Position numbers and translations under genes: made by a program
The notes under the pieces: generated by a model
Told to the model about the DNA's origin: nothing
Seen by the model: only the letters and a program-made list of their open reading frames with translations
Databases searched by the model: none
Shown: positions 1-64,000 of the stretch, piece by piece
Layout: every line of letters starts with the position of its first letter
Position numbering within the stretch: position 1 is the stretch's first letter
Source: an uncultured Gammaproteobacteria bacterium
Lineage (GTDB): Bacteria > Patescibacteriota > Patescibacteriia > UBA9934
Direction: 5' to 3'
Assembly: GCA_964599455.1 (NCBI GenBank)
Contig: CAZREA010000004.1
Coordinates: forward strand, 1,628 to 65,627
DNA: 64,000 bases

Positions 1-387
1 GTTATCATTGCCCTTGTCATTATTTTTATCGGTCAGATGATTCTTGCACGATTACAAGGGAAGTATCGCGAGACTTTACTGCTGCTTCGTGACGGCGTCA
101 TCATCTTTTCCTTGCTCTTCTTGCTGACACCTGCATTGTATGCACTGATTATTGCTCTTTTTGCTCCATCTTTTCTCATCATCTTTCGTTCGCAAAAGAT
201 TGTGCAATATGTCATTGCCTTATTGACGCTTGCGGTCACGCTGCAGCTGTTCTTTGCATCAATCACCTCGATTGTGTTGCGTGTCACAAGTATGGGAAGC
301 GCATTGCGTATTGCTTTGGCAATGGCGGTGGTGAGCTCCATTGTCTGTAAATATGCATTTCTTCCCTCTTCCCAAGAACGCGTATGA
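1..387 (+). CDS. hydrophobic membrane protein, 5' end outside window (frame open from nt 1; track ORF 37..387)
   Basis: Continuous hydrophobic ORF, stop at 385-387. Confidence 0.4.
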   Translation, partial: VIIALVIIFIGQMILARLQGKYRETLLLLRDGVIIFSLLFLLTPALYALIIALFAPSFLIIFRSQKIVQYVIALLTLAVTLQLFFASITSIVLRVTSMGSALRIALAMAVVSSIVCKYAFLPSSQERV

Positions 388-1643
388 GAATCGTTGCTGA
401 CTTGCATGTCCATTCTCGTTACTCGCGCGCATGTTCTCAGCTGCTCACCCTTGAAAATAATGCTTTGTGGTGCGCGAAGAAAGGCGTTAATGTGCTTGGC
501 ACCGGAGATTTTACGCATCCAAAATGGTTTGCTGATATTGAAGAACAATTGATTGAAGCCGAGCCGGGATTGTATCATTTGCGTTCCGGTAATCATGCGG
601 ATGTACGCTTCATGATCACCTCAGAAGTTTCGCAGATTTATAAACGCGGCGACAAAGCACGACGCATTCATAATCTCATTTTTGCTCCCTCGATTGAAAC
701 CGCACGACGCATCAACGCATGGCTCACCGATGCGGGATACAATTTGAAATCTGATGGTCGTCCTATTCTTGGATTAGATGCGGAAGAACTTTATAAGCGA
801 TTGAAAGATATTGATGAGCGTATTGTGTTGTGTCCGGCGCATGTATGGACACCATGGTTTGCACTTTTTGGTTCGAAGTCAGGTTTCAATTCCATTGAAG
901 AATGTTTTGGTGAGATGTCGTCAGAAGTCTTTGCACTCGAAACGGGGCTCTCGAGCGATCCACTAATGAATCGTTCATGGTCGCATCTTGATCGCTGTGC
1001 ACTGTTATCAAATTCTGACGCACATAGTCCGCAAAACTTTGGTCGTGAGGCAAATGTGTTTGAGATTGATCAAATGAGATTGTCTTTTGATGAAATCATG
1101 CGCGTTATCCGTGAGAAGGATGAAAAAAACTTTTTATATACGATTGAATTCTTCCCTGAAGAAGGAAAATATCACCTGGATGGCCATGCAGCGTGCGGTT
1201 TTTCCTGTTTGCCCGAAGAGACAAAAAGACTCGGTGGCGCTTGTCCAAAATGCGGTGCACGAATAACGGTTGGCGTACTTTCTCGTGTTGCTGAACTTGC
1301 TAATAAAGAGCACAAAAAAGAAGTTATGCAGGGACACGTGCCGTTTCGTTCCATCGTTCCATTACCTGAAGTGATCGCGAATGTTCTTGGTGTGAAAGCT
1401 GCATCAAAGAAAGTACAGGCAACGTATGAACAGATGATTGCGCAAGGCGGGAATGAATTTCATCTTTTACTTGACGCGTCACTTGCTGACATCACTGCAC
1501 TTGCAGGACATGATGTTGCGACGGCAATTGCACGTATGCGCGAAGGAAATATTTCCGTCACACCCGGATATGATGGCGTGTATGGTGTTGTGCAAATATT
1601 TTCTGCTGCAACACGACCATCTTTGCAACAAATATTGTTGTAA
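384..1643 (+). CDS. PHP-domain metal-dependent phosphoesterase with C-terminal CxxC zinc ribbon (EndoQ-like)
   Basis: N-term 'IVADLHVHSRYS' PHP His cluster; 'CPKCG' ribbon; ~420 aa. Confidence 0.6.
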   Translation: MRIVADLHVHSRYSRACSQLLTLENNALWCAKKGVNVLGTGDFTHPKWFADIEEQLIEAEPGLYHLRSGNHADVRFMITSEVSQIYKRGDKARRIHNLIFAPSIETARRINAWLTDAGYNLKSDGRPILGLDAEELYKRLKDIDERIVLCPAHVWTPWFALFGSKSGFNSIEECFGEMSSEVFALETGLSSDPLMNRSWSHLDRCALLSNSDAHSPQNFGREANVFEIDQMRLSFDEIMRVIREKDEKNFLYTIEFFPEEGKYHLDGHAACGFSCLPEETKRLGGACPKCGARITVGVLSRVAELANKEHKKEVMQGHVPFRSIVPLPEVIANVLGVKAASKKVQATYEQMIAQGGNEFHLLLDASLADITALAGHDVATAIARMREGNISVTPGYDGVYGVVQIFSAATRPSLQQILL

Positions 1644-1752
1644 AAAGAAAAGTTATTCACAGATGTTGCATGTAAAAATGTTTATCCACACGTTTTTCAT
1701 TTATACTACTAAGTAGTCGCGAGCCTTATCGCGAGTTAATTCAAACTTTTAT

Positions 1753-1857
1753 ATGGCAATGGCCAAAAAGAAAGCAGCAAAGCGCCCAGCAAAAAAGGCT
1801 GCAAAGAAAGCTGCACCACGCCGCAAGGTTGCTCGCAAAGCAGCAAAGCGCCGATAA
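1753..1857 (+). CDS. 34-aa Lys/Ala-rich basic peptide (MAMAKKKAAKRPAKKAAKKAAPRRKVARKAAKRR), below track size cutoff
   Basis: ATG-initiated ORF in a 230-nt gap, followed by a hairpin and T-run; AKKA repeats like HU/H1-type basic tails. Confidence 0.3.
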   Translation: MAMAKKKAAKRPAKKAAKKAAPRRKVARKAAKRR

Positions 1858-1942
1858 GTGCAAAACAAAATCGCTTGATGAACGTGTGCTCTTTTGCACA
1901 AAGAAGGAGACGCTCATCGGCGATTTTTTATTTTATGAAATT

Positions 1943-2055
1943 CGCGTTTATTTGGGTCATTTTGGAGCCCTCATCGCTGCGGCCGACTCACCGTATGTTT
2001 AATACGGCTCGTCGGTCCTCGCTCTTCGGGTCCAAACTGCCTCCAAATAAACACG
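1943..2055. repeat. R1 hairpin repeat, copy A
   Basis: Core 'CTCATCGCTGCGGCCGACTCACCGTA..TACGGCTCGTCGGTCCTCGCTCTTCGG' between terminal inverted repeats CGCGTTTATTTGG/CCAAATAAACACG; near-identical to copy B. Confidence 0.7.
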
Positions 2056-2101
2056 AATCTTTCTTCCACTTTCCTCTTTTTCAAATCTCATCTCCTTCTA
2101 C

Positions 2102-3043
2102 TCAGAGAAGCATTGCAGTAAGAACACGTTTTGCATTTCGCGAGGCAATTGCTGTAAGTGTCTCCTCGCTGATATTACGATGACGAAGTTCTTGAAAAAG
2201 ATCGAGAATGCCCGCAACGGTATCAAGACCATCGATGGTTCCGCTGATGATGCCGCCGAGATCGGTTCCAAGATGAACGTGTTGAGGTCCCATGATGTCG
2301 AGCATGTGTTCGATGTGATTGGCAACGTCGCGTATGGTTGCTTTGCGATCGCTGCAGATGAAGCGATTGGCAAACATGATACCCACCGAACCATCGCGTT
2401 CGGCAATCGCTCGTAATTGGCGATCAGTGAGGTTTCGTGGCGAATCGCAAAGTGCTCGAGCATTGGCGTGACTCACGTAAATCGGACCGTCGGCTACTTC
2501 GGTGGCATTCCAAAATGTCGGTTCGTTCATGTGTGCGAAATCGATAACCATGCGACGCTCGCCAAGAAACGTCAGCACATCTTTTCCCAGTGGAGTTAAT
2601 CCTGCAGCATCATCTTTTGTCCCTCCGCCTAGTGCGTTGGTAAGATTCCAAACAATACCAACGGACCGTAGACCGAGGTCATACCAACGATTGAGACGTA
2701 TCCAATCTTCCTTTGTACCACTAAAGACATTCAAGCCTTCAATGTGGAGAAGAAGATTGTTGCGAGAGGCATCCAGAGTATCTTTTGTTGTTGCGATACT
2801 CCAATCTGGTGTGCAGTTGCAATGTGATCGATACGCGAGAAGATCATTTTCAATAAGCGTATTCACAGATGCATCGAACCACGCCTCGTTTTCGGGGATA
2901 GGAAAGGCGGTAGCGACAGTGCACGTAACATGTTGATCTTGTAACATGTCGTAATCGGTCTGTTGGTTTTGTTTATAGAAATCTCGATAGCGCAAGTGCG
3001 CGAGAAGATCCTGGTGGCAATCAATGAGAGGAAGGTTTTGCAT
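2102..3043 (-). CDS. membrane dipeptidase (peptidase family M19)
   Basis: 'IDCHQDL' N-terminal metal-binding motif and M19-like body. Confidence 0.7.
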   Translation of the reverse strand: MQNLPLIDCHQDLLAHLRYRDFYKQNQQTDYDMLQDQHVTCTVATAFPIPENEAWFDASVNTLIENDLLAYRSHCNCTPDWSIATTKDTLDASRNNLLLHIEGLNVFSGTKEDWIRLNRWYDLGLRSVGIVWNLTNALGGGTKDDAAGLTPLGKDVLTFLGERRMVIDFAHMNEPTFWNATEVADGPIYVSHANARALCDSPRNLTDRQLRAIAERDGSVGIMFANRFICSDRKATIRDVANHIEHMLDIMGPQHVHLGTDLGGIISGTIDGLDTVAGILDLFQELRHRNISEETLTAIASRNAKRVLTAMLL

Positions 3044-3081
3044 AAGAGGAAAGTGTGGGGCTAGCGAACCAGCCCCAGGAA

Positions 3082-4200
3082 TTACGTACGCAGTCGCGTC
3101 ATCAGGCGGACGGCGTTTTCGACGTCAGCGAGTGGTGCCTCGAGTGCCCACGGGTGGATGTGGATCGCTTCACCGCTCGAGATGAGGTCATACTGACTCA
3201 GGAATGAACCGTCTTTGATATCGTAGAACGGTTCAGGACAGGCAGCGATCGCTTCACGCAGTTGGTTGTTGGCTCTGTACCGCTCTTCGTTTGCCGCCCT
3301 GATGAGCACGGTCTTTTCATCCGCATTTGCTTCACGCATCTTTTTCGCCCACGAGTCGCGCATGAATTCGAGCGCCAGATAGCTTTCAATGAGTTCTTGC
3401 AGTGCCTGCTGGCGACTCTTGGTTACCGCGAAGCGCATTTCGGCAACTCGCACGACGTGATAAGTCATCGCCTCGGGGAGTTCGGGCATGACTTCACGCA
3501 AACCATTGTAGAGTTGGTGCAATTGCGGTTGAAGAGGAGCAATGTAGACGAACATATCAGGACCGGAGAGCGAGAATACTTCGCGTTCACCCATAATCAC
3601 AGCATCGATCACTCCATCCATGAGAATATTGAGGATATTGGGCATGAGCCAGCCGTTGGTGAGTGACGTGATGCCAAAGAATCCATGACGACTGAGTGAG
3701 CTCGCGTTCATGCGATCCTGCACCGTCTGTCCGCTTATCATAACGCGACGTTCGAAGAGCGCAGGGAAACGCTCGGCGAAGAAACGAGCGATACGCATGC
3801 TACGTTCGGAATGCTTTGGAAGAAAATCGGCATTCAGTCGTTCGGCGTTGAGACAGGGGATCGCGTAGCGAAGCGCCTGCATGTGATTTGCACTGATGAA
3901 TTCACCTTGACGCATATGCTCGGTCGGCTGTTCGACCTTCGCGTGCGTCATCAGTAGATCGGGGCTTCCGACGATCGTCTGCCTTCCACCTTGAATCACC
4001 GTATGCGGGTGAAAATTTTTGTCGCGTTCACCCCGTGTTTGATCGCAGATTTTCATGCGAATGCCGAGCGAGGCGATGGCGAGATTGTTTGGATACCAAT
4101 TGCCAACGTGCGGCGTTTTCATGACGCAACGGCCAGCACGTGAAAGTCCCACGAGTTGGTTGAGTGACAAATCGTTCCTGATATTGACGTGAAAGGGCAT
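3082..4200 (-). CDS. GCS2/YbdK-like carboxylate-amine ligase (start moved to internal Met with GGAGG SD)
   Basis: Weak similarity to the YbdK family; 'aaacGGAGGtcacATG' upstream of internal ATG. Confidence 0.45.
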   Translation of the reverse strand: MPFHVNIRNDLSLNQLVGLSRAGRCVMKTPHVGNWYPNNLAIASLGIRMKICDQTRGERDKNFHPHTVIQGGRQTIVGSPDLLMTHAKVEQPTEHMRQGEFISANHMQALRYAIPCLNAERLNADFLPKHSERSMRIARFFAERFPALFERRVMISGQTVQDRMNASSLSRHGFFGITSLTNGWLMPNILNILMDGVIDAVIMGEREVFSLSGPDMFVYIAPLQPQLHQLYNGLREVMPELPEAMTYHVVRVAEMRFAVTKSRQQALQELIESYLALEFMRDSWAKKMREANADEKTVLIRAANEERYRANNQLREAIAACPEPFYDIKDGSFLSQYDLISSGEAIHIHPWALEAPLADVENAVRLMTRLRT

Positions 4201-4273
4201 GTGACCTCCGTTTGCATGATGTGTCCGCCGCTCCGCGCGCGCGAAGCGGCGGAGTCGACGTGCAAGCGTCAAC

Positions 4274-4306
4274 AAAAAAAACCGCCGAAGTTCGCGGCGG
4301 TTTTTT
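4274..4306. terminator. bidirectional intrinsic terminator
   Basis: A-run, stem CCGCCGaagttcGCGGCGG, T-run. Confidence 0.6.
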
Positions 4307-4458
4307 GTCAGATGCTTGCTTTAGACAAGCGAAAAGATGACGGAACCACGCGAACGCAAAAGAGAGACATGCCAATAGCCATGCTGCGTTGCGTGAGTGG
4401 TTTGCGTCGAAAATGCGTTCATAGTTCTTTCCTTAGAATATCTTGTTCCAAACCTTTG

Positions 4459-5799
4459 TCAAGGAATGATCTCAACGGGCGTTCCGATTTCCGCCCAATT
4501 ATAGACTTTCTCAGCATCAAGTAAGCTAGTATTCACGCAGCCGTGACTCATACGATGACCAAAATTATTGTGCCAGTAGGCGGAGTGAATGTAGTAATGA
4601 TTGCGGAAGCGAAGATTCCATTTGACGTTGGGAAGGGAATAGTTATTGCGATTACCTGCACCGTAGTACCAGGAGTAGTCATGGACGGGAAGTTTCGCGA
4701 GTACGGCTGTTTTTCCGAGCGGCGTCGGAAACGAGTACGTTCCACTTGAAATGAGGAATGAAAAAGCAGGAATGCCGTACACATATGCTCTGAGCCGTTG
4801 CTCAGAAACATCAACACGAATATATTTCGCAGAAACATCAGCAAAAAGCGGTGTGACCGCATTGCCTGCCACGATAAGATTGCCATTGTTATCCGATCCA
4901 CTTGCAAGGGCAAGGAATGCATCACTCGCGGATGAAAAAGTTGTCATGGTGCCATTGGTCAAAGAGATGCTTGCTGTTGTAGAGAATGCTGGACTACCCG
5001 AAATACTCTCTTTTTGTTGCAAAATCATGGCGCGAGGCTGTGTTGCGGCGCTACTCAGTGTTGTTTCAGAAATCTTTTTTAAAGAGCCATCTTCAGTATC
5101 AAAGATAGTGCGAACCGGTACATCATAGGCAGCGGGAGCAGTGATAATCTCCAATTCTGCATCGGCATCCGCATTTCCCACATTCACCAGCAAACCGGTT
5201 ACTTTTTCTTTACTTCCTACAAAGTTTTCATCAATAATTTTTCCTGTTGCCGAAAAAACTTTCAAATGCGGACCACCTCCAGGGCCTGACCCGGTGATAA
5301 TTTCTGCTTTGCCATCGCCGGTTACATCACCACAGGCAATGTTCACGCCACCGGTAAAACCTGCGTCATAGGCAAAAAATCCCCCAATGGCCTCGCCCAT
5401 GCTGGTGAATATCCGAACATGTGGTCCGCCACCAAAACCGGCGCCCGTAACAATTTCTTGTTGTCCATCGCCATCAAGGTCGCAGGCGGCAACATAGACG
5501 CCTCCGGTAAAGGCTTCGGTATAGGCGGAAAAAGAACCAATCAGCGTGCCATCTTGGCGAAAAACGCCAACCGTGGGTTTTGATCCGTATCCAGCTCCGA
5601 CAAGAATTTCGGCAATGCCATCATCACCTAAATCGCCAAGAGCGACGGAACCAATGGTGATATCGGTAAAGGGCGTGAATGAACTAATAAGCGTACTATC
5701 GCGATAGAGTTTGACGGTGGCGTCTTGGGCAAAGGTGCTCTTGGGGAAAAGGATGCATCCAGCAAGAAGAAGGAAGGAGAGGAGGTGACGAGAGGACAT
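4459..5799 (-). CDS. secreted FG-GAP repeat protein with C-terminal L,D-transpeptidase (YkuD) domain
   Basis: Signal peptide; repeated 'GDxxGDGxxEI' FG-GAP units; catalytic 'SHGCVN' motif. Confidence 0.7.
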   Translation of the reverse strand: MSSRHLLSFLLLAGCILFPKSTFAQDATVKLYRDSTLISSFTPFTDITIGSVALGDLGDDGIAEILVGAGYGSKPTVGVFRQDGTLIGSFSAYTEAFTGGVYVAACDLDGDGQQEIVTGAGFGGGPHVRIFTSMGEAIGGFFAYDAGFTGGVNIACGDVTGDGKAEIITGSGPGGGPHLKVFSATGKIIDENFVGSKEKVTGLLVNVGNADADAELEIITAPAAYDVPVRTIFDTEDGSLKKISETTLSSAATQPRAMILQQKESISGSPAFSTTASISLTNGTMTTFSSASDAFLALASGSDNNGNLIVAGNAVTPLFADVSAKYIRVDVSEQRLRAYVYGIPAFSFLISSGTYSFPTPLGKTAVLAKLPVHDYSWYYGAGNRNNYSLPNVKWNLRFRNHYYIHSAYWHNNFGHRMSHGCVNTSLLDAEKVYNWAEIGTPVEIIP

Positions 5800-5844
5800 A
5801 GGGGAAATGTTTTCCCTAGTATATAGGATGTCATCTCATCATGG

Positions 5845-5877
5845 CGAAAAAAACAACAGCCGCCTGTGTGGCGGCTG
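5845..5877 (-). terminator. intrinsic terminator for 5899..6222
   Basis: CAGCCGCCtgtgtGGCGGCTG then T-run on minus strand. Confidence 0.5.
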
Positions 5878-5898
5878 AAGTGAGAGTATTTTTGAGGT

Positions 5899-6222
5899 CT
5901 ATACTTTGGTTTCTGAATCGCTACTATCTTCATCATCAGGACGGTTATCATGTTCTTTGGTAACTATCTCTCCTGAAGGAGTTCTTGTATGAAAAAGAAT
6001 AGCTGGACTTTGTTCATCGAGATCAGGATCGGGCTCGGTAGCAATATCCACATCCTCCTCTTTGAGATCTGGTATCCTTTCTTGTCTCCCACTTAAGAGG
6101 TCTAGGGTCTCGAGCTCCTTTGTAAGATTTTCTTCTCTTCCCTCACCTGTACTTGTATCATCCGCCCCATAGGGATTTCCTAAAGATTTACCCCATTCCC
6201 ATGTATTCTTTTCTTCACGCAT
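5899..6222 (-). CDS. acidic hypothetical protein (107 aa)
   Basis: ORF with its own downstream terminator; D/E-rich; lower GC than neighbours. Confidence 0.35.
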   Translation of the reverse strand: MREEKNTWEWGKSLGNPYGADDTSTGEGREENLTKELETLDLLSGRQERIPDLKEEDVDIATEPDPDLDEQSPAILFHTRTPSGEIVTKEHDNRPDDEDSSDSETKV

Positions 6223-6349
6223 ATAATGAAAGTATACTTGAGGTGATTGTTTTTGAAAAAGCCTATTTTGTGACTATTCTCCTGTGGTCGCTTGATGTAT
6301 TATAAAGTTTGCAAAAAATAATCGATAGGGTATAGTATTCGGGCTTTTC

Positions 6350-6425
6350 GGGCCCTTAGCTTAGTTGGTAGAGCGCCGCATTTGCAATGCGGAGGTCATC
6401 GGTTCAAATCCGATAGGGTCCACCA
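6350..6425 (+). tRNA. tRNA-Ala (anticodon UGC), CCA encoded
   Basis: Cloverleaf with G3:U70, anticodon loop tTGCa, T-arm GGTTCAAATCC, 3' CCA. Confidence 0.9.
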
Positions 6426-6426
6426 C

Positions 6427-6549
6427 AAAACCGTTTTATTTGGGCCATTTTGGACTCCTCATCGCTGCGGTCGACTCACCGTACGTCATTGTACGGCTCG
6501 TCGATCCTCGCTCTTCGGAACCAAACTGTCTCCAAATAAAACGGTTTTG
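6427..6549. repeat. R1 hairpin repeat, copy B, abutting tRNA-Ala 3' end
   Basis: Perfect 18-bp terminal inverted repeat CAAAACCGTTTTATTTGG/CCAAATAAAACGGTTTTG; core ~90% identical to copy A. Confidence 0.75.
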
Positions 6550-6597
6550 TTTTCAGTACTTTTCTATCCGTTCGCCGTTACGTATCATTGAGGAGAA

Positions 6598-6629
6598 TAA
6601 AAATCCGGCATTACTTGCCGGATTTTTTT
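6598..6629. terminator. bidirectional intrinsic terminator
   Basis: ATCCGGCAttacTTGCCGGAT flanked by A-run and T-run. Confidence 0.6.
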
Positions 6630-6904
6630 CTGTGCACTTCTCGAACAAAATCTTCAACAAGCTCACTTACAAGACTGGGAGAAGCTTCTCTTCCGAATTC
6701 TAGAACGGTATCTTCATCGACAAAGGGATCATGATCACCTAGACCAACTACGGGAACAGGCTCTAGGCTAAATGGAGGTATCGGGGTTTCTTGGGAGCCT
6801 TTGCTTGGAGCCTTTATTTTTTCTACTTTTACGCGGAGACCTTGAGGAGGTTCTGTATTTTCAGCATTCATAAAATAGGAAAAGATATTACTTTTGTTTA
6901 TCAC
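6611..6904 (-). CDS. hypothetical protein (97 aa)
   Basis: ORF only; its C-terminal codons overlap the terminator hairpin. Confidence 0.3.
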   Translation of the reverse strand: MINKSNIFSYFMNAENTEPPQGLRVKVEKIKAPSKGSQETPIPPFSLEPVPVVGLGDHDPFVDEDTVLEFGREASPSLVSELVEDFVREVHRKKSGK

Positions 6905-7621
6905 TTATTCAATCATCGAAAAATCAAGTGTTGATTTGATCATTTCCCATCCGGAACGCTGCTCTTCCCACATGCCAGGACCAAAATACAGTGCCGACAC
7001 ATGAGCATCGGTGACATACTGGATACTTTCAAATGGTCCCGAGGCGATGCCTTCGACGTATGCACCACTGATGGAGTAGAGGATACCCTTTCCCTTTTTC
7101 TCTGAGGTGATGACCAGATCTTGTATGCCCTCGTATTCTTTATAAAGATAGGCTTCGTACGAAATTGCGCCTCCAAGATCCAAAGAGGAGGTGCGGAAGG
7201 TCTGGATATTGATAGGGATATTTGTTTCTTCGCTGGGAGTATAGGTTATGAGTGGTCCTGGTCCTAGGTCCATGCGAAAAAGAAAAAGCGTATCTGCTTC
7301 GGGTTCGCCAATGATTTCGGTGCCCGATGCCGACCAGGTTGCAGGATAGGAAAAACCGGGGTGCAGAGCACTCGGTGCAACGGCAAGGGGAGCGGCATTT
7401 TCATTTTTCGCTATCGCTAATTGTGAGGCGCATGCGGCAGTCAGTTCATTCGCACGCTGTTGCACGGCAGTGGTCACTTCTTCGCCACAGATGTCGACAA
7501 TGGCATTCTTGGGTCCTTTGCTGATAATGTTCACGATGAGCGCAACGGCAATCAGTGAAAGAATGAGAATGGTAATAAGCAGGCCGACGATGAGTTGATG
7601 ATGTTTGAGATCTTTAGGCAT
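6905..7621 (-). CDS. membrane-anchored hypothetical protein (single N-terminal TM helix)
   Basis: N-terminal hydrophobic helix then soluble domain; start overlaps the small upstream ORF. Confidence 0.5.
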   Translation of the reverse strand: MPKDLKHHQLIVGLLITILILSLIAVALIVNIISKGPKNAIVDICGEEVTTAVQQRANELTAACASQLAIAKNENAAPLAVAPSALHPGFSYPATWSASGTEIIGEPEADTLFLFRMDLGPGPLITYTPSEETNIPINIQTFRTSSLDLGGAISYEAYLYKEYEGIQDLVITSEKKGKGILYSISGAYVEGIASGPFESIQYVTDAHVSALYFGPGMWEEQRSGWEMIKSTLDFSMIE

Positions 7622-7739
7622 AGAAGGACATTTTGATTAAATAGTAAACCGCAATGCCGAGAAGGCCAATATTCCACACCAACAGCATGATAATCCAGAA
7701 GTGCAATTTTGTATCTGAAGAAGGAGATTTTGCAGGCAT
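7614..7739 (-). CDS. 41-aa small membrane peptide (MPAKSPSSDTKLHFWIIMLLVWNIGLLGIAVYYLIKMSFYA), not in track
   Basis: Fills the gap between two minus-strand genes; stop overlaps the downstream start (ATGCCTAA). Confidence 0.3.
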   Translation of the reverse strand: MPAKSPSSDTKLHFWIIMLLVWNIGLLGIAVYYLIKMSFYA

Positions 7740-7744
7740 ACGAT

Positions 7745-8368
7745 TTACTCAAGACAAAGGAGTGGATTTGCTTCAAGTTGTGGCTGATTTGTATCGAGCA
7801 AACAGCTGTGTTCATCAAAAGAGATGAGCATGTTTTCAGGAATCTGATCATCTGTTAAAGAGGTTTCTTTTATCAGTGTGCCGTCGATAAGTCGATACAG
7901 AGCGACACGATTCTTATCAAGAATACCAACAATTTCTTGATTAGCCGAAAGAGAAATTTGTAAAGCATCAACGCTGAGTGTTGCGGCTTGCATTTGGCCA
8001 GTTGCAACATCAAACGGATAGATTTTTAAGAGCGTGAGATCGGTATCGAGAATCGCGCGAACATAGACGATACCTTGGTAGTTTTCTTGAGGAATCGCGA
8101 AAAGGCTAAAGTCGGTAATGTCATCGGTAAGCGAAGAAGAATAGAGGGTGCGGATGGTTTCTCCTTCTTCATTGACCTCAACGATCATGGCCTGGTTGCC
8201 GGAGATTTTGGTGTCTAACCGTGGAGGGGTGAGTGGTTCGGATGTGTCAGGCCTGGAGGGATTGGTAAGAAGCGTGTGAAATTCGAGCGTAAAAAAAGAA
8301 AAAAGCACGAGCACGATGGCAAACGCGCCGAGGATGAGTAGTCCCTCCATGACCCGATGGCTTTTCAT
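7745..8368 (-). CDS. membrane-anchored hypothetical protein (start moved to internal Met)
   Basis: TM helix then soluble domain; likely an operon with 6905..7621. Confidence 0.45.
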   Translation of the reverse strand: MKSHRVMEGLLILGAFAIVLVLFSFFTLEFHTLLTNPSRPDTSEPLTPPRLDTKISGNQAMIVEVNEEGETIRTLYSSSLTDDITDFSLFAIPQENYQGIVYVRAILDTDLTLLKIYPFDVATGQMQAATLSVDALQISLSANQEIVGILDKNRVALYRLIDGTLIKETSLTDDQIPENMLISFDEHSCLLDTNQPQLEANPLLCLE

Positions 8369-8397
8369 GTCGAAAATAAAAGATTTCTTCGAGTTTC

Positions 8398-9390
8398 TTA
8401 ATTGCGCATGCGTACCTCTCTCACCGAAATTGCTTTGCAAGCTTTAGCGCTTGGCCATGAGCGCAGTATACCAGTTTTCGCACCTACGTGTTGCACAACA
8501 CTGGCGGCGTTGAGTGTGGCAATTTGCATGGCGGTGATTACGTCATCACTCTTCATGACTCCAGCCACAAATCCTGATCCAAAGGCATCACCTGCACCCG
8601 TTTGCGAAATCGAAGCAACGTCGAGTGCACGCACAAAAAAGAGTTTTTTGTCATGCCACGCACATGCTCCTTGCGGCCCATCGGTGACCACGACATATGA
8701 TGGTCCGTCGGCAAGTGCAAGACAGAGTTCCGACGCATCTTTACTTGCTTTGGCGCTGAGCATTTGCGCCTCTTCTTTGTTGACCAGCAAGATATCGACG
8801 TCACGGAGTATCCGTCGGAGCGATGCTGCTTTTTTCAGTTCTCCCGCGCCAGGATTGCAGGCGATAGAGATTTTCTTTTTTTTGCAAAAATCGATGATTT
8901 TTTCGAGCAGTTCTACATTTCCGCCGAGTGAAGTGATATAGACCCAGTCGCCTGCTAGAGCCTTTGTAGGGATATCGGTTGAGCTAAACGCGACTGAGAC
9001 GCCGCGAAACACCAGAATCGTCCGCTCGCCATCGCTCGTCGTAAGAATAGTGCTGTAGCTTGTTTGGCCTTTTTTGTCGACACGAATGTTTGCGCAATTG
9101 ACGCCTGCTCTTTTAAGCTCGGTAACAATGTCTCGCCCCGGTTCGTCATTGCCGATTTTGGTGATGATGGAAGGAGAAAATCCTAATTGCGCAAAGGTGA
9201 CCGCAGCATTTGTAGCTCCACCGCCGGTTGAAAACACGCATGATTCCACATCGATTTTTGCCCCAAGTGTCATGCACTCAGCTTTGCCGCCGATAAATTG
9301 TGATGAACGAATAACTTGAAATGCCGGTGAGGCAAGAAACACATCGCGTGTGGCGGCACCGATAGTGGTGATGGAGGGAAGGGGGGGCAT
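8398..9390 (-). CDS. PfkB-family carbohydrate kinase (alternative start at 9462)
   Basis: 'GAGDAF' ribokinase-family motif; N-term 'ITTIGAATRD'. Confidence 0.7.
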   Translation of the reverse strand: MPPLPSITTIGAATRDVFLASPAFQVIRSSQFIGGKAECMTLGAKIDVESCVFSTGGGATNAAVTFAQLGFSPSIITKIGNDEPGRDIVTELKRAGVNCANIRVDKKGQTSYSTILTTSDGERTILVFRGVSVAFSSTDIPTKALAGDWVYITSLGGNVELLEKIIDFCKKKKISIACNPGAGELKKAASLRRILRDVDILLVNKEEAQMLSAKASKDASELCLALADGPSYVVVTDGPQGACAWHDKKLFFVRALDVASISQTGAGDAFGSGFVAGVMKSDDVITAMQIATLNAASVVQHVGAKTGILRSWPSAKACKAISVREVRMRN

Positions 9391-9449
9391 AGGAGGGGAG
9401 AAAGGGGAGAGAGGAAGGTGAATATGGAACGAAGAGTAGTGAAGCTTTT

Positions 9450-10286
9450 TTATTCCCCCCATTTTTCTACGAATCGTGTGAAGTTTTCCGCAATGCGATC
9501 AACGGCTTCATCTTCACTCATTGTACCTTGAACAATTTGTGCGATGGCGTCGGCAAAAATCGTTCGTCCAATGGCAAAACCGTCGACTACGCCACTGTCT
9601 CTGGCGATTTCGACATGTTGTGTCACGATTTTTTCATCTTCGCCACGTCCAAGAACGATGAGTTTTGCTGCTCTGGCGGCCTTTTTTACTTGTCCCCAGT
9701 CTTCCGCAGAGGGAAGACCTTCAAGTTTCCAAATAGCGGGATGAATGCCTGCTTCTCGAAGTGTGTTGATGGTTTTTGTGATGTGATTTGCTCGATCTTT
9801 GAAGGGAACGGAGAAAAGAAGTTCAAGCATCAGTGGAATATCGGCAGTGTCGAGTTGTGCTTGTAGCGATGCGAGTGTATCGATTTGTTCATCATCGATC
9901 TCGGGCGCATGCTCCCAGCGAACTAAGACCTTCGCACACGAAGCCCCGAGCAACCGCAACTGGGTTGCAGTTTCCTGACCATACAATAACGACAATGACG
10001 ATCCACCGCTCTTTTCCGTTGAAACCGCCGTAAATATTTTTTCTTCCCCTGCCTCTAAAAGAACTTCTCTCCCTGTTTCCTCATCAAGCAAAATACCAAA
10101 TGTTTCTTCATCAGACGACGCTTCGCGAACCCGCAAAAACGCTTGATAAATCAATCTTTTTAAATGACCTGCCTGTTGGCGATCCTGTTTGGAAAAGGGA
10201 TAGCTGACATGCATGATGTCTTTGGCAAATCCAGTGCGATGATCGAAGGGAAGAATGAAGAGGGGCATAGAGGGAGGGGGAGTCAT
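9450..10286 (-). CDS. aldolase-like TIM-barrel protein (DUF2090/LacD-like)
   Basis: N-term 'FILPFDHRTGF' resembles LacD/DUF2090 starts; sits beside the PfkB kinase like split IolC-type fusions. Confidence 0.5.
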   Translation of the reverse strand: MTPPPSMPLFILPFDHRTGFAKDIMHVSYPFSKQDRQQAGHLKRLIYQAFLRVREASSDEETFGILLDEETGREVLLEAGEEKIFTAVSTEKSGGSSLSLLYGQETATQLRLLGASCAKVLVRWEHAPEIDDEQIDTLASLQAQLDTADIPLMLELLFSVPFKDRANHITKTINTLREAGIHPAIWKLEGLPSAEDWGQVKKAARAAKLIVLGRGEDEKIVTQHVEIARDSGVVDGFAIGRTIFADAIAQIVQGTMSEDEAVDRIAENFTRFVEKWGE

Positions 10287-10816
10287 TCAGAAAAATCACT
10301 GCCGCGATATTCGTAAAAGCTTAAACATCCTGATCGCTTATGTGTTTTGCGTGGTGGAAAATCAGCCGGAGGCCAACCTTCAAAAAGCACAATAGCATTT
10401 TTAGCAAACGTCGGGCCAAGGATATGCGCAATGCGATTATGCGGTTCGGCCATGATAAAGGAGATGATGACGTCGGCTTTGCTTAAATCCGCCTTATAGA
10501 AAGAACCAAATTGGAGACGAATATTCTTATATATGTTTCCGTGAAGCTGTTTACGCAAAAAAGCAATGAAGAGCGGGCCAAGTGAGAGTTCAATGCCTTG
10601 AAAAGTGGCGCGAGGATATTTTTTGGCAAGCGCAAAGAGAATAGAGCCTGTTCCGCAGCCAATATCAACGACATGTTTGCCGGAAAGATCAGGAAGAATT
10701 TCGAGAATATGCTGAATTTCTCCTTTTCGCGTGGGAACCCATGGCGCGCCTTTCCACGCCGCCAGGCAAGCGGTGCCGAGGATGAGGAAAAGAAAAAGAT
10801 ACAGTGCAATCATCAT
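10283..10816 (-). CDS. class I SAM-dependent methyltransferase with N-terminal TM helix
   Basis: 'VVDIGCGTGS' motif I. Confidence 0.65.
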   Translation of the reverse strand: MMIALYLFLFLILGTACLAAWKGAPWVPTRKGEIQHILEILPDLSGKHVVDIGCGTGSILFALAKKYPRATFQGIELSLGPLFIAFLRKQLHGNIYKNIRLQFGSFYKADLSKADVIISFIMAEPHNRIAHILGPTFAKNAIVLFEGWPPADFPPRKTHKRSGCLSFYEYRGSDFSE

Positions 10817-11514
10817 ATTTTACCGGTTGCTTCGAGCAGTTCCCGTTCTTCCTCTTCGGTAAGATGACGCCATTCACCGACGTGCAAATTGCCAAGCTTA
10901 ATATGCATAATGCGATCACGTCGCAAGGACACGACGTCGTAACCGACCGCTTCACACATACGACGAATTTGCCGATTGCGCCCCTCGATGATTGTAATCG
11001 CAAAACTATTCACACTTGTTTGCACCACTCGTGCTGGCAGCGTTTTACGTCCATCAAGCATAATGCCGCCACGCATCCGCTCGAGTGCGTTCTGATCAAT
11101 TTCACGATCAACAATCACCGCATATTCTTTTTCGTGCTTTTCTTCGGCACGCAAAATACGATTGACGATGTCGCCATCATTGGTCAAAAGAATGAGTCCT
11201 GACGAAGCAACGTCGAGTCTGCCAATATGGAAAAGTCGATCTGGATAACCAATCGCATCAATGATGTTGTCATTGGCCTTGGGATCACTCGTGCAAATAA
11301 TGCCCACCGGTTTGTAATAGGCAATATAGACGCGGGTGGTGACGGGTACGACTTTTTTTCCTCGAACGCGAATATCTTCGCTACCTTCAACTTTTTGTCC
11401 AAGTATTGCTTGCTGGTTATTGATGGTAATTGCACCTTGTTCGATTAAGCGATCTGCTTCGCGTCGCGAACAGACACCGGCATCAACCAAAAATTTATTG
11501 AGACGAATGGGCAT
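10813..11514 (-). CDS. rRNA pseudouridine synthase (RsuA/RluB family)
   Basis: S4 domain 'LNKFLVDAGVCSRREA' and catalytic 'GRLD'. Confidence 0.8.
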   Translation of the reverse strand: MPIRLNKFLVDAGVCSRREADRLIEQGAITINNQQAILGQKVEGSEDIRVRGKKVVPVTTRVYIAYYKPVGIICTSDPKANDNIIDAIGYPDRLFHIGRLDVASSGLILLTNDGDIVNRILRAEEKHEKEYAVIVDREIDQNALERMRGGIMLDGRKTLPARVVQTSVNSFAITIIEGRNRQIRRMCEAVGYDVVSLRRDRIMHIKLGNLHVGEWRHLTEEEERELLEATGKI

Positions 11515-11536
11515 ACAGATAGGAGTATTGTAAACT

Positions 11537-11986
11537 ATGGATACTATTTGGCTACTCTATATGGATCAACAACCGCAAATGGGAAAAGTTCTCAAATTTG
11601 AAGCCCGAGCACGGCCTCCGCAAAATGCGGGGAGGGATAGTGGTCAAACGAGAGACCCGGAAAAGAACGATGTCGGAAATCTCTATGAATTTTCTCGGAT
11701 CGAGGCAGAAAAAAGAAGAGCGGATTTACAAAGAGAGGGCTTTTATCTCCAAAAAAGACAGCTTGCTTTGGTAAGAAAAGGTATTCTGACTGCTCAGAAA
11801 GAAACAGGACGAGTGCTTCAGCGGGCAACTATTGAAAATTGTCGTGAAGGTTTGGTGGATGTATCGGATGCTGATCTGTATAGAATAATTAACGGTGCAT
11901 CTTTGAATGATGTTGTTTTGCGTCCCGTTCGTTATCAGGCGTGTTTGGAAGTACTGGCAGAACGAGGTATTTTGCAAGCAAGATAG
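11537..11986 (+). CDS. hypothetical protein (149 aa)
   Basis: ORF only. Confidence 0.35.
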   Translation: MDTIWLLYMDQQPQMGKVLKFEARARPPQNAGRDSGQTRDPEKNDVGNLYEFSRIEAEKRRADLQREGFYLQKRQLALVRKGILTAQKETGRVLQRATIENCREGLVDVSDADLYRIINGASLNDVVLRPVRYQACLEVLAERGILQAR

Positions 11987-11989
11987 AAA

Positions 11990-12976
11990 TTATTTTTTGC
12001 GACGTAAAGCACGACGCGCAGCTTTTTCAATCCACGATGCAGTGAGTTTGTAATGTTCGAGCAGTTCTGCGGGCTTTCCTGACTGTCCAAAGACATCTTC
12101 GAGTCCCACGCGTTCGACAGGAACGGGATAGTGTTTTGTTACGATTTCCGCAATCGCACCACCAAGTCCGGCAACGGCCTGTGCTTCTTCAACCGTGACG
12201 ATGGCGCCACATGTTCGCGCTGCATCGATAATGACATACTCGTCGATGGGTTTAATGCTGACCATATTGATCACTCGTGCTTCGATGCCGTGTTTGCTGA
12301 GTGCTTCGGCGGCCTGAAGCGCTTCATAGACAAGCGGACCACAGGCAAGGATGGCAAGATCATTTCCTTTACGGAATGTTTCTGCTTTACCAATGGCAAA
12401 CGGCGTTTTTTCCGTGGTGAAGACAGGTGAAGCGTCGCGGGTAAAACGAATATAGACCGGCCCTGGGTGATTGATGGCTGCGATGGTGGCTTTGCGGGTT
12501 TCGATGGCGTCACAGGGCGCAAGCACGGTCATGTTTGGCAATACGCGCATCAGTGCGATGTCCTCGGTCATCTGATGTGTGGCACCATCCGGACCAACGG
12601 AGATTCCTGCATGCGCACCGGCGATTTTGACATCAATTTCTTGTAAACATATCGTCGTACGAATTTGTTCCCAATTTCGTCCAGGAGAAAAGGTCGCATA
12701 ACTGGCAATAACGGGAATTTTCCCCGCTAACGCAAGCCCAGCGGCGATAGCGGCGAGCGATTGTTCCGAAACGCCGAGTTGGACAAAGCGATCGGGAAAC
12801 GTTTTTTTAAAATCTTCCACTCGGGTGGACTCGCTCAAATCTGCGCATAACACGACCACGCGTTCATTTTCTTTTCCGGCAATGACAAGACCTTCACCAA
12901 AACCATTTCTGGTGGGAAGCATCGGTATATTCGCAGAGAAGAGTTTGCTAGAGAGATTGAGATAGGAAGAGGGCAT
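11990..12976 (-). CDS. tkt: transketolase, C-terminal subunit (split tkt)
   Basis: Pyrimidine-binding and C-terminal domains of transketolase; ~330 aa. Confidence 0.85.
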   Translation of the reverse strand: MPSSYLNLSSKLFSANIPMLPTRNGFGEGLVIAGKENERVVVLCADLSESTRVEDFKKTFPDRFVQLGVSEQSLAAIAAGLALAGKIPVIASYATFSPGRNWEQIRTTICLQEIDVKIAGAHAGISVGPDGATHQMTEDIALMRVLPNMTVLAPCDAIETRKATIAAINHPGPVYIRFTRDASPVFTTEKTPFAIGKAETFRKGNDLAILACGPLVYEALQAAEALSKHGIEARVINMVSIKPIDEYVIIDAARTCGAIVTVEEAQAVAGLGGAIAEIVTKHYPVPVERVGLEDVFGQSGKPAELLEHYKLTASWIEKAARRALRRKK

Positions 12977-12981
12977 ACGGT

Positions 12982-13320
12982 TTATCCGGAGTAGTGAGAC
13001 GATGCCTGAAGAAATCTGGCAAGAGCAAGCAGAAAAGAGAATAGTGAAAGAACGACGTATCGGTTTTTGAGAATCGTTCTTAGCTGAGCGTGTTTTTTAT
13101 ATGTGGTTATATATGCGCCTGTGCTCAATATCATCGCTATTGAGCAGAACAGAACAATGACGATTACGCCGCTCGTATCGACAAGCCGCGGATCATTTGT
13201 CCACGCATAGCGATTTATGGGGATCATGTAACTCAATAAGCTCATGGTCAATGAGGCGCAATTCAAGAGTATATTGAGTATCTTTTTCATCACATTTTGA
13301 TTAGTCGTTTTCACTGGCAA
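12982..13320 (-). CDS. small membrane protein between the transketolase halves (alternative start 'MKKIL')
   Basis: Two or three TM helices; TTG start in the track. Confidence 0.35.
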   Translation of the reverse strand: MPVKTTNQNVMKKILNILLNCASLTMSLLSYMIPINRYAWTNDPRLVDTSGVIVIVLFCSIAMILSTGAYITTYKKHAQLRTILKNRYVVLSLFSFLLALARFLQASSHYSG

Positions 13321-14155
13321 TTTGTCCTTGAAGCGTGCGTAGTTCTTTTAATGCTATCTTCAACTCATCCGGTTTTGGTGGCTTGCCGTGCCAGCGAAAG
13401 TCGTTTTCCATAAAGTCGATGCCTTTGCCGGGAATAGTGTGGGCAATGATAACCGTAGGCTTTTCGTGGGTTGCTTTTGCTTGTTCGCACGCGTCGATAA
13501 ACTCGCGGATATTGTGACCATTGATTTCCAAAACATTCCAATTGAACGCAGAGAATTTTTCATGAAGCGGTTCGAGTGGCATGATGTCTTCGGTGCGACC
13601 ATCAATCTGAATATTATTGCGATCAATAATCCAGGTAAGATTATCCAATCGATACTTTGCCGCAAATAATGCTGCTTCCCAAGTAATCCCTGCCGCCAGT
13701 TCTCCATCCGACATCACGCAATATACATGCCAATCAGCTTTATCCATTTTGCCGGCATAGGCGGTTCCTGCTGCTTGTGAGGAACCGTCGCCAAGTGGAC
13801 CAGACGTGTGTTCAAGCGCGGGCATGAAGTGATATTCCGGATGGCCTTGGAGCGGCGAGCCGAATTTTCGCAATGTCGCAAGGTTTTCTTTAGGAAAATA
13901 GCCGGCATGGGCCATGGCTACATAGCGGATTGGGACAATGTGCCCATTGCTTAAAAAGAGTCGATCGCGTGCTTCCCAGCGAATCTTTTTAGGATTATGA
14001 CGCAAAACATAAAAATAGAGTGCACTAAAAATATCAGCCATGCCCAACGGCCCAGCCGAGTGGCCGCTGCCAGCCGTGGTAAGCATGGTTAATACGTCCC
14101 GACGCAATTCGTTGGCCTTGAGTTCGAGTTCACGCATTTTTTTATCCGTAATCAT
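13301..14155 (-). CDS. tkt: transketolase, N-terminal subunit (TPP-binding)
   Basis: 'GSGHSAGPLG' and the TPP-binding region. Confidence 0.85.
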   Translation of the reverse strand: MITDKKMRELELKANELRRDVLTMLTTAGSGHSAGPLGMADIFSALYFYVLRHNPKKIRWEARDRLFLSNGHIVPIRYVAMAHAGYFPKENLATLRKFGSPLQGHPEYHFMPALEHTSGPLGDGSSQAAGTAYAGKMDKADWHVYCVMSDGELAAGITWEAALFAAKYRLDNLTWIIDRNNIQIDGRTEDIMPLEPLHEKFSAFNWNVLEINGHNIREFIDACEQAKATHEKPTVIIAHTIPGKGIDFMENDFRWHGKPPKPDELKIALKELRTLQGQIASEND

Positions 14156-14308
14156 AGTGCTGTAGAGACGGGGTGTCTTGTCCTGACGATAGGAAGGATG
14201 ACCCGTCTTTCAGGTGGTGCATGTGAGTGCACGTTCATCGTCCGTCAGTATACCAAAATAAAAATCGCCTCCCGATTGCTCGAGAGACGATTTTCTGAAG
14301 AAATATCC

Positions 14309-15157
14309 TTAGTTAATGACAACCTCGCAATCCTCAACATAAATCGCACCGGTGTTTACGCTGTCGTAGCCATCGTAGAAGCTATACGTTCCTTCTTCGC
14401 TAAAGCGCTTGACGAAATCATCACCTGCTTGGAGCGTACCGCTGCCCCAGGTGAGATCATCGGCAGTAACGGTGTGCTTGTCGTCACCATCGTTGGTGAA
14501 ACGAACCGTTTGATCAACGCAAATCGTAACGTCGATAGGATCGTAGCCGTCGTCAGCGATGCTGATATTTTCGGGTTCAATCAAACCTTTATCGTCATCG
14601 ATGGTGTAAGAAGTATCGGCTTGCGCGATTTCATCTTCAGCGATGCTTGCACTTACTTCGCGGTCAGTTAGGGTGTAGTTGGCGAAGAAGCCATCCGGAA
14701 CGTCATCAATATCTTTGTTCCAGTTGCTGCCGTAAAGCGTGGTTGCCATGGTTTCGGAAGCAACCCAGTAGAGTGCGCCATCCTGGCCAACGAAGTAGGT
14801 TTTTTCGTCAGAGTTGATTTTGATCATGCGGACACCCGGCTTGTAGGTGACGTTGCCACCGATTTGGATATCGGCCAAACTCGCATCGGAAATGGTGATG
14901 ACATCCGAGAAGTCGGGATTGCCACTTGAGTCCGAGTACCAGGTTTTGTAAGTCTTTTCGTTCGGAAACACATAGCGGAACCCATCGGCGCCCATATAGT
15001 ACACGGCCGAAAAGGTAGTGCCGCGAATAAGATCACCTGCAGAAACGGTTGTTGCTGCACGCGTGGTGGCGATTGAGGTGCCAAACATGCCGGCAATGAC
15101 CAAAGTCATGACCGCACTGGCAAAAAAAGAAGAGCGAAGAGAAGTCATAGAATACAA
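14309..15157 (-). CDS. secreted protein with C-terminal cupredoxin-like beta domain
   Basis: Signal peptide; C-term 'VRFTNDGDDKHTVT' cupredoxin-like pattern without a full copper-ligand set. Confidence 0.4.
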   Translation of the reverse strand: MYSMTSLRSSFFASAVMTLVIAGMFGTSIATTRAATTVSAGDLIRGTTFSAVYYMGADGFRYVFPNEKTYKTWYSDSSGNPDFSDVITISDASLADIQIGGNVTYKPGVRMIKINSDEKTYFVGQDGALYWVASETMATTLYGSNWNKDIDDVPDGFFANYTLTDREVSASIAEDEIAQADTSYTIDDDKGLIEPENISIADDGYDPIDVTICVDQTVRFTNDGDDKHTVTADDLTWGSGTLQAGDDFVKRFSEEGTYSFYDGYDSVNTGAIYVEDCEVVIN

Positions 15158-15162
15158 AAGAA

Positions 15163-15855
15163 TTATAGCACAACTTTGGCGGCATCAAGCAAGTCATCAT
15201 GTGCATCTTCGGGATGTGGGTGTTGCCACAGTGCTGCGCCGCAGACACAGCGGTTTGCACCTGTTTCCGCGAGCGATCCAATATTATCGCGCGTCACGCC
15301 GCCATCAAGTGCGATATCGAGATTGGGAAAGAGGACTCGGGTCCGACGAATTTTCGCTAAAATCGGCTCTCCAAGAAAAGCTTGGCCCGAGGCACCCGGA
15401 TGCACGCTCATGAGCAGGACCTCGTCGATATGTTTTTGATACTTTTCGAGATGTTCGATCGGTGTTTCGGGATTGAGCGCAACCGTCCGATCAAGCTTCA
15501 GGATTTCCACTTGCTCAAGAATTGTTCCGAGTGGTCGGGCAATTTCCTGATGCAGAATTACTCGCCGCAAGCTTGCTACATATTTATGCCAGGCAACAAC
15601 ATGAAGAAAGGGATTTTCAGACATTATGTGAATTTCGATTTCGGGTAAATCAGGCCACGATCCGATCATTTCCGGATCAGCCCAGCTGGTGGCGTTAAAC
15701 AGGGTTCCATCAAGAATATCAATATGGAATCGTAGATTCTTCCGATGAAGTCCTGGATGGAAAAGCTTTTCGCGGCATTCTTGTTCGTTTTTGGCGAGAA
15801 TGGATGGGGTGATAAGCATATGTTCTTTATGTTCCCAATTCGTCCATCTGTCCAA
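15163..15855 (-). CDS. rpe: ribulose-phosphate 3-epimerase
   Basis: 'MSVHPG..GQ.F' and 'DGGV' motifs; GGAGG SD before the track start. Confidence 0.8.
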   Translation of the reverse strand: MDRWTNWEHKEHMLITPSILAKNEQECREKLFHPGLHRKNLRFHIDILDGTLFNATSWADPEMIGSWPDLPEIEIHIMSENPFLHVVAWHKYVASLRRVILHQEIARPLGTILEQVEILKLDRTVALNPETPIEHLEKYQKHIDEVLLMSVHPGASGQAFLGEPILAKIRRTRVLFPNLDIALDGGVTRDNIGSLAETGANRCVCGAALWQHPHPEDAHDDLLDAAKVVL

Positions 15856-16273
15856 TCCTCCGTTTATGTCGTTCGGCTTCAGAAAACGGCGTTGTTAAAA
15901 AAGTTTCTACTAGCACAAACGGATCGTCATCGGTCGTGATGCGAGTCGGAATGCACAAAATATTCGCATCATCATCATTGCGCATCGCCTGTACTGCCTC
16001 TTGCGAAAACCCTACGCCCGCACGAATCCCGGAAAATTTATTGGCTGCCATGCACATGCCCTCAGCACTTCCACAAACAAGAATGCCCATGCTACCGGGA
16101 TGATTCTGTGCGGCATGTGCTACTCGTGCCGCATATTCTGGGTAATCGTCGTCAGGATCGTTTTGATACGCGCCAAGATCTTCAACGATCATATCTCGCA
16201 ACCGCAACGAATCTGCAATCGCATTTTTAAGTGTGCGACCGGCGTGGTCGGCACCGAGGAAGATGGTGGGCAT
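15827..16273 (-). CDS. rpiB: ribose-5-phosphate isomerase B
   Basis: 'LVCGSAEGMCMAANK' RpiB/LacAB signature. Confidence 0.85.
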   Translation of the reverse strand: MPTIFLGADHAGRTLKNAIADSLRLRDMIVEDLGAYQNDPDDDYPEYAARVAHAAQNHPGSMGILVCGSAEGMCMAANKFSGIRAGVGFSQEAVQAMRNDDDANILCIPTRITTDDDPFVLVETFLTTPFSEAERHKRRIGQMDELGT

Positions 16274-16440
16274 AGTACGAATATTACCTTTTCACTTAAA
16301 GCATATCATCACGCATTCGTTAAAAACATCGTATTAAAGGTATTTTGATATACTTTTTGAGGATGATGTATGTTATTAAGATTATTTTATAGAATCAGCC
16401 GAAGTTTGCATTTGCGTTAAAGAAGTAGAGATACGAGCCT

Positions 16441-17382
16441 ATGACCTTTATCTTGGCGGCAAATCTAAGCGATCGCATTTTACTAGCGACCGACACGGTG
16501 GTCACGCGCCTGTCGGCTGACGGATCCCGAGGCGTCGTCTGTTACTACCCTAAATTGCAGCACTTTTCTAACGGTAATAACACCCAATTCGTAAGTTTTC
16601 TATTTGCCGGAAACCTCGGGTACGCGCGTTTCCTCTCCCGCAAGATTTCCGGCGCATTAGATGAGGGTCGATTGCCATGCGATATAGTCGATCTACAGCG
16701 CGAAATTCCTAGCTTTATTACAGATTTTTCGACAGGATATCCTGATAAGAAAAAGGCGACCTTCATTGTCGCTGGCAGGACGTACGATGGCTCGCTTGAT
16801 TTAGTAGATTTTGGGCGATTTTCTGAAATTATCGGTCCATCCGCCGGACAGGTGACCGACCCAGTGATGGTCGCCGCTCTCCAGATGGCCTCGAAAATCG
16901 GGGGTCTCGAGAAATGGAACGGCAGAGTGCCCGTCATGTTGCCCAGACAAGCAATCTTCAGAGTGTCGATTGACGAGAATAAAAATGTTTTCGAAGTGAG
17001 CGACTTGCTGGGCAAGCATCAGATGATGACAGCGGGCACGCGTCTGCTGACGCGTGAGGAAGAAAATAAGCTCCTGCGCTTTTTCCTCGATAAACGTGCA
17101 ATCGAGGTAGAAGGAAAGGATCTGGTCAACTTCATGAGAAACCAGTTTTCTGACTCGATCGGAGGTGCTGTTATGCTCGGGTATATTGATGGACGAGAAG
17201 GCGTATCTCCACTACGTTACGTTGGTTACGAGCTCGACAGGAGTTCCGGAACCAACTCGGACAAAAACTGGTCATTCCGGATTACGGATGGGAAATTTAT
17301 TGCCGTCAGCCCCAATAACGAGGAGATCGATCTTCTTACAAGTCACTATGAAGAAGCGGCGGAGGGGGGTCTTGAGATTTAA
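16441..17382 (+). CDS. hypothetical protein (313 aa), possibly Ntn-hydrolase-like
   Basis: ORF only; N-term 'ILAANLSDRILLATDTVVT' loosely proteasome/HslV-like. Confidence 0.4.
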   Translation: MTFILAANLSDRILLATDTVVTRLSADGSRGVVCYYPKLQHFSNGNNTQFVSFLFAGNLGYARFLSRKISGALDEGRLPCDIVDLQREIPSFITDFSTGYPDKKKATFIVAGRTYDGSLDLVDFGRFSEIIGPSAGQVTDPVMVAALQMASKIGGLEKWNGRVPVMLPRQAIFRVSIDENKNVFEVSDLLGKHQMMTAGTRLLTREEENKLLRFFLDKRAIEVEGKDLVNFMRNQFSDSIGGAVMLGYIDGREGVSPLRYVGYELDRSSGTNSDKNWSFRITDGKFIAVSPNNEEIDLLTSHYEEAAEGGLEI

Positions 17383-17549
17383 CCCGAGTTTTACGTGTCT
17401 AACGATATCAACCCCTTTCTTACTCTTTATTGTTGGTTTTATTGATGAGGTAACACGCGTGGTCTACGAACGAAGCTGCGAGCGTCCCGAGTACCATCCC
17501 TTCATCTCCTCTTCACCCCTCCCACCCCTTCCTGTATGCTGTTCCTACT

Positions 17550-20456
17550 ATGCCCGACACTACCGCCCCCCAGCGATCACCTCACTCGCAAGACGAAGTA
17601 AATCTTTTGGAATACTGGGAAAAACACCAAATTTTTGAGCGTTCGGTCAATGAACGCCCGGAAGCAAAACCCTATACATTTTACGATGGTCCGCCGTTTG
17701 CCACCGGTTTGCCGCATTATGGGCATATTGTTGCGAGCGTCATGAAGGATGTGGTGCCACGTTTTTGGACCATGCGCGGTTATCGAGTTGAGCGTAAATG
17801 GGGCTGGGATTGTCATGGTTTGCCGATCGAAAATATTGTCGAGAAAAAGTTTGATTTCAAATCCAAAAAAGATATTGAAAATTTTGGCATCGGCAAATTC
17901 AATGAAACGTGCGAGTCGGTGGTTTTGGATTATGTCGAGGATTGGAAAAAGGTCATTCGTCGATTGGGTCGTTGGGTCGACATGGAAAATGCCTACAAAA
18001 CCATGGACTTGCCGTTCATGGAATCCATTTGGTGGGTGTTTAAAACCATGTGGGAAAAAGGGCTTATTTACGAAGGCTACAAGCCCATGCACATCTGCCC
18101 TCGATGCGAGACCACGCTGTCAAACTTTGAGGTCAGTCAGGAATATGCCGATGTCACCGATATTTCAGTCACGGTCGCGGTCAATCTGACGAGTGGCCAC
18201 CATGAAGGCGCAAAAGTATTAGTGTGGACCACTACGCCATGGACCTTGCCGGGAAATGTATTGATTGCTGTCGGTGCAGACATGGAATATGCGCTCGTAG
18301 AAATGGAAGGGGAAAAATATATTCTCGCTTCATCATGTGTCGAGCGTGTGTTTGCGGGAAAATTGTATAAAGTCATGGAAACGTTTTCGGGTTCAACGCT
18401 CATCCATGCAACCTACGACCCAATCTTCCCGTACTTCCTTCATCACGCCAATGCATTCCGTGTTGTTTCGGCCGATTTTGTTTCCGATGAAGAGGGAACG
18501 GGGATGGTGCACATCGCTCCTGCATACGGAGAAGATGACATGCGTTTGGGCGAAGCAGAAAAAGTGGCACCTCTTTTTCATGTCAAAATGAACGGTCATT
18601 TTATACCGGAAGTATCTGAACCGCTTGAAGCCGAGGGATATCGTGTTGGCGAAGTGCCCGTGAAGGCAAAGGGAGCATATAGCGAAATAGATATTCAAAT
18701 CATCAAATGGCTCGCACATCACGGAAAACTTTTTGCCAAAGAAAAGCTCGTCCATAGCTATCCGCATTGCTGGCGTTGCGATACGCCACTTTTGAACTAT
18801 GCAACCCATTCTTGGTTTGTGCGGGTGTCGAGCATGGTTGATGATTTGGTGAAGAATAACGAGTCAACACATTGGGTGCCGGCAAACATGAAATACGGCC
18901 GTTTTGGCAAACGTCTCGAAGGCGCACGCGATTGGGCAATTTCGCGTTCACGTTTTTGGGGAACACCGTTGCCGGTTTGGCGGGCAGAAGATGGAGAGAT
19001 TCTCGTTATTGGCTCAAAAGAAGAATTGGAGAAATATGTGGGGCATGCGGTCACGAATTTGCACAAACATGTCATTGATTCTTTAGCGATCGAGAAAGAC
19101 GGCAAAATCTATCGTCGTATTCCTGAGGTTCTTGATTGTTGGTTTGAAAGCGGATCAATGCCGTACGCGCAGCTTCACTATCCTTTTGAAAATAAGGAAG
19201 GATTCGACAAGAAGTTTCCTGCAGACTTTATTGCTGAAGGACAGGATCAAACCAGTTTATGGTTTTACACGCTCCATGTCATTGGTAATGTGCTTTTTGG
19301 CAAACCCGCGTTCAAGAATGTGATTGTCAACGGGATTGTATTGGCGGAAGATGGAAAAAAGATGAGTAAGCGTCTAAATAATTATCCTGACCCGATGATG
19401 GTGATGGAAAAATATGGTGCTGATGCCGTGCGGTATTACCTAATGTCAACACCGGTAGTGTCGGCAACGGATTTACGTTTTAGTGAATCAGGTGTGGAAG
19501 AAGTGGGGAAAAAATTCATCACGATTTTGCGTAATGTCGTTTCGTTCTACAAATTGTACGCTGAGCATGACGACTATCGTTCGCCGAGCAATAAACATGT
19601 TCTTGATGCGTGGATTGTTGCTCGACTGAACGAGACGCTCGAAGAACAAACACGCGCCATGGAATCGTATGAACTTGATCATGCTGCTCGTGTGTTGCAA
19701 ACATTTGTTACTGATCTTTCCACGTGGTACGTGCGCCGCTCACGCGATCGCATGAAGACCGAAGGCGATGATCGCATCGAAGCGCTTGCAACCTTGCGCT
19801 ACGTTTTGGAAATGTTCTCAAAGATGCTCGCGCCCTTTATGCCGTTTTTGGCCGAGATGATCTATCGTGAGATCGGACAAAAATCCGAAGGTGCATCGGT
19901 ACACTTGGAAACCTGGCCTGTCACTGTAAAGACAGTCGGGTCGGTCGTCTCTGGGGACGTACTCGAGCAAATGGGTATCGTCCGCGCGCTGGTATCTCGC
20001 GCCCTCGAAGTTCGTGAACAAGCAGGAATCGCCATTAAACAAGCCCTTGGTGAAGCAACGCTCTCGGTGCCCTCCGGCGATTTTGCGGACGCATACGTAC
20101 AAGTTTTTTGTGATGAACTCAATATCAAAAAAGCAACCGTACAAAAAGGAGATCTTGGCGTAACGCTAAATCTTGCCCTTACTCCCGAACTTTTGCGCGA
20201 AGGTATGGCTCGTGAAATTACGCGCAAGATTAATGGTATGCGCAAAGAGGCAGGGTTGAGTATTCAGGATCGCATTAGTGCCGCGATTTTTTCGGACAGC
20301 GACGAGGTTAACGTGATGCTCGACGAACACGGTGAATCATTACGTGTCGACATTCTTGCGACCGAGTTGCACTTTGGCAAGCATGATGATTGGGAACACG
20401 TCGCTTCGTTCCGTGTAAATGAAATTGATGTGTGGATTGGGTGGACGATAATGTAG
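17550..20456 (+). CDS. ileS: isoleucine--tRNA ligase (type 2)
   Basis: 'PPFATGLPHYGHI' HIGH region; 'WGWDCHGLP'; 'KMSKR' KMSKS; 968 aa. Confidence 0.9.
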   Translation: MPDTTAPQRSPHSQDEVNLLEYWEKHQIFERSVNERPEAKPYTFYDGPPFATGLPHYGHIVASVMKDVVPRFWTMRGYRVERKWGWDCHGLPIENIVEKKFDFKSKKDIENFGIGKFNETCESVVLDYVEDWKKVIRRLGRWVDMENAYKTMDLPFMESIWWVFKTMWEKGLIYEGYKPMHICPRCETTLSNFEVSQEYADVTDISVTVAVNLTSGHHEGAKVLVWTTTPWTLPGNVLIAVGADMEYALVEMEGEKYILASSCVERVFAGKLYKVMETFSGSTLIHATYDPIFPYFLHHANAFRVVSADFVSDEEGTGMVHIAPAYGEDDMRLGEAEKVAPLFHVKMNGHFIPEVSEPLEAEGYRVGEVPVKAKGAYSEIDIQIIKWLAHHGKLFAKEKLVHSYPHCWRCDTPLLNYATHSWFVRVSSMVDDLVKNNESTHWVPANMKYGRFGKRLEGARDWAISRSRFWGTPLPVWRAEDGEILVIGSKEELEKYVGHAVTNLHKHVIDSLAIEKDGKIYRRIPEVLDCWFESGSMPYAQLHYPFENKEGFDKKFPADFIAEGQDQTSLWFYTLHVIGNVLFGKPAFKNVIVNGIVLAEDGKKMSKRLNNYPDPMMVMEKYGADAVRYYLMSTPVVSATDLRFSESGVEEVGKKFITILRNVVSFYKLYAEHDDYRSPSNKHVLDAWIVARLNETLEEQTRAMESYELDHAARVLQTFVTDLSTWYVRRSRDRMKTEGDDRIEALATLRYVLEMFSKMLAPFMPFLAEMIYREIGQKSEGASVHLETWPVTVKTVGSVVSGDVLEQMGIVRALVSRALEVREQAGIAIKQALGEATLSVPSGDFADAYVQVFCDELNIKKATVQKGDLGVTLNLALTPELLREGMAREITRKINGMRKEAGLSIQDRISAAIFSDSDEVNVMLDEHGESLRVDILATELHFGKHDDWEHVASFRVNEIDVWIGWTIM

Positions 20457-20511
20457 GGATCAGGCATACCTGATCCCAAAAGAAAAAAACGGACCAAGAG
20501 TCCGTTTTTTT
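20456..20511. terminator. tandem hairpins after ileS (second is a bidirectional intrinsic terminator)
   Basis: GGGATCAGGcataCCTGATCCC, then A-run ACGGACcaagagTCCGT T-run. Confidence 0.6.
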
Positions 20512-20526
20512 ATAGATCCGAAAACG

Positions 20527-20712
20527 CTATTCATCAATCCCTTGTTTATTCAGGGCATCATTTCTTAGAATTTCTTGAACTTTTTTTTGAGCGTCTGGAA
20601 GAAGACTCGCGATATCTCTAGTGACATCCTTTATATTATCCGGTGGTTGAGTATTGGGAGTTCGTTCTTGTGGTTTTGGTGCTTGAATCCTAATTATTTT
20701 TGAATCGCTCAT
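20527..20712 (-). CDS. small hypothetical protein (~61 aa from internal Met)
   Basis: ORF only; lies between ileS and the ileS-end duplicate. Confidence 0.3.
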   Translation of the reverse strand: MSDSKIIRIQAPKPQERTPNTQPPDNIKDVTRDIASLLPDAQKKVQEILRNDALNKQGIDE

Positions 20713-20885
20713 AGGATAATAGTAAAGATATAAATTATAGAATAAAGTATACTCCAATATTGTAATTTATAAAAAAGCTGATTTAATTAACAAAACTGCG
20801 GCAAAGGTTGTCATTGAATGCGCAACTTCATGTGCATACTAATGGCAACAACGTGTTTAGCTCATATTCAAGGGGCCGATCGGGT

Positions 20886-20928
20886 GAGTGAAATTGATGT
20901 GTGGGTAGGATTGAAGCAAGATGCGTAA
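20886..20928 (+). other. duplicated ileS 3' end (encodes ..SEIDVWVGLKQDA*)
   Basis: 16/16 nt identical to ileS 20420-20435 and in-frame homology to NEIDVWIGWTIM*. Confidence 0.6.
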
Positions 20929-20940
20929 AAAAAACATGAG

Positions 20941-20971
20941 CGCGGCCGATCTCCGAGAGGTCGGCCGCGCA
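20941..20971 (-). terminator. GC-rich intrinsic terminator H1 after paralog A1
   Basis: GCGCGGCCGA-loop-TCGGCCGCGC, T-run on minus strand. Confidence 0.6.
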
Positions 20972-20991
20972 CGTCGTTGATAGAGGTTGGT

Positions 20992-21576
20992 TCAGATCTC
21001 GTCGGGACGATCGATTCCGAACTTGGCCTGTACGGCCCTGACCCGTTCGGTGAGCTTGATGATCTCCTCTCGGCTGGAGAAGCCGTCGATCGTGAAGTCG
21101 ATGTCCTCTTCCAACAGGAGCTTGAGCATCCTGATCTCGCGCTCGAGCCCGTGGGCCAAGAGCTGTGCCATCGGGTCTTCCGGAGTATTCACCAGGGAGT
21201 CGAGCATGCTCTCAACCTTCTCCTTGTAGGTGAGCGGGACGGAGGACGAGCGCCTGCGTCGTCGCAAGAGTTTGCTCAAGCGGTGCAGCAGGTTCCAGGG
21301 GATGGCGTCCGCCAGGAAGAGGAGAAGCTTCAGCCTGCGGGACTTTGCGTAGGCTACTCCTATCACACCGTGGTTGACCTCGAACAGGCCGACGTCCTCG
21401 TCGTGACTGTTCCAGACGATGTAGATGCCGTCTGGCAGCGCGTCGGTGTCCGCGGTGCTGATGATGACCCCGTTGTGCTGGATATCTACGTTGAAGTTCC
21501 CGTGTTCGCCCCGCCGCCGTACGCGATAGGAGCCAGGGTTCAGGACTCTTCGGCGATCACCTGTTCTCTCGTTCAT
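20992..21576 (-). CDS. GC-rich cassette gene A1 (194 aa); shares N-terminal domain with A2 and A3
   Basis: GAGGAG SD before internal ATG; 'SYRVRRRG..LPDGIYIVW..GLFEVNHGV' N-domain; GC-rich. Confidence 0.55.
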   Translation of the reverse strand: MNERTGDRRRVLNPGSYRVRRRGEHGNFNVDIQHNGVIISTADTDALPDGIYIVWNSHDEDVGLFEVNHGVIGVAYAKSRRLKLLLFLADAIPWNLLHRLSKLLRRRRRSSSVPLTYKEKVESMLDSLVNTPEDPMAQLLAHGLEREIRMLKLLLEEDIDFTIDGFSSREEIIKLTERVRAVQAKFGIDRPDEI

Positions 21577-21757
21577 GGCACTCTCCTCAATGTACGGGTG
21601 ATTGGTGGTACTTGACGACAGTTCTTTGTCGTCACCTTTTATCTTCCTTTTTGTAAAGAAAGGCAAAAGGTGACGTTGAAGCAACGGAAGATAGTAGAAA
21701 AGACCGGAGATTTTGTAAAGGAGAGAGGAAATCAAGAAGAGGAGTCCCATAAAAACA

Positions 21758-21795
21758 GTTCGCGGTCGATCCCAAGAGGAATCGACCGCGTGAAC
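21758..21795 (-). terminator. GC-rich intrinsic terminator H2 after A2
   Basis: GTTCGCGGTCGAT-loop-ATCGACCGCGtGAAC, T-run on minus strand. Confidence 0.6.
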
Positions 21796-21807
21796 GAGAG
21801 GTTTCTT

Positions 21808-22269
21808 CTACGAAGGTGCGTGCGCAGACTCGTTGCCGAGCTCGGCCTCATGGTTGGGGGAGCGCAGAAGGGTGTCGAACGGACTTCTGGTGGACAGTGC
21901 GAGCTCCTCGAACACGCCTTGGCCCTCCTCGTCGTCCTCCACCACTCGCAGGGACGGCCGGGGTCTGCCGACCACTTGGAGTGCTGGCCCTTGGCCTTTG
22001 CCACCCTGGATGAGTCGTGGTGGGTAGCTCGACGTCGAGCGCACCTCCTCGTTGCTCTTGGCGTTGCGCGGTACACCTCCGACCACCGCGAACGTCCCGA
22101 CGACCACCTGGTCCAAATAGAGGACCTCGTAATCTCCGTCGAGAAGCGGGCGCGAGCACTGTGTGACCCGCCCACTCCTGTACTCGATCGTGACGCGAGC
22201 GATTCCTTTGCTCTCGTCTCCCCGCGGCCGTACTCTGTAGACTCCTGACTTCTCAGCTTCTGTAGTCAA
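21808..22269 (-). CDS. GC-rich cassette gene A2 (153 aa), TTG start with GGAGG SD
   Basis: 'VYRVRPRG..PLLDGDYEVLYLD..GTFAVVGGVP' N-domain shared with A1 and A3. Confidence 0.55.
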   Translation of the reverse strand: MTTEAEKSGVYRVRPRGDESKGIARVTIEYRSGRVTQCSRPLLDGDYEVLYLDQVVVGTFAVVGGVPRNAKSNEEVRSTSSYPPRLIQGGKGQGPALQVVGRPRPSLRVVEDDEEGQGVFEELALSTRSPFDTLLRSPNHEAELGNESAHAPS

Positions 22270-22387
22270 CTCAGCCTCCGCTTTGCGTTCATTGAACGCG
22301 TCAGGTGAATAGTTATCGTCTTAAGGACGGCGCATCTTACACGCAAAAGATGTTTTTTGTAAAGGTTTTTGGCTATAAAAACATAAC

Positions 22388-22417
22388 GCGGTCGACTCTC
22401 CGAAGAAAGTCGACCGC
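22388..22417 (-). terminator. GC-rich intrinsic terminator H3 after A3
   Basis: GCGGTCGAC-loop-GTCGACCGC, T-run on minus strand. Confidence 0.6.
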
Positions 22418-22501
22418 ACGAAGGGTGAGTTGCCTGCAGCGGTCAGGCGTCGCCGACCTCCTTTCTGGGGTGTAGTGAGCGATGGGGGAAGTAGTTGTTG
22501 C

Positions 22502-23221
22502 TCAGTCCGGGGTGGAGTCTTGCTCGACCGGTTCGTCCTCGATCTCGACGGTTGGCTCGGACTCCTGCGAGGCTGCCTCGCTGGTGCTCGAGGTCGGGAA
22601 CTCGGTCGCCTTGAGGGCGTCGAGTCGTCCCAGGAGCGTGTCGAGGTCCTCCGGGCTGCTGAAGCCGGCGGTTTTGAGCACGTCCTGATAGCCCTCGCTC
22701 TGTTTGCGGATCTCTACGGCCAACTCGCGGAACGGAATCATCATCGCCTCGAGCCCCTCCATCGTCCGCGACCAGTCCTGTACCATCTCCTCGATGAGTC
22801 TCGGCTCCAGCTTTTGTATCTTGCCGCAGTGGGGGCAGGACTCGCCTTTCGCCGCCGCCGCGAGCATCTCCAGGGGCATGAGCTTGCGCTCTGCCCACTG
22901 CTTCCAGGAGGATGGTTCACGCTTACCGCCTGCGCTGAAGCGCAGGAACACGACAGGACCACCTGCCAACAGCAGGTCCAAGTCGAGCTCGGCCCTTCTG
23001 TACAGCCGCCTTGCCTGACCGGGCACACCGTTCTGCACGGTGAAGCGGCCGATCTGCGTTCCCTCGTAGAAGATATCGTAGTCCCCATCCGTGAGGGGGG
23101 ACTCGCCAGTGGAGAAGATCTCGGCGGTCTGGCTGTCGATCTCGACCGGAATGATAGCCTCCTGGCCCTGCAGACCGACCATGTAAGCGGAACGGGTGGG
23201 TTGTTGTTGGGGTTCGGACAA
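22502..23221 (-). CDS. GC-rich cassette gene A3 (~239 aa; start chosen at TTG with GAGAGG SD; track start 23311)
   Basis: 'AYMVGLQG..PLTDGDYDIFYEG..GRFTVQNGVP' N-domain; C-terminal 'CPHCG' and acidic tail. Confidence 0.5.
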   Translation of the reverse strand: MSEPQQQPTRSAYMVGLQGQEAIIPVEIDSQTAEIFSTGESPLTDGDYDIFYEGTQIGRFTVQNGVPGQARRLYRRAELDLDLLLAGGPVVFLRFSAGGKREPSSWKQWAERKLMPLEMLAAAAKGESCPHCGKIQKLEPRLIEEMVQDWSRTMEGLEAMMIPFRELAVEIRKQSEGYQDVLKTAGFSSPEDLDTLLGRLDALKATEFPTSSTSEAASQESEPTVEIEDEPVEQDSTPD

Positions 23222-23278
23222 GGTTGCCTCTCTCAGCCCGTGTGGGCGTTTGGTGATTGGTGCGTGGACAGCTTTTTC

Positions 23279-23331
23279 TTCGCCGTCACTTTCTGCTTTT
23301 GAAGCATTCAAGTTCAGAAAGTGACGGCGAA
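23279..23331. promoter_or_regulatory. perfect 17-bp inverted repeat (TTCGCCGTCACTTTCTG / CAGAAAGTGACGGCGAA, 19-nt spacer)
   Basis: Sits about 60 nt upstream of A3 and between divergent genes; operator-like or hairpin. Confidence 0.4.
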
Positions 23332-23429
23332 AAACTGTTCTTTTTAGCGAAAAATCTCCTTTTTGTCAAACTCCGTCCCAAAACATACAGCAAAAATCAG
23401 CCCATATCGTACAATGAACAAAGAAAACT

Positions 23430-24269
23430 ATGAAAGACATCTCTTCCCATCTCCTGTTGTGTACGACCAACGACCCCGAATCTCTGCTTATTACCAAGAT
23501 TGCTCGGGCGCTTTTTCTCCCGATTCTTTCTTCTGCTCAACAACACGGTGCCCGTCTGAGCCAAGAATCTCATCTTTTTGATCGCGTTCGAGAAATGACA
23601 TCAGAAGCGAAAACGATCGTCATTGTAGAAATTCCTGGTCCCGATGAAGAAGGCATACTGAGAAAGGCGGGATATGAAGTGGTGATTATCGATCATCACA
23701 CCTACCCCAATCTCAATCGCATGCAGCCGCAATCGTCACTTGAACAATTTTTGCATTATTTTGAAATTTCCGACGAGAATTTGCTTGGTGTTGGATTTGA
23801 ACCGTATCTGGTAAAAGGTGTGGGTTGCATTGATCGCGGTTTTTTGTGGGAATTACAAAAAGATGGCTATAGCGATGAAGAGGCGCGACAGATTCGAGAA
23901 TATTACGTTGCACTTGAACGAGAAGTTGATCCGCGGTTTACCGAAGTCATGCAGATTGCGAAGGAGGCGTGGGAGCACAGAGAGTTACACGAAGGTATTT
24001 GGATTATTCGTTCATCGCATCAACAGGTGCATATTCGCAATGCAATTTCATTTTTGTTTGCCGATGCCTTTCCTCACGAAGCACCACCGGCGATTATCGT
24101 TGAGGGTGACGGCAAAATCACATTACAAGATCATGATCGTGCCAAGGAATTCTTTACTGCTTACGGCGGTTATCTTTTTGGAATGGAAACATGTTGGGGC
24201 ATAACGCCAGAGATGGGTGTCGTCCCCACCGTGGACGCTCTTTTGGCCAGACTCAGCGACATACGCTAG
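23430..24269 (+). CDS. hypothetical protein (279 aa)
   Basis: ORF only; 'VVIIDHHT' is weakly DHH-like. Confidence 0.45.
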   Translation: MKDISSHLLLCTTNDPESLLITKIARALFLPILSSAQQHGARLSQESHLFDRVREMTSEAKTIVIVEIPGPDEEGILRKAGYEVVIIDHHTYPNLNRMQPQSSLEQFLHYFEISDENLLGVGFEPYLVKGVGCIDRGFLWELQKDGYSDEEARQIREYYVALEREVDPRFTEVMQIAKEAWEHRELHEGIWIIRSSHQQVHIRNAISFLFADAFPHEAPPAIIVEGDGKITLQDHDRAKEFFTAYGGYLFGMETCWGITPEMGVVPTVDALLARLSDIR

Positions 24270-24282
24270 AATTGTCGTAGCT

Positions 24283-25050
24283 ATGCCGACAGATATTCAC
24301 CAGACGTTGTCCAAGCTTGGTCTTACCGATGCTGAGGCGCGCATGTATCTTTCTTTACTGAAATTGGGGACGCAACCCGTACAAAGTATTGCGCGTGAAG
24401 CGCGTGTTTCGCGCACGGCTGCGTATGACGTCATTTCCTCCCTAATTAAAAGAGGACTGGTTGCTTCTACCACGCAAAGTATGAAACGCGTGTTTGTGGC
24501 TGAAGATCCGGAGAAATTGGAATCGTATTTTTTGCAACGCGCCAAAAGTTTTGAAACTGAACTCGAAACTCTGCGCCGCTTGATGCCGGAAATGCGCGTG
24601 CTGCAAGGAGGTCTTGATGCAAAACCGCGGGTGCGCTTTTTGTCGGGAATCGAAGGTTTCAAAGCGTTGTTTCGCGATGTCGAAATGGTCGCACCTAAAG
24701 AGCTTTTAGAAATCTCCAATATCGATACTGTATACAAATATCTCGATCGCGCCATTTTAGAAGAGGCGCGCTCCGTCATTAATTACGAACGAACGAGCGT
24801 GAGGCTGCTACATGCGGGAAAATTGTTGCGCAAATCACCTCACGCGCAGTATCGCACCATGACCGGACCCTTTTTAGATTTTCAGGGAGATGTGTGGATT
24901 TATGCCAATCGTGTAGCGATGTTAAATTATGTTTCGCGCATCGAGGTGGTGTTACTCGATCATCAAGTGTTTGCTGATACCTTACGCGCGCTCTTTTTTA
25001 CGACGTGGCAGCAGAGTGCCGAATCAACCCTTGAACAACAAACTTTGTGA
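24283..25050 (+). CDS. TrmB-family transcriptional regulator (start moved to internal Met)
   Basis: N-terminal wHTH 'DAEARMYLSLLKLG..VSRTAAYDVISSLIKRGLV'. Confidence 0.55.
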   Translation: MPTDIHQTLSKLGLTDAEARMYLSLLKLGTQPVQSIAREARVSRTAAYDVISSLIKRGLVASTTQSMKRVFVAEDPEKLESYFLQRAKSFETELETLRRLMPEMRVLQGGLDAKPRVRFLSGIEGFKALFRDVEMVAPKELLEISNIDTVYKYLDRAILEEARSVINYERTSVRLLHAGKLLRKSPHAQYRTMTGPFLDFQGDVWIYANRVAMLNYVSRIEVVLLDHQVFADTLRALFFTTWQQSAESTLEQQTL

Positions 25051-26066
25051 CGAAGTTTTTTCTTCATTGGCTACAGGATGAAATCATGATCCCGCTCTAT
25101 CAAAAGCGAGCGAGTGATACTTTGGATAGCATGCGCACCATTGGAGAAATTGATGCGTTGTGCGTTATTCCACAAAGCCCACCGCATCATGCGGAAGGCG
25201 GAACGATCTCAGCGCATCTTTTGCGTGCGCTCACTGCTCTTGAAGGCATTGCTGCGGGTGTATCGATATTGTTTGTTGAAGAATTTGTCCGTGAACGACA
25301 ATTGGAAGGTTTCTTTTTGCGCCTGGAAAAAACGATCAAAGAAAATACTCCTCTTTTGCGCGCCTATATTCTTTGTCACGACTTAGGCAAACAAGATACG
25401 GCAACACACGACGGTACTTGCTGGCATTATCCGCAGCATGCCCATGTAGGTGCAGCAGAAGCGTATGCAGCGGTGCGCAGTGAAATATTGTCGCGTTGTG
25501 GTGTGGAGGTTGCGCATGCAAAAATGCTTCGTGAACTCGTTCGTTATCACATGCAAATTATTGCGCGTATCGAAAAAACCGATAATGTGGCTCTTTTGCA
25601 TTTTTTAGAAAACGCCGCGGATCGTCAGGGAATACACACCAAGCGCTTTTTGGCATTACTGCCCGCGTGCCTGTTTCTTGATGCCATTTGCGGCAGTCTT
25701 ACAAAACAAGAGGAGCAAGAATCAGCGCAAACGTCTTTGCTGATCGCCTACGCTAAAGCTGAGCGTGAAGCCTGTCCTTCGCAGGCGATTGAGGATAATT
25801 TGTTGATTACCCGCAAACGCCGAACGCGAGTTCGAGAGATTTTGCGAGGGGAAGGATTGGATTTTGAAGAGATATTTAAACTGTTGCACACACCTTTTGG
25901 TGAAGCGCGCGGTCCGGTAGCTCGAGCGCTTACGCGATATATCAAGAACATTGCTGATGACCAAGACGCGGCAGTGATTGGGATCGAATACGCAGAAATA
26001 ATCGCTGAGCGGGCAGCCGAGGTTCGTCGTCGATTGGAAGAGGAGGGGTTGTTAGGATATGTGTGA
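25047..26066 (+). CDS. HD-domain phosphohydrolase-like protein
   Basis: 'ILCHDLGK' HD motif and additional His clusters. Confidence 0.55.
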   Translation: MTKFFLHWLQDEIMIPLYQKRASDTLDSMRTIGEIDALCVIPQSPPHHAEGGTISAHLLRALTALEGIAAGVSILFVEEFVRERQLEGFFLRLEKTIKENTPLLRAYILCHDLGKQDTATHDGTCWHYPQHAHVGAAEAYAAVRSEILSRCGVEVAHAKMLRELVRYHMQIIARIEKTDNVALLHFLENAADRQGIHTKRFLALLPACLFLDAICGSLTKQEEQESAQTSLLIAYAKAEREACPSQAIEDNLLITRKRRTRVREILRGEGLDFEEIFKLLHTPFGEARGPVARALTRYIKNIADDQDAAVIGIEYAEIIAERAAEVRRRLEEEGLLGYV

Positions 26067-26487
26067 TTTTCCTATGCTCATTCGCAAAAGCGCCCTCCTC
26101 CTCCTTAATCCCGACTCAACGCAATTTTTAGTTACCCGAAAAAACGACAGCACGGTGACTGACTGGCTGCTGCCCGGCGGGACGATTGAAGAAGGGGAGA
26201 CGTTGATCGACGCGTTAGTGCGAGAAATTTGGGAAGAATTGCAATGCGAAGTCGATAAAACAGGTATTGAATTGATTGGCGAATACGAAGCGCCTGCTGC
26301 CGGTCGTCCGGGGCAAATTGTGCACATTACGCTTTTCCGAGCAACGATTGCTGGTACTCCACGTGCTTCGTCGGAAATTAAAGAATTAGGTTGGCTTTCG
26401 AAAGAAGATGTGACGAATCCCGAGGCAAGTGAAACGATTCGATTGCATCTGATTCCCGATTTGGTGAAACGTGGCATTCTTTTGTAA
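26059..26487 (+). CDS. Nudix hydrolase
   Basis: Nudix box 'GGTIEEGETLIDALVREIWEELQ'. Confidence 0.75.
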   Translation: MCDFPMLIRKSALLLLNPDSTQFLVTRKNDSTVTDWLLPGGTIEEGETLIDALVREIWEELQCEVDKTGIELIGEYEAPAAGRPGQIVHITLFRATIAGTPRASSEIKELGWLSKEDVTNPEASETIRLHLIPDLVKRGILL

Positions 26488-26500
26488 GATGTAAGGGAGT

Positions 26501-27043
26501 ATGTTTGCATATCTTGAAGGTAGTGTTGCTGTCGTTGAACTTGATGCAGTTATTGTTGATGTTCAGGGTATTGGGTATCGGGTATTTACCGCACGACTTG
26601 ATGTTGCGGTTGGTGAAACGCGGCGATGGCATATTGTGGAGATTATTCGCGAAGATCGACATGATTTGTATGGCTTTCTCTCCACCGACGAAAAAGTACT
26701 TTTTGAAACCCTGATTGGCGTGCAAGGTGTTGGGCCAAAACTCGGCACCAAAATTATGAGTGCCGCTGTGGCTGATGATTTGCGTCGACATATTCTCACG
26801 AGCAACGTTGATTTTTTTGTCGGTATTAGTGGCGTAGGAAAGAAGACCGCGCAGAAAATTATCTTAGATTTGAAAGGTGTGCTCGTTGATCCTGGTGCGG
26901 GCATTGTCCATGATGAAGTCGCTGATGCCTTGGCGGCATTTGGATATACGAAGGATGATATCGCCGCCGTGATTCCACATTTGCGAGAAAAAGATTTGGC
27001 ATTGCGAGTGAAAGAGGCATTGAAAATGTTAGGAAGAAAATAA
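26501..27043 (+). CDS. ruvA: Holliday junction branch-migration protein RuvA
   Basis: Domain I 'GIGYRVF', domain II HhH 'GVGPKLG / GVGKKTAQKI', domain III. Confidence 0.85.
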   Translation: MFAYLEGSVAVVELDAVIVDVQGIGYRVFTARLDVAVGETRRWHIVEIIREDRHDLYGFLSTDEKVLFETLIGVQGVGPKLGTKIMSAAVADDLRRHILTSNVDFFVGISGVGKKTAQKIILDLKGVLVDPGAGIVHDEVADALAAFGYTKDDIAAVIPHLREKDLALRVKEALKMLGRK

Positions 27044-27055
27044 AAAAAACATCTT

Positions 27056-27997
27056 ATGGACGCCGCATCATGGGATCAACACGTGGCGCAATTTGCCCCG
27101 CCGTTTGGCGCGTTTTTGCAATCATGGGCCTGGGGCGAGGTGCAGATGTTGTTGGGTTTTCCTGTGAAAAAGATTTTTCGAGAAATTGATGGCAAACATA
27201 TTGTTGCACAAGCCATTTGGCAACCGTTGCCGCTTGGCACTTCGTATTGGTTTCTTCCCAAGGGTCCGCTCGGTGATGCGGATTCTCAGGCCATGTTGGC
27301 GGTTTTAAAGGAGGAATTATCCGACGGTGCTTTTATGAAACTTGAACCCACGCATGTTCCTGCTGATGCTCGGTACGCCGATGAACGACATCCCGCGCAC
27401 ACGGTTATTGTTCCGTTACAGGCTGATGCAGAAATGATGCTTGCTGCCATGAAGCCCAAGACCCGTTACAACATTCGTCTTGCGCAAAAGAAAGGTGTGC
27501 AGGTTGAATATGCTGATGCGTCGCAATTGGAGCGGTTTTTGCGTTTGATGCGAGTAACTGCCAAGCGTGATGGCTTTCATTTGCACACTGCAGATCGGTA
27601 TCGTGCGATTGTGGAGAAATTTTCTGGTAATAACTGTCGCGCCTTTCTTGTTTTTGCCACGTATGAAGGGAAAGATCTTGCCGCCAACATGATGATCGAT
27701 GCCTTTGGTACACGAACATATTTGCACGGCGCTTCGTCGAACGAAGACCGCGATGTGATGGCGCCGTATGCATTGCATTTCGCATTAATGCGCGACGCGG
27801 CACAGCGCGGATTGCACGCCTATGATTTTTGGGGCGTTGCGCCCGAAGATGCGGACGCTTCGCATGCCTGGTTGGGCATCACGCGCTTTAAGCTCGGCTT
27901 TGGTGGCGAGCGCATCAGTATGCCGGGAACGTTTGATGTGCCAATTTCCAAAATGAAATACGGCATCTACACCCTTGCACGAAAAGTTCGTCGATAG
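27056..27997 (+). CDS. FemAB-family peptidoglycan interpeptide-bridge peptidyltransferase-like protein
   Basis: FemX-like GNAT-fold duplication; ~310 aa. Confidence 0.65.
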   Translation: MDAASWDQHVAQFAPPFGAFLQSWAWGEVQMLLGFPVKKIFREIDGKHIVAQAIWQPLPLGTSYWFLPKGPLGDADSQAMLAVLKEELSDGAFMKLEPTHVPADARYADERHPAHTVIVPLQADAEMMLAAMKPKTRYNIRLAQKKGVQVEYADASQLERFLRLMRVTAKRDGFHLHTADRYRAIVEKFSGNNCRAFLVFATYEGKDLAANMMIDAFGTRTYLHGASSNEDRDVMAPYALHFALMRDAAQRGLHAYDFWGVAPEDADASHAWLGITRFKLGFGGERISMPGTFDVPISKMKYGIYTLARKVRR

Positions 27998-28404
27998 AAA
28001 ATAAAAAATCCCGAATCTCGGGATTTTTTATTATGGCTTTTTTGGTCCTCCTCGACGATGTTTTTTCCTGAAGTTGCTGCTAAATCTTTATAAGAAGGCA
28101 CGGGTGCAGATGATGTAGGAAGAATATTTTCAGTATTTACATCACCGTCGCTTGGTTCAACGAATCTATCAATAAAGTCTTCTTGATCAAGCCCATCATA
28201 TAATTTGAATCCTAGTGGAGTAAGTCCGCCCTCAAGAAGGTCTTTTAGCATTGTACGTTTTGTTTGAAGAGTGGCGCTCTGCCATGACACGGGGAATCCT
28301 TCTGTTGCATACTGCCTGGCAACTCTCTCTATACGTTCTTCGTCCATTGTTTTAACTTTACTTGCTAAAGATTCTTTTTCGATTATTCCTCTTGAGATTT
28401 CCAT
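27967..28404 (-). CDS. hypothetical protein (doubtful: ORF reads through the terminator hairpin)
   Basis: ORF only. Confidence 0.25.
   Translation of the reverse strand: MEISRGIIEKESLASKVKTMDEERIERVARQYATEGFPVSWQSATLQTKRTMLKDLLEGGLTPLGFKLYDGLDQEDFIDRFVEPSDGDVNTENILPTSSAPVPSYKDLAATSGKNIVEEDQKSHNKKSRDSGFFIFYRRTFRARV
28003..28031. terminator. bidirectional intrinsic terminator
   Basis: AAAAAATCCCGAatctCGGGATTTTTT. Confidence 0.65.
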
Positions 28405-28478
28405 AGGGATAATATTTTAAAGCTAGAATAGGAAGAAGTATATCGAAGTAAAGGATCTATTCACAGTGTAAAAAGATT

Positions 28479-28509
28479 GACGCCCGGCCTCACGAGGAGG
28501 TCGGGCGTC
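28479..28509 (-). terminator. GC-rich intrinsic terminator H4
   Basis: GACGCCCGGCCtcacgaggaGGTCGGGCGTC, T-run on minus strand; near-identical stem to H5. Confidence 0.6.
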
Positions 28510-28515
28510 ACGGTT

Positions 28516-29781
28516 TTACGCCTTCACTTCCGCCGAGTTGCGGATGGCGGTGGAGCTGATGTCCCACCGCCCTTTGATCTCGACGAACAGATCTTCGTAG
28601 CCTTCCGGGATACCGACGTCCCGCAGCGTTTCGAACCGGTTGCCGTTGGCCCGGCCCGCCACGTAGAACTTCGTTCCGAGCTCCCGGAATCGCTGACAGA
28701 TGTCTGCCGGCGTCAGGTCCTCGGTGCAGAAGTTCGGGTCGAGGAGGCGTCGCAGGGTGTCGACCCCCACCAGGAAGCCGACACTGGGGAAGAGAGCTGC
28801 TTTCTTGAGATAGATGCCCGCTTCCTTCAGCACGATCACGGCCCTACGACCGAAGAAGGTGCTGACTCGTCTGGCCATCTCGTCATCTGGCACCATGCCT
28901 TTGACGGGGTGGTCGGCGTTGAGCTGGCACACGACCTCCATGCCGGTCTGTTCCTCGCAGGCTCGGGCCATGGCTGCGTGGCCGCGATGCCAGTCATTGA
29001 ACGATCCGGCAAAGAGGATGTGTTTTTTGCCGTCGATGTGGTCGAGTCCGTAGCGGCTGCCATCCGGCCAGTAGACCGGCTCGCGGTAGAGCGTGCTCGG
29101 TTCGATTTTCGGTTCGATGATCCTCGGCCTGAGTACACAGCCGCCTTCGGTTCCCGTGATGTTCCCCTCCTCGATGAGGTCATCGTCCAGAGGGATCTGC
29201 GGCAGTCCAGCGGCGAACAGCAGGAGGTTGAGGCCGATGAGATCGACCTGGTCACCCTGTCGGTTGCGGACTTCTGCTCGCTGGCGAAAGGCCTCATCTT
29301 CATCTATCGGCTGGTTATGTAGCTTGTGGGTCTTGAAGAAGCCCACGTGCACGACCAGGAAGAAGTCTGGCAGGCGCAGGGCCACCCAGACCTCGTCGCT
29401 GCCCTTACGATCTTCACGTTTGCCATCCTTCTCGCGCTCGGTGGCCACACTGGCGGTTCCACCGAGACCAGCGGGCGTGCCCGTTCTGCTTTCGGCCTTC
29501 ATGATCTCGATTGATGTCTCGAAGGCTTGCTGAGCCATGGCCATTGCGGTCTCGCGAGCCACGGACTTGGGGACGCGGCGACTCAGGAGGTCGCCGAGGG
29601 CGTGACCGGCGTAAGGCAGGCCGCCGTTCAGGATGAGCCCGCTGCATCCGGGCACCTGCCACAATATCTTCTGCAGCCCTGCGCCCGCGCCGGTCATGTC
29701 GAGGGTCAGGCGCAGCGGGATATTGGTCTTGAGGAGGGCGAGCACGGCCTTGAAGGTGGGGGTTTTGGTGATATGGGGCAC
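28516..29781 (-). CDS. fusion protein: unknown Gly-rich N-terminal domain plus C-terminal NMN/NaMN adenylyltransferase (NadD/NMNAT family); GTG start with AGGAG SD
   Basis: 'ILFAGSFNDWHRGH' (HxGH nucleotidyltransferase) and C-terminal 'ISSTAIRN'; N-domain 'DMTGAGAGL..LNGGLPYAGHALG' unassigned; GC-rich. Confidence 0.55.
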   Translation of the reverse strand: MPHITKTPTFKAVLALLKTNIPLRLTLDMTGAGAGLQKILWQVPGCSGLILNGGLPYAGHALGDLLSRRVPKSVARETAMAMAQQAFETSIEIMKAESRTGTPAGLGGTASVATEREKDGKREDRKGSDEVWVALRLPDFFLVVHVGFFKTHKLHNQPIDEDEAFRQRAEVRNRQGDQVDLIGLNLLLFAAGLPQIPLDDDLIEEGNITGTEGGCVLRPRIIEPKIEPSTLYREPVYWPDGSRYGLDHIDGKKHILFAGSFNDWHRGHAAMARACEEQTGMEVVCQLNADHPVKGMVPDDEMARRVSTFFGRRAVIVLKEAGIYLKKAALFPSVGFLVGVDTLRRLLDPNFCTEDLTPADICQRFRELGTKFYVAGRANGNRFETLRDVGIPEGYEDLFVEIKGRWDISSTAIRNSAEVKA

Positions 29782-29930
29782 GGGAACTCCTGTTGTGATG
29801 TGAGTGTGATATGAGTTATGAACGAAGACTTTTCGAAAAATGCTCGCCGAAGCGAGGAAAGAAGGTAACAAAAAATTGACCAAAAGTCAATTTTCCTCAG
29901 TAATATTGGCAATAAGATTTGTACAAAAGA

Positions 29931-30022
29931 AAACAGCGCACCCTCAGAGTCGGCAGGAGCGTTTCACCCCGGGGGTGTTGGCTGTTTTCCTGTCGTACTC
30001 GACCCCGCAAGTCGGGGAGGGT
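29931..30022 (-). terminator. large GC-rich multi-hairpin 3' element after 30034..30459
   Basis: Outer 10-bp stem GCGCACCCTC/GAGGGTGCGC enclosing CACCCCGGGGGTG and CCCCGcaagtCGGGG; T-run on minus strand. Confidence 0.45.
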
Positions 30023-30033
30023 GCGCACGTTTG

Positions 30034-30459
30034 TTAATAGAATTTTGGCATGTTGGCGATGAGTGGGAGGCGACCCATCTCCTCTTTGTTCAGTGTCACG
30101 CGCCCGTCGTAACCGTTCATCCAGAAGCGGAAGGAGAGTCCTTGATGGTGTAGTGGCTCGCCCACAATCTCGGTGAACAGATGCCCATATTGCATGAGTG
30201 CGTACACCAGTGCTGCTTCGAGATTGCCGCCGAAGCTGAACAGATTAATGTTCAAGAATCGCAGCAGATCATCTCGTGAAATTCTTTGCGGAAATGGAAT
30301 CTGTGCATCCCCGCAAGTCAGCACGAGTGCGAAGTCGTCGGACTTCATGTCGAGAGGTTCCGCGAATCGAATCCCGACTGTTCCGTGAATGATGAGATTC
30401 CGGTCTTGTTGGACGTTGAGTTTTGGCCTGAGGCCCTTTTTTACGACTCTGTCTTCCAT
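30034..30459 (-). CDS. GC-cassette hypothetical protein (141 aa; internal ATG with AGGAG SD)
   Basis: ORF with SD; no recognisable domain. Confidence 0.45.
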   Translation of the reverse strand: MEDRVVKKGLRPKLNVQQDRNLIIHGTVGIRFAEPLDMKSDDFALVLTCGDAQIPFPQRISRDDLLRFLNINLFSFGGNLEAALVYALMQYGHLFTEIVGEPLHHQGLSFRFWMNGYDGRVTLNKEEMGRLPLIANMPKFY

Positions 30460-30568
30460 GACATCTCCTGTTGTTCGAAGGCGGAAGGTGTTCGAAAGCA
30501 ACCGTGAAGTATGGCATAAAATCTCTTTTTTGTCCAAAAAGTTTCAAAAGATATAAGAAAAAAAAGTT

Positions 30569-30600
30569 AACGCCCGGCCTCTTTGCAGAAGTCGGGCGTT
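30569..30600 (-). terminator. GC-rich intrinsic terminator H5
   Basis: AACGCCCGGCCtctttgcagaaGTCGGGCGTT, T-run on minus strand. Confidence 0.6.
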
Positions 30601-30636
30601 ACGGTTGTGTGAAGTGGGATGTGGCGATGATGAAGC

Positions 30637-31173
30637 TTACACCTTCACGCGACGGGGAGCGAGGATGTATCCGTCGCTGCCGTCCCGTGTAATGTCCGCC
30701 CCTTCGCGGACTTGCTCTGGTGCGATGCGCAGGGGTATTGGAGGGCGGCCGGCTGCGTGCAGGAGAAGACTGCTCGCCACGATGATCCGCGTCTCGCTGC
30801 GAGGATTGCGGAATGCGAGATCGACCTCTGCGTCGATGACGAAGTCGACACAGACGACGAGCACATCTTTCTCGCCAGCAAACAGAGTGATGAAGGCCGT
30901 GTCGCCCTCCGAAAGACCGATGCCGATCGCTGCGCCCGGTTGCTCGCGAGCGTGAATATACCTTCGTACTCGCTCCCAAGCAGCACCTGCCTGATCGATG
31001 GCCTCCGCCTCGCTGGAGTTTCGCGATTTGTTGGAGATGAGGGATCCAAGCAGGAGTCCTGCTTGAGAAAAGGTGTGTCCAACAAGGGGCGCGGTTGCGC
31101 CTCCCTCGATCCCGATCACGAGGTCGGGTCGTTGCCTGGCTAAACCTCGCAGGGTTCTGTGCGGTGTGGTCAC
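30637..31173 (-). CDS. GC-cassette hypothetical protein (178 aa; GTG start with GAGGAGGA SD)
   Basis: 'LVIGIEGGATAPLVGHTF..AIGIGLSEGD' motifs, unassigned; GC-rich. Confidence 0.45.
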   Translation of the reverse strand: MTTPHRTLRGLARQRPDLVIGIEGGATAPLVGHTFSQAGLLLGSLISNKSRNSSEAEAIDQAGAAWERVRRYIHAREQPGAAIGIGLSEGDTAFITLFAGEKDVLVVCVDFVIDAEVDLAFRNPRSETRIIVASSLLLHAAGRPPIPLRIAPEQVREGADITRDGSDGYILAPRRVKV

Positions 31174-31325
31174 GTGGTCCTCCTCGTCGATTGATGTGGG
31201 ATGTCGTCAGCAGTCGACGCACAAGACTATCCATTTTTCTTTTTCTTGTCCATTTGCTTGTGTGATGAAGAAACAAGAGGGAGTTTGTGCACATATTGTC
31301 CACAGGTTCGTGGTAAAATAGTGAC

Positions 31326-31886
31326 ATGCGGATGGGAATTGATGCACGAATGTACGGATTACCGATTGGCGGTGGCGGAATTGGCCGCTATGTCGCATCG
31401 TTAGTAAACCATCTGCAAGCAATTGATCACGAAAATACGTATGTGATCTTTCTGCAAAAAGAAAACTTTCATGATTTTGTTGTTACGCAAGCAAACTTCT
31501 CAAAGCAGTTGATCGACATCATTCCTTATAGCTGGGCTGAACAATTTCAGTTTCCAAAAGCGATTGCCTTATCTCGGGTTCAGGTAATGCACTATCCGCA
31601 TGGTCATGCGCCGGTGTGGTCGAGCGTACCGTTTGTCGTCACGTTGCATGACGAAACAATCGCACGTGGACTGCAAAATATGGCCCGACGCTATGCACTT
31701 GAACATGCCGTGCATGGTGCGCGTCATATCATGACATCTACGCATGAAACGAAACAGAACATCTTAAATCATTTCCGTGTAAAGCCCCAAAAGATTTCGG
31801 TGATTGCTGATGAGTTCGATCAACCCATTTCTTGTGCCAAACAAACGCATGCAACCTACATGACGCATGCCATCCCTCGCCTGTGA
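31326..31886 (+). CDS. GT4 glycosyltransferase, N-terminal domain only (186 aa; possible truncated remnant)
   Basis: 'MRMGIDARMYGLPIGGGGIGRYV' GT4 N-domain; no C-terminal catalytic half; overlaps the next ORF. Confidence 0.35.
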   Translation: MRMGIDARMYGLPIGGGGIGRYVASLVNHLQAIDHENTYVIFLQKENFHDFVVTQANFSKQLIDIIPYSWAEQFQFPKAIALSRVQVMHYPHGHAPVWSSVPFVVTLHDETIARGLQNMARRYALEHAVHGARHIMTSTHETKQNILNHFRVKPQKISVIADEFDQPISCAKQTHATYMTHAIPRL

Positions 31887-34582
31887 GCAACCCCCTTTCT
31901 CAACATCCCTTCGACGATGCGCTACCCGAGCGCTTACTTGGTCGTACGCATAAAGAAGATGAACAGCGCACCGCCATTCCTTTGCACCGTGAAGCAACGG
32001 TGTTGTCGCCTTACATTGTCAAAGTGACGCACGATGCCGCCATTGCGCACTTTTCTCAAGGTGCATATGTTATCGAAGATGCTGATATCTTTCCCGATGA
32101 AGCACCACTCGTGGAATTGCGTGATGGCACCATTACCGTCTTGCCCGATGAAGTGGCGGCACAATTAGCTGAAATCGATACACCTCTCGAATTGCCGATC
32201 TTGGCACCCTATCCTGCCATTGCCCAAGCATGGGATAAAGCCGTGCCGGAAAATTTTGTTGTACAAACCGATCCGGTAGATATTTTTGCGCATTTAATTG
32301 AACAGAACATGGACATGTCTGACCCGTCCATGGCCGATGATGCGGATCGTGGGGGTTTGGCATTACCAAACCCCTCACTTGAATTGAACCAAGACGTTAT
32401 TGTTGCGCCAATGATCGACGGCATGCATATCGAATACGCCGACGGAACGGTGATGATGTTGGAAGGGGACGAAGGGGGAGGCGGGGTAAAAGGGGACGAG
32501 GACGCACCGTACGTCATTGCGAGGAGGAAGGCTTTGCCGACCGACGAAGCAATCTCTAAATCCGCGGACGCGCACGCATCCGAATCATGGCCCGTTCTAT
32601 TTTGGCGTCATGCTCGTCACGCTACTGCCTTTTCGGCATTAGCTGCGGTTTTACTTCTTCCTCTGCATACCTATCAAGTGTTTGCGCGTGCGCGTCAAAC
32701 GCAGGCAACGGTTGTTGCTGAAGGACAAAGTGGTTTGTCGGCCTTTTTGCGCGGAGCCAATGCTGCCTCTTCCGAAGATTTCCAAGGTGCCGAAAAAGAT
32801 TTTGCGCAAGCAGCTGCTTTCTTTTCTTCGGCCAAAGATTCATTTGATTCGTTGCATGGGGTGATTGTGGCCGCGGTCAGTGTTATTCCTTCCACAAATA
32901 CCACACTCGAAACCGGCACAGCGCTTGTAGATATGGGTGAACGGTTAGCTCGCGCGTCGTCACTCTTAGCGCAAGCAGGTGAAGATATTCGCAACGCCGA
33001 AGCATTGAGTGTCACTGATAAAATTGAGGTATTGCGTGCCTATACCAAACAGGCACTTCCTGAAATGCAAGCAGCAAGTCGAGCAGCAGAAAAAGTTGAT
33101 CTAGCACTTATTCCCGCCGATCAATATGACGTGGTGGCGCAAGCGATTGCTTCAACCAAAACATTCGCCTCTTCGCTTGAGGAGTTTGATCATTTTGCTG
33201 GACTTCTCGCCATGTTGCTCGGCGGTGATGGCAAAAAAGAATATCTATTCGCTTTCCAAAACAATACCGAGTTACGTCCAACCGGTGGTTTTATTGGTAG
33301 CTTTGCCGAATTAAGTTTTGATGATGGTGCACTCGTCGATATGCATGTTCCTGGCGGCGGCAGTTACGACGTGCAGGGGCAACTGAAAGAATTCGTCGCA
33401 GCTCCAGGGCCGTTGCAATTGTTACGTGCACGCTGGGAATTCCAAGATGCGAACTGGTTCCCTGATTTCCCCACCTCGGCCAGAAAAATGTTGTGGTTTT
33501 ATGAAGCGAGCGGTGGTCCCACTATGGATGGCGTTGTCGCGGTCAATGCCACGCTCGTTCCGGACTTGTTGCAGATACTCGGTCCTATCGACATGCCGGC
33601 GTATGACAAAACCATTAATGCCGAAAATTTTCTGTTTGAAACGCAAAAGATCGTTGAATTCGAATACGATACAATAGAAAATAAACCTAAAGCGTTCATC
33701 GGTGATTTAGCGGCAGCACTTTTAGCAAAGATCGAACAGGCCGATACGCCGACGTTATTGCAGATCATTGCCGCCATGGGTCAGGCATTGTCTGATCGTG
33801 ATGTGCAGATTTATTTTTCCGACAATGATGCACAAGCCTTGATGACAGAGGTGGGCTGGTCGGGAGAACTCAAGCAAACCTCGGGTGATTACCTGATGCT
33901 CGTGCACACCAATCTGGGAGGAGGGAAGACTGATGGTGTAATCACCCAAGATGTACAAGTCGATGTCACTATTGCTGAAGACGGAACCGTTGAAAACACG
34001 GTTACGCTCACTAAAACGCATCATGGCATGAAAAATGCCTTGTTGAGCGGCGTGAACAATGTCGATTATGTGCGTTTGTATGTTCCGGTCGGCAGCGAGC
34101 TCGTGTCGGCATCCGGATTTGAGATTCCTTCAGAAACACTTTTTGAACAATCTGATATTCCGCTCGGTATCGACGAAGATTTGGCACTTGCCATGCATGA
34201 TGTGCAAAAAGATCCGTGGTCGCGTACTGATGTGTGGGAAGAGCAGGGAAAAACGGTGTTTGGTAATTGGATACAAACAGCGCCTGGAGAAACACAATCG
34301 GTAAGTTTTACATATCGTTTACCTGCTAAGGTCTTTACGCAAGATACGCAGTGGGGCGCGATCGGCAAATTCGTGGGCATTCGCGATGCGCTGGGATACT
34401 CACTCTTTATCCAAAAGCAATCAGGCGTCCAACATCAAAATGTACAGGTGAACGTCAACATTCCTGCTGTATTGAAAACCGTGTGGACCTCATTTGCAAA
34501 AGATGGAGAATCGACGACCGACATTTTACTGTCAGAACAGCAGCACGATACCTTCTTTGGCTGGGTTTTTGAGCGTCTTTAA
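31832..34582 (+). CDS. large membrane-anchored DUF4012-family protein (start uncertain)
   Basis: TM helix then 'NNTELRPTGGFIGSF' DUF4012 signature; 916-aa ORF. Confidence 0.55.
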   Translation: MCQTNACNLHDACHPSPVSNPLSQHPFDDALPERLLGRTHKEDEQRTAIPLHREATVLSPYIVKVTHDAAIAHFSQGAYVIEDADIFPDEAPLVELRDGTITVLPDEVAAQLAEIDTPLELPILAPYPAIAQAWDKAVPENFVVQTDPVDIFAHLIEQNMDMSDPSMADDADRGGLALPNPSLELNQDVIVAPMIDGMHIEYADGTVMMLEGDEGGGGVKGDEDAPYVIARRKALPTDEAISKSADAHASESWPVLFWRHARHATAFSALAAVLLLPLHTYQVFARARQTQATVVAEGQSGLSAFLRGANAASSEDFQGAEKDFAQAAAFFSSAKDSFDSLHGVIVAAVSVIPSTNTTLETGTALVDMGERLARASSLLAQAGEDIRNAEALSVTDKIEVLRAYTKQALPEMQAASRAAEKVDLALIPADQYDVVAQAIASTKTFASSLEEFDHFAGLLAMLLGGDGKKEYLFAFQNNTELRPTGGFIGSFAELSFDDGALVDMHVPGGGSYDVQGQLKEFVAAPGPLQLLRARWEFQDANWFPDFPTSARKMLWFYEASGGPTMDGVVAVNATLVPDLLQILGPIDMPAYDKTINAENFLFETQKIVEFEYDTIENKPKAFIGDLAAALLAKIEQADTPTLLQIIAAMGQALSDRDVQIYFSDNDAQALMTEVGWSGELKQTSGDYLMLVHTNLGGGKTDGVITQDVQVDVTIAEDGTVENTVTLTKTHHGMKNALLSGVNNVDYVRLYVPVGSELVSASGFEIPSETLFEQSDIPLGIDEDLALAMHDVQKDPWSRTDVWEEQGKTVFGNWIQTAPGETQSVSFTYRLPAKVFTQDTQWGAIGKFVGIRDALGYSLFIQKQSGVQHQNVQVNVNIPAVLKTVWTSFAKDGESTTDILLSEQQHDTFFGWVFERL

Positions 34583-34585
34583 TCT

Positions 34586-36469
34586 ATGGCCAAACATCAT
34601 CTAAAAAAACATGATGCGCAGTTTGACCATGTCCATTTAAAAGAAGACGGACTTCATAATGAGCGCACAACCGAATCCGCAAAAGCATTTGCGCGTGATG
34701 TGGAAGAGGGATTGCAGGTTATTTATGGCGACGACACGCAAGATTTGCATGTGGTTGAAAAAGATCAGCATCATGCCACGCGTGTGCTCGTAAAAATCGT
34801 CCTCGCGCTGGCGTTGTGTACGGGGCTCGCGTATATCGCTTTTTTTGCCTACACCACGTTTTTTCGCGAACAGGTCCAGGAGCCTTTACACATTACGATT
34901 ACCGCACCAACACAGGTGCAGAGCGGGAGTGAAATTACCATTGAGGTTGCCTACGGGAATCCGCAAAATATTCCCCTAGCGCAACTGAGTATTGATCTCA
35001 ATCTTCCTTCGGGATTTGTCGTCACCTCCTCTTTGCCCGATCCTAGCAATGCGGAAGAATTGGTTTGGACCATTGGTTCGCTGGGCCAACATTCCGATGG
35101 AAAAATCATCTTCACCGGCTATTGGTTTGCTGAAGTTCCTTCCATCGGCATAGTGCAAGCGGTTTCGACCTATCGCCCGGCTAATTTTAATGCCGACTTT
35201 TCTACCATCACGACCGCTTCGTTGTCTGCTGATTCTTCATTACTCCAATCTTCTCTCACAGGACCAGCCGCTGTTGCCCCGGGCGAAGAAGCGACCTATG
35301 TTTTTTCGCTTACGAACACCGCCACACGTACACTTGAACATATCGCTACCGAGTTTTTATTGCCGAGTACGTTTATTGTGACTTCGTTTGAGCCGGCGTT
35401 AGAACCTGGCGGCGCAAAGGTGTGGACTCTTGCTTCATTGGAAGCCGGGCAATCAACGTCTATGACCTTACGCGGAGCGTATGCGGGTGATGCGAAGGAC
35501 GTGCAGCAGCTTGATGTGCGCACCACGCTGATTCCTGCCGAGGGTCGATCAGCCGTTGTGCAGGCAACGACGAGTTGGTTTACCGATGTACAAGGAGGAG
35601 ATGTTCGCCTGTCATTAGCGGCCAATGGCTCAACGAGTCAGGCATTAGTAGCTCCGGGTGAACAATTGCGTGTGAGTGCCCAAGTGGTGAATGAGGGCGA
35701 AAAGGCACTGAGTGATCTTGTGCTCACGCTCGATTTTCAACCCGAGCAAGGCATTCCTATTTCTTGGAGTGAAAGTACGCTCGGTGGCGCACAAATTACG
35801 GCGGCCGGAATTGTCCTTTCTGCACAAAAGATTGGTACTCTTGCGCCGGGTGAACGTAAAACTTTTTCATTCCTTTTCCCACTCAAAGCAGAAGTTACTT
35901 CCACCAACGTCACCGATTTTGCGGTAACGGCGTACGTGACAAGTGCACAAGGAAAAGTACAAAGCACACCCATTGCCGTGCAGGTAAATGCCGCGGTTGC
36001 CCTTGACGCGCAGGCACGTTATTACGATGCACAAGGTGCACCCGTGGGCGCAGGTGTGTTTCCACCCGAGGTTGATCAGGAAACCACGTTTTTGCTGACT
36101 TGGAAAATCGATAAACAATTGCATGCACTCGAGGATGTCAGTATTGCCGCAACCTTGCCTCCTGATGTCACCTTTGTACGTGCCGATACTGCAACTGCGG
36201 GCACGTTAAGCTATGATGAAGCAACGCGCACGGTGCGCTGGACCGTTGATGTCATGCACGAAGACGAACAAACGCTTACACAAGGATTTTTTCTTACCCT
36301 TATTCCGGGTGATGAAGATGTTGATACGTACGTCAAATTGCTTTCATCCAGCATCCTACGTGCAACAGACTCTGTCACCGGCGCAACGCTTGCCGATGAA
36401 GATGCAGCCTTAACAACTGAATTACCCGACGATGTAACGGCAGCCGGAAAGGGTATTATTGCCGACTAA
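34586..36469 (+). CDS. membrane-anchored surface protein with repeated beta-rich (DUF11/CARDB-like) domains
   Basis: TM helix then about five similar ~100-aa T/S/V-rich repeats. Confidence 0.45.
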   Translation: MAKHHLKKHDAQFDHVHLKEDGLHNERTTESAKAFARDVEEGLQVIYGDDTQDLHVVEKDQHHATRVLVKIVLALALCTGLAYIAFFAYTTFFREQVQEPLHITITAPTQVQSGSEITIEVAYGNPQNIPLAQLSIDLNLPSGFVVTSSLPDPSNAEELVWTIGSLGQHSDGKIIFTGYWFAEVPSIGIVQAVSTYRPANFNADFSTITTASLSADSSLLQSSLTGPAAVAPGEEATYVFSLTNTATRTLEHIATEFLLPSTFIVTSFEPALEPGGAKVWTLASLEAGQSTSMTLRGAYAGDAKDVQQLDVRTTLIPAEGRSAVVQATTSWFTDVQGGDVRLSLAANGSTSQALVAPGEQLRVSAQVVNEGEKALSDLVLTLDFQPEQGIPISWSESTLGGAQITAAGIVLSAQKIGTLAPGERKTFSFLFPLKAEVTSTNVTDFAVTAYVTSAQGKVQSTPIAVQVNAAVALDAQARYYDAQGAPVGAGVFPPEVDQETTFLLTWKIDKQLHALEDVSIAATLPPDVTFVRADTATAGTLSYDEATRTVRWTVDVMHEDEQTLTQGFFLTLIPGDEDVDTYVKLLSSSILRATDSVTGATLADEDAALTTELPDDVTAAGKGIIAD

Positions 36470-37584
36470 TTTTTTACAGAGTTGAGAGCAGTGAGAAGTG
36501 ATTGCGCGGTTTTCTCCCAAGAATGCGTTTTTGCCAACGCAAGGCCTTTGGTACGCAACGTTTCCAGGACAGCATGATTTTTTTCTTCACAAATAAGTGC
36601 AAGTGCTCGTGCAATGTCTTCGCTATTGTGCGCATCAATACTCAAAACCGTATCGCCAAAAAGCGTGTGCGGAGCAGTGCTGGCAGTGGTGATAACCGGC
36701 GTTCCGCATGCAAGGGCTTCGAGTACGGGTAAACCAAACCCTTCAAAAAATGAAGGAAACAGAACAGCTCTAGCACCGCGTAACAGTGCTGGTCGATGTT
36801 TGGCGGGAATATAGCCTAGTTCGAGAATTGTTTTTCTGTTGTGTATAGGAGCATATTTCCAACCTGGTGCACCCGCGATGACGAGCGGAAGATCATTGCC
36901 TGCATGATCGCTCCATTTGAGGAAACCTTCAATAATGCCGGGAAGATTTTTTCGCGGTTCTTGGGTGGCTAAACTCAGCACATATGGCCGATTCAAGTCA
37001 TACATGGCGCGAAATGATCGATCAGATGATTGTTCGCGGGCGCAAAATACTTGGTGGTCAACACCAAGAGGAAGAGGAGAAATGCGTTCAGGTGCAATAT
37101 CCCACGTGTGTTGAATATCGTGTGCCGTTGTGGGTGAGACGGCAAGAATGTGCTGGGCTTGCGCAGCAAGTTCTTGCGGACGAGCCAAGGCACGCAACAC
37201 ATTATCTTTCGGCGAAAAGAAATCAGGAAAATGAACAAAGCTTAAATCATGAACGGTGAGAATGTACGGCTTTTCCGTGCGGATAATCGTCCAATTAGGA
37301 AACCACCAGGCATCAATCGGTTCTGGCAAATATGCCTCAAGCGGTGTGCCGGTCAGAGTAAGTGCGAAGACAAGACGATTTGGCAGTGCTTTGCGCACGA
37401 CTGTGACATGCGGGTGGGAAAAGGTGGGTAATCGTGCCAAGGTATCAGCACTTCCCGACGCAAAAAGAACAAAGTGATGTTCGGTTGGTAAAGAAAAAAG
37501 TTCTTTGAGTGTTTCGAGCAAAGCAAAACCGACGCCGGTAAGATGGCGATCAGTTAATGAACGAATGTCAATTGCAATACGCAT
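36466..37584 (-). CDS. glycosyltransferase family 4
   Basis: 'EGFGLPVLEALACGTPVITT' GT4 C-domain. Confidence 0.75.
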   Translation of the reverse strand: MRIAIDIRSLTDRHLTGVGFALLETLKELFSLPTEHHFVLFASGSADTLARLPTFSHPHVTVVRKALPNRLVFALTLTGTPLEAYLPEPIDAWWFPNWTIIRTEKPYILTVHDLSFVHFPDFFSPKDNVLRALARPQELAAQAQHILAVSPTTAHDIQHTWDIAPERISPLPLGVDHQVFCAREQSSDRSFRAMYDLNRPYVLSLATQEPRKNLPGIIEGFLKWSDHAGNDLPLVIAGAPGWKYAPIHNRKTILELGYIPAKHRPALLRGARAVLFPSFFEGFGLPVLEALACGTPVITTASTAPHTLFGDTVLSIDAHNSEDIARALALICEEKNHAVLETLRTKGLALAKTHSWEKTAQSLLTALNSVKN

Positions 37585-38696
37585 TAGCGTTCACCAAGAA
37601 TATGCTGAGCATGCGTGCGATATGTTTCACGCACGACCCTCATCATCTTTTCACGAAACACGGTTGTTGAAAATCCCTCAGCATGCTGGCGAATGCGGGC
37701 AGGGGAGAAAACGGTGTGGTTAAAGTGTGTAATTGCATCAATAAGTCCATCAACACTTTGGGTTGTGAAAAAACTTCCCGTTACTCCTTCAATAACCGTT
37801 TCCAGTGCACCACCTTTTTTATAGGCAATCACCGGTCGTCCTGCCGCCATGCTTTCGACGGCCGTAATGCCGAAATCTTCTTCTTGCGGATAAATAAATG
37901 CGATGGCATCAGTAAACAATCGTGCCCGTTCTTCATCGCTGACCCGACCAATAAATTCGATATTGCTTTTTGCGCGTTTACGTAAACTCGCTTCGGCAGG
38001 GCCTGTGCCAAATATTTTTAGCGGTTTTCCTAATTTATTAAACGCATCAACGATTAAGTCAAAGCGTTTGTAGGCAACCAAACGTCCACCGGCTAAATAG
38101 TAGGTTTTCTCGTTACTACTGATGTGAAAGCGCTCAACATCAACGGGTGGATAAATGACCTCGCTGTCTTTGTTGTAATATTTTTTGATGCGCAAGCGAA
38201 CAGCTTCAGAGTTCGCGATAAATCGATCAACGCGATCTGCAGACGTACGATCCCACATGCGTAAAAAAGTTAACAAGGGAGGGAGAAGGAATTTAATCGG
38301 TTTGGGAATAAAGAGCTCCTCAACGTAATCGCTTGTTTCGGACCACAAATACCGAGTAGGTGTGTGGCAGTAACAAATATGCACCGTGTGCGGATGGGTG
38401 ATGACACCCTTTGCTAAGGCGCTTGAACTCGAAATAACGACGTCATACGGACGCAGGTCATAACTCTCAATTGCGGTCGGCATCAGCGGGAGAAACCAGC
38501 GTAAGTGCGAAATGCCTCCAGGAAGGCGTTCCAGAAATGAGGTGCGAATATCACGATGGGCGAATTCAGGAAAGTGATTCTTGGCGAAGGCAAGCGTATA
38601 AAGCGGAGCGTAGGGCCAGAGCGCGGCTAATGCTTCTAACACCCGCTCAGCGCCTCCTTTTTGTATGAGATGGTCATGGACAAGAGCAACGCGCAT
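37584..38696 (-). CDS. glycosyltransferase family 4
   Basis: 'EDFGITAVESMAAGRPVIAYKKGG' GT4 C-domain; start/stop overlap with the upstream GT4. Confidence 0.75.
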   Translation of the reverse strand: MRVALVHDHLIQKGGAERVLEALAALWPYAPLYTLAFAKNHFPEFAHRDIRTSFLERLPGGISHLRWFLPLMPTAIESYDLRPYDVVISSSSALAKGVITHPHTVHICYCHTPTRYLWSETSDYVEELFIPKPIKFLLPPLLTFLRMWDRTSADRVDRFIANSEAVRLRIKKYYNKDSEVIYPPVDVERFHISSNEKTYYLAGGRLVAYKRFDLIVDAFNKLGKPLKIFGTGPAEASLRKRAKSNIEFIGRVSDEERARLFTDAIAFIYPQEEDFGITAVESMAAGRPVIAYKKGGALETVIEGVTGSFFTTQSVDGLIDAITHFNHTVFSPARIRQHAEGFSTTVFREKMMRVVRETYRTHAQHILGER

Positions 38697-38957
38697 AGGG
38701 GAGGAACAGATGGGACGGATTGTAGACGGATTTAGGGGATATGGAAAGGGTGCTGAATTGAATCTAAAATTATTGACTTTCCTGCCGTTTTTGTTACCTT
38801 AGTCTATCGTTCAGAGAACATTGTTCGTGTTGAACGTAGCGTTTTGGACCTAAAAAGATGGATCTAAAACGCCGTGCTCAACCAATGGCCTGCATCATTC
38901 CGGTATCTATCGGAAGAAATGCCTGCCCACGGCTTTCCAAAAAGGAGGCTCGTCGCC

Positions 38958-39860
38958 ATGTCGACACGCCTTGCTGATTTGCCTTATGGAGTCGTCGATC
39001 AGCTGCATCGCCAGCTCGCCAGCAACCTGACCGCCGAGGAGGGACGGAAGCTTCATGATCGCCCCGAGCTCTGGAAGGTCATGGTCGAAGCCCTGCGCAG
39101 GCAGATAGGGCCTAAACTTGTTCACGGTCGGTTCACCCCGCTCGCGGACAAGATCGCGATGGTGAAGACGTGGCCCGGCATCAACCCGGCCGACGTCGAC
39201 GCCGCGTTCGCCACGGCGATGGAGAACGGGACGATCGCCGGCTACGAGGCCGAGGTCGGGAAGAACCCGTTCCTCGACATCGTCGTCACGGTCTACCGCG
39301 AGTCCATCCCCGCCACCGTCGTGTACGCGCGCGAGCGCATGCGTGAGGTCTGGGGTGACAAATACAGCGAGTGGGAAGCAGCCTACGCGCAGGACGTCGA
39401 TGACGACCGCGTGAAGGCCATCCCGGGCGCGAAGCAGTTCACTCCCAACCGGATCGTCATCGAGGTTGTCGACTTCGGGGCGAACTGGAACCTGAAGGAC
39501 GGCGTCGTGCTTGAGGAGGTTCAGAAGTCCCAGGCTGCTCAGCTCGCGAGTTTTGCCGTGATCTACAACGCCGTGCAGAGCCCCAAGTGGCTCTGGCAGA
39601 TGGACGGTAAGAAGGTACCGTATGCCCTCGTGGCTGCGCTTCTGCTCAACGTGCCGAACCACAGAAGAGATAGGGAGACAGAGGAGATGGAGCGTGCCAT
39701 GATGTATGCGCTCATCATCGACAGGCCACTGCCTTACGAGGCGTGGCGTTACTCACCGAGCGTCTTGCGCGACGGTGGCGAGGCGAGGCTGAGCGGCGAC
39801 TACGTCGGGTGCCGTTTCCACAACTGCGCCGTGCCTGTCCTCCGGGAGTACAAGCGCTAG
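38958..39860 (+). CDS. GC-cassette hypothetical protein (300 aa; internal ATG with AGGAGG SD)
   Basis: Visibly GC-rich; no recognisable domain; two hairpins downstream (GTCCGCgaaGCGGAC, GATACGT..ACGTATC). Confidence 0.5.
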   Translation: MSTRLADLPYGVVDQLHRQLASNLTAEEGRKLHDRPELWKVMVEALRRQIGPKLVHGRFTPLADKIAMVKTWPGINPADVDAAFATAMENGTIAGYEAEVGKNPFLDIVVTVYRESIPATVVYARERMREVWGDKYSEWEAAYAQDVDDDRVKAIPGAKQFTPNRIVIEVVDFGANWNLKDGVVLEEVQKSQAAQLASFAVIYNAVQSPKWLWQMDGKKVPYALVAALLLNVPNHRRDRETEEMERAMMYALIIDRPLPYEAWRYSPSVLRDGGEARLSGDYVGCRFHNCAVPVLREYKR

Positions 39861-40032
39861 GGATTCGGCGACTCGTTATTTGGGAGCCTTGGACTCTGAG
39901 TTCTTGGCTCTCGTCCGCGAAGCGGACTTGATACGTCGATCGCTCAACGTATCTCGCGACATCGGGAAATTCTGGCCTCAACGAGGGGTGGCATCTCCGG
40001 GTGTCGCTCTTTTTTTAGAGAAGGAAGATGTC

Positions 40033-41457
40033 TCAATACGCCCCCTTGCGAAAAAGCACCGCAAACGGAGTCTTTAATAAAATCGTCAAATCCATCCATG
40101 GACTCCAATTTTCGATGTAGTGCATATCCAGTCGGACTTCTTCTTCAAAGTCGAGATTGGCGCGGCCGCTGACTTGCGATAAACCGGTAATGCCGGGTTT
40201 CACGGTTAATACCCGACGCTCGTGTGCTTTATAAAGTGAGACTTCTTCGGGTAAATGCGGGCGTGGACCAACGAGGCTCATGCGTCCCAGAAAGACCAGA
40301 TAAAATTCAGGCAGCTCATCTAAACTATATTTGCGAATGAATGAGCCAACGCGCGTGACACGGGGATCGTGCGCAAGTTTAAACAACGGCGTTCCTTCAC
40401 GCATGTTTCCATGTGCTTTTAAAAATTTTTGATCAAAACGATAGGTGTGTGCATTTTTGATCATCGAACGAAATTTGAAATAGGGAAAAGACTTGCCAAA
40501 TTGTCCAACGCGCACGACGTGCTCGCCGTTGGGAAGTTTGCGAAAGAAGATTGCGCCGGGTTGTTCGAGAAAAAGGGCTAGAGCAACAAGTATCTGAAGG
40601 GGAAGTGTCAGTAAAATAAGAAGCGTTGAGAGGATCACGTCAAACAGTCGTTTATAAATTGCTCCCCAGCCATCAAGCGGGGTTTTAGGAACTTCAATAA
40701 CGGGCGAATCTCCAAGCGTATGCACGATTGGCTGCAGAGTGCTGCCTGCAAACAAATCGGCACTATAAAGAAAGACGAGGTGTTCGTTATCGGCAAAGGA
40801 TTTGAGTGACAAAATTTCTTGTCGTGAGGCTTCGGAATTGGCCAAAAGCACGCCATCAAGTCGTCCTTCGCGGCGAAGGGCCTGTAATTTTTTGGCTACA
40901 TCATCGGTGAAGATGGGAATTTGAGTAATGACACGATAGCCCCAAGAAGGATGATATTTGAGTGAAGAAACGAGTGTGTTGGCACTTTTAGTTTTTCCAA
41001 TCACCACCAGTGTCGTGACATTCACGCCAAGGGTTCGGAGGCTTTTTTGCACTAATCGTACGACTAAACGCATAATCACCACAAAAATGATTGATAGTGC
41101 CCATGCTGCCAAAATAATAAAACGCGAATCAAACAGTTCACGCGAAAAGAAAGCAATGGCCAGCACGGCGGCCATTGCTGTTGAAGCAGCCATGCTCACT
41201 CGCAAACTTTCGTGCAGCATCCCTCCGCGCGGACGAATGCGATAAAGTCCTCCCAAAGCAAAAATGCCCAGATACAAAAAAGCGATCGGTACAACGACGG
41301 TGAGATATTCGGGAAGGGTAAGTGCGAATTGGACCGGCTTCAGCCACGTAAAAAATCCGGTAAAACGCAACGAATACGCAGCGACAGCTGCGGCGACCAA
41401 GGCCAAATAATCCAGTGGAACTAATACTGCCGCAATGGCCAAATCGGCACGTTTCAT
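40033..41457 (-). CDS. polyprenyl-phosphate sugar phosphotransferase (WbaP/EpsL-like)
   Basis: Five TM helices then a 'bacterial sugar transferase' domain ('SLVGPRP'). Confidence 0.8.
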   Translation of the reverse strand: MKRADLAIAAVLVPLDYLALVAAAVAAYSLRFTGFFTWLKPVQFALTLPEYLTVVVPIAFLYLGIFALGGLYRIRPRGGMLHESLRVSMAASTAMAAVLAIAFFSRELFDSRFIILAAWALSIIFVVIMRLVVRLVQKSLRTLGVNVTTLVVIGKTKSANTLVSSLKYHPSWGYRVITQIPIFTDDVAKKLQALRREGRLDGVLLANSEASRQEILSLKSFADNEHLVFLYSADLFAGSTLQPIVHTLGDSPVIEVPKTPLDGWGAIYKRLFDVILSTLLILLTLPLQILVALALFLEQPGAIFFRKLPNGEHVVRVGQFGKSFPYFKFRSMIKNAHTYRFDQKFLKAHGNMREGTPLFKLAHDPRVTRVGSFIRKYSLDELPEFYLVFLGRMSLVGPRPHLPEEVSLYKAHERRVLTVKPGITGLSQVSGRANLDFEEEVRLDMHYIENWSPWMDLTILLKTPFAVLFRKGAY

Positions 41458-41488
41458 ACCCTGCTATTTTAGCACGGGAAAGGAGGTA

Positions 41489-42358
41489 TTACGTGTTTTG
41501 CTTTTTTCGACAGCGAAAAACGTTGTATTTTTTATATTCTTTGGTGTCGAGAATTGTGAAAAGTTTTTGGGCATCTTTTTCAAAAAGAGCTACAAATCTG
41601 CCCTCGGTCACAAAAAAGAATTCCCCTTTTTGTTTCAGAAGGAGTGTCGCAGAGGTGAAAAACTTTTCTCTTTCCTCATTGCGAATATGAAAGGAAAAAT
41701 TGCTCACGATAAAGTCGATCTTATTGCGTAATGGTCTTCTTTGCTCGTCTTCTGCGGTGAGATCGGTTTGGAGAATCTCTACATTTTTTAACTCCTGCAC
41801 ATTTTCTGCCAATGCTTTATAGGCACCAATCTCTTTTTCGCAGGCAATAATGTGAGCGTCGGGGAATTCAGTTGCGAGTATGACCGAGATCGCGCCCCAT
41901 CCTGCGCCCAAATCGGCGACCACTTTTCCTGAGAGATCATCTGCTGCACGCAGAAAAACATCTAAAAGAAAACGTGTCCCTTCATCAAGATCTGTTTGCG
42001 AAAAAACCGCATCTCCAGGCGAGATGGTGTACATCTTTTCTTTGAAATAAAAGGTAATGGTGCGCTTGTTTTGTAAGGGTGCAAGATTTTGCGTGCTCTC
42101 TTTTACAATCTCCACAAGACGAATGTCCTCGCCACCTTTACCGACGATGATAGGATTCAAACCGTGTTCTTTCAGAAGAGTGAGTGTACTTTTGAGGCCG
42201 TACTTTTTTCTCGAAAGTAAAAAGATTCGATCTCCAATCGCAAGATTTTTCCATGCATCAACGATTTGATGATAGACGTTGCTCGCATCCTGTCCCCATT
42301 CGTGCCGGAGAAGGATAGAGGAAGGATATTGTTCTAAAATGCGCTGATAATCTTTCAT
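41489..42358 (-). CDS. RsmC/RlmG-like rRNA (guanine-N2) methyltransferase
   Basis: 'VADLGAGWGAIS' motif I; methyltransferase small domain. Confidence 0.6.
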   Translation of the reverse strand: MKDYQRILEQYPSSILLRHEWGQDASNVYHQIVDAWKNLAIGDRIFLLSRKKYGLKSTLTLLKEHGLNPIIVGKGGEDIRLVEIVKESTQNLAPLQNKRTITFYFKEKMYTISPGDAVFSQTDLDEGTRFLLDVFLRAADDLSGKVVADLGAGWGAISVILATEFPDAHIIACEKEIGAYKALAENVQELKNVEILQTDLTAEDEQRRPLRNKIDFIVSNFSFHIRNEEREKFFTSATLLLKQKGEFFFVTEGRFVALFEKDAQKLFTILDTKEYKKYNVFRCRKKQNT

Positions 42359-42804
42359 ACCGCATTCCCCTCGGTGAGATCTTCGTCGTCTTGTTGGAGA
42401 GTATGCGCGACGGACTGCGCTCGCGCTTCGGCTTTGTTTAGCGCGGCATCAAGATTTGCATCCTTTATGTGAATGAAAGCAATGATACCGTCAGGACTCT
42501 GTATTTCAAGTGAAACGTCCCATTCGATATGATCCTTTTTTTCGGAAGATTGATGAAAAGAGATTTCTGCCTTCTGAATCGAAGGATGAAGAGGGAAATG
42601 CACCACTTGCCAGTGTTTTCCTTGGGAGTCAGTATGTTCTTCGCCTAACGGTATACCTCGTTTTCTGAGCGCATGATGAAGGATAGTTTCTGGATGACTC
42701 GTGATGCGTTCTTGTTGATAATCATCCACGACGTTCAAAAGTTCTTGAATACGTTTACTTCTTTCTGATGACATAGGATGTGGTAAATAACTACAGTGTA
42801 ACAA
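42355..42804 (-). CDS. ribosome hibernation factor-like protein (HPF/RaiA family)
   Basis: C-terminal 'ANLDAALNKAEARAQS' resembles the HPF helix. Confidence 0.35.
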   Translation of the reverse strand: MLHCSYLPHPMSSERSKRIQELLNVVDDYQQERITSHPETILHHALRKRGIPLGEEHTDSQGKHWQVVHFPLHPSIQKAEISFHQSSEKKDHIEWDVSLEIQSPDGIIAFIHIKDANLDAALNKAEARAQSVAHTLQQDDEDLTEGNAV

Positions 42805-42839
42805 ACAAAAGATTTTCAGCAGAATACAAGGGCGTGTGC

Positions 42840-42868
42840 TTGATTTTTTCGCGAAAATCCGTATACTA
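42840..42868 (+). promoter_or_regulatory. sigma70-like promoter for rnpB (TTGATT-N17-TATACT)
   Basis: Consensus-like hexamers with 17-nt spacer just 5' of the RNase P RNA. Confidence 0.5.
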
Positions 42869-42873
42869 TTCCG

Positions 42874-43368
42874 GCTTGGCGCGCCGGACGGCTATGCGTG
42901 GTTTACCACGTAAGGAAAGTCCGAACACCCTTTGTGCAGCAATGCACAATGAGCAAAGGCGTTGTTAACGACAACCAGGAAGAGATCGCAAGATCAGAGC
43001 CTAGGGAAAGTCTCATCTCGACGCAAGAACGGATGAGGTCAAAATCGGCGGGAAACGGCCGACAATGACGCAACAGAGACATTCAAACCTCCTTCGATTT
43101 GTTCATGGAGGCAAAAGGTGAAACGTGATGGGGACGCAAGTTTCCCATCTCCCTGCATGGTGACATGCAGGGTGGCAAACCCGCCTTGGTGCAAGAGCAA
43201 GATTGGTAGCTCGCTTGCCCCCAACGGAGCTCCGACCCACTTTGCGCAAGCTAGGTGGGGAGGAGCGAAGTGGGGCTTAGGTCACTGGCAACAGTGATCA
43301 CAGAGAAATGGCCGTCTCCCCCGAGCGTAAGCGAGGGGCCAGACAAAATTCGGCTTACAGGCGCGTCC
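42874..43368 (+). ncRNA. rnpB: RNase P RNA
   Basis: 'GGAAAGTCCGAACAC' (CR-I) and 'ACAAAATTCGGCTTACAG' (CR-IV/V); promoter and terminator flank it. Confidence 0.75.
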
Positions 43369-43409
43369 AAACAAAAACACACCTTCGTCAGCGAAGGTGT
43401 GTTTTTGTT
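43369..43409. terminator. bidirectional intrinsic terminator after rnpB
   Basis: AAACAAAAACACACCTTCGtcagCGAAGGTGTGTTTTTGTT. Confidence 0.7.
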
Positions 43410-43412
43410 GTA

Positions 43413-43434
43413 GGGGCTGGGCGTGCCCAGCCCC
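43413..43434. repeat. perfect GC-rich palindrome GGGGCTGGGcgtgCCCAGCCCC at island edge
   Basis: 9-bp perfect stem. Confidence 0.5.
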
Positions 43435-43860
43435 TGACGCGATCGGAATAAAAAAGAGCTCAAAAGAAGATCTCTCGAGGGCAAAAAGCAAAGGTTATAC
43501 AAAACGTGCATTTACAAAAAGGATGTCCTCGGCAAATAATCGGTATATGTTCCACCGTTTTCGCAAGATGAGCGGTGGGACATGGATGGCGTGCAAAGGT
43601 CCGTGCTGGGCGGATAATGCCTACGTTCTCAAATGGGTGAGGGCCTGGGTGTATTCAAGCCTTTGTACGCCATCCTCTCTTTTTGTCTGGGCGGGACCTG
43701 GAATGATGCATTTCGCGATAGCCTTCAGAAGGTCCTCGCTGAATGGTTTTCGCGGCGATGCGCTTGTCGAGTGGTTCGGCAAGCGGTCCGGTGTTGTTCC
43801 AGGTCCCGTTTTTATCCCACGCGCGCTCGTGGGATTTTCCTTAAAACATGAACCCCCGCC

Positions 43861-43890
43861 ACGACTCGGTCGGGCGGGGGTCACGAATGG
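43861..43890 (-). terminator. GC-rich terminator-like hairpin H6
   Basis: CCCCCGCCacgactcggtcGGGCGGGGG. Confidence 0.5.
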
Positions 43891-43896
43891 TGCTGG

Positions 43897-44514
43897 CTAC
43901 TTCACTGCTTCGGCCGCTGCGGCGTCGGCAGGAGGAGAAGCGGGGATGTCGCCGTAGTAGACATCGAGCTCACCGATCGGCGCAGGGCTTTCGGGGGCGA
44001 TGAAGAGAGAGCCCTTCTGCTTGAAGCGCGGAACTCCCTCGTCCTCCTTATTCCTCCTGGGGATGACATTGCCCGGCTTTCTGCGGGGGAGTCTGACTTT
44101 CGTCCAGCCCCTCTGTGTGATTGCCTCCACTCGCTTCGGCCTCTCCAGCTCGAGGTCCGTGTAGTGGCGAGAGAATTCGCCGGGCGACCACGACTGCATC
44201 GCTCGACACCGCTGAAGCAGCGTCTCGGCGTGCTCGATCTGTGTCTTGATGTCCTGAGGATCTTCTGCCGTACGGACTCCGTTCCGCAGAGCCCGCATGC
44301 GACGAATCACCAATGTGAACGCATGGTGCGTTCCGTTGATCTTCATTCCGTCACGAATGCGTTCTGCGGTAGCGGCAAATTGCGAGATGGTCCGAGTAGC
44401 TGCGTTTTTACGACCTCGATCCTTTTCCTCTTTGGCAGGCTGAGGGGGATGATGTTTGCGGGGGTGCCAGGTGGACGTGTGCAATGAAACGACCCTCTTG
44501 TCTCTGCCCGACAT
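43897..44514 (-). CDS. GC-cassette hypothetical protein (205 aa; start uncertain, no SD found)
   Basis: GC-rich ORF with a downstream hairpin; basic, no domain recognised. Confidence 0.4.
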   Translation of the reverse strand: MSGRDKRVVSLHTSTWHPRKHHPPQPAKEEKDRGRKNAATRTISQFAATAERIRDGMKINGTHHAFTLVIRRMRALRNGVRTAEDPQDIKTQIEHAETLLQRCRAMQSWSPGEFSRHYTDLELERPKRVEAITQRGWTKVRLPRRKPGNVIPRRNKEDEGVPRFKQKGSLFIAPESPAPIGELDVYYGDIPASPPADAAAAEAVK

Positions 44515-44595
44515 GGGAAGAGTTCATCTAAGTTGCCGCAAAAGAAAGAAAAAAGCAAATCACGGATGTGTTTTAAAAAAAGAACACCACTCGCA

Positions 44596-44639
44596 CGCAG
44601 CAGAGACGAGGCCGCAACAAGCGGTGATGTTCTGCTGCG
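44596..44639 (-). terminator. GC-rich hairpin H7 after 44674..45096
   Basis: CGCAGCAGA..TCTGCTGCG with inner CCGCaacaaGCGG. Confidence 0.5.
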
Positions 44640-44673
44640 CCACAGGTGGCGAAAGGTTTGTAGCTCGTTGGAG

Positions 44674-45096
44674 CTACTTGTTGTCGATGAAGCGCAGGGA
44701 CGTCTGCAGATCGCAGGCGTTCTTGCTTCTCTCGGCGGCTTCTTTGCTGTCCTGAGTATTGGTCTCCCAGAGTACGTAGGTATTTCCTTTGGCTCCGCAG
44801 GCCTCGGTATGGCCTACGAAGAGCGTAACGCCGGTTGCGCCCTGGACGACTCGCACCTTTTGACTGACGTCATTCAGGGAGCGTGCCGTCTTTTCTCCGA
44901 AGATGATTGCGAGCACTTCCGAGGTCGTCTTGCTGGCGACCTGAAAATTCACGCCGTGTGGTGTGGCGTAGATTTCGCCACCATACCCCGGAATCTCCAC
45001 GTAGACGCGATCAGTCTGCGAGAGCTTGCTCGGCTTGGGCAGCTCCTCGGCCTTGGCAATCGCGAAAGACAGGAGAATGAAGAACAAACTACACAT
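44674..45096 (-). CDS. GC-cassette secreted hypothetical protein (~140 aa; ATG with AGGTG SD)
   Basis: Signal peptide 'MCSLFFILLSFAIAKA'; GC-rich. Confidence 0.45.
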   Translation of the reverse strand: MCSLFFILLSFAIAKAEELPKPSKLSQTDRVYVEIPGYGGEIYATPHGVNFQVASKTTSEVLAIIFGEKTARSLNDVSQKVRVVQGATGVTLFVGHTEACGAKGNTYVLWETNTQDSKEAAERSKNACDLQTSLRFIDNK

Positions 45097-45159
45097 GTTC
45101 ACCTCATTTTGATTGAGTGAAATTTAGGATACGAAGCAATCAATCAGTATAATAAAAAT

Positions 45160-45400
45160 GCTGCTTCGTCAACGGAAGTGGATGATTTTTGCAAAAAGAG
45201 AAAAAAGAGGTAAACAGTACGCGTTTAGCGCTTGCCTTGGCGGGCGTTAAGCTGGACGGAGTCTGGAGAGGTCCAATACCGTTTCGGCGGGATTCTTGTT
45301 GGATTTTTCTGGCGGACAGGGAATTTCTTCCTGTTCGTTTTAACACGGACTCCGTCCTTCATCTTTCTCGGGCCACTCTTCGGAGCGGCCCTTCTTATTT
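45160..45400 (+). ncRNA. candidate small structured RNA (~240 nt), class unknown
   Basis: TTAGGA-N18-TATAAT upstream; 8-bp stem ACGGAGTC..GACTCCGT encloses ~95 nt; ends GGGCCACTCttcgGAGCGGCCC plus T-run. Confidence 0.25.
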
Positions 45401-46384
45401 TGCCAAATGCAGCCCCATTCGTTTTTTGACAACGCGAATCTTTTCGTTCGCGATCTCATTCGCCCGCGCACTTCCCTCGGCGACAATTTTTTCAAGTTCG
45501 TCCGGATGCTTGAGATAATCGTTAATTTTTTCTTGGATCGGTTGCAAATACAAGACGAGCGCCTCGGCAACATCTTCTTTTAAATCTTTCATGCCCTTAC
45601 CTTCGTAGTCTTTGACGACTTTTTCAGCAGAGCGGTGGGTCGCAAGACCAAGAAGGGTGAGGAGATTTTTCACACCCGGACGTTCGTCATCAAGGGTGAC
45701 CGTCGCGAGCGAATCTGTGACCGCTGATTTGATTTTTTTGCGAATCACTTCAGCCTCGTCCATGATGGAAATATAATTCTTTTCCGATGATGCACTTTTG
45801 CTCATCTTTTTCATCGGATCATCAAGACCGAGAATTCGTGCTCCTTCTTTGCGGATTACTGGCTGTGGTACGACAAACGTTTCGCCGAAATCGCGATTAA
45901 ATCGTTCGGCTAAGTCGCGAGCAAGTTCGACGTGTTGTTTTTGATCAGCACCTACGGGCACCGCATCGGTGTCATAAAGCAAAATGTCCGCCGCCATAAG
46001 AATAGGATACGTGAGTAATCCTACCGATACATTCTCTCCCTTCACCTTACTCTTATCTTTAAATTGCGTCATACGTTCGGCTTCACCAATACGACAAACG
46101 CATTGTAAAAGCCAGGCAAGTTCTGCATGCGCCGGCACGAGTGATTGTTGAAAAAAGAGTGACTTTTTTTGATCGATGCCTGCGGCAAGATAGGTTGCCG
46201 CGGCAAAGGCGATGTTATGCGGAAGCTTTGCAGGATCTTGTGCAACGGTAAGCGCATGAAGATCAACGATCATGATGCGTACATCGTAGTCTTTTTGCAT
46301 CTCTACTGCAGGCAAAAGTGCGCCAAAATAGTTGCCGACATGAAGAAGGTTTGTGGGTTGAATTCCAGTAAGAGCTCGTTTCAT
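45395..46384 (-). CDS. trpS: tryptophan--tRNA ligase (start moved to 'MKRALTGIQP')
   Basis: 'TGIQPTNLLHVGNY' HIGH-type region; 'KMSKS'. Confidence 0.85.
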   Translation of the reverse strand: MKRALTGIQPTNLLHVGNYFGALLPAVEMQKDYDVRIMIVDLHALTVAQDPAKLPHNIAFAAATYLAAGIDQKKSLFFQQSLVPAHAELAWLLQCVCRIGEAERMTQFKDKSKVKGENVSVGLLTYPILMAADILLYDTDAVPVGADQKQHVELARDLAERFNRDFGETFVVPQPVIRKEGARILGLDDPMKKMSKSASSEKNYISIMDEAEVIRKKIKSAVTDSLATVTLDDERPGVKNLLTLLGLATHRSAEKVVKDYEGKGMKDLKEDVAEALVLYLQPIQEKINDYLKHPDELEKIVAEGSARANEIANEKIRVVKKRMGLHLAK

Positions 46385-46427
46385 AGATAGGTACAGATTT
46401 ACACAGATCGAGAAGAGAGTAAACAGA

Positions 46428-46832
46428 TTACCAGTGTTTCCGATCATTGGTATAAATAATTCTTCGAAAATAAAGAGACATCATACCAAAATTCAAGAGG
46501 TAACCTAATTCATAACCTGTCACTTTAAGATAATCTCTCAATTGCGTTTCGTGAATTTTTACGGAATATTTTGTTGCCTTCATCTCAAGAATAATTTTAT
46601 CCGAGATAAGAAAGTCTGGCTGATACCAACCTAATCTTTTTTTCGTATCCACGGAATAAACGGGGATTTTTGGTTGATTTACGTAAGGAATTTTATGAAG
46701 CTCTAATTTTTCTTGAAATGCTCTCTCATAAATAACTTCTTTATGGGCAGATCCATATGAGTTATGAACGTCTATAGCAATACCAATAATTGCATGGCTA
46801 AGTTCTGGATGAAGATTTACAGAGGTATTCAT
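46428..46832 (-). CDS. GxxExxY-like protein (PD-(D/E)xK superfamily), internal start
   Basis: 'ELSHAIIGIAIDVHNSYGSAHKEVIYERAF..DFLI..IILEMKA' pattern. Confidence 0.5.
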   Translation of the reverse strand: MNTSVNLHPELSHAIIGIAIDVHNSYGSAHKEVIYERAFQEKLELHKIPYVNQPKIPVYSVDTKKRLGWYQPDFLISDKIILEMKATKYSVKIHETQLRDYLKVTGYELGYLLNFGMMSLYFRRIIYTNDRKHW

Positions 46833-46914
46833 GAAGAGGAGTATAACAAAAAGACCCCGAGTTCGTCGGAGTCTTTTGTGATCTGTCATTATTTTTTTGA
46901 TCTGTGTAAATCTG

Positions 46915-48792
46915 TTATACCTCAATAATCACCGGCAGAATCATCGGTCGTCGTTCCGTCTGTTGGAACAAGAATTTTCCGAGCTCCTCACGAATCGTGG
47001 TTTTTACTTGGTCGGGATCAAGTGGAGTGGAGGGAGTAGAATCTTTCAACGCCTTTGCCAAATGGAAACGCATTTTGTTCACGAATTCTTTGTTCTCCTT
47101 CATCTGAATAAAGCCACGACTAATGATGTCGGGTTCAGTAATAAGGGCACCGGTCTTTTGTTCGAATTGCGCAATGACAACGAGCATACCATCTTCAGCC
47201 ATCGCTTGACGATCGCGAAGAACAACTTGGGAAATATCTCCTACACCCAGTCCATCGACATACACATGATCAACAGGCACTTTTTCGTTGGTCATGTGTG
47301 CTTCGCCGAATGGCGATCCCGCTTTGGGGGGAAGAATTTCGATAATCTGTCCATTGTCTGCAACGAAGACGTTTTCTTCGCTCCATCCCATCGAATAGGC
47401 AACATCAGCATTTTCACGCAATAAAAAGTGGTTGCCTTCAATCGGCATGTAGTACTTTGGTTTAAAGAGCGCGATCATGAGTTTGATGTCCTCTTTTTTT
47501 GCATGACCTCCGGCGTGAACGTCCATGAGATCTTTGTGAATGACACGTGCGCGCTTGCGATACAGAAGATCTTTGAGGCGCTGTACGGAAGCCTCATTTC
47601 CCGGAATAACTGAGCTTGAGAAAATAAGTGTGTCATCCTGATCGAGACGAATAAAGCGGTGTTCATCATTGGCAATACGTGAAAGTGCCGCATTTTTTTC
47701 ACCCTGCGCACCTGTACAGATAACGGTAATTTTTTCGGGAGGGTAATTATTCACTTGTTCAATTGGAATAATATTTTTTTCTGCTACTTTAATAAATCCA
47801 AGTTCTTTGGCGATTTCGACGTTGGTTTTCATGGAATACCCATCGAGAGCGATTTTTCGTCCACAGCGCTCGGAAATTTCCATGATCTGTTTCACGCGGG
47901 ATAAGAGTGAAGCGAAGGTAGCGATAATCACGCGACCTTTGGCCTTTTCAATAATGCCCTGCAGTTCTTCGCCAATAATTTTCTCAGATTTTTGATGGCC
48001 AGGATGCTCAGCATTGGTGGAATCTCCCATGAGCAGTGTAACGCCCTGTTCGCCAAGGCGAGCCATTTTATGAAAATCTGCAGGTGCTTCCCCGACAGGA
48101 TGGAAGTCATACTTCCAATCTCCGGTGTGCGAAATGATGCCGTTAGGTGTTTCGACCACAATTCCTGCAGCGTCGGGGATATTGTGATTGATGTTGAAAA
48201 AGTGCACTTTAAAAACACCAAGTTGGAGCGTTGTTTCGATGGAAATGGTTTTAACGGTAACCTGAGATTCGGGAAAATCTGTTTGTCGCTTTTTGATAAT
48301 ACCGGCCGCCATTGGAAGGGCGTAGACGGTGGGATTTCCAATTTTTGGAAGTACATGCGGAATAGCGCCGATGTGATCGTAGTGACCATGGGTAATAATC
48401 ACGCCACGGATATTTTTTTCTTTTCCGCGAAGATACGACATGTTCGGGATGAGGTAGTCAACGCCAGGCATTTCTTCGGTGGGGAACATGAGTCCCATGT
48501 CGATGAGAATGATGTCGTTTTTATACTCGATGAGTGTACAGTTGATGCCGACTTCTTCAAGTCCACCTAAAACGATGACACGAACTTTGTCATCGGTGGG
48601 TGCGGGATAGAGCGTGGGAGCATTATTGTGCTCGGTGCTCACAAGTGGGGCATTTGGACCGCGTTGTTTAGAGGCGCGGAAGTTTCCGCGAGCAAATGAT
48701 GGGCGTTTGCCTTGGGGTGCACCTGCGGCCGGAGCAGCACGATGCGGTTGTGAGAATGGTTTAAAATTTCCCATAACAGTGAAATTAAGCAC
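46915..48792 (-). CDS. rnj: ribonuclease J
   Basis: Metallo-beta-lactamase 'ITHGHYDHIGA', beta-CASP and C-terminal domain; basic N-terminal extension. Confidence 0.85.
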   Translation of the reverse strand: MLNFTVMGNFKPFSQPHRAAPAAGAPQGKRPSFARGNFRASKQRGPNAPLVSTEHNNAPTLYPAPTDDKVRVIVLGGLEEVGINCTLIEYKNDIILIDMGLMFPTEEMPGVDYLIPNMSYLRGKEKNIRGVIITHGHYDHIGAIPHVLPKIGNPTVYALPMAAGIIKKRQTDFPESQVTVKTISIETTLQLGVFKVHFFNINHNIPDAAGIVVETPNGIISHTGDWKYDFHPVGEAPADFHKMARLGEQGVTLLMGDSTNAEHPGHQKSEKIIGEELQGIIEKAKGRVIIATFASLLSRVKQIMEISERCGRKIALDGYSMKTNVEIAKELGFIKVAEKNIIPIEQVNNYPPEKITVICTGAQGEKNAALSRIANDEHRFIRLDQDDTLIFSSSVIPGNEASVQRLKDLLYRKRARVIHKDLMDVHAGGHAKKEDIKLMIALFKPKYYMPIEGNHFLLRENADVAYSMGWSEENVFVADNGQIIEILPPKAGSPFGEAHMTNEKVPVDHVYVDGLGVGDISQVVLRDRQAMAEDGMLVVIAQFEQKTGALITEPDIISRGFIQMKENKEFVNKMRFHLAKALKDSTPSTPLDPDQVKTTIREELGKFLFQQTERRPMILPVIIEV

Positions 48793-49045
48793 AGGACTTT
48801 CGAAAGAACGTGATTTGTCGATAAAAACGGCTAACCGTTTTTATCGCTATGTTTCGAGATTCGAAAATTCTGATCTGAAATAATAAGTTCAAAATTTCAA
48901 AACGAATTTGAGATTTTAAATTTAGTATTTAGAGCTGTAGAAAAAAGAAAGGGAAGGTGTTTGGAATAAGAATGGTGAGAGCGAAGATATGGGATCTCTT
49001 TATTTTTTCACTGACTAGGCGCCGGCGATAGCGAACGGAAGGTAG

Positions 49046-49170
49046 CAGAACCTTTTAAAATGATTCAGGCCTAGGAGGCTACACGACGCAGGCCGAGACG
49101 TACTGCAGACGTACGTTGAGGCCGAGTCGAGTGTCGCCGACAACGGCATGGAGCATTTTAAAAGGTTCTG
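49046..49170. repeat. R2 repeat copy a, enclosed by a perfect 17-bp inverted repeat, abutting tRNA-Leu 3' end
   Basis: CAGAACCTTTTAAAATG / CATTTTAAAAGGTTCTG flank a core ~85% identical to R2b with ACGTAC-N7-GTACGT. Confidence 0.65.
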
Positions 49171-49172
49171 TC

Positions 49173-49259
49173 TGGTGCGGATGGAGGGACTTGAACCCTC
49201 AAGGTGTCACCACCACAGGCTTCTGAGACCTGCGCGTATGCCAATTCCGCCACATCCGC
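49173..49259 (-). tRNA. tRNA-Leu (anticodon CAG), long variable arm, CCA encoded
   Basis: Anticodon loop ctCAGaa, long extra arm, T-arm GGTTCAAGTCC. Confidence 0.85.
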
Positions 49260-49321
49260 CTGTTGGACATCGCGTCCAAAAATCATCATGAACAATACCA
49301 GATCCTCCCTTTTGGGTCAAT

Positions 49322-51019
49322 TTACTTCAGAATGCGCTTGGTTTTGAGATACCAGGCTTCGATAGGAGCGAAACGATCAGCGGGCGTGGAAAGACTGTGC
49401 AGGGGACTGGTGGTAAGGCGAGGAGGAAGGAGAAGGGCAAAAGGCGATTGGTAGAAGAAAATTGCCGGTGTTTGTGCGAGGATTTCTTGTGTTAATGCGG
49501 TATAGGCCTGCGTACGTGTTTCGGGATTTGACGAGGAGCGCAGAGCAGTGACGGCTTCATCGATCACCTTTGAAGAGAACTGCGTGATGTTCAGTCCAGA
49601 GCCGCTTGTTTGCGAGGAATGCCAAAATGGATAGGGGTCAGCAATGGCACCGTAGCGTTCGGCGGTTAACAGTACATCGAAATTGCGTTCTTTAATCAGC
49701 GACAAAAGTGTGGCGTCATCGACGGTTGAAACTTGTACCGAGATACCGAGTGCCGACCAGGTTTCTTTCATTTTTTCTGTAAGCAGTTCGTACTCGGGAA
49801 TGTGTGAACTTAAAATCGTCAGTGATAAGGTGGTGGTATTTTTTGCACGCACTCCCTGTTCATTGAGTTTCCATCCCGCTTCATCCAAAAGTGTTGCTGC
49901 TTGCACGGGATCGGCTCCAGTTAATGGGGATGACGAAAATCCGGGTAAGCCGAAGGTGATGGCCTGTGCCATGTTTTGTGTCGCGTGCGCGGTAATGGAC
50001 GATCGATCAAGTGCAAGTGCGAGAGCTTTACGCACTTCTGCTTGTGCAAGTACATCGCGCTTCGTATTGAAAAATGCACCAACGTATTGGGTTAAGCTTG
50101 GGGTTTGGAGAGTGAAATCATTTTGCGCCAATATTTTAGCGGTTGTGATGTCTAATCCCGCTGCGCTCGTGACATATTTATTTTTTACGGCTTCGGTTAA
50201 TGAAAAGATGTCGGGGAAGAACTTGACGGTAATTTCTTTCATGTATGGCACTTGATGATAGCTTTCTTGATTGGAGTACAGAGTGACGCTACGTAGTGAT
50301 CCGCGTGAATCCTTGCTCAATTTTCCAAAGGTATAAGGGCCCGAACCAATCGGCTTAATGTTGAGTGGTGCTAACTTGGCATTGCTGGGTGCGATATCCG
50401 CCCACAAATGGGAAGGCAAGATGCCTGTTGTCAACAAAGAAGGAAACGCTGCGTAAGGTTCGGTGAGGGTAAATGTAAATGTTTGGTCATCAATTGCAGC
50501 GAGAGTAACTTTGCTAAATGCATCAAAAAGTGGGCTGCCAAAAGCGGGATCTTGAATAGCTTGAAAAGTGAAGAGGACATCCTGCAAGGTTACCGGTTCA
50601 TGATCGTGCCATTTTGCATCTGCGCGCAAGGTGAGGGTGTACACCTTGCCATCTTCACTTATGCTAAAACTGGAGGCAAGATCAGGAATAAAGGTTGCTT
50701 GGTCGGGATCAAAACGTAAAAGGCCACTAAAAACAAGTGCGGTTAAATCTTGATCAACATCGTTGGAAAGGGCATACAAGGGATTGATAAGTTGGGGATA
50801 ACCCACTACACCCTCAACGAGATTGCCACCCGAACTGGGCACGGGCATGGTTATTTCTTGCAGTGCACCAATGCTAAGAAAAAAGATTCCTAATACGGTT
50901 GCTGCGAAAGCTCCACGAAAGAGTTTTTGTTCCTTTGTCGATAAAATGTTGCCGAGCATCCGCCACTGTTGCCATGAGGGTAGTGAGTGGAGGGATTTTG
51001 CAGCAGCTAATTGACGCAT
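49322..51019 (-). CDS. ABC transporter substrate-binding protein, family 5 (peptide/nickel type)
   Basis: N-terminal TM/signal; SBP_bac_5-like length and motifs. Confidence 0.65.
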   Translation of the reverse strand: MRQLAAAKSLHSLPSWQQWRMLGNILSTKEQKLFRGAFAATVLGIFFLSIGALQEITMPVPSSGGNLVEGVVGYPQLINPLYALSNDVDQDLTALVFSGLLRFDPDQATFIPDLASSFSISEDGKVYTLTLRADAKWHDHEPVTLQDVLFTFQAIQDPAFGSPLFDAFSKVTLAAIDDQTFTFTLTEPYAAFPSLLTTGILPSHLWADIAPSNAKLAPLNIKPIGSGPYTFGKLSKDSRGSLRSVTLYSNQESYHQVPYMKEITVKFFPDIFSLTEAVKNKYVTSAAGLDITTAKILAQNDFTLQTPSLTQYVGAFFNTKRDVLAQAEVRKALALALDRSSITAHATQNMAQAITFGLPGFSSSPLTGADPVQAATLLDEAGWKLNEQGVRAKNTTTLSLTILSSHIPEYELLTEKMKETWSALGISVQVSTVDDATLLSLIKERNFDVLLTAERYGAIADPYPFWHSSQTSGSGLNITQFSSKVIDEAVTALRSSSNPETRTQAYTALTQEILAQTPAIFFYQSPFALLLPPRLTTSPLHSLSTPADRFAPIEAWYLKTKRILK

Positions 51020-51113
51020 GGCGAAACGCTCACTCGAAAGGGTGGTCGAGCGTCGTGAACGAAAAAATGTGCGCAGGCGTTGAAGTATAGAGAGAATGCT
51101 TACTGCTCAAGGT

Positions 51114-51329
51114 TTACCAGGCAAAAAGCATGTTCAGCGCGCCGGCAACAAAGAAAAGGACAGCAACGACAATGGTAAAAATATGCAGACCGCGTTCGAT
51201 GCCGCGACGCGTGCGATACATGCTGCCATCGCCGCCAAAGGCAAGGCCAGCGTCACTGCCTCGAGCTTGCAATAAAATCCCTCCACATAACAAGAGTGCA
51301 AAAATGACCAAAAGAATGTCGAGAATCAT
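51114..51329 (-). CDS. secG: preprotein translocase subunit SecG (internal start)
   Basis: Two TM helices; 'LLQARGSDAGLAFGGDGSMYRTRRG' SecG pattern. Confidence 0.6.
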   Translation of the reverse strand: MILDILLVIFALLLCGGILLQARGSDAGLAFGGDGSMYRTRRGIERGLHIFTIVVAVLFFVAGALNMLFAW

Positions 51330-51576
51330 ATCGCCGAGAGCATAGCAAGAAACCCGAAAAAAGTGAAATAAGAGAGGTGGGTCTAGCTGGGCTAGGACGT
51401 AGGTGGAGGCGAAGGGATGAACAGACCCTGACTCTGAGCGAAGCGAAGAGGAAGGGCCTAGAAAAATTTCTGCGTAACACAATCGTTTACGAGACCTTTC
51501 CTAACGTCAGGGTCTTTTTGCTCCTTATCTTGTTCAGCTTGTCCGCTCCTTCAGTGCTATACTGTTTATATCTGCT

Positions 51577-52344
51577 ATGGAACAGGATGCTACACCTATT
51601 GAGCGCGAAGTTTCATCCCATGAAGTGGCTCATCGCCCTTCTTGGACGAAAATTTTGGCAACGATCGTGTTGTGCGGTGTCATTGCGCTTGTGCTTTCTT
51701 TTTCTTGGAAGGTGTTTGCCTACTATCAAGAGATTAAAAATGGCACGTTAGATCCTAACCTCGGCACCTTTTCCTCAACAACCATCAGTGCTGATCGCTT
51801 ACAGCTACTTGCACAAAGTGCTCCGGGGAGCGGTATGTTGGCAACTGCAGACGATCCTTCGCTCGGGATAGCTGACGCCGCGGTCACTATCGTGGCTTTT
51901 GCAGATTTTGGTTGTCCCTATTCGCAAGAAGAAAGCTATATTTTGCGCGCAATCACCAAAGCCTTTCCTGAAGATGTGCGAGTAATCTACCGAGATTTTC
52001 CTTTAATTGAACTCCATCCAGGCGCTGACCTGGCGGCACAAGCTGCTGAGTGTGCATCTGAGCAGGGGAAATTTGGGGAGATGTATGATGAGCTGTATCG
52101 TAATCCTCCCGAGTTTACGGCGGAAGATCTTGAAGCAACGGCGCTGTCGTTGGGCTTAGATGGGAATGTATACAAAAAGTGCATGGCGTCCGGGTATTAT
52201 CAGGAGGAAGTGGCGCAAGACATTGCTGATGGTGTGGCTGCGGGCGTAACCGGTACCCCAACCTTGTTTATTAATGGAATTAAAGTTGAAGGTGCAATGC
52301 CGTATGGAGTTCTTACCCAAGTTGTTACTGCCATGGTTCCGTAA
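51577..52344 (+). CDS. membrane-anchored DsbA-family thioredoxin-fold protein with CPYS (CxxS) active site
   Basis: TM helix; 'FADFGCPYSQ' at the DsbA active-site position with Ser replacing the second Cys. Confidence 0.6.
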   Translation: MEQDATPIEREVSSHEVAHRPSWTKILATIVLCGVIALVLSFSWKVFAYYQEIKNGTLDPNLGTFSSTTISADRLQLLAQSAPGSGMLATADDPSLGIADAAVTIVAFADFGCPYSQEESYILRAITKAFPEDVRVIYRDFPLIELHPGADLAAQAAECASEQGKFGEMYDELYRNPPEFTAEDLEATALSLGLDGNVYKKCMASGYYQEEVAQDIADGVAAGVTGTPTLFINGIKVEGAMPYGVLTQVVTAMVP

Positions 52345-53803
52345 AGCGGCGCTCATTGGCGTTATTTTTCTTTTTGCATTGCCAGGAAAAGCGCAGGCCG
52401 CAGATACGTGTACCTGTTTTTGTGGTAATAACGAATTGGGTGCCGTGGAGTCGGTAACCTATGACTCGGCGGCTGATTGCGCGAAGAGTTGTCGGGATGC
52501 GGGAACATTGTATGTCGGATGTTTTACGAATGAAACCTATTTTCCAGAAAATAGCGACTTGTGTTGGACTGAGATGGAATGCGAAAGTCATCCAATTGAA
52601 GTTGCCGGTAAAACGTATTATGGAAGCTGGACTTCCCAGTCTCCGTACTGTAGTAAAAAACCGATAACCGGTGCGGAGATGGGGTATTGTTATGGTCCGT
52701 TGAGACCCATTACCCTTTCGGTTCCCATTTTTGGCACAACGGAAATTGGTGATTTAGGGCAGTACGTCAATCTTCTGTACACGTATGCGATACCGATCGC
52801 TGCGCTGATCGCCGTTCTGTTGTTTATGATTGCGGGGTTTCAATACATGACCGCAGGTGGTGATAAGAAAGGGGTGACGCAGGCAAAAGAGCGCATGAAA
52901 AATACGGTCATTGGTCTCATCTTACTTTTATCAGTTTACGCCATCGCTAATTTCCTCGATCCTCGCTTGGTACGGTTTACCTCTCTGCGCCCACCATTGA
53001 TTAAAGAAGCGGTGCTTATTGATGCGCAAACAACCTGCGAAGCCATGCAGGAGTATGGATATACCATTCAACCTACCTCGGGTTCTTGTGGTAATAAGGG
53101 AACAATTGTCGATGATGATGGCGTGCAGGGGAATATTGCCAATCCACCCGATATGGGAGACACCTGTACATTTAGTGCATGTTCGGAAAGCGGGAAAGCC
53201 TGTGCATTGAATTCGGATGGAAGCGGTGGCGTTTGTGTGGCGTGTAATCAAATCTCCTCTAACTCGGTTACGGTTTCTGTCACGCCATCTACCGCGACAT
53301 GCAAGGGTATCGCAAAGACTGCTGATACTAATGATCGTAATGATCTGCACGTCTACTCTTGTTACTATGATGATGATTTGTTAGGAAGTGACGAGTGTGT
53401 ACAGCTCTATACTTCCGGTGAAAATTATATAAATTGCGCCGAACTGTATGGGTATATGGAAACAACGGCGTGGGGTGAAGATGGGTGTGATGCCTATGAA
53501 AAATTGAACGCAGATTCGTATGGCCTAAACACCGACGGAACACTGTCGGCGATGTTTATGGCGGGCAGCGCCGATGAGATTGGTGATTTTGAAGAAGTAT
53601 TCCAGAGACTATGCGAGGATGATCCGTGCAAAATGGCGGAAAAAAGTGGGCAGAACAGTTGTGTGTTTCAAGTGACTGACAGTTTAACGAATAGTGCATT
53701 ATCTTCGCTTCCCGGCGTTACGGGAATGTTTGCCTCTTATGTCATTGATCAGAATTTAAACTGTATCGGACAAAAGACACTTGATGCATCAGGATCTGAG
53801 TAA
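52304..53803 (+). CDS. secreted cysteine-rich protein (~28 Cys) with central pair of TM helices (VirB2/TrbC-pilin-like hairpin)
   Basis: Signal peptide; two Cys-rich extracytoplasmic domains; 'IAALIAVLLFMIAGFQYMTAGGDKKG..VIGLILLLSVYAIANFL'. Confidence 0.5.
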   Translation: MEFLPKLLLPWFRKAALIGVIFLFALPGKAQAADTCTCFCGNNELGAVESVTYDSAADCAKSCRDAGTLYVGCFTNETYFPENSDLCWTEMECESHPIEVAGKTYYGSWTSQSPYCSKKPITGAEMGYCYGPLRPITLSVPIFGTTEIGDLGQYVNLLYTYAIPIAALIAVLLFMIAGFQYMTAGGDKKGVTQAKERMKNTVIGLILLLSVYAIANFLDPRLVRFTSLRPPLIKEAVLIDAQTTCEAMQEYGYTIQPTSGSCGNKGTIVDDDGVQGNIANPPDMGDTCTFSACSESGKACALNSDGSGGVCVACNQISSNSVTVSVTPSTATCKGIAKTADTNDRNDLHVYSCYYDDDLLGSDECVQLYTSGENYINCAELYGYMETTAWGEDGCDAYEKLNADSYGLNTDGTLSAMFMAGSADEIGDFEEVFQRLCEDDPCKMAEKSGQNSCVFQVTDSLTNSALSSLPGVTGMFASYVIDQNLNCIGQKTLDASGSE

Positions 53804-53804
53804 A

Positions 53805-53838
53805 CAAAAAAATCCGACCTGTATGGCCGGATTTTTTA
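53805..53838. terminator. bidirectional intrinsic terminator
   Basis: A-run ATCCGACCtgtatGGCCGGAT T-run. Confidence 0.55.
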
Positions 53839-54189
53839 TTACTTCTTTTTGATGATTACTTCTTTTAATTTGCGAGCGAAGTCTTTCACGAAGGTAAGTT
53901 TGGCGCGACGGACACGATAGGTTTTGACGAGTTCGATCTTATCGATAGAAGGAGAATGAACCGGGAAGATTTTTTCTACGCCAAATCCATCAGTTTCTTT
54001 GCGGATGGTAAAGGTGCGCGAAGTGCCTGCACCACGAACGGCAAGAACCAAGCCTTCAAATACCTGAATGCGTTCACGTTTTTCACCCTTGGCGCTAATG
54101 TCTTGCACCTTTTCGTGAATGCGCAACATTTGACCAGAAGTGATATCAGCGGGGGTGATAACCGCGTATTCTTTGTTGTTTTGTGCCAT
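53839..54189 (-). CDS. rplS: 50S ribosomal protein L19 (internal start)
   Basis: 'RVRRAKL' and L19 body. Confidence 0.85.
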   Translation of the reverse strand: MAQNNKEYAVITPADITSGQMLRIHEKVQDISAKGEKRERIQVFEGLVLAVRGAGTSRTFTIRKETDGFGVEKIFPVHSPSIDKIELVKTYRVRRAKLTFVKDFARKLKEVIIKKK

Positions 54190-54248
54190 AGAAGAGAGGG
54201 GAATTGCCCAAAAGAATGGGCGAATAGTAGCCAAATTGCCTATCGGCG

Positions 54249-54806
54249 TCAAGCTTCGACGGGGATATGGGCTAAAATTTGCTCAAGAACTTCCTTTGGA
54301 GTCAGTGAGGTAGTGTCGATAACCAGGTCGTAATGGGTGATATCAAGGAAATCGACGCCGTACCATTGTTGGAGTCGTTTTTGGTTTTGGGCGACGCGTG
54401 CGGCGATGGCCTGAGCCGCATCTTCGACTGATGCATAGAGTCGTTCATCTTGTCGGGATTTTCCTTCAGATTGCTGCTCGGTAAAGATTCGCCGTGCTCC
54501 TTCGAACGGATCGATCGTTAAGAATACTTTAAAACTCTGAGGAATAAAATGCCATGACATCCAGCCGTCGATGATAAAGTTGTCTTCTTTTTCTCCTAAC
54601 TCTTTCTGGAATACATCGACAAGTTGGTCGCTGGTAGGATCGTACATTCCCTGGGCATTCAGTTCATCAATGGTCATGCCGTGCTCCAGGGCATATTTTC
54701 CGCGCAGGTCTCCCATGCCATAGGATTTCCATCCTACTGTTTCGGCTAGGAGTTTTTTGATCGTACTTTTGCCAGCACCTGCCAATCCACCCAGACTGAT
54801 AATCAT
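54249..54806 (-). CDS. cytidylate kinase-like P-loop NMP kinase
   Basis: 'ISLGGLAGAGKST' Walker A. Confidence 0.5.
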   Translation of the reverse strand: MIISLGGLAGAGKSTIKKLLAETVGWKSYGMGDLRGKYALEHGMTIDELNAQGMYDPTSDQLVDVFQKELGEKEDNFIIDGWMSWHFIPQSFKVFLTIDPFEGARRIFTEQQSEGKSRQDERLYASVEDAAQAIAARVAQNQKRLQQWYGVDFLDITHYDLVIDTTSLTPKEVLEQILAHIPVEA

Positions 54807-55753
54807 ACGGTAGGATAAGGTTTGAGTTGGGAAAGTACCGCTTGCAGTTCGGTGGGAAGCGGAGCGGTAAAGGCGGTGCGTTCACCAGAAGGAAGCGTAA
54901 GCGTGAGTGATGAGGCGTGCAGAAAAAGTCGTCCGAGTGGCATCGACTTTTTGTTGCGGTGCACGTACAGTGTGTCTCCGGCAACGGGATGACCGATGGC
55001 GAACATATGGGCACGAATTTGGTGTGTGCGCCCGGTTTCAATGCGGATTGTAAGAAGAGTAGAACTCGAGTAGCAGGTGGTGCGTTTGTAGTGGGTGATC
55101 GCTTCTTTTCCTTCTTGCGAAAGAGGTCGTGCGGCCATGCGTCCGCGCGTTGTTGAGCGAGCGATAGGGAAAGTGATCGTGCCGTGCTCGTCTTGTACAT
55201 GACCAAGAACCAGGACGGTATAGATCTTTTCTGTTTCTCGATTTTTAAACTGCTCTTTCAAGAATGCGTGAGTTTGTTCATTTTTTGCCAACACCACAAC
55301 ACCTGAGGCGTCTTTGTCGAGACGATGGACAACGCCCGATCGCAACGGATTGCCGCCTACCCCAGCCATGGATGGAATATGTGCCACGGCCGCATCCATA
55401 AGCGTCGTTGGTTGTTCTTTTGCTGCGCCTGTTGGATGCGTGAGTATTCCGGCGGGTTTATTGACGACCAAAACATGCTCGTCTTCAAAAAGAATATCCA
55501 ATGTCAGAGGAGTGTGAGGTGTTGAACTTACCGCAGAAGAAGATTCCTCTATGGTAATGACGTCGCTTGGCAAAATCATGGTATGAGCAGATACCAAGGC
55601 ATCATTAACCAAAATACGCCCTTCTTTGATGAGTTTTTGGGCTTGGTTGCGACTGATTGCCATCTTTTCTGCCAAGGCTACATCGAGTCGTTTGGCAAGA
55701 GTATCATGAGAAGGAATGTCAGACATGGCCAGAGTATGGCAGAAAATGTTCAT
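54803..55753 (-). CDS. RluA-family pseudouridine synthase (RluD-like)
   Basis: S4 domain plus 'HRLDKDASG' catalytic motif. Confidence 0.8.
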   Translation of the reverse strand: MNIFCHTLAMSDIPSHDTLAKRLDVALAEKMAISRNQAQKLIKEGRILVNDALVSAHTMILPSDVITIEESSSAVSSTPHTPLTLDILFEDEHVLVVNKPAGILTHPTGAAKEQPTTLMDAAVAHIPSMAGVGGNPLRSGVVHRLDKDASGVVVLAKNEQTHAFLKEQFKNRETEKIYTVLVLGHVQDEHGTITFPIARSTTRGRMAARPLSQEGKEAITHYKRTTCYSSSTLLTIRIETGRTHQIRAHMFAIGHPVAGDTLYVHRNKKSMPLGRLFLHASSLTLTLPSGERTAFTAPLPTELQAVLSQLKPYPTV

Positions 55754-55814
55754 TTGGGCTACAGTAAAGGGCGTTTAGAAATGCGCGACGACGGCTGACT
55801 AAGTTTGTCAGATG

Positions 55815-55890
55815 CTAGGAGGCAATACGACGCAGGTCGAGACGTACTACAGCCGTACGTTGAAACCGAGTTCAGTATTGCCGACACCGC
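55815..55890. repeat. R2 repeat copy b, ~30 nt upstream of tRNA-Ile(UAU)
   Basis: 'CTAGGAGGCaaTACGACGCAGGtCGAGACGTACtacagccGTACGTTGA..' ~85% identical to R2a. Confidence 0.6.
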
Positions 55891-55920
55891 AGCTGGCAAA
55901 CTTGGGTCGGCTGTCGGTAC

Positions 55921-55997
55921 GGGCCTGTAGCTCAGTTGGTTAGAGCTCCGAGCTTATACCTCGGTGGTCCCTGGTTCGAATCCAGGCAGGCCTACCA
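55921..55997 (+). tRNA. tRNA-Ile (anticodon UAU), CCA encoded
   Basis: Anticodon stem CCGAG/CTCGG with loop ctTATac; Ile-type D-arm TAGCTCAGTTGGTTAGAGC; T-arm GGTTCGAATCC. Confidence 0.7.
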
Positions 55998-56000
55998 TTG

Positions 56001-56178
56001 AAAGCCTTTTTATTCGGGCTATTTTCTGCCTTCATCACTGCGGTCAACTCACCGTACAGAAGAAGTACGGCTTTCTCCTTCGCTAAAGCTTCGGGGGAAT
56101 GACCCCGTAGCTTACAGCGGAGGGTCATCGTTGATCCTCGTTCTTCAGGACAGGAATTATCTCCAAATAAAAAGGTTT
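56001..56178. repeat. R1 hairpin repeat, copy C (longer variant), abutting tRNA-Ile 3' end
   Basis: Same terminal inverted repeats and 'CATCACTGCGGTCAACTCACCGTA' core plus ~55-nt internal insertion. Confidence 0.65.
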
Positions 56179-56179
56179 T

Positions 56180-56362
56180 TTGCAGAACACTCCTTATTCT
56201 ATGTTTTTCCTCCCCATTCTGTGTTTAGCTCTTGCCGGTTTTTTAGCCTGGTTTGGCCATCATGAACAAAATACCGTGTTCTATATTTTGGCGTTTACGT
56301 TATTAGTAGCGGCGTTAGGGACTGCGCTTTTGAGTTATTTTGCGCTCTCTATTATCAACTAG
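56180..56362 (+). CDS. small membrane protein (60 aa, TTG start)
   Basis: Two TM helices. Confidence 0.35.
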   Translation: MQNTPYSMFFLPILCLALAGFLAWFGHHEQNTVFYILAFTLLVAALGTALLSYFALSIIN

Positions 56363-56365
56363 ACT

Positions 56366-56740
56366 ATGCCGCTTGATATCCTTTCACCTTCATCGTTTAT
56401 TTTTGCTCTGGCATTGTTGTGGTTTCTTTTCTTTTGGATTGGTGGCGGTGTCTTTTTTGCCATCCTGTCACTTTCACGTTTCATGCACGTGCATAGAGCA
56501 CGCTTTAGTTGTGTATTTACGTTATTGAGCGCGGTTGCCGCATATGGATCAGCATGGCTTGGTGTGCGGAGATTGCTTTTGCAGCCTGTGTGTATAGAAC
56601 AAGCGAAACAGCTGCGTGATATCTTTTCTGTGATGTTTTCCTGTGGAGCGTGGGAGATTTTTTCGGCGGCAGGAATATGCTTTTTGCTGTTGATGGTGTT
56701 AGGAGCGGTGGTGATGTTTTCGTCGAGAGGGAAGAGATAG
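56366..56740 (+). CDS. membrane protein (124 aa, 3-4 TM helices)
   Basis: Hydrophobic ORF followed by a terminator. Confidence 0.45.
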   Translation: MPLDILSPSSFIFALALLWFLFFWIGGGVFFAILSLSRFMHVHRARFSCVFTLLSAVAAYGSAWLGVRRLLLQPVCIEQAKQLRDIFSVMFSCGAWEIFSAAGICFLLLMVLGAVVMFSSRGKR

Positions 56741-56741
56741 C

Positions 56742-56768
56742 AAAAACTCCTCATAATGAGGAGTTTTT
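56742..56768. terminator. bidirectional intrinsic terminator
   Basis: AAAAACTCCTCAtaaTGAGGAGTTTTT. Confidence 0.7.
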
Positions 56769-56769
56769 G

Positions 56770-56846
56770 TGGTGGGCGGTACAAGATTCGAACTTGTGAC
56801 CTTCACAATGTCAATGTGACGCTCTAACCAACTGAGCTAACCGCCC
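56770..56846 (-). tRNA. tRNA-Val (anticodon GAC), CCA encoded
   Basis: Anticodon loop ttGACat; T-arm ACAAGTTCGAATCTTGT; acceptor GGGCGGT/ACCGCCC. Confidence 0.85.
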
Positions 56847-56902
56847 TTTGACTACTGACAAAGCGGAATAACTATAGGGATATTTATCAAATACGTCAAC
56901 GT

Positions 56903-58204
56903 TTATTCTCTTTGCAAAACGAGTCGATGGGCAAATTGCAATGCATCCTCATGGGATGAAAGCGCGCCTTTTAGTTGTTCATTACGCACATGCTGTAAAA
57001 GCAGACGCAAGGCTGGTCCTGGGGCAATGCCAAGAGGGAGGAGATCGCGTCCACGTAACAGTTTCGGCATCAGCGCCTGTTTCGGCAGACGATCACGAAC
57101 AATGGCTGCACGTTCGATATTGCGTAGCAATTGTCGTTGCGGCGAGATGAGGGATGTTGCGTAGGTCAGGGCCAGTGCTTGTGCACCGATATCGCCACCT
57201 ACGATTTTTTCTGCCTGGGCAAGCGACCACAGATCAGGATTTTCTTCACTTATGCGTCGAGTTTTTTGCAATATGTCTTGCGTTGCCTGTTCATCAAACG
57301 ACAAATAAGGATGCGATGCTCCGGCCGCATGAAAACGACGCGCATGGGTTTGGAACGCTCCTTCTCCTTCAGGATGCGCGGCAAAAAGTCCGGCAGCAGT
57401 AAGCGATGCACTCAACGGCGCGTTGGCATAGCGTTGGCGAATGTAGTCATCATGCAGTGCGGAAAGAATTTGTTCTTCTGGATGACCATTTTGCACGTGC
57501 GGCAAAAGTACCGGAAGTAACCCTGCCTCATCAAAAAGTTTCCAGGCATTTTTTGGGTGATGATGGAGTGCGAGAAGTTTTTCAGTAAAAAGCTGATGCC
57601 GCGGTACCTTGTAGACGGCGGTTCCATGCTCTTCATGTGTCACTCGCGCATGAAGATGTTTGGCGTAGGTTTGTATCGCTGTCCACGTTTCCGAATCAAT
57701 AGTGAGATGAAACTGTATACTTAATCGTATTGCACGCAGTAATTGCAAGGGGCGCAAACGAAATTGCGTTGCGGGAGATTCTATGGTGCGGAGCGTTCCT
57801 TTTTGCAAGGCAGAGATGCCATCAAAAGGATCGTGTAACTGGCCGTTACGTACCGAATAGCCCATGGCATTCATGGTGAAGTCAGCTTTTGTCAGTGCAT
57901 CATGCAAGGGATCGGGAATAGAAGATTCTTTTAAAGCAAGAAGCGTAATTTCGAACATCGTGGGAGCAGGATGTTGTGCGAGCCACGCATTTGTACGAAG
58001 AACATTCGGCGTCAGAATAAAAACGTGCACATGTGCGGGCAATCGACCTAAGAGTGCATCACGCACAGTTCCGCCAAATAAAACGATATCCGATGCGGGA
58101 AACGCCTGGAGATAGCGAAACATCCAGGAGCACGCAGGCGTATCGGCAACAAATGCGCCAACGCGTTGTGCAGGAGGAAAAGGTGATCGCCAAGCAAGGG
58201 ACAT
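56903..58204 (-). CDS. cca: CCA-adding enzyme / poly(A) polymerase family tRNA nucleotidyltransferase (internal start)
   Basis: 'FGGTVRDALLG' class II nucleotidyltransferase motif; the track ORF's N-terminal extension is antisense to the GC island. Confidence 0.7.
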   Translation of the reverse strand: MSLAWRSPFPPAQRVGAFVADTPACSWMFRYLQAFPASDIVLFGGTVRDALLGRLPAHVHVFILTPNVLRTNAWLAQHPAPTMFEITLLALKESSIPDPLHDALTKADFTMNAMGYSVRNGQLHDPFDGISALQKGTLRTIESPATQFRLRPLQLLRAIRLSIQFHLTIDSETWTAIQTYAKHLHARVTHEEHGTAVYKVPRHQLFTEKLLALHHHPKNAWKLFDEAGLLPVLLPHVQNGHPEEQILSALHDDYIRQRYANAPLSASLTAAGLFAAHPEGEGAFQTHARRFHAAGASHPYLSFDEQATQDILQKTRRISEENPDLWSLAQAEKIVGGDIGAQALALTYATSLISPQRQLLRNIERAAIVRDRLPKQALMPKLLRGRDLLPLGIAPGPALRLLLQHVRNEQLKGALSSHEDALQFAHRLVLQRE

Positions 58205-58316
58205 GACAAGATTATAGCAGAACCATCCTTTTATTGACGTTTGCTCGATAGTTTGTTGAACTATCCCCTCGGACTTCCTCGAGCCTTTCGGTGTTGGCCA
58301 ACCGAACGGAGGCGCC

Positions 58317-58805
58317 ATGCGCACCCTTACTCTCATCGCGTTCTTCCTCCTTGCCTCCCGCGCATTTGCGCAGGAGTCCACTTTGCCCGCTCCAACCAGC
58401 GTCGTCATCATGGCGCAAGAGTCGAATGATCGTGTGCGGAATGCGGTGGTGTCGAATGCCATCGTCGTCAACTGGACCACCTCGCCGCCCACGATCTCGA
58501 TCTTCGTCGAGTCCGTGGACACCGGGAGACACATCCAGACGCTCAGCCTGTCCGGCGAACGCAACGGCGCGTTCTGGATCTTCCGCGTCCCCGTCCAAGC
58601 CAGCGTGTCCTCCCCGTTCGTCGAGGTCATCCTCGGGTCCGGGAACGTGTTCGCGGTGACCATCGACGAGGCGGGCGAACGTCAGTTGGTCGCCGTCAAC
58701 CAGGTAGCCGAGGTCTACTTCCCGTTCAACGCGAACGGGGATGAGTACTGCGTTTCCCTGAGCAAGCCGATCGCCTGCATGGGGAGCAATTGCCCGCCGA
58801 TCTGA
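58317..58805 (+). CDS. GC-cassette secreted hypothetical protein (162 aa, GGAGG SD)
   Basis: Signal peptide 'MRTLTLIAFFLLASRAFA'; GC-rich. Confidence 0.5.
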   Translation: MRTLTLIAFFLLASRAFAQESTLPAPTSVVIMAQESNDRVRNAVVSNAIVVNWTTSPPTISIFVESVDTGRHIQTLSLSGERNGAFWIFRVPVQASVSSPFVEVILGSGNVFAVTIDEAGERQLVAVNQVAEVYFPFNANGDEYCVSLSKPIACMGSNCPPI

Positions 58806-58828
58806 GCCACGTCACCACCTGACCCAGC

Positions 58829-58876
58829 AAAACATCACCCCCGTGCGGTGATCCTGCTGCGCGCGGGTGGTGTTTT
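58829..58876 (+). terminator. GC-rich hairpin H8 after 58317..58805
   Basis: AAAACATCACCCCCG..CGCGGGTGGTGTTTT. Confidence 0.45.
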
Positions 58877-59004
58877 GTTTAGGGGATAAAGGTAGAATAT
58901 ATTCTTGTTTACCGCGTATTTTTCTCCCTTCATCCTCACTTTCATAAAATTAAATAATACCTCTAATATCAGCCAAATATTCACCCTTTCATCAAGAGAA
59001 ATAC

Positions 59005-59033
59005 TTGACGAAAGGGTAAAAATATGATATAAA
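59005..59033 (+). promoter_or_regulatory. sigma70-like promoter TTGACG-N17-TATAAA
   Basis: Consensus-like hexamers, 17-nt spacer. Confidence 0.5.
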
Positions 59034-59039
59034 ATGTGC

Positions 59040-59702
59040 ATGATACGGAGCTGATCCATCACGGATCAAGCCGGATCAGTGAAAGGAGGTGAAACAACTT
59101 CTTTTCCGGGGAGGCTCTCAAGCTCCCCAATGCCCCAGACGCCCCTGCTAAGCGGGGGCACGATCAAGATGCGCCAGGAGTCGAGAGGAGTCGCCAAGAC
59201 TCTCGCGTCAACGGCAACGTTGATTCAACATTGGCAAAGCCGGACGAATGCGAGTAGGGGAGGTTAGCCGACCTCCCGTGGTGGAGTAATCCATCGCCCC
59301 TAAGGCTAGAGCCTCTCTCTCCTAATCGGGAGGATGATGGCTCGACTCGCAGCTTGCTGCGAGCCTTGTGGGAGTAAAACGTCGATGAGGGGTTGTTATG
59401 CTGAGCCCCTCAACCTTTCAGTGCATTAGGCGCTGAAAGAGGCCAGAATCAGTAAAAAATCTCACAGGCTCTCACGATCCGAAAGGATGAGCCAATGAGA
59501 TGTTTCGCACGGTGACGTGTGAACGGCGGCAACAACTTCCTTCGTGAAAGGAAGTCAAGGCCAAACTCTGTCGGATAAAGCGTCCGCAACTGACAGAGCA
59601 ATGTGATTCCCCTCGACTGCATTGAGTGCGAGGGTGAGTCACGCGGATTAGTCTTCTAGACCATCGTGTATGCGGCAACGCAGACGATGGTCGCTTTTTT
59701 TT
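59040..59702 (+). ncRNA. candidate large structured RNA (~650 nt), class unknown
   Basis: Bounded by the promoter and terminator GACCATCGT..ACGATGGTC plus T8; at least ten local GC-rich hairpins with GNRA/UUCG-type loops; no credible ORF. Confidence 0.3.
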
Positions 59703-59766
59703 ATCCCTTGAAACCGATGAACGCGCTTTATGTTACTATCTTGGGGTATTTTGATTTGATTTTTCT

Positions 59767-60630
59767 ATGTCAAAACAGCATCTTCACGCGCTCGGCGTCC
59801 TCGCCCTTTGTTCGGCGGGTTGCGAAAGACCGCCAGAATCTTTTCCTTTAACTGATGATCAGAAAGATGAAGTCGTTGCACATGCTGAAAAGATAGAGAG
59901 AACTGCGCCATTTATGGTTGCCCTCATGAAGTATTCATATGAGGATTATCAATTTGGCAAACGAAAAAAAGAGGGTATAGATGAGGCGGAAGAGGATCTT
60001 TACGCTTCTTTGGATGACTTATGGAGTTTTATCGAGCGTGATCGTGTATATGGTTTTCATGGAGAGAATTTTCGTGATGGTACCATCGCCGCATCTATAC
60101 AGCGGCGTATTTTAAACTTCCGTGAATATATAACGATTGATGTGGATGGGTTCGAAGCGATTACGAGTTCAATGCTATTCCACGAAACCGGACATCTCGA
60201 AACTTTTCATCACAAAAAATCTCTTGAAGATGCGATTTTAGCGTTTAATGCGGAAAATGAAGCCTCATACGCCAATGACCCTGACATCATTCGCCTAATC
60301 GCTGATCAACAAGATTTTCCCTATCTACTGACGGTTTTTGGAGAATTTGCCGATGTGTTATTAGACAGCATTGAATCTCAAGTAGAATCTAGAGATCTTT
60401 CCGATCTTTCTCTTGAAAAAGAAAGAGACATTTGGCTCGAGAATGAGACTTCGCGGTTGACCGAAATGAAAGCTCCGGCTATGGATGCATTGGGAATTAC
60501 GGAAGAGGAATTGAAGGAGTCGTTGCGAGAATCCAAGATGTTTGATTACAAGAAAGAATTGTACAACGAGCGGAAAAGAGAATTGGGAGAAAAAATACGA
60601 AATGATGCACCAAAACCTGCAAAACGTTAG
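59767..60630 (+). CDS. lipoprotein with HExxH zinc-metallopeptidase motif
   Basis: Lipobox 'LALCSAGC'; 'LFHETGHLETFHH'. Confidence 0.5.
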   Translation: MSKQHLHALGVLALCSAGCERPPESFPLTDDQKDEVVAHAEKIERTAPFMVALMKYSYEDYQFGKRKKEGIDEAEEDLYASLDDLWSFIERDRVYGFHGENFRDGTIAASIQRRILNFREYITIDVDGFEAITSSMLFHETGHLETFHHKKSLEDAILAFNAENEASYANDPDIIRLIADQQDFPYLLTVFGEFADVLLDSIESQVESRDLSDLSLEKERDIWLENETSRLTEMKAPAMDALGITEEELKESLRESKMFDYKKELYNERKRELGEKIRNDAPKPAKR

Positions 60631-60671
60631 AAAGAGGCGCTATAAGGATTCTTCTGGCGAATACAAGAAGT

Positions 60672-61424
60672 TTACTGAACAGCTTCGTAGCGCCGTTTCA
60701 ATGCTTCGATCTGTTCATTCGATCCGCAGACGACCGACAAAAATATCCTTGCTTCATGCAGTGGGGGTTCGGAATGCACTTTCGCATTCTCATCTCCTAC
60801 GAGATAGATCGTTGCGTGATGTTCTTTAACCCGTTCAGTTTCGTGCACGATCGCATCGAGCTCTCTTCTTAAACGAGTGTCTTCTTTCTCAATTTCTTCG
60901 GGATCTGCATCCTCTCTCGCATAATTTTCAGCAATCTCGCGAGAAAGTTGTTGAAACTTTTCTTTATCTTTTATCTCGGCAAAACGGGAGGGAGGGCCTT
61001 TTACTGCAAAAACTAATTTGTACGTTTTTTCTTCAGATGAAAAATATTTTCCATCAACGTGCCATCTCGGAAGATCAAAAGTATCATCGGGCAATGTAAC
61101 TCTCACCATAACCCATGCAGCTTCTTGATGAAGTTTTTTTCGCACATCTTCAGCTATTCGTGCGATAAAACGAGAAAGAGTGATGATGCTTTCTTTGCGG
61201 TTACCTTCCAGCTGAGAGAGATGAGCGATGAGATTTTCTAAAAGTTCATGATCTATTGGTCCGTAATGATTAAATTGAGGAAGCTCTTTTTGAATAATGA
61301 TTTCCCGTATGCTCTCCTGTTCTTCTGGAGTGAATCCGACATCAAACGACACGATACCCCTTTCTTTGAGGATCTCCATGTTGTTTTTTAATTGCTCTCG
61401 TCCTTCTTTTTCTGAATAGTGCAT
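60672..61424 (-). CDS. hypothetical protein (250 aa)
   Basis: ORF only; lower GC than neighbours. Confidence 0.4.
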   Translation of the reverse strand: MHYSEKEGREQLKNNMEILKERGIVSFDVGFTPEEQESIREIIIQKELPQFNHYGPIDHELLENLIAHLSQLEGNRKESIITLSRFIARIAEDVRKKLHQEAAWVMVRVTLPDDTFDLPRWHVDGKYFSSEEKTYKLVFAVKGPPSRFAEIKDKEKFQQLSREIAENYAREDADPEEIEKEDTRLRRELDAIVHETERVKEHHATIYLVGDENAKVHSEPPLHEARIFLSVVCGSNEQIEALKRRYEAVQ

Positions 61425-61556
61425 ATTGCTTCATCTTAACGAAAGTCGTTCTATACAATCAAATTTCATAAAGAAGCTGCTCTAAAGAGTTTCTTTATCC
61501 ACCTATTTCTTTTTGTAAAAAAAGCAAAATGATTTACTCTGGTAGAAGAATATTTA

Positions 61557-62045
61557 ATGGCATCGTTCAATATGAAACTAGTATCAGAAACGTATATGGG
61601 ACCAGATGGGAAGACAAACTTTTTGGGTGAGTTGGCAGTTCTTGAAGCGTATGAATATCCAAGGCGTGCGATGAAGGATGGTAAATGGGTCTACGATGCA
61701 CGAAGAGATAGCGATGATAATAATATGTTCAGGGCGGCTACGTTGGCTGAGCAACTGTTGGCACGAGGTGATTATCAAAATGCTCTTCGGGCGGCGCAGG
61801 TAGAGGTGCGTTTTGGATGCGCGATTCTTGATCAATCGGGACAGCACGCTTATCAAATCGCCGAAATGGCGCTTGCGAATAATGATTGGGAAGGTTTTCG
61901 CGCGGCACTTGAAGCTGCTCGTGGCATGGGTGCGTGGGCGTATGATCCTGCACGAACAATACGAGAAATGGGTATAGAGCGAGCACGAACAACCGGAAAT
62001 ACTGAAATGCTTGCAAAGTTAGAAGATGAAGCTGCAAGAGAGTAA
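61557..62045 (+). CDS. hypothetical protein (162 aa)
   Basis: ORF only. Confidence 0.4.
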   Translation: MASFNMKLVSETYMGPDGKTNFLGELAVLEAYEYPRRAMKDGKWVYDARRDSDDNNMFRAATLAEQLLARGDYQNALRAAQVEVRFGCAILDQSGQHAYQIAEMALANNDWEGFRAALEAARGMGAWAYDPARTIREMGIERARTTGNTEMLAKLEDEAARE

Positions 62046-62084
62046 TAAAAATACCGAGTCTATACTCGGTATTTTTATGAAAGA

Positions 62085-63206
62085 TTATGAAATGTTGTTC
62101 AAGGATTGCACTATCTCCTCTCGAATATTTGCTAATGATTTCTCTTTTTCAAAACTACACATTACCAAGTCCCGTGTTCCTTCCATTTTTGTTGCTGCAC
62201 AGAGCTGGCGAGCATCAAGCGGACGATTGACGGCAACCAAAGCACGATTTGCCTGCTCATCTTCAAAAAGAAGTACCACGATTTTGGCCTCAGCCGTTGA
62301 TTGTAAAAGCTCTTGAGCGATTTCTTCCAAATGATCAGGCGTTGTGTGCGTTTTGAAAAAATCATCGCGACCAATGGTGCTTGTAAAGATGCCTGGCGCA
62401 ACTTCTTCAATTCGTGAAAAAACTGTTCCCCACAAGCGCATTGCGTCGACTGATCTTGTGCGATACAGGTTTTCCATGATGTGCATTCGTTCAGCTCCTC
62501 GCTCGATGAGTTTCGCTGAAGTGGCAAGTGTTGCCGAGGTGACGCGATCGCTGCGAAAGTTTTTGGTTTTGGCAATCATGCCGGTAAGCAGACAGGTAGC
62601 CACATGATTGGCGACCGATTCGGGTGAAAGCGACAGAAGGAGATTGGCACACGCTTCGCTGACCGAACCTGCTTGTGTATCAATACTATTCCAACGCCCG
62701 TATTCTTCATTGGAAGGGTGCCAATCAATGTTGAGAATCGGCATGGTGCTTAAGCTATCGGCATGATCACGGAAAAGAGAGCCAAGACTACTTAATTCGC
62801 GAGTGCCAAGGGTAATGAGCAAATCGTGCGCAGCAACACCGTGTTGCAAGCTGATGTTGTTGGCGGTGAGGGTACCTTCTTCTGGCGTTAACACAAGTGA
62901 AGTAAAGCCATTGTGTTCCATGCGTTCAACGGAACGTAATTTCATGCCCTGCGGCAAACTCACAGCCAAAGAGCGCAAATGCACGAGCGACGAAACAAGT
63001 GAGAGTTGTTGAATGAGAAATTGCAGCGACGAGGGTATGTTTTTTTCGCAGGCAATGAGTGTTTGTTTGCCGAGCGATGAAAGTACATGAGCTAAAGCGC
63101 ATGCTGCCGCAAAGCTATCGGCATCAGTATTGGCTGGTAAGGCAATAAGTGGTCGACGGGTGTCGAGCAGAATATCGTGAATTTGGGTAGAAAGATCTTT
63201 AGCCAC
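62085..63206 (-). CDS. DHH-family phosphoesterase (NrnA-like)
   Basis: N-term 'ANTDADSFAAACAL' DHH-type metal site; DHHA1-like C-terminus; GTG start. Confidence 0.5.
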   Translation of the reverse strand: MAKDLSTQIHDILLDTRRPLIALPANTDADSFAAACALAHVLSSLGKQTLIACEKNIPSSLQFLIQQLSLVSSLVHLRSLAVSLPQGMKLRSVERMEHNGFTSLVLTPEEGTLTANNISLQHGVAAHDLLITLGTRELSSLGSLFRDHADSLSTMPILNIDWHPSNEEYGRWNSIDTQAGSVSEACANLLLSLSPESVANHVATCLLTGMIAKTKNFRSDRVTSATLATSAKLIERGAERMHIMENLYRTRSVDAMRLWGTVFSRIEEVAPGIFTSTIGRDDFFKTHTTPDHLEEIAQELLQSTAEAKIVVLLFEDEQANRALVAVNRPLDARQLCAATKMEGTRDLVMCSFEKEKSLANIREEIVQSLNNIS

Positions 63207-63419
63207 AGGATGGGGGATGATAAGGGAGGAAGGGGAGAGCGGTCAAGAAGGGAGGGGATTGAGGCGCTTCTCCCTCCTGCCAGGAGGGAGATTAAGAGGG
63301 AGGCGAGCGAAGGAATATACTAGGCCCTTCGCATTCGCTCAGGGTCTGTTCGCTCGTCTTACCTTGCCCAACTAGCCAAACTAGCCTACTTTATTTGTTT
63401 TCGCTACAATCACCACACT

Positions 63420-64000
63420 ATGCTCGAGATGCCCAAGGCCTACGATCCTCATCTTGTTGAAGATACCTTATATAGTCGATGGTTGGAAAGTGGATATTTT
63501 AATCCCGATAAGCTTCCGGGAGATCGAAGAGAGATTTTTTCCATCATGATGCCGCCGCCAAACGTGACGGGCGTTCTTCATCTTGGGCACGCACTGGAAA
63601 ATTCTCTCATGGATGCCATGGCACGTTATCAGCGTTTGCTTGGCAAAAAGGTGCTTCTTATTCCCGGAACCGATCATGCCGCTTTGCCTACACAGGCAAA
63701 AGTAGAAAAGATGTTAATGAGTGACGGCATGAAAAATCCTCGTCAGGAATTAGGTCGCGAGGCGCTGGTCGCAAAAATTCGCGCATTTGCTGAAGATTCA
63801 AAAGCGACCATTCTCAAGCAAGTGAAAAAAATGGGAACCAGTGCGGATTGGTCCAGGTTGGCGTACACGTTTGATGAAGATCGCAATAAAGCCGTCAACA
63901 AGCTTTTTACCCGCATGTACGAAGATGGTCTTATTTATCGCGGCTTTCGTGTAGTCAATTGGTCGGTCAAAGGGCAATCCACTTCATCCGACGATGAAAT
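63420..64000 (+). CDS. valS: valine--tRNA ligase, 5' portion (continues beyond window)
   Basis: 'PPPNVTGVLHLGHALE' HIGH region. Confidence 0.85.
   Translation, partial: MLEMPKAYDPHLVEDTLYSRWLESGYFNPDKLPGDRREIFSIMMPPPNVTGVLHLGHALENSLMDAMARYQRLLGKKVLLIPGTDHAALPTQAKVEKMLMSDGMKNPRQELGREALVAKIRAFAEDSKATILKQVKKMGTSADWSRLAYTFDEDRNKAVNKLFTRMYEDGLIYRGFRVVNWSVKGQSTSSDDE

Follow-up and report, generated by a model that had tools for sequence, protein, structure and literature searches.

An orphan gene family with a shared N-terminal beta domain in a variable slot downstream of ileS in a Candidatus Uhrbacteria chromosome

Three consecutive minus-strand genes, named here A1, A2 and A3, lie between ileS and a conserved DHH-like gene in a Candidatus Uhrbacteria (Patescibacteria) chromosome. 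They raise a double question: what do they encode, and how did they come to occupy this position? We addressed it using the 64,000-nt stretch of DNA that contains the locus, hereafter the window. The reading that we favor, with moderate confidence, is that A1-A3 are anciently diverged, horizontally acquired, moron-like orphan cassettes whose common beta domain may act as a non-catalytic binding or assembly module.

Gene structures, the N-terminal domain and the C-terminal tails

A1 (positions 20992-21576, minus strand) encodes 194 residues from an ATG codon preceded by the Shine-Dalgarno (SD) sequence GAGGAGAG at 21588-21581. This start is to be preferred to 21750, and the Logan gene call is likewise 194 aa long. 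A2 (21808-22269, minus strand) encodes 153 residues from a TTG codon, with the SD sequence GGAGG at 22279-22275. An identical A2 gene call exists on Logan contig L001, but this contig and the window share 100% identity along 11,892 bp, so that it is not independent evidence. A3 (22502-23221, minus strand) encodes 239 residues from the TTG at 23221, preceded by the SD sequence GAGAGAGG at 23234-23227. Alternative A3 starts are found at 23311 (269 aa), the one initially annotated, and at 23182 (226 aa, Logan gene call). The start at 23221 is more likely than 23311 because the segment 23276-23334 forms a leader hairpin with 28-bp arms. Each gene has its own SD site, as had been noted from the start.

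Long ORFs are present on both strands of this GC-rich island and have no homologs of known function, as might be seen if the A ORFs were spurious frames in a GC-rich non-coding stretch. However, the order GC3 > GC1 > GC2 was observed only in the minus-strand frames of A1-A3, a periodicity indicating that these frames are coding and that the long plus-strand ORFs are shadow ORFs. SD sequences, promoters and terminators are positioned as the minus-strand ORFs require, and the beta core is predicted confidently by AF2. Furthermore, protein similarity among the three copies and a metagenomic relative, P0010, persists despite saturated synonymous sites, implying purifying selection on the amino acids. 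Spurious frames are thus effectively refuted as an explanation.

A domain of about 55 residues and five beta strands is common to A1 (about 21352-21534), A2 (about 22069-22245) and A3 (about 23018-23188), all on the minus strand. In A1, the domain precedes a Leu-rich helix, five consecutive Arg (RRRRR) and a tail that is helical; in A2, it precedes a Gly/Pro-rich tail. A1 also contains an RRR run. The peptides from which a shared N-terminal domain had been proposed were all recovered from the minus strand where they had been placed, and the domain itself was borne out by BLASTP with composition adjustment (E = 0.003 for A1/A2, 2e-4 for A1/A3 and 2e-6 for A2/A3, all collinear) and by Smith-Waterman comparison of the domain pairs (z = 6.7, 7.5 and 11.2, scores reached by 0 of 2000 shuffles). 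Both results argue against a similarity of composition only. Judged by their sequences, A1, A2 and A3 are genuine paralogs that have conserved their N-terminal domain while their tails have diverged.

AF2 modelling of the A1 domain produced five strands with a core pLDDT around 80. The structural check suggested by the first-pass annotation gave this model and no match in the fold library. The annotation had not recognised the domain, and neither did any library that we searched (Pfam, NCBIfam, PHROG, PADLOC, PDB sequences and fold-library entries); Foldseek against BFVD returned nothing below E = 0.1. Residues invariant in the domain (Y, V/I, D-G-x-Y, G-x-F and G-V) are all structural, and the absence of catalytic-looking residues weakly suggests a role in binding or assembly. 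The motifs RxxxR and (D/N)xSxxG by which PilZ domains bind c-di-GMP are lacking in the A proteins. Filamin/Ig-like repeats (PF00630 and relatives) failed to reach the Pfam gathering threshold, and the A proteins had no match to them even at E <= 1. The link to Filamin consists of 15 summed weak matches in one repeat protein only, and the A-domain model has five strands as opposed to the seven-strand sandwich of these repeats. No transmembrane segment or signal peptide was found in A1-A3, whose N-termini are hydrophilic and whose maximal Kyte-Doolittle values over 19-residue windows are 1.09-1.57.

The first-pass annotation suggested for the three genes a polymorphic, secretion or packaging system, in which a constant N-terminal targeting or anchoring domain is joined to variable effector, toxin or cargo domains. 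A constant domain with non-alignable tails is what A1-A3 display, and P0010, with two domain copies, adds a further architecture. The C-terminal parts had been called unrelated, and indeed there is no significant similarity between the tails of A1, A2 and A3. Nevertheless, these tails, which are 85-170 aa long and of low complexity or helical, matched nothing in Pfam, NCBIfam, PADLOC, PHROG or PDB, whether toxin, effector, cargo or enzymatic domain. The A proteins lack a signal peptide or transmembrane segment as well as any secretion or trafficking domain (Pfam, NCBIfam), and no secretion or encapsulin-type gene was found among the 42 window ORFs scanned with Pfam/NCBIfam, out of about 65 long ORFs in the window. 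No immunity-like ORF accompanies the genes: a terminator comes after each ORF, and the next element is the promoter of the following paralog, with no small co-oriented ORFs between them. We regard variable effectors on a constant anchor as very improbable.

Similarity of A1 and A3 beyond the domain, also annotated initially, held marginally, the best pair being the motif GFSS..L..R..A (p = 0.047), and did not extend to A2. Tail similarity was marginal and collinear for both A1/A3 and A3/P0010 (p about 0.05), and homology among the tails of A1, A3 and P0010 was rejected on account of these marginal values. As far as it goes, this collinear likeness points to divergence from a single ancestral tail more than to a shuffling of domains. 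A k-mer search with the concatenated tails returned A3 itself only; the index also missed A1 and A3 where it should have retrieved them, which makes this result weak. In the AF2 model of full-length A3, strands at 12-62 are followed by helices and by a disordered tail at 209-239, with a pLDDT of 60 that is too poor for a fold search with the tail. The CPHCG element of A3, first described as a ribbon, proved to be a single knuckle with the only two Cys of A3, and so not a complete zinc ribbon, which takes two knuckles providing four Zn ligands. Neither a zinc hook nor a zinc ribbon was retained, as A3 has only these two Cys and P0010 has a Cx4C instead of CPHCG, and Zn-ribbon matches of A3 in Pfam (E = 0.14-0.17) fell below threshold.

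Predicted expression signals and age of the paralogs

Promoter-like sites were read from the sequence upstream of each gene on the minus strand: at 23341-23369 for A3 (TTGACA at 23369-23364, a 17-nt spacer and TAAAAA at 23346-23341), at 22334-22363 for A2 (TTTACA, 18 nt, TAAGAT) and at 21691-21719 for A1 (TTTACA, 17 nt, TACTAT). The extended -35 motif TTKACRAAAARS has 4 occurrences in the window where 0.37 would be expected, and three of these are upstream of A1-A3. In alignment, the A3 site also corresponds to the P0010 cassette promoter.

Two of the predicted leaders fold into stable hairpins. In A3, inverted repeat I1 (23276-23334, minus strand) has 28-nt arms that are 86% complementary and a 3-nt loop, and the 131-nt leader (23215-23345) folds at -49.9 kcal/mol (z = -6.9; 0 of 200 shuffles as stable). 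In A1, inverted repeat I2 (21630-21675, minus strand) has 21-nt arms, and the 121-nt leader (21570-21690) folds at -39.2 kcal/mol (z = -5.5). Rfam returned only sub-threshold chance matches on hairpins of the A1-A3 region. These 5' hairpins probably shield the mRNAs from 5'-end-dependent decay; a gene for RNase J is found in the window at 46915-48792.

On the 3' side, a terminator scan predicted intrinsic terminators on the minus strand for A3 at 22375-22419 (stem 22386-22419 and U-run; 15 pairs followed by TATGTTTTTA) and for A2 at 21751-21790 (stem 21761-21790 and U-run; 13 pairs followed by AACTGTTTTT). The A1 terminator at 20926-20970 (minus strand, inverted repeat I10, stem 20940-20970 and U-run) was recognised by pattern match and by its sequence. 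As annotated, the stem is shared: GCGGYCGA...TCGRCCGC matches 3 times in 64 kb, once after each gene, versus 0.00 expected. A T-A pair of the A2 and A3 stems is C-G in that of A1, a compensatory difference. The A2 and A3 terminator flanks (repeat D6) are identical at 18 of 21 nt, compared to 45% in the coding sequence. The terminator stems thus show much stronger conservation than the coding sequence, and our preferred explanation leaves this unaccounted for. Altogether, each A gene appears to be a self-contained cassette made of a sigma-70-like promoter, an SD sequence, an ORF and a hairpin terminator, where promoters, transcription starts and terminators are predictions at the consensus level only.

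The annotation attributed the three copies to a recent duplication. Nucleotide identity in the domain is 45-47%, and identical residues share the same codon in 12, 9 and 9 cases versus 9.7, 10.1 and 10.5 expected under saturation. Synonymous sites are saturated; therefore, the duplication is old, not recent.

Codon usage and the insertion slot at ileS

A1, A2 and A3 have a GC content of 60-63% and GC3 values of 0.82, 0.73 and 0.77, respectively, whereas the flanking genes have 46-50% GC and GC3 values of 0.43-0.55, and host ORFs in general range from 0.28 to 0.60. Codon usage of the A genes correlates poorly with bulk host genes (r = 0.05), and strongly with the P0010 gene (r = 0.87) and with other GC3-rich ORFs of the window (r = 0.91); GAG accounts for 86% of their Glu codons. 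High-GC relatives within the clade (L016 and L011) resemble the A genes in their codon usage as a whole (r = 0.81-0.87) without sharing the preference for GAG.

A simple model of a gene from a donor of 62-70% GC does not fit every case. A1 has host-like GC1 (0.605) and GC2 (0.374) and only GC3 is extreme (0.815), and an orphan in the same slot of L012 combines a GC3 of 0.95 with a GC2 of 0.39. GC3-rich orphans recur in related genomes (L012, 0.95; L003, 0.73). These values, together with promoters and terminators that are predicted to be strong and with 5' hairpins that would be stabilising, would be consistent with native and very highly expressed genes, whose GC3 was raised by translational selection or GC-biased gene conversion. 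However, ribosomal protein L19 from the same window has a GC3 of 0.47 and a usage opposite to that of the A genes (GAA 9 : GAG 0; AAA 10 : AAG 5). Moreover, no member of the family was found at ileS in any of the 27 related genomes retrieved, or in the GTDB species representatives, and the slot is empty in 7 relatives. A native origin is thus quite unlikely.

The slot is bordered on the left by ileS (17550-20456, plus strand), whose product, isoleucyl-tRNA synthetase, matches tRNA-synt_1, Anticodon_1 and DUF5915 (Pfam, precomputed on the Logan gene call), and on the right by the DHH-like gene (23430-24269, plus strand), which has orthologues downstream of ileS in 23 of 27 related loci. Annotated neighbours of A1-A3 encode IleS, the DHH-like protein, TrmB and an HD protein, and the order rpe-rpiB-ileS-[slot]-DHH-like-HD is conserved across the clade. 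Comparison of the 27 orthologous ileS loci from related genomes revealed a slot of 9-240 bp in 7 relatives (L006, L007, L009, L010, L018, L023 and L029), compared to 2973 bp here, while in 14 others unrelated ORFs take up 0.4-6.8 kb, and in 12 of these 0.8-6.8 kb. The beta domain was found in none of these slots. A relic of the ileS 3' end (20881-20928, plus strand, ending in ADRVSEIDVWVGLKQDA*), identified by alignment and translation, abuts the A1 terminator and forms direct repeat D4, 79% identical to 20412-20445. Therefore, A1-A3 were once directly after ileS and the AT-rich segment at about 20446-20880 arrived later. With its empty-site comparison and relic gene end, the locus is a clear insertion hotspot.

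A hotspot of this kind would also be expected if the units were a distinct type of mobile gene cassette, with the 3' palindrome GCGGYCGA..TCGRCCGC serving as an attC-like recombination handle and not only as a terminator. Conservation of the hairpin stems and tails beyond that of the coding sequence, with one compensatory pair, agrees with this possibility, as does the retention of the cassette layout in the unrelated genomic context of P0010. Conversely, the hairpins are followed by U-runs like ordinary intrinsic terminators, and a separate promoter precedes each unit, which is not the case in integron cassettes. None of the 27 related loci contains the palindrome, its two matches in viral contigs were chance occurrences in coding DNA that we discarded, and the scanned neighbours, which cover part of the window, include no integrase or other recombinase. 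Only four cassettes are known, and we consider a recombination handle improbable. The same low probability applies to the broader proposal that Uhrbacteria and related Patescibacteria exchange self-contained GC3-rich cassettes (promoter, 5' hairpin, orphan ORF and palindromic terminator) without a recombinase at insertion hotspots, one of them the ileS 3' end, with the palindrome as the handle and A1-A3 and P0010 as one family. If true, such exchange would represent an as yet undescribed way in which gene cassettes move within the Candidate Phyla Radiation (CPR).

Relatives, probable origin and comparison with known systems

One credible relative, P0010, emerged when 1.84 billion proteins were searched exhaustively by HMMER with the N-terminal 100 residues as query. 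The kind of profile search that had been recommended extended the family by this singleton alone; the remaining matches were giant repeat proteins, rejected as motif-level after Pfam annotation. P0010 contains two copies of the domain and comes from another metagenome with unrelated flanks, yet has the same cassette layout as A1-A3: a promoter (TTGACRAAAAGG..TAWAAA) similar to those of the A genes, a leader hairpin of about 30 bp (z = -4.7), and a hairpin and U-run terminator. Its ORF has a GC3 of 0.845 inside flanks of 47% GC. A1-A3 and P0010 gave nothing usable against Pfam, PHROG, PADLOC and NCBIfam. When A3, A1 and an alignment of A1 with P0010 served as queries, no relatives were revealed in GTDB genomes, IMG/VR or JGI metagenomes, and k-mer searches with a three-sequence profile and with P0010 retrieved the query proteins only, a weak result given that this index missed A1 and A3. 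Among about 15 billion proteins, the domain was observed in A1-A3 and P0010 only.

We also considered that the A genes could be remnants or derivatives of phage structural genes, with a domain derived from tail-fibre beta-hairpin repeats and a cluster representing a degraded prophage or phage-delivered accessory region. Comparison by hhalign of the N-domain with the 36-40-aa repeats of the collagen-containing, tail-fibre-like proteins P0011 and P0013 gave a probability of 94.7% (E = 6e-8), and P0013 matches PHROG tail-fibre families (phrog_3904 and phrog_21765 were named for P0011/P0013). The moron-like anatomy of the cassettes would also suit this origin. However, the hhalign match covers 22 columns and a single hairpin, Y.V......VG.F.V.NG, which behaves as a generic motif, as it also pulls in filamin, SpaA, Big_13 and DUF4397 repeats via summed weak matches. 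The A proteins have no PHROG match below E = 7e-4, and nothing was found by tblastn in 50,697 phage genomes, by two viral-contig scans or by Foldseek against BFVD (E < 0.1). No phage genes flank the cluster, and no prophage, mobile element or recombinase was detected among the scanned neighbours. A phage structural origin is therefore unlikely.

Our favored explanation, that of acquired orphan cassettes, would account for the locus as follows. The A family would have diversified outside this chromosome, in a genome or mobile element of higher GC content; collections of phage genomes, viral contigs, JGI metagenomes and GTDB genomes yielded neither a homolog nor a donor. The cassettes would then have entered the chromosome by horizontal transfer, ready to express, much as morons join phage genomes, giving rise to three putatively autonomous expression cassettes with foreign codon usage in a variable slot. 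Each protein consists of a short hydrophilic N-terminus, the five-stranded beta domain of about 55 residues, and a helical, partly disordered and fast-evolving tail. These proteins are predicted to be soluble and cytoplasmic; the beta domain may serve as a non-catalytic binding or assembly module, and the tails might vary the partner or the regulation. If this is correct, the locus is an ordinary case of something common and poorly documented, namely horizontally acquired orphans filling a variable CPR slot. It has no bearing on any long-standing open question, and its value is descriptive: a new small beta domain and GC3-rich orphan cassettes that recur in Uhrbacteria. With more genomes, the conservation of the terminator stems and the extreme GC3 beside host-like GC1 and GC2 could become interesting.

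Small beta-barrel domains (EF-Tu/SelB domain II, PilZ, MreC and trypsin half-barrels) count among the closest known systems. Filamin (PF00630), SpaA (PF17802), Big_13 (PF19077) and tail-fibre repeats have the hairpin motif [DE]-G/T-x-Y-x-V-x(6-8)-V-G-x-F-x-V-x-N/G-G in common with the A proteins, a likeness that spans 22-48 residues and is significant only when summed over repeats or in pairwise profile comparison. Unlike these repeat proteins, the A proteins are small, carry a single copy, lack a signal peptide and stay below every Pfam threshold. An integron cassette is a promoterless ORF with an attC site located beside intI/attI, whereas the A cassettes have their own promoter-like sites and U-run hairpins, and no integrase among the scanned neighbours.

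Lineage-specific ORFans and atypical gene clusters are reportedly gained by horizontal transfer (Daubin & Ochman 2004; Cortez et al. 2009). Classical bacterial ORFans are short and AT-rich. The A genes share with ORFans a very narrow set of homologs, an atypical composition and a variable genomic slot, but they are GC3-rich (0.73-0.82), code for proteins of 153-239 aa and are paralogs of one family whose domain is foldable.

Morons carry their own promoter and terminator, have a GC content unlike that of their neighbours and constitute additional DNA when related genomes are compared (Cumby et al. 2012, PMC3594210). The A cluster differs from them by its location in a bacterial chromosome between housekeeping genes instead of a phage or prophage, by its lack of phage homologs, and by its three tandem paralogous units that are GC-richer than the host. 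Nonetheless, as in morons, each A gene has its own promoter and factor-independent terminator, here predicted at the consensus level, and is a small gene of atypical base composition and unknown or accessory function, lying as extra DNA between genes that are adjacent in relatives.

Three genes sharing an N-terminal beta domain

The 20992-23311 region carries three ORFs on the minus strand, which form a real and well-delimited trio of orphan paralogs. A1 starts at ATG 21576 (194 aa, SD GAGGAGAG), A2 at TTG 22269 (153 aa, SD GGAGG) and A3 at TTG 23221 (239 aa, SD GAGAGAGG), confirming that each gene has its own SD site. The upstream part of a 269-aa A3 frame (23276-23334) is a hairpin with 28-bp arms and is therefore leader rather than coding sequence. 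Gene calls for A1 and A2 on a Logan contig match these starts; since its sequence does not differ from that of the window (100% identity), it provides no independent evidence. The GC content of the island is 60-63% compared to ~47% for the genome, with GC3 values of 0.82, 0.73 and 0.77 for A1, A2 and A3, respectively. The order GC3 > GC1 > GC2 was observed in minus-strand frames only, indicating that the long plus-strand ORFs of the island are shadow ORFs.

The common domain reported in the first-pass annotation was supported by collinear BLASTP alignments with composition adjustment (E = 0.003, 2e-4 and 2e-6 for the three pairs) and by Smith-Waterman scores above those of all 2000 shuffles (z = 6.7-11.2). 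As also proposed, the tails share no significant likeness: the best pair is A1/A3 (GFSS..L..R..A motif, p = 0.047), and the A2 tail resembled that of no other member. AlphaFold2 modelling from the three-sequence alignment predicted five strands (core pLDDT ~80) followed by a helix, while in the model of full-length A3, which reached a pLDDT of only 60, the beta domain is joined by six helices and an acidic tail that is disordered. Residues invariant in the domain (Y, V, D-G-x-Y, G-x-F and G) lie in turns and in the core, and no polar catalytic-type residue is conserved. Such a domain could serve as a non-catalytic binding or assembly module. It was not recognized initially, and indeed A1-A3 returned nothing from Pfam, PHROG, PADLOC or NCBIfam. 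PilZ motifs were looked for and were absent, scores for Ig repeats fell below Pfam thresholds, and the ribbon noted in A3 is not a complete zinc ribbon.

Cassette organization and a single relative

Each A gene is preceded by a predicted sigma-70-like promoter with the -35 inside a common TTKACAAAA element, and ends with a hairpin and U-run terminator. The near-identity of the terminator stems was verified, as GCGGYCGA/TCGRCCGC is common to A1-A3 and occurs three times in the window versus 0.00 expected; it was not found in 27 related loci. The stems and U-tails (20940-20970, 21761-21790 and 22386-22419) are far better conserved than the coding sequences, with 18 of 21 nt identical between A2 and A3 and one compensatory pair among the three cassettes. 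A3 and A1 additionally carry a very stable 5'-proximal hairpin (z = -6.9 and -5.5, respectively). These hairpins may protect the mRNAs; by analogy with Bacillus, the RNase J gene present in the window would be consistent with such a role. A fourth promoter-type motif (TTTACAAAAAGG, 43511-43522, +) lies just after the RNase P RNA (42876-43373), with no convincing ORF seen after it.

A single exhaustive HMMER search of 1.84 billion representative proteins recovered A1-A3 themselves, one credible relative, P0010, and a group of giant repeat proteins. P0010 (328 aa), encoded on a 1.7-kb contig from another sequencing run, carries the domain twice in tandem (z = 4.0-13.7 vs A1-A3), followed by a helical, acidic, Cys-containing tail with marginal collinear similarity to that of A3 (p = 0.049). 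Its gene lies between flanks unrelated to those of A1-A3 and has the same cassette design. A promoter (TTGACGAAAAGG..TATAAA) alignable with that of A3 is accompanied by a leader hairpin of ~30 bp (z = -4.7), an ORF of GC3 0.845 within 47% GC DNA, and a hairpin and U-run terminator. The giant proteins, which carry filamin, SpaA, Big_13 or DUF4397 repeats or are collagen-containing and tail-fibre-like, score only via summed weak matches to one hairpin motif, Y.V......VG.F.V.NG. Profile-profile comparison of the domain with the tail-fibre repeats was formally significant (probability 94.7%, E = 6e-8); only 22 columns aligned, and we regard the match as a motif-level resemblance.

Age and foreign composition of the A genes

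Paralog pairs use the same codon at 12, 9 and 9 identical residues, compared to 9.7, 10.1 and 10.5 expected, and nucleotide identity within the domain is 45-47%. Because codon sharing is no higher than codon usage predicts and identity is this low, the duplications are old and not recent as first suggested.

Codon usage of the A genes is uncorrelated with bulk host genes (r = 0.05) and close to that of the P0010 gene (r = 0.87) and of the window's other GC3-rich ORFs (r = 0.91). Native translational selection is disfavoured, since the window's ribosomal protein L19 gene (GC3 0.47) uses GAA 9 times and GAG 0 times, whereas the A genes use 86% GAG. The simplest account is that the family diversified in a GC-richer genome or element and was then transferred. 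As caveats to this account, GC1 and GC2 of A1 are host-like, and an orphan in the same interval of a related locus, L012, combines GC3 0.95 with GC2 0.39; some of these orphans pair extreme synonymous-site GC with ordinary GC1 and GC2. No donor was found, including among the high-GC relatives L016 (66% GC) and L011 (61% GC), whose overall codon usage matches the A genes but whose GAG preference does not.

GC3 of the window's ORFs is bimodal, most lying at 0.28-0.60 and a few besides A1-A3 at 0.68-0.85: 28516-29883(-), 38874-39860(+), 43897-44514(-) and 58317-58805(+). These four, with A-like codon usage, are nearly devoid of family matches, only 28516-29883 having a weak cytidylyltransferase/NadD-like C-terminus. 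The 58317-58805 ORF has a signal-peptide-like N-terminus and overlaps the 5' part of an opposite-strand PolyA_pol ORF. GC-rich ORFs 30637-31173(-) and 28516-29883, ~1 kb apart, have in common a weakly similar stretch of 56 aa (34% identity, E = 0.002-0.004) and may be another diverged paralog pair of foreign composition.

Insertion downstream of ileS and comparison with known systems

Orthologues of ileS assign the organism to Candidatus Uhrbacteria (Patescibacteria), with no GTDB species representative exceeding 72% identity in IleRS. A tRNA-Ile with a TAT anticodon, uncommon in bacteria, was predicted by ARAGORN at 55921-55997 (+). Gene order around ileS, rpe-rpiB-ileS-[slot]-DHH-like-(TrmB)-HD, is kept across 27 related loci (L003-L029). 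The slot is empty (9-240 bp) in seven related genomes and contains 0.4-6.8 kb of lineage-specific, unrelated ORFs in 14 others (0.8-6.8 kb in 12 of the 14), none encoding the A domain. The ileS/DHH-like junction of Uhrbacteria is thus a hotspot, into which the A cluster has inserted. GC3-rich orphans preceded by TTGACAAAAA-type promoters also occur in the slot of some relatives, such as L012 13776-14363 (GC3 0.95) and L003 12935-14026 (GC3 0.73).

The final ~12 codons of ileS are present twice, at 20412-20456 and 20881-20928 (+), with 79% nucleotide identity. The second copy, a relic (ADRVSEIDVWVGLKQDA and stop) 469 bp downstream of the true ileS end, adjoins the A1 terminator, indicating that A1-A3 once lay directly after ileS. 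The 20446-20880 segment, which is AT-rich, seems to have entered the 3' end of ileS later and to have brought a substitute gene end with it. Its GC content is 32-36%, and it contains a possible 61-aa ORF (20527-20712, -), a promoter-like site (20773-20746) and a hairpin (20483-20511).

The polymorphic, secretion or packaging system initially envisaged was not borne out: the A proteins lack a signal peptide or TM segment, neither a toxin/effector domain nor an immunity-type ORF was found for the A genes, and no secretion or compartment genes occur among 42 ORFs scanned (the window has ~65 long ORFs). Integron features were looked for and not found, with no integrase among the neighbours scanned. 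The best account of A1-A3 is that they are accessory genes acquired by horizontal transfer and expressed autonomously, in which the beta domain would act as a non-catalytic module for binding or assembly. Compared to phage morons (PMC3594210), they differ in the fourth feature, phage location, as they are not in a phage, but share the other three of the four.

Follow-up and report, generated by a model that had tools for sequence, protein, structure and literature searches.

We describe a unit on the plus strand of a Patescibacteria genome in which a promoter, a non-coding stretch of ~655 nt and an intrinsic terminator follow one another, and whose product we read, with a probability of roughly 0.55, as a stand-alone, island-borne, large structured RNA that would act in trans and belongs to an undescribed type. 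As a feature of the sequence the unit is real and striking, and it makes a credible orphan RNA gene outside every described family; its status as a functional class is unproven, a single member being known, from sequence alone. Bacteria have few large structured RNAs without a known function, the examples being OLE, ROOL, GOLLD and raiA, and each of these gave unexpected biology, such as membrane ribonucleoproteins or RNA nanocages. Patescibacteria live as obligate symbionts and have tiny genomes, in which a horizontally gained RNA gene of 650 nt would be costly to keep; such a gene is therefore probably important, if the reading is true. With ~660 nt and many GNRA loops, it would also lend itself to chemical probing and cryo-EM. 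Should the RNA turn out to be a singleton remnant, it would serve as a caution that function does not follow from thermodynamic stability, a promoter and a terminator unless comparative or expression evidence is added.

The unit lies in a window of 64,000 nt (the whole stretch of DNA that was analysed), whose gene content, including RNase J, a class I IleRS, a T4SS-pilin-like protein and many orphan genes, fits Patescibacteria (CPR). At its upstream end is a sigma-70-type promoter at 59005-59033 (+), consisting of TTGACG (59005-59010), a 17-nt spacer and TATAAA (59028-59033), which confirms the near-consensus promoter proposed in an earlier, sequence-only reading of this DNA; a TG at 59025-59026 makes it an extended -10 promoter. 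Only nine sites in the 64-kb window, counting both strands (128 kb), match the consensus in at least five of six positions in both hexamers, and the RNA promoter is the only one among them with an extended -10 TG. The tRNA-Val promoter of the window (56899, minus strand; TTGACG-N17-TATAGT) has the identical -35 hexamer and spacing, and the promoter of the RNase P RNA gene reads TTGATT-N16-TATACT. Both the quality of the RNA promoter and its likeness to the promoters of these two RNA genes argue for a stand-alone gene, whose transcription would start at about 59040. The -35 hexamer is overlapped by an imperfect palindrome at 58974-59026 (arms of 23 nt, 83% complementary, around a centre of 7 nt) that could be an operator. 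A CYTTTCAT motif inside the palindrome has further copies at 58937-58944 and 62076-62083, and a 14-nt inverted repeat, CTTTCATAAAATTA / TATTTTTATGAAAG, is found at 58939-58952 and 62070-62083, where it encloses most of the insertion described below, from the RNA promoter to the far end. The repeat and the motif copies could be due to chance in AT-rich DNA or could represent element ends or operator sites.

The downstream end of the unit is an intrinsic terminator at 59659-59702 (+), as strong as the earlier description held it to be. Its 13-bp hairpin (a stem of 9+4 bp) consists of the outer arms GACCAUCGU/ACGAUGGUC at 59659-59667/59684-59692 and an inner stem UGCG/CGCA capped by a GCAA loop, and it is followed by a U8 tract at 59695-59702, where transcription would stop. 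The terminator comes directly after the last structural domain of the RNA. The predicted non-coding transcript thus extends over 59040-59702 (+), with ~660 nt, 54% G+C and 18 hairpins in the minimum free energy (MFE) structure. There is no open reading frame longer than 70 aa on either strand of the RNA region, none of the small open reading frames inside the RNA has a usable ribosome-binding site spacing, and independent gene prediction on L004, a Logan contig of this very organism, placed no gene in the region, so that the earlier count of ~650 nt without a credible reading frame holds for the ~655 nt delimited here.

The predicted plus-strand fold has an MFE of -296.4 kcal/mol, which corresponds to a z-score of -12.35 relative to 20 dinucleotide shuffles and of -9.3 relative to 200 shuffles, compared with only -3.8 for the minus strand. 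The plus-strand MFE structure contains 18 hairpins (17 short ones preceding the terminator hairpin), whereas the shuffled sequences form 13.0 +/- 2.1. Tetraloops cap ten of the hairpins, and five of these loops are of the GNRA type (GCAA, GUAA, GAAA, GUGA and the GCAA of the terminator), in contrast to 0.30 +/- 0.61 GNRA tetraloops in the shuffles (with a maximum of 3 in 200 shuffles) and to none on the minus strand. Most helices have a pair probability above 0.9. The difference between the z-scores of the two strands, the excess of GNRA loops and the high pair probabilities all support the interpretation as a stand-alone RNA gene. The hairpins listed in the sequence-only reading are all present, most of them among these high-probability helices, and the two GNRA loops that it named (GTGA and GAAA) are among the five. 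The UUCG loop that it reported is an error, the CUUCC..GGAAG hairpin being ACUUCCUU/AAGGAAGU with a CGUGA loop, and its first hairpin is to be corrected to GGGGAG-GCUCUCAAG-CUCCCC.

When the whole window was scanned in 200-nt bins, the four consecutive ones over 59001-59800 had plus-strand z-scores of -3.7, -7.0, -4.5 and -3.4, the background being -0.56 +/- 1.8, and the sole other extended structured stretch is the RNase P RNA. The other strong bins that were folded consist of single long hairpins rather than of many short ones. Further very stable structures, dominated by long hairpins and with z-scores of -8 to -11.5 in 200-nt bins, are located at 4270-4460 (-), 21560-21820 (-) and 45115-45400 (+). 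Because very stable intergenic hairpins occur elsewhere in the genome, a high folding score alone is not rare here, which counts against the interpretation as a stand-alone gene; the unusual feature is a stretch of 650 nt made of many different short hairpins.

At the 5' end of the predicted structure, the strand GGAGCUGAUCC at 59047-59057 (+) may form a long-range closing helix with 59645-59656. The pair probability of this helix is only ~0.3, a further point against the stand-alone gene, and the UGAUCC within its 5' strand has, as read from the sequence, alternative partners in GGAUCA at 59063-59068 or 59072-59077. Next comes a 10-bp hairpin, GAAAGGAGGU / ACUUCUUUUC with a GAAACA loop, at 59081-59106 (+), which carries the only AAGGAGGUGA of the window on either strand, a Shine-Dalgarno-like purine run; both this run and the GAAAGGAGGUGA that contains it are sequestered in the stem. 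Two G+C-rich hairpins at 59108-59159 (+), GGGGAG..CUCCCC and GCCCCUGC-UAA-GCGGGGGC, have pair probabilities of 0.90-0.99. The central multi-branch domain at 59243-59383 (+) includes two hairpins that abut each other, 59258-59277 (with the loop AGCC) and 59278-59297 (with the loop GUAA), together with a three-way junction whose loops are AAUC and CUUG (59298-59372); its inner helices have pair probabilities of 0.54-1.00 and its outer closing helices of 0.37-0.58. Between this domain and the 3' domain are two hairpins at 59386-59439 (+), UGAGGGGUU..AGCCCCUCA and CUUUCAGUGC-AUUAG-GCGCUGAAAG, with pair probabilities of 0.97-0.99.

The 3' domain is predicted to fold into five consecutive hairpins within 59459-59642 (+), namely 59459-59501 (GAAA loop and UCACG bulge), 59504-59523 (GUGA loop), 59528-59562 (CGUGA loop), 59566-59598 and 59603-59642. 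The UCACG bulge at 59472-59476 is complementary to the CGUGA loop at 59543-59547, and the two may engage in tertiary pairing; other candidate tertiary contacts are those of the 5' end with a GUUAUGC loop and of CAAUG with CAUUG. No significant internal duplication was detected within the RNA.

None of the 4227 models of Rfam 15 matches the region 58996-59702 at the gathering threshold, and when the 1-kb region was searched permissively (E<=10), no credible family emerged within the RNA: the matches inside it are chance similarities to microRNA-type models, mostly on the minus strand, and to one sRNA model, with E-values of 2.4-7.2. The Rfam check that had been proposed along with the sequence-only reading therefore returned no known family. 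That no reading frame and no Rfam match were found, together with the position of the terminator right after the last domain, favours the stand-alone gene. Likewise, the earlier exclusion of tmRNA, SRP RNA, 6S RNA and RNase P RNA agrees with the negative results of Rfam and ARAGORN. The RNA is rejected as a tmRNA since it has no GTTCRA T-loop, no tag-like reading frame and no Rfam tmRNA match, and ARAGORN reported no tmRNA, standard or permuted, in the window. It is rejected as a group II intron without a reading frame since no Rfam intron model matches at E<=10 and its bounds are a promoter and a terminator rather than exons. Neither SRP, 6S, RNase P, intron and HEARO models nor the covariance models of OLE (RF01071), ROOL and GOLLD have a match in the RNA. 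Among the neighbours, no gene is intron-encoded or specifies a reverse transcriptase, IscB/TnpB or an OapA-like protein; Oap-type neighbours were judged from Pfam and NCBIfam family searches of the neighbouring proteins, in which no family was found.

The likeness to OLE, ROOL and GOLLD that was suggested earlier applies to size and richness in hairpins and does not extend to class, given that no covariance model matches and no second member was found. OLE of Bacillota is likewise a stand-alone non-coding transcript of ~600 nt with many short hairpins and adjoining envelope-protein genes; however, OLE is conserved across many species of that other phylum and adjoins oapA/oapB/oapC, whereas the RNA described here has neither a detected relative nor oap-like neighbours. 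With ROOL and GOLLD it shares the size range (580-800 nt), an abundance of hairpins and tetraloops and a location on DNA that, in this case, was probably acquired horizontally. ROOL and GOLLD are large ornate RNAs that are often borne by phages or prophages next to tRNA genes and that form RNA-only cages (PMC12286853). In contrast to this frequent prophage or tRNA-adjacent context, the RNA lies in an island without PHROG matches, 2.2-3 kb away from tRNA genes. A comparison within the genome is provided by the RNase P RNA, which is located elsewhere in the window, as had been noted before, at 42876-43373 (+). The two RNAs share a sigma-70-type promoter, a G+C-enriched structured transcript and an intrinsic terminator, and the folding z-scores per window of the RNase P RNA are similar to or weaker than those of the 650-nt RNA. 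The difference is that RNase P RNA occurs universally and fits its own model while the 650-nt RNA matches none. The match of this class A RNase P RNA covers 498 nt relative to the 367 positions of the model and scores 111 bits against a threshold of 100, which marks it as an expanded and divergent RNase P RNA.

Searches for relatives of the RNA gave only the RNA itself. With nhmmer, the window and 13 fetched loci contained no copy other than the RNA and the one on L004, which is 100% identical and belongs to a contig from the same organism. A blastn search (word size 11) of GenBank phages and PLSDB plasmids produced nothing beyond a 23-nt chance match, and a pattern of the loops alone had one chance match and no relative in IMG/VR. 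The search for metagenome homologues that was suggested earlier was carried out with seeds: the RNA was translated in each frame, with stops replaced by X, and the translations were converted to six 24-nt wobble-degenerate seeds per scan; four scans of viral sequences, two of metagenomes and one of genome contigs found no relative. These scans depend on ~16-18 consecutive conserved bases and so would miss distant homologues. Since no homologue was found, there is no signal of covariation or purifying selection, which is a point against the stand-alone gene. The literature on large or non-coding RNAs in CPR/Patescibacteria was searched as well, and nothing relevant was found.

The genomic context points to a derived location. 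The RNA lies in a lineage-specific insertion of 3.9 kb (58205-62084) between the CCA-enzyme gene at 56903-58204 (-) and the DHH gene at 62085-63206 (-). The CCA enzyme as a single query had no match in the genome contig collection. Four related lineages were identified whose CCA enzymes are 42-47% identical to that of the window; by pairwise identity, one of them is sister to the window organism and the other three form an outgroup clade. In all four the DHH orthologue lies right beside the CCA-enzyme gene, only ~18-46 nt away and with no insertion, and the RNA is absent; sequence identity to the DHH of the window is 60% and 39% for these orthologues. Apart from the RNA and the lipoprotein gene discussed below, the insertion contains a 162-aa reading frame with a signal peptide at 58317-58805 (+), a 250-aa reading frame at 60672-61424 (-) and another 162-aa reading frame at 61557-62045. 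The first of these has 62% G+C and a GC3 of 0.85, compared with 0.37-0.49 in the other window genes checked, which clearly indicates that it was acquired recently from a donor of high G+C. It is overlapped by a long spurious antisense reading frame at 56903-58663. The island proteins have no significant match in Pfam, PHROG, PADLOC, NCBIfam, PDB, plasmids or viral contigs, and no mobility, replication or phage proteins were found among them. The insertion is thus derived and of mosaic composition, and it was probably acquired horizontally.

The gene that follows the RNA, at 59767-60630 (+), encodes a lipoprotein with an HExxH..H..D motif. It appeared as an orphan in a word-indexed search, but a full HMMER scan revealed a small family of ~18 representatives in which the lipobox Cys, H139, E140, H149 and D183 are invariant and H143 is present in at least 90%; its similarity to zinc proteases of the snapalysin type is weak and not significant (E 0.25). 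The gene has the same orientation as the RNA, its ATG is 65 nt past the U8 tract, and there is no convincing sigma-70 promoter in the 65-nt gap, where the best candidate is TTGAAA-N20-TACTAT. This arrangement weighs against the stand-alone gene and in favour of an unlikely alternative, in which the RNA serves the lipoprotein gene as a long 5' leader specific to this lineage. Such a leader would share its promoter with the gene and attenuate expression by its terminator, such that a ligand, protein or temperature signal sensed by the large fold leads to read-through. Attenuators such as T-boxes, riboswitches and ribosomal-protein leaders indeed have the same order of promoter, structured RNA, intrinsic terminator and co-oriented gene, and the alternative pairings of UGAUCC, with either copy of GGAUCA or with the 3' end, suggest conformational switching. 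However, no RNA of this kind is present upstream of the lipoprotein gene in any of four homologues (L010-L013), where nhmmer and inspection of the gaps, of 23, 154, 25 and 161 nt, detected no such element. With all four lacking it, a conserved leader of the lipoprotein family is ruled out, and the idea that the region might be a leader of the downstream gene, raised in the sequence-only reading, finds no support in this form. Furthermore, the RNA matches none of the riboswitch, T-box or leader families of Rfam, and inspection revealed no antiterminator complementary to the 5' arm of the terminator nearby. Typical leaders are 2-4 times shorter than this RNA, and to our knowledge all known attenuating leaders fall far below 650 nt. 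The homologues without a long upstream RNA and the lack of an obvious antiterminator partner favour the stand-alone gene.

The same insertion also invites the interpretation, to which we assign a rather low probability, that the RNA is a functionless or decaying foreign fragment, transcribed or not, such as what is left of a structured RNA or other element of a donor genome. Recent mosaic insertions of orphan genes are places where non-functional or selfish sequence gathers, which counts against the stand-alone gene, and the composition of the adjacent reading frame, the island proteins without family matches and the failure to find an RNA homologue in any collection searched are all in keeping with such an origin. 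Decay, on the other hand, would erode helix stability and GNRA enrichment, both of which are intact, as are the near-consensus, host-style promoter and the terminator, and at E<=10 the fragment bears no likeness to rRNA, introns or other Rfam families. It is quite improbable that the region functions as DNA, for example as an origin of replication or transfer, a cluster of recombination sites or an array of hairpin repeats. The position in an inserted island, the palindrome at 58974-59026 and the 14-nt inverted repeat that brackets most of the island would suit a DNA element; yet folding is strongly strand-asymmetric and GNRA loops occur on one strand, both of which indicate RNA, given that G-U pairs matter. 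In addition, each hairpin differs from the others, so that they do not constitute a repeat family, promoter and terminator flank the region precisely, and the island encodes no mobility, replication or phage proteins. The chance that the RNA is a very divergent member of a known family (tmRNA, SRP, 6S, group I/II intron, OLE, ROOL, GOLLD or HEARO/omega RNA) missed by the models appears slight indeed. The divergence of the RNase P RNA illustrates that known RNAs can be divergent here, and the 5' GGAGCUGAUCC loosely resembles the 5' end of tmRNA. Against this stand the absence of a credible match to any of the 4227 Rfam families even at E<=10, the lack of a tag reading frame and T-loop along with the ARAGORN result, and neighbours devoid of the proteins that accompany introns, OLE or omega RNAs.

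Under the preferred reading, that of a stand-alone trans-acting RNA, the lineage would have gained the RNA gene as part of the 3.9-kb insertion, and transcription from about 59040 to the U8 tract would yield a discrete RNA. Its hairpins would pack into a 5' domain, the central multi-branch domain and the 3' domain of five hairpins, held together by docking of GNRA loops into helices, by UCACG/CGUGA pairing and possibly by the closing helix between the 5' and 3' ends. In the most speculative step, by analogy with OLE, ROOL and GOLLD, the compact, GNRA-stapled RNA might act in trans as a stable scaffold or as a component of a ribonucleoprotein, a role that we consider more likely than action as a riboswitch or as an sRNA that works by base pairing. 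The lipoprotein gene may be expressed through a low level of read-through at the terminator. A bolder version, possible though doubtful, is that a new class of ornate RNAs, large and GNRA-rich, exists on mobile Patescibacteria DNA and that the RNA is its first known member, forming a compact particle (of RNA only or a ribonucleoprotein) and having relatives too divergent for seed-based searches.

Several other elements of the window deserve mention. The start codons of its genes are mostly not preceded by a Shine-Dalgarno sequence, and pyrimidine-rich runs resembling CCUCC/CUUCC occur before several starts, e.g., 41457 (-), 63206 (-), 38696 (-), 384 (+) and 17550 (+). The GAAAGGAGGU run of the RNA is complementary to such leaders, for example to ACCUCCUUUC upstream of 41457. 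Homologous long hairpins of ~115-185 nt start at the encoded CCA of three tRNA genes, those of tRNA-Ala-UGC, tRNA-Ile-UAU and tRNA-Leu-CAG; these hairpins are located at 6423-6550 (+), 55995-56185 (+) and 49040-49175 (-) in the window, and they share the motifs CUCACCGUAC..GUACGG and AAAUAAAA.GGUUUU. No Rfam match was found for them. The same hairpin occurs after tRNA-Ile in a relative whose CCA enzyme is ~43% identical (L002, 2520-2725 (-)), with stem changes that are seemingly compensatory, and it may serve the lineage as a tRNA trailer, a terminator or a processing element not described before. The tRNA-Ile gene with the anticodon UAU, at 55921-55997 (+), an uncommon bacterial way to decode AUA, is syntenic in three relatives (L002, L003 and L007), where it lies beside tRNA-Val-GAC.
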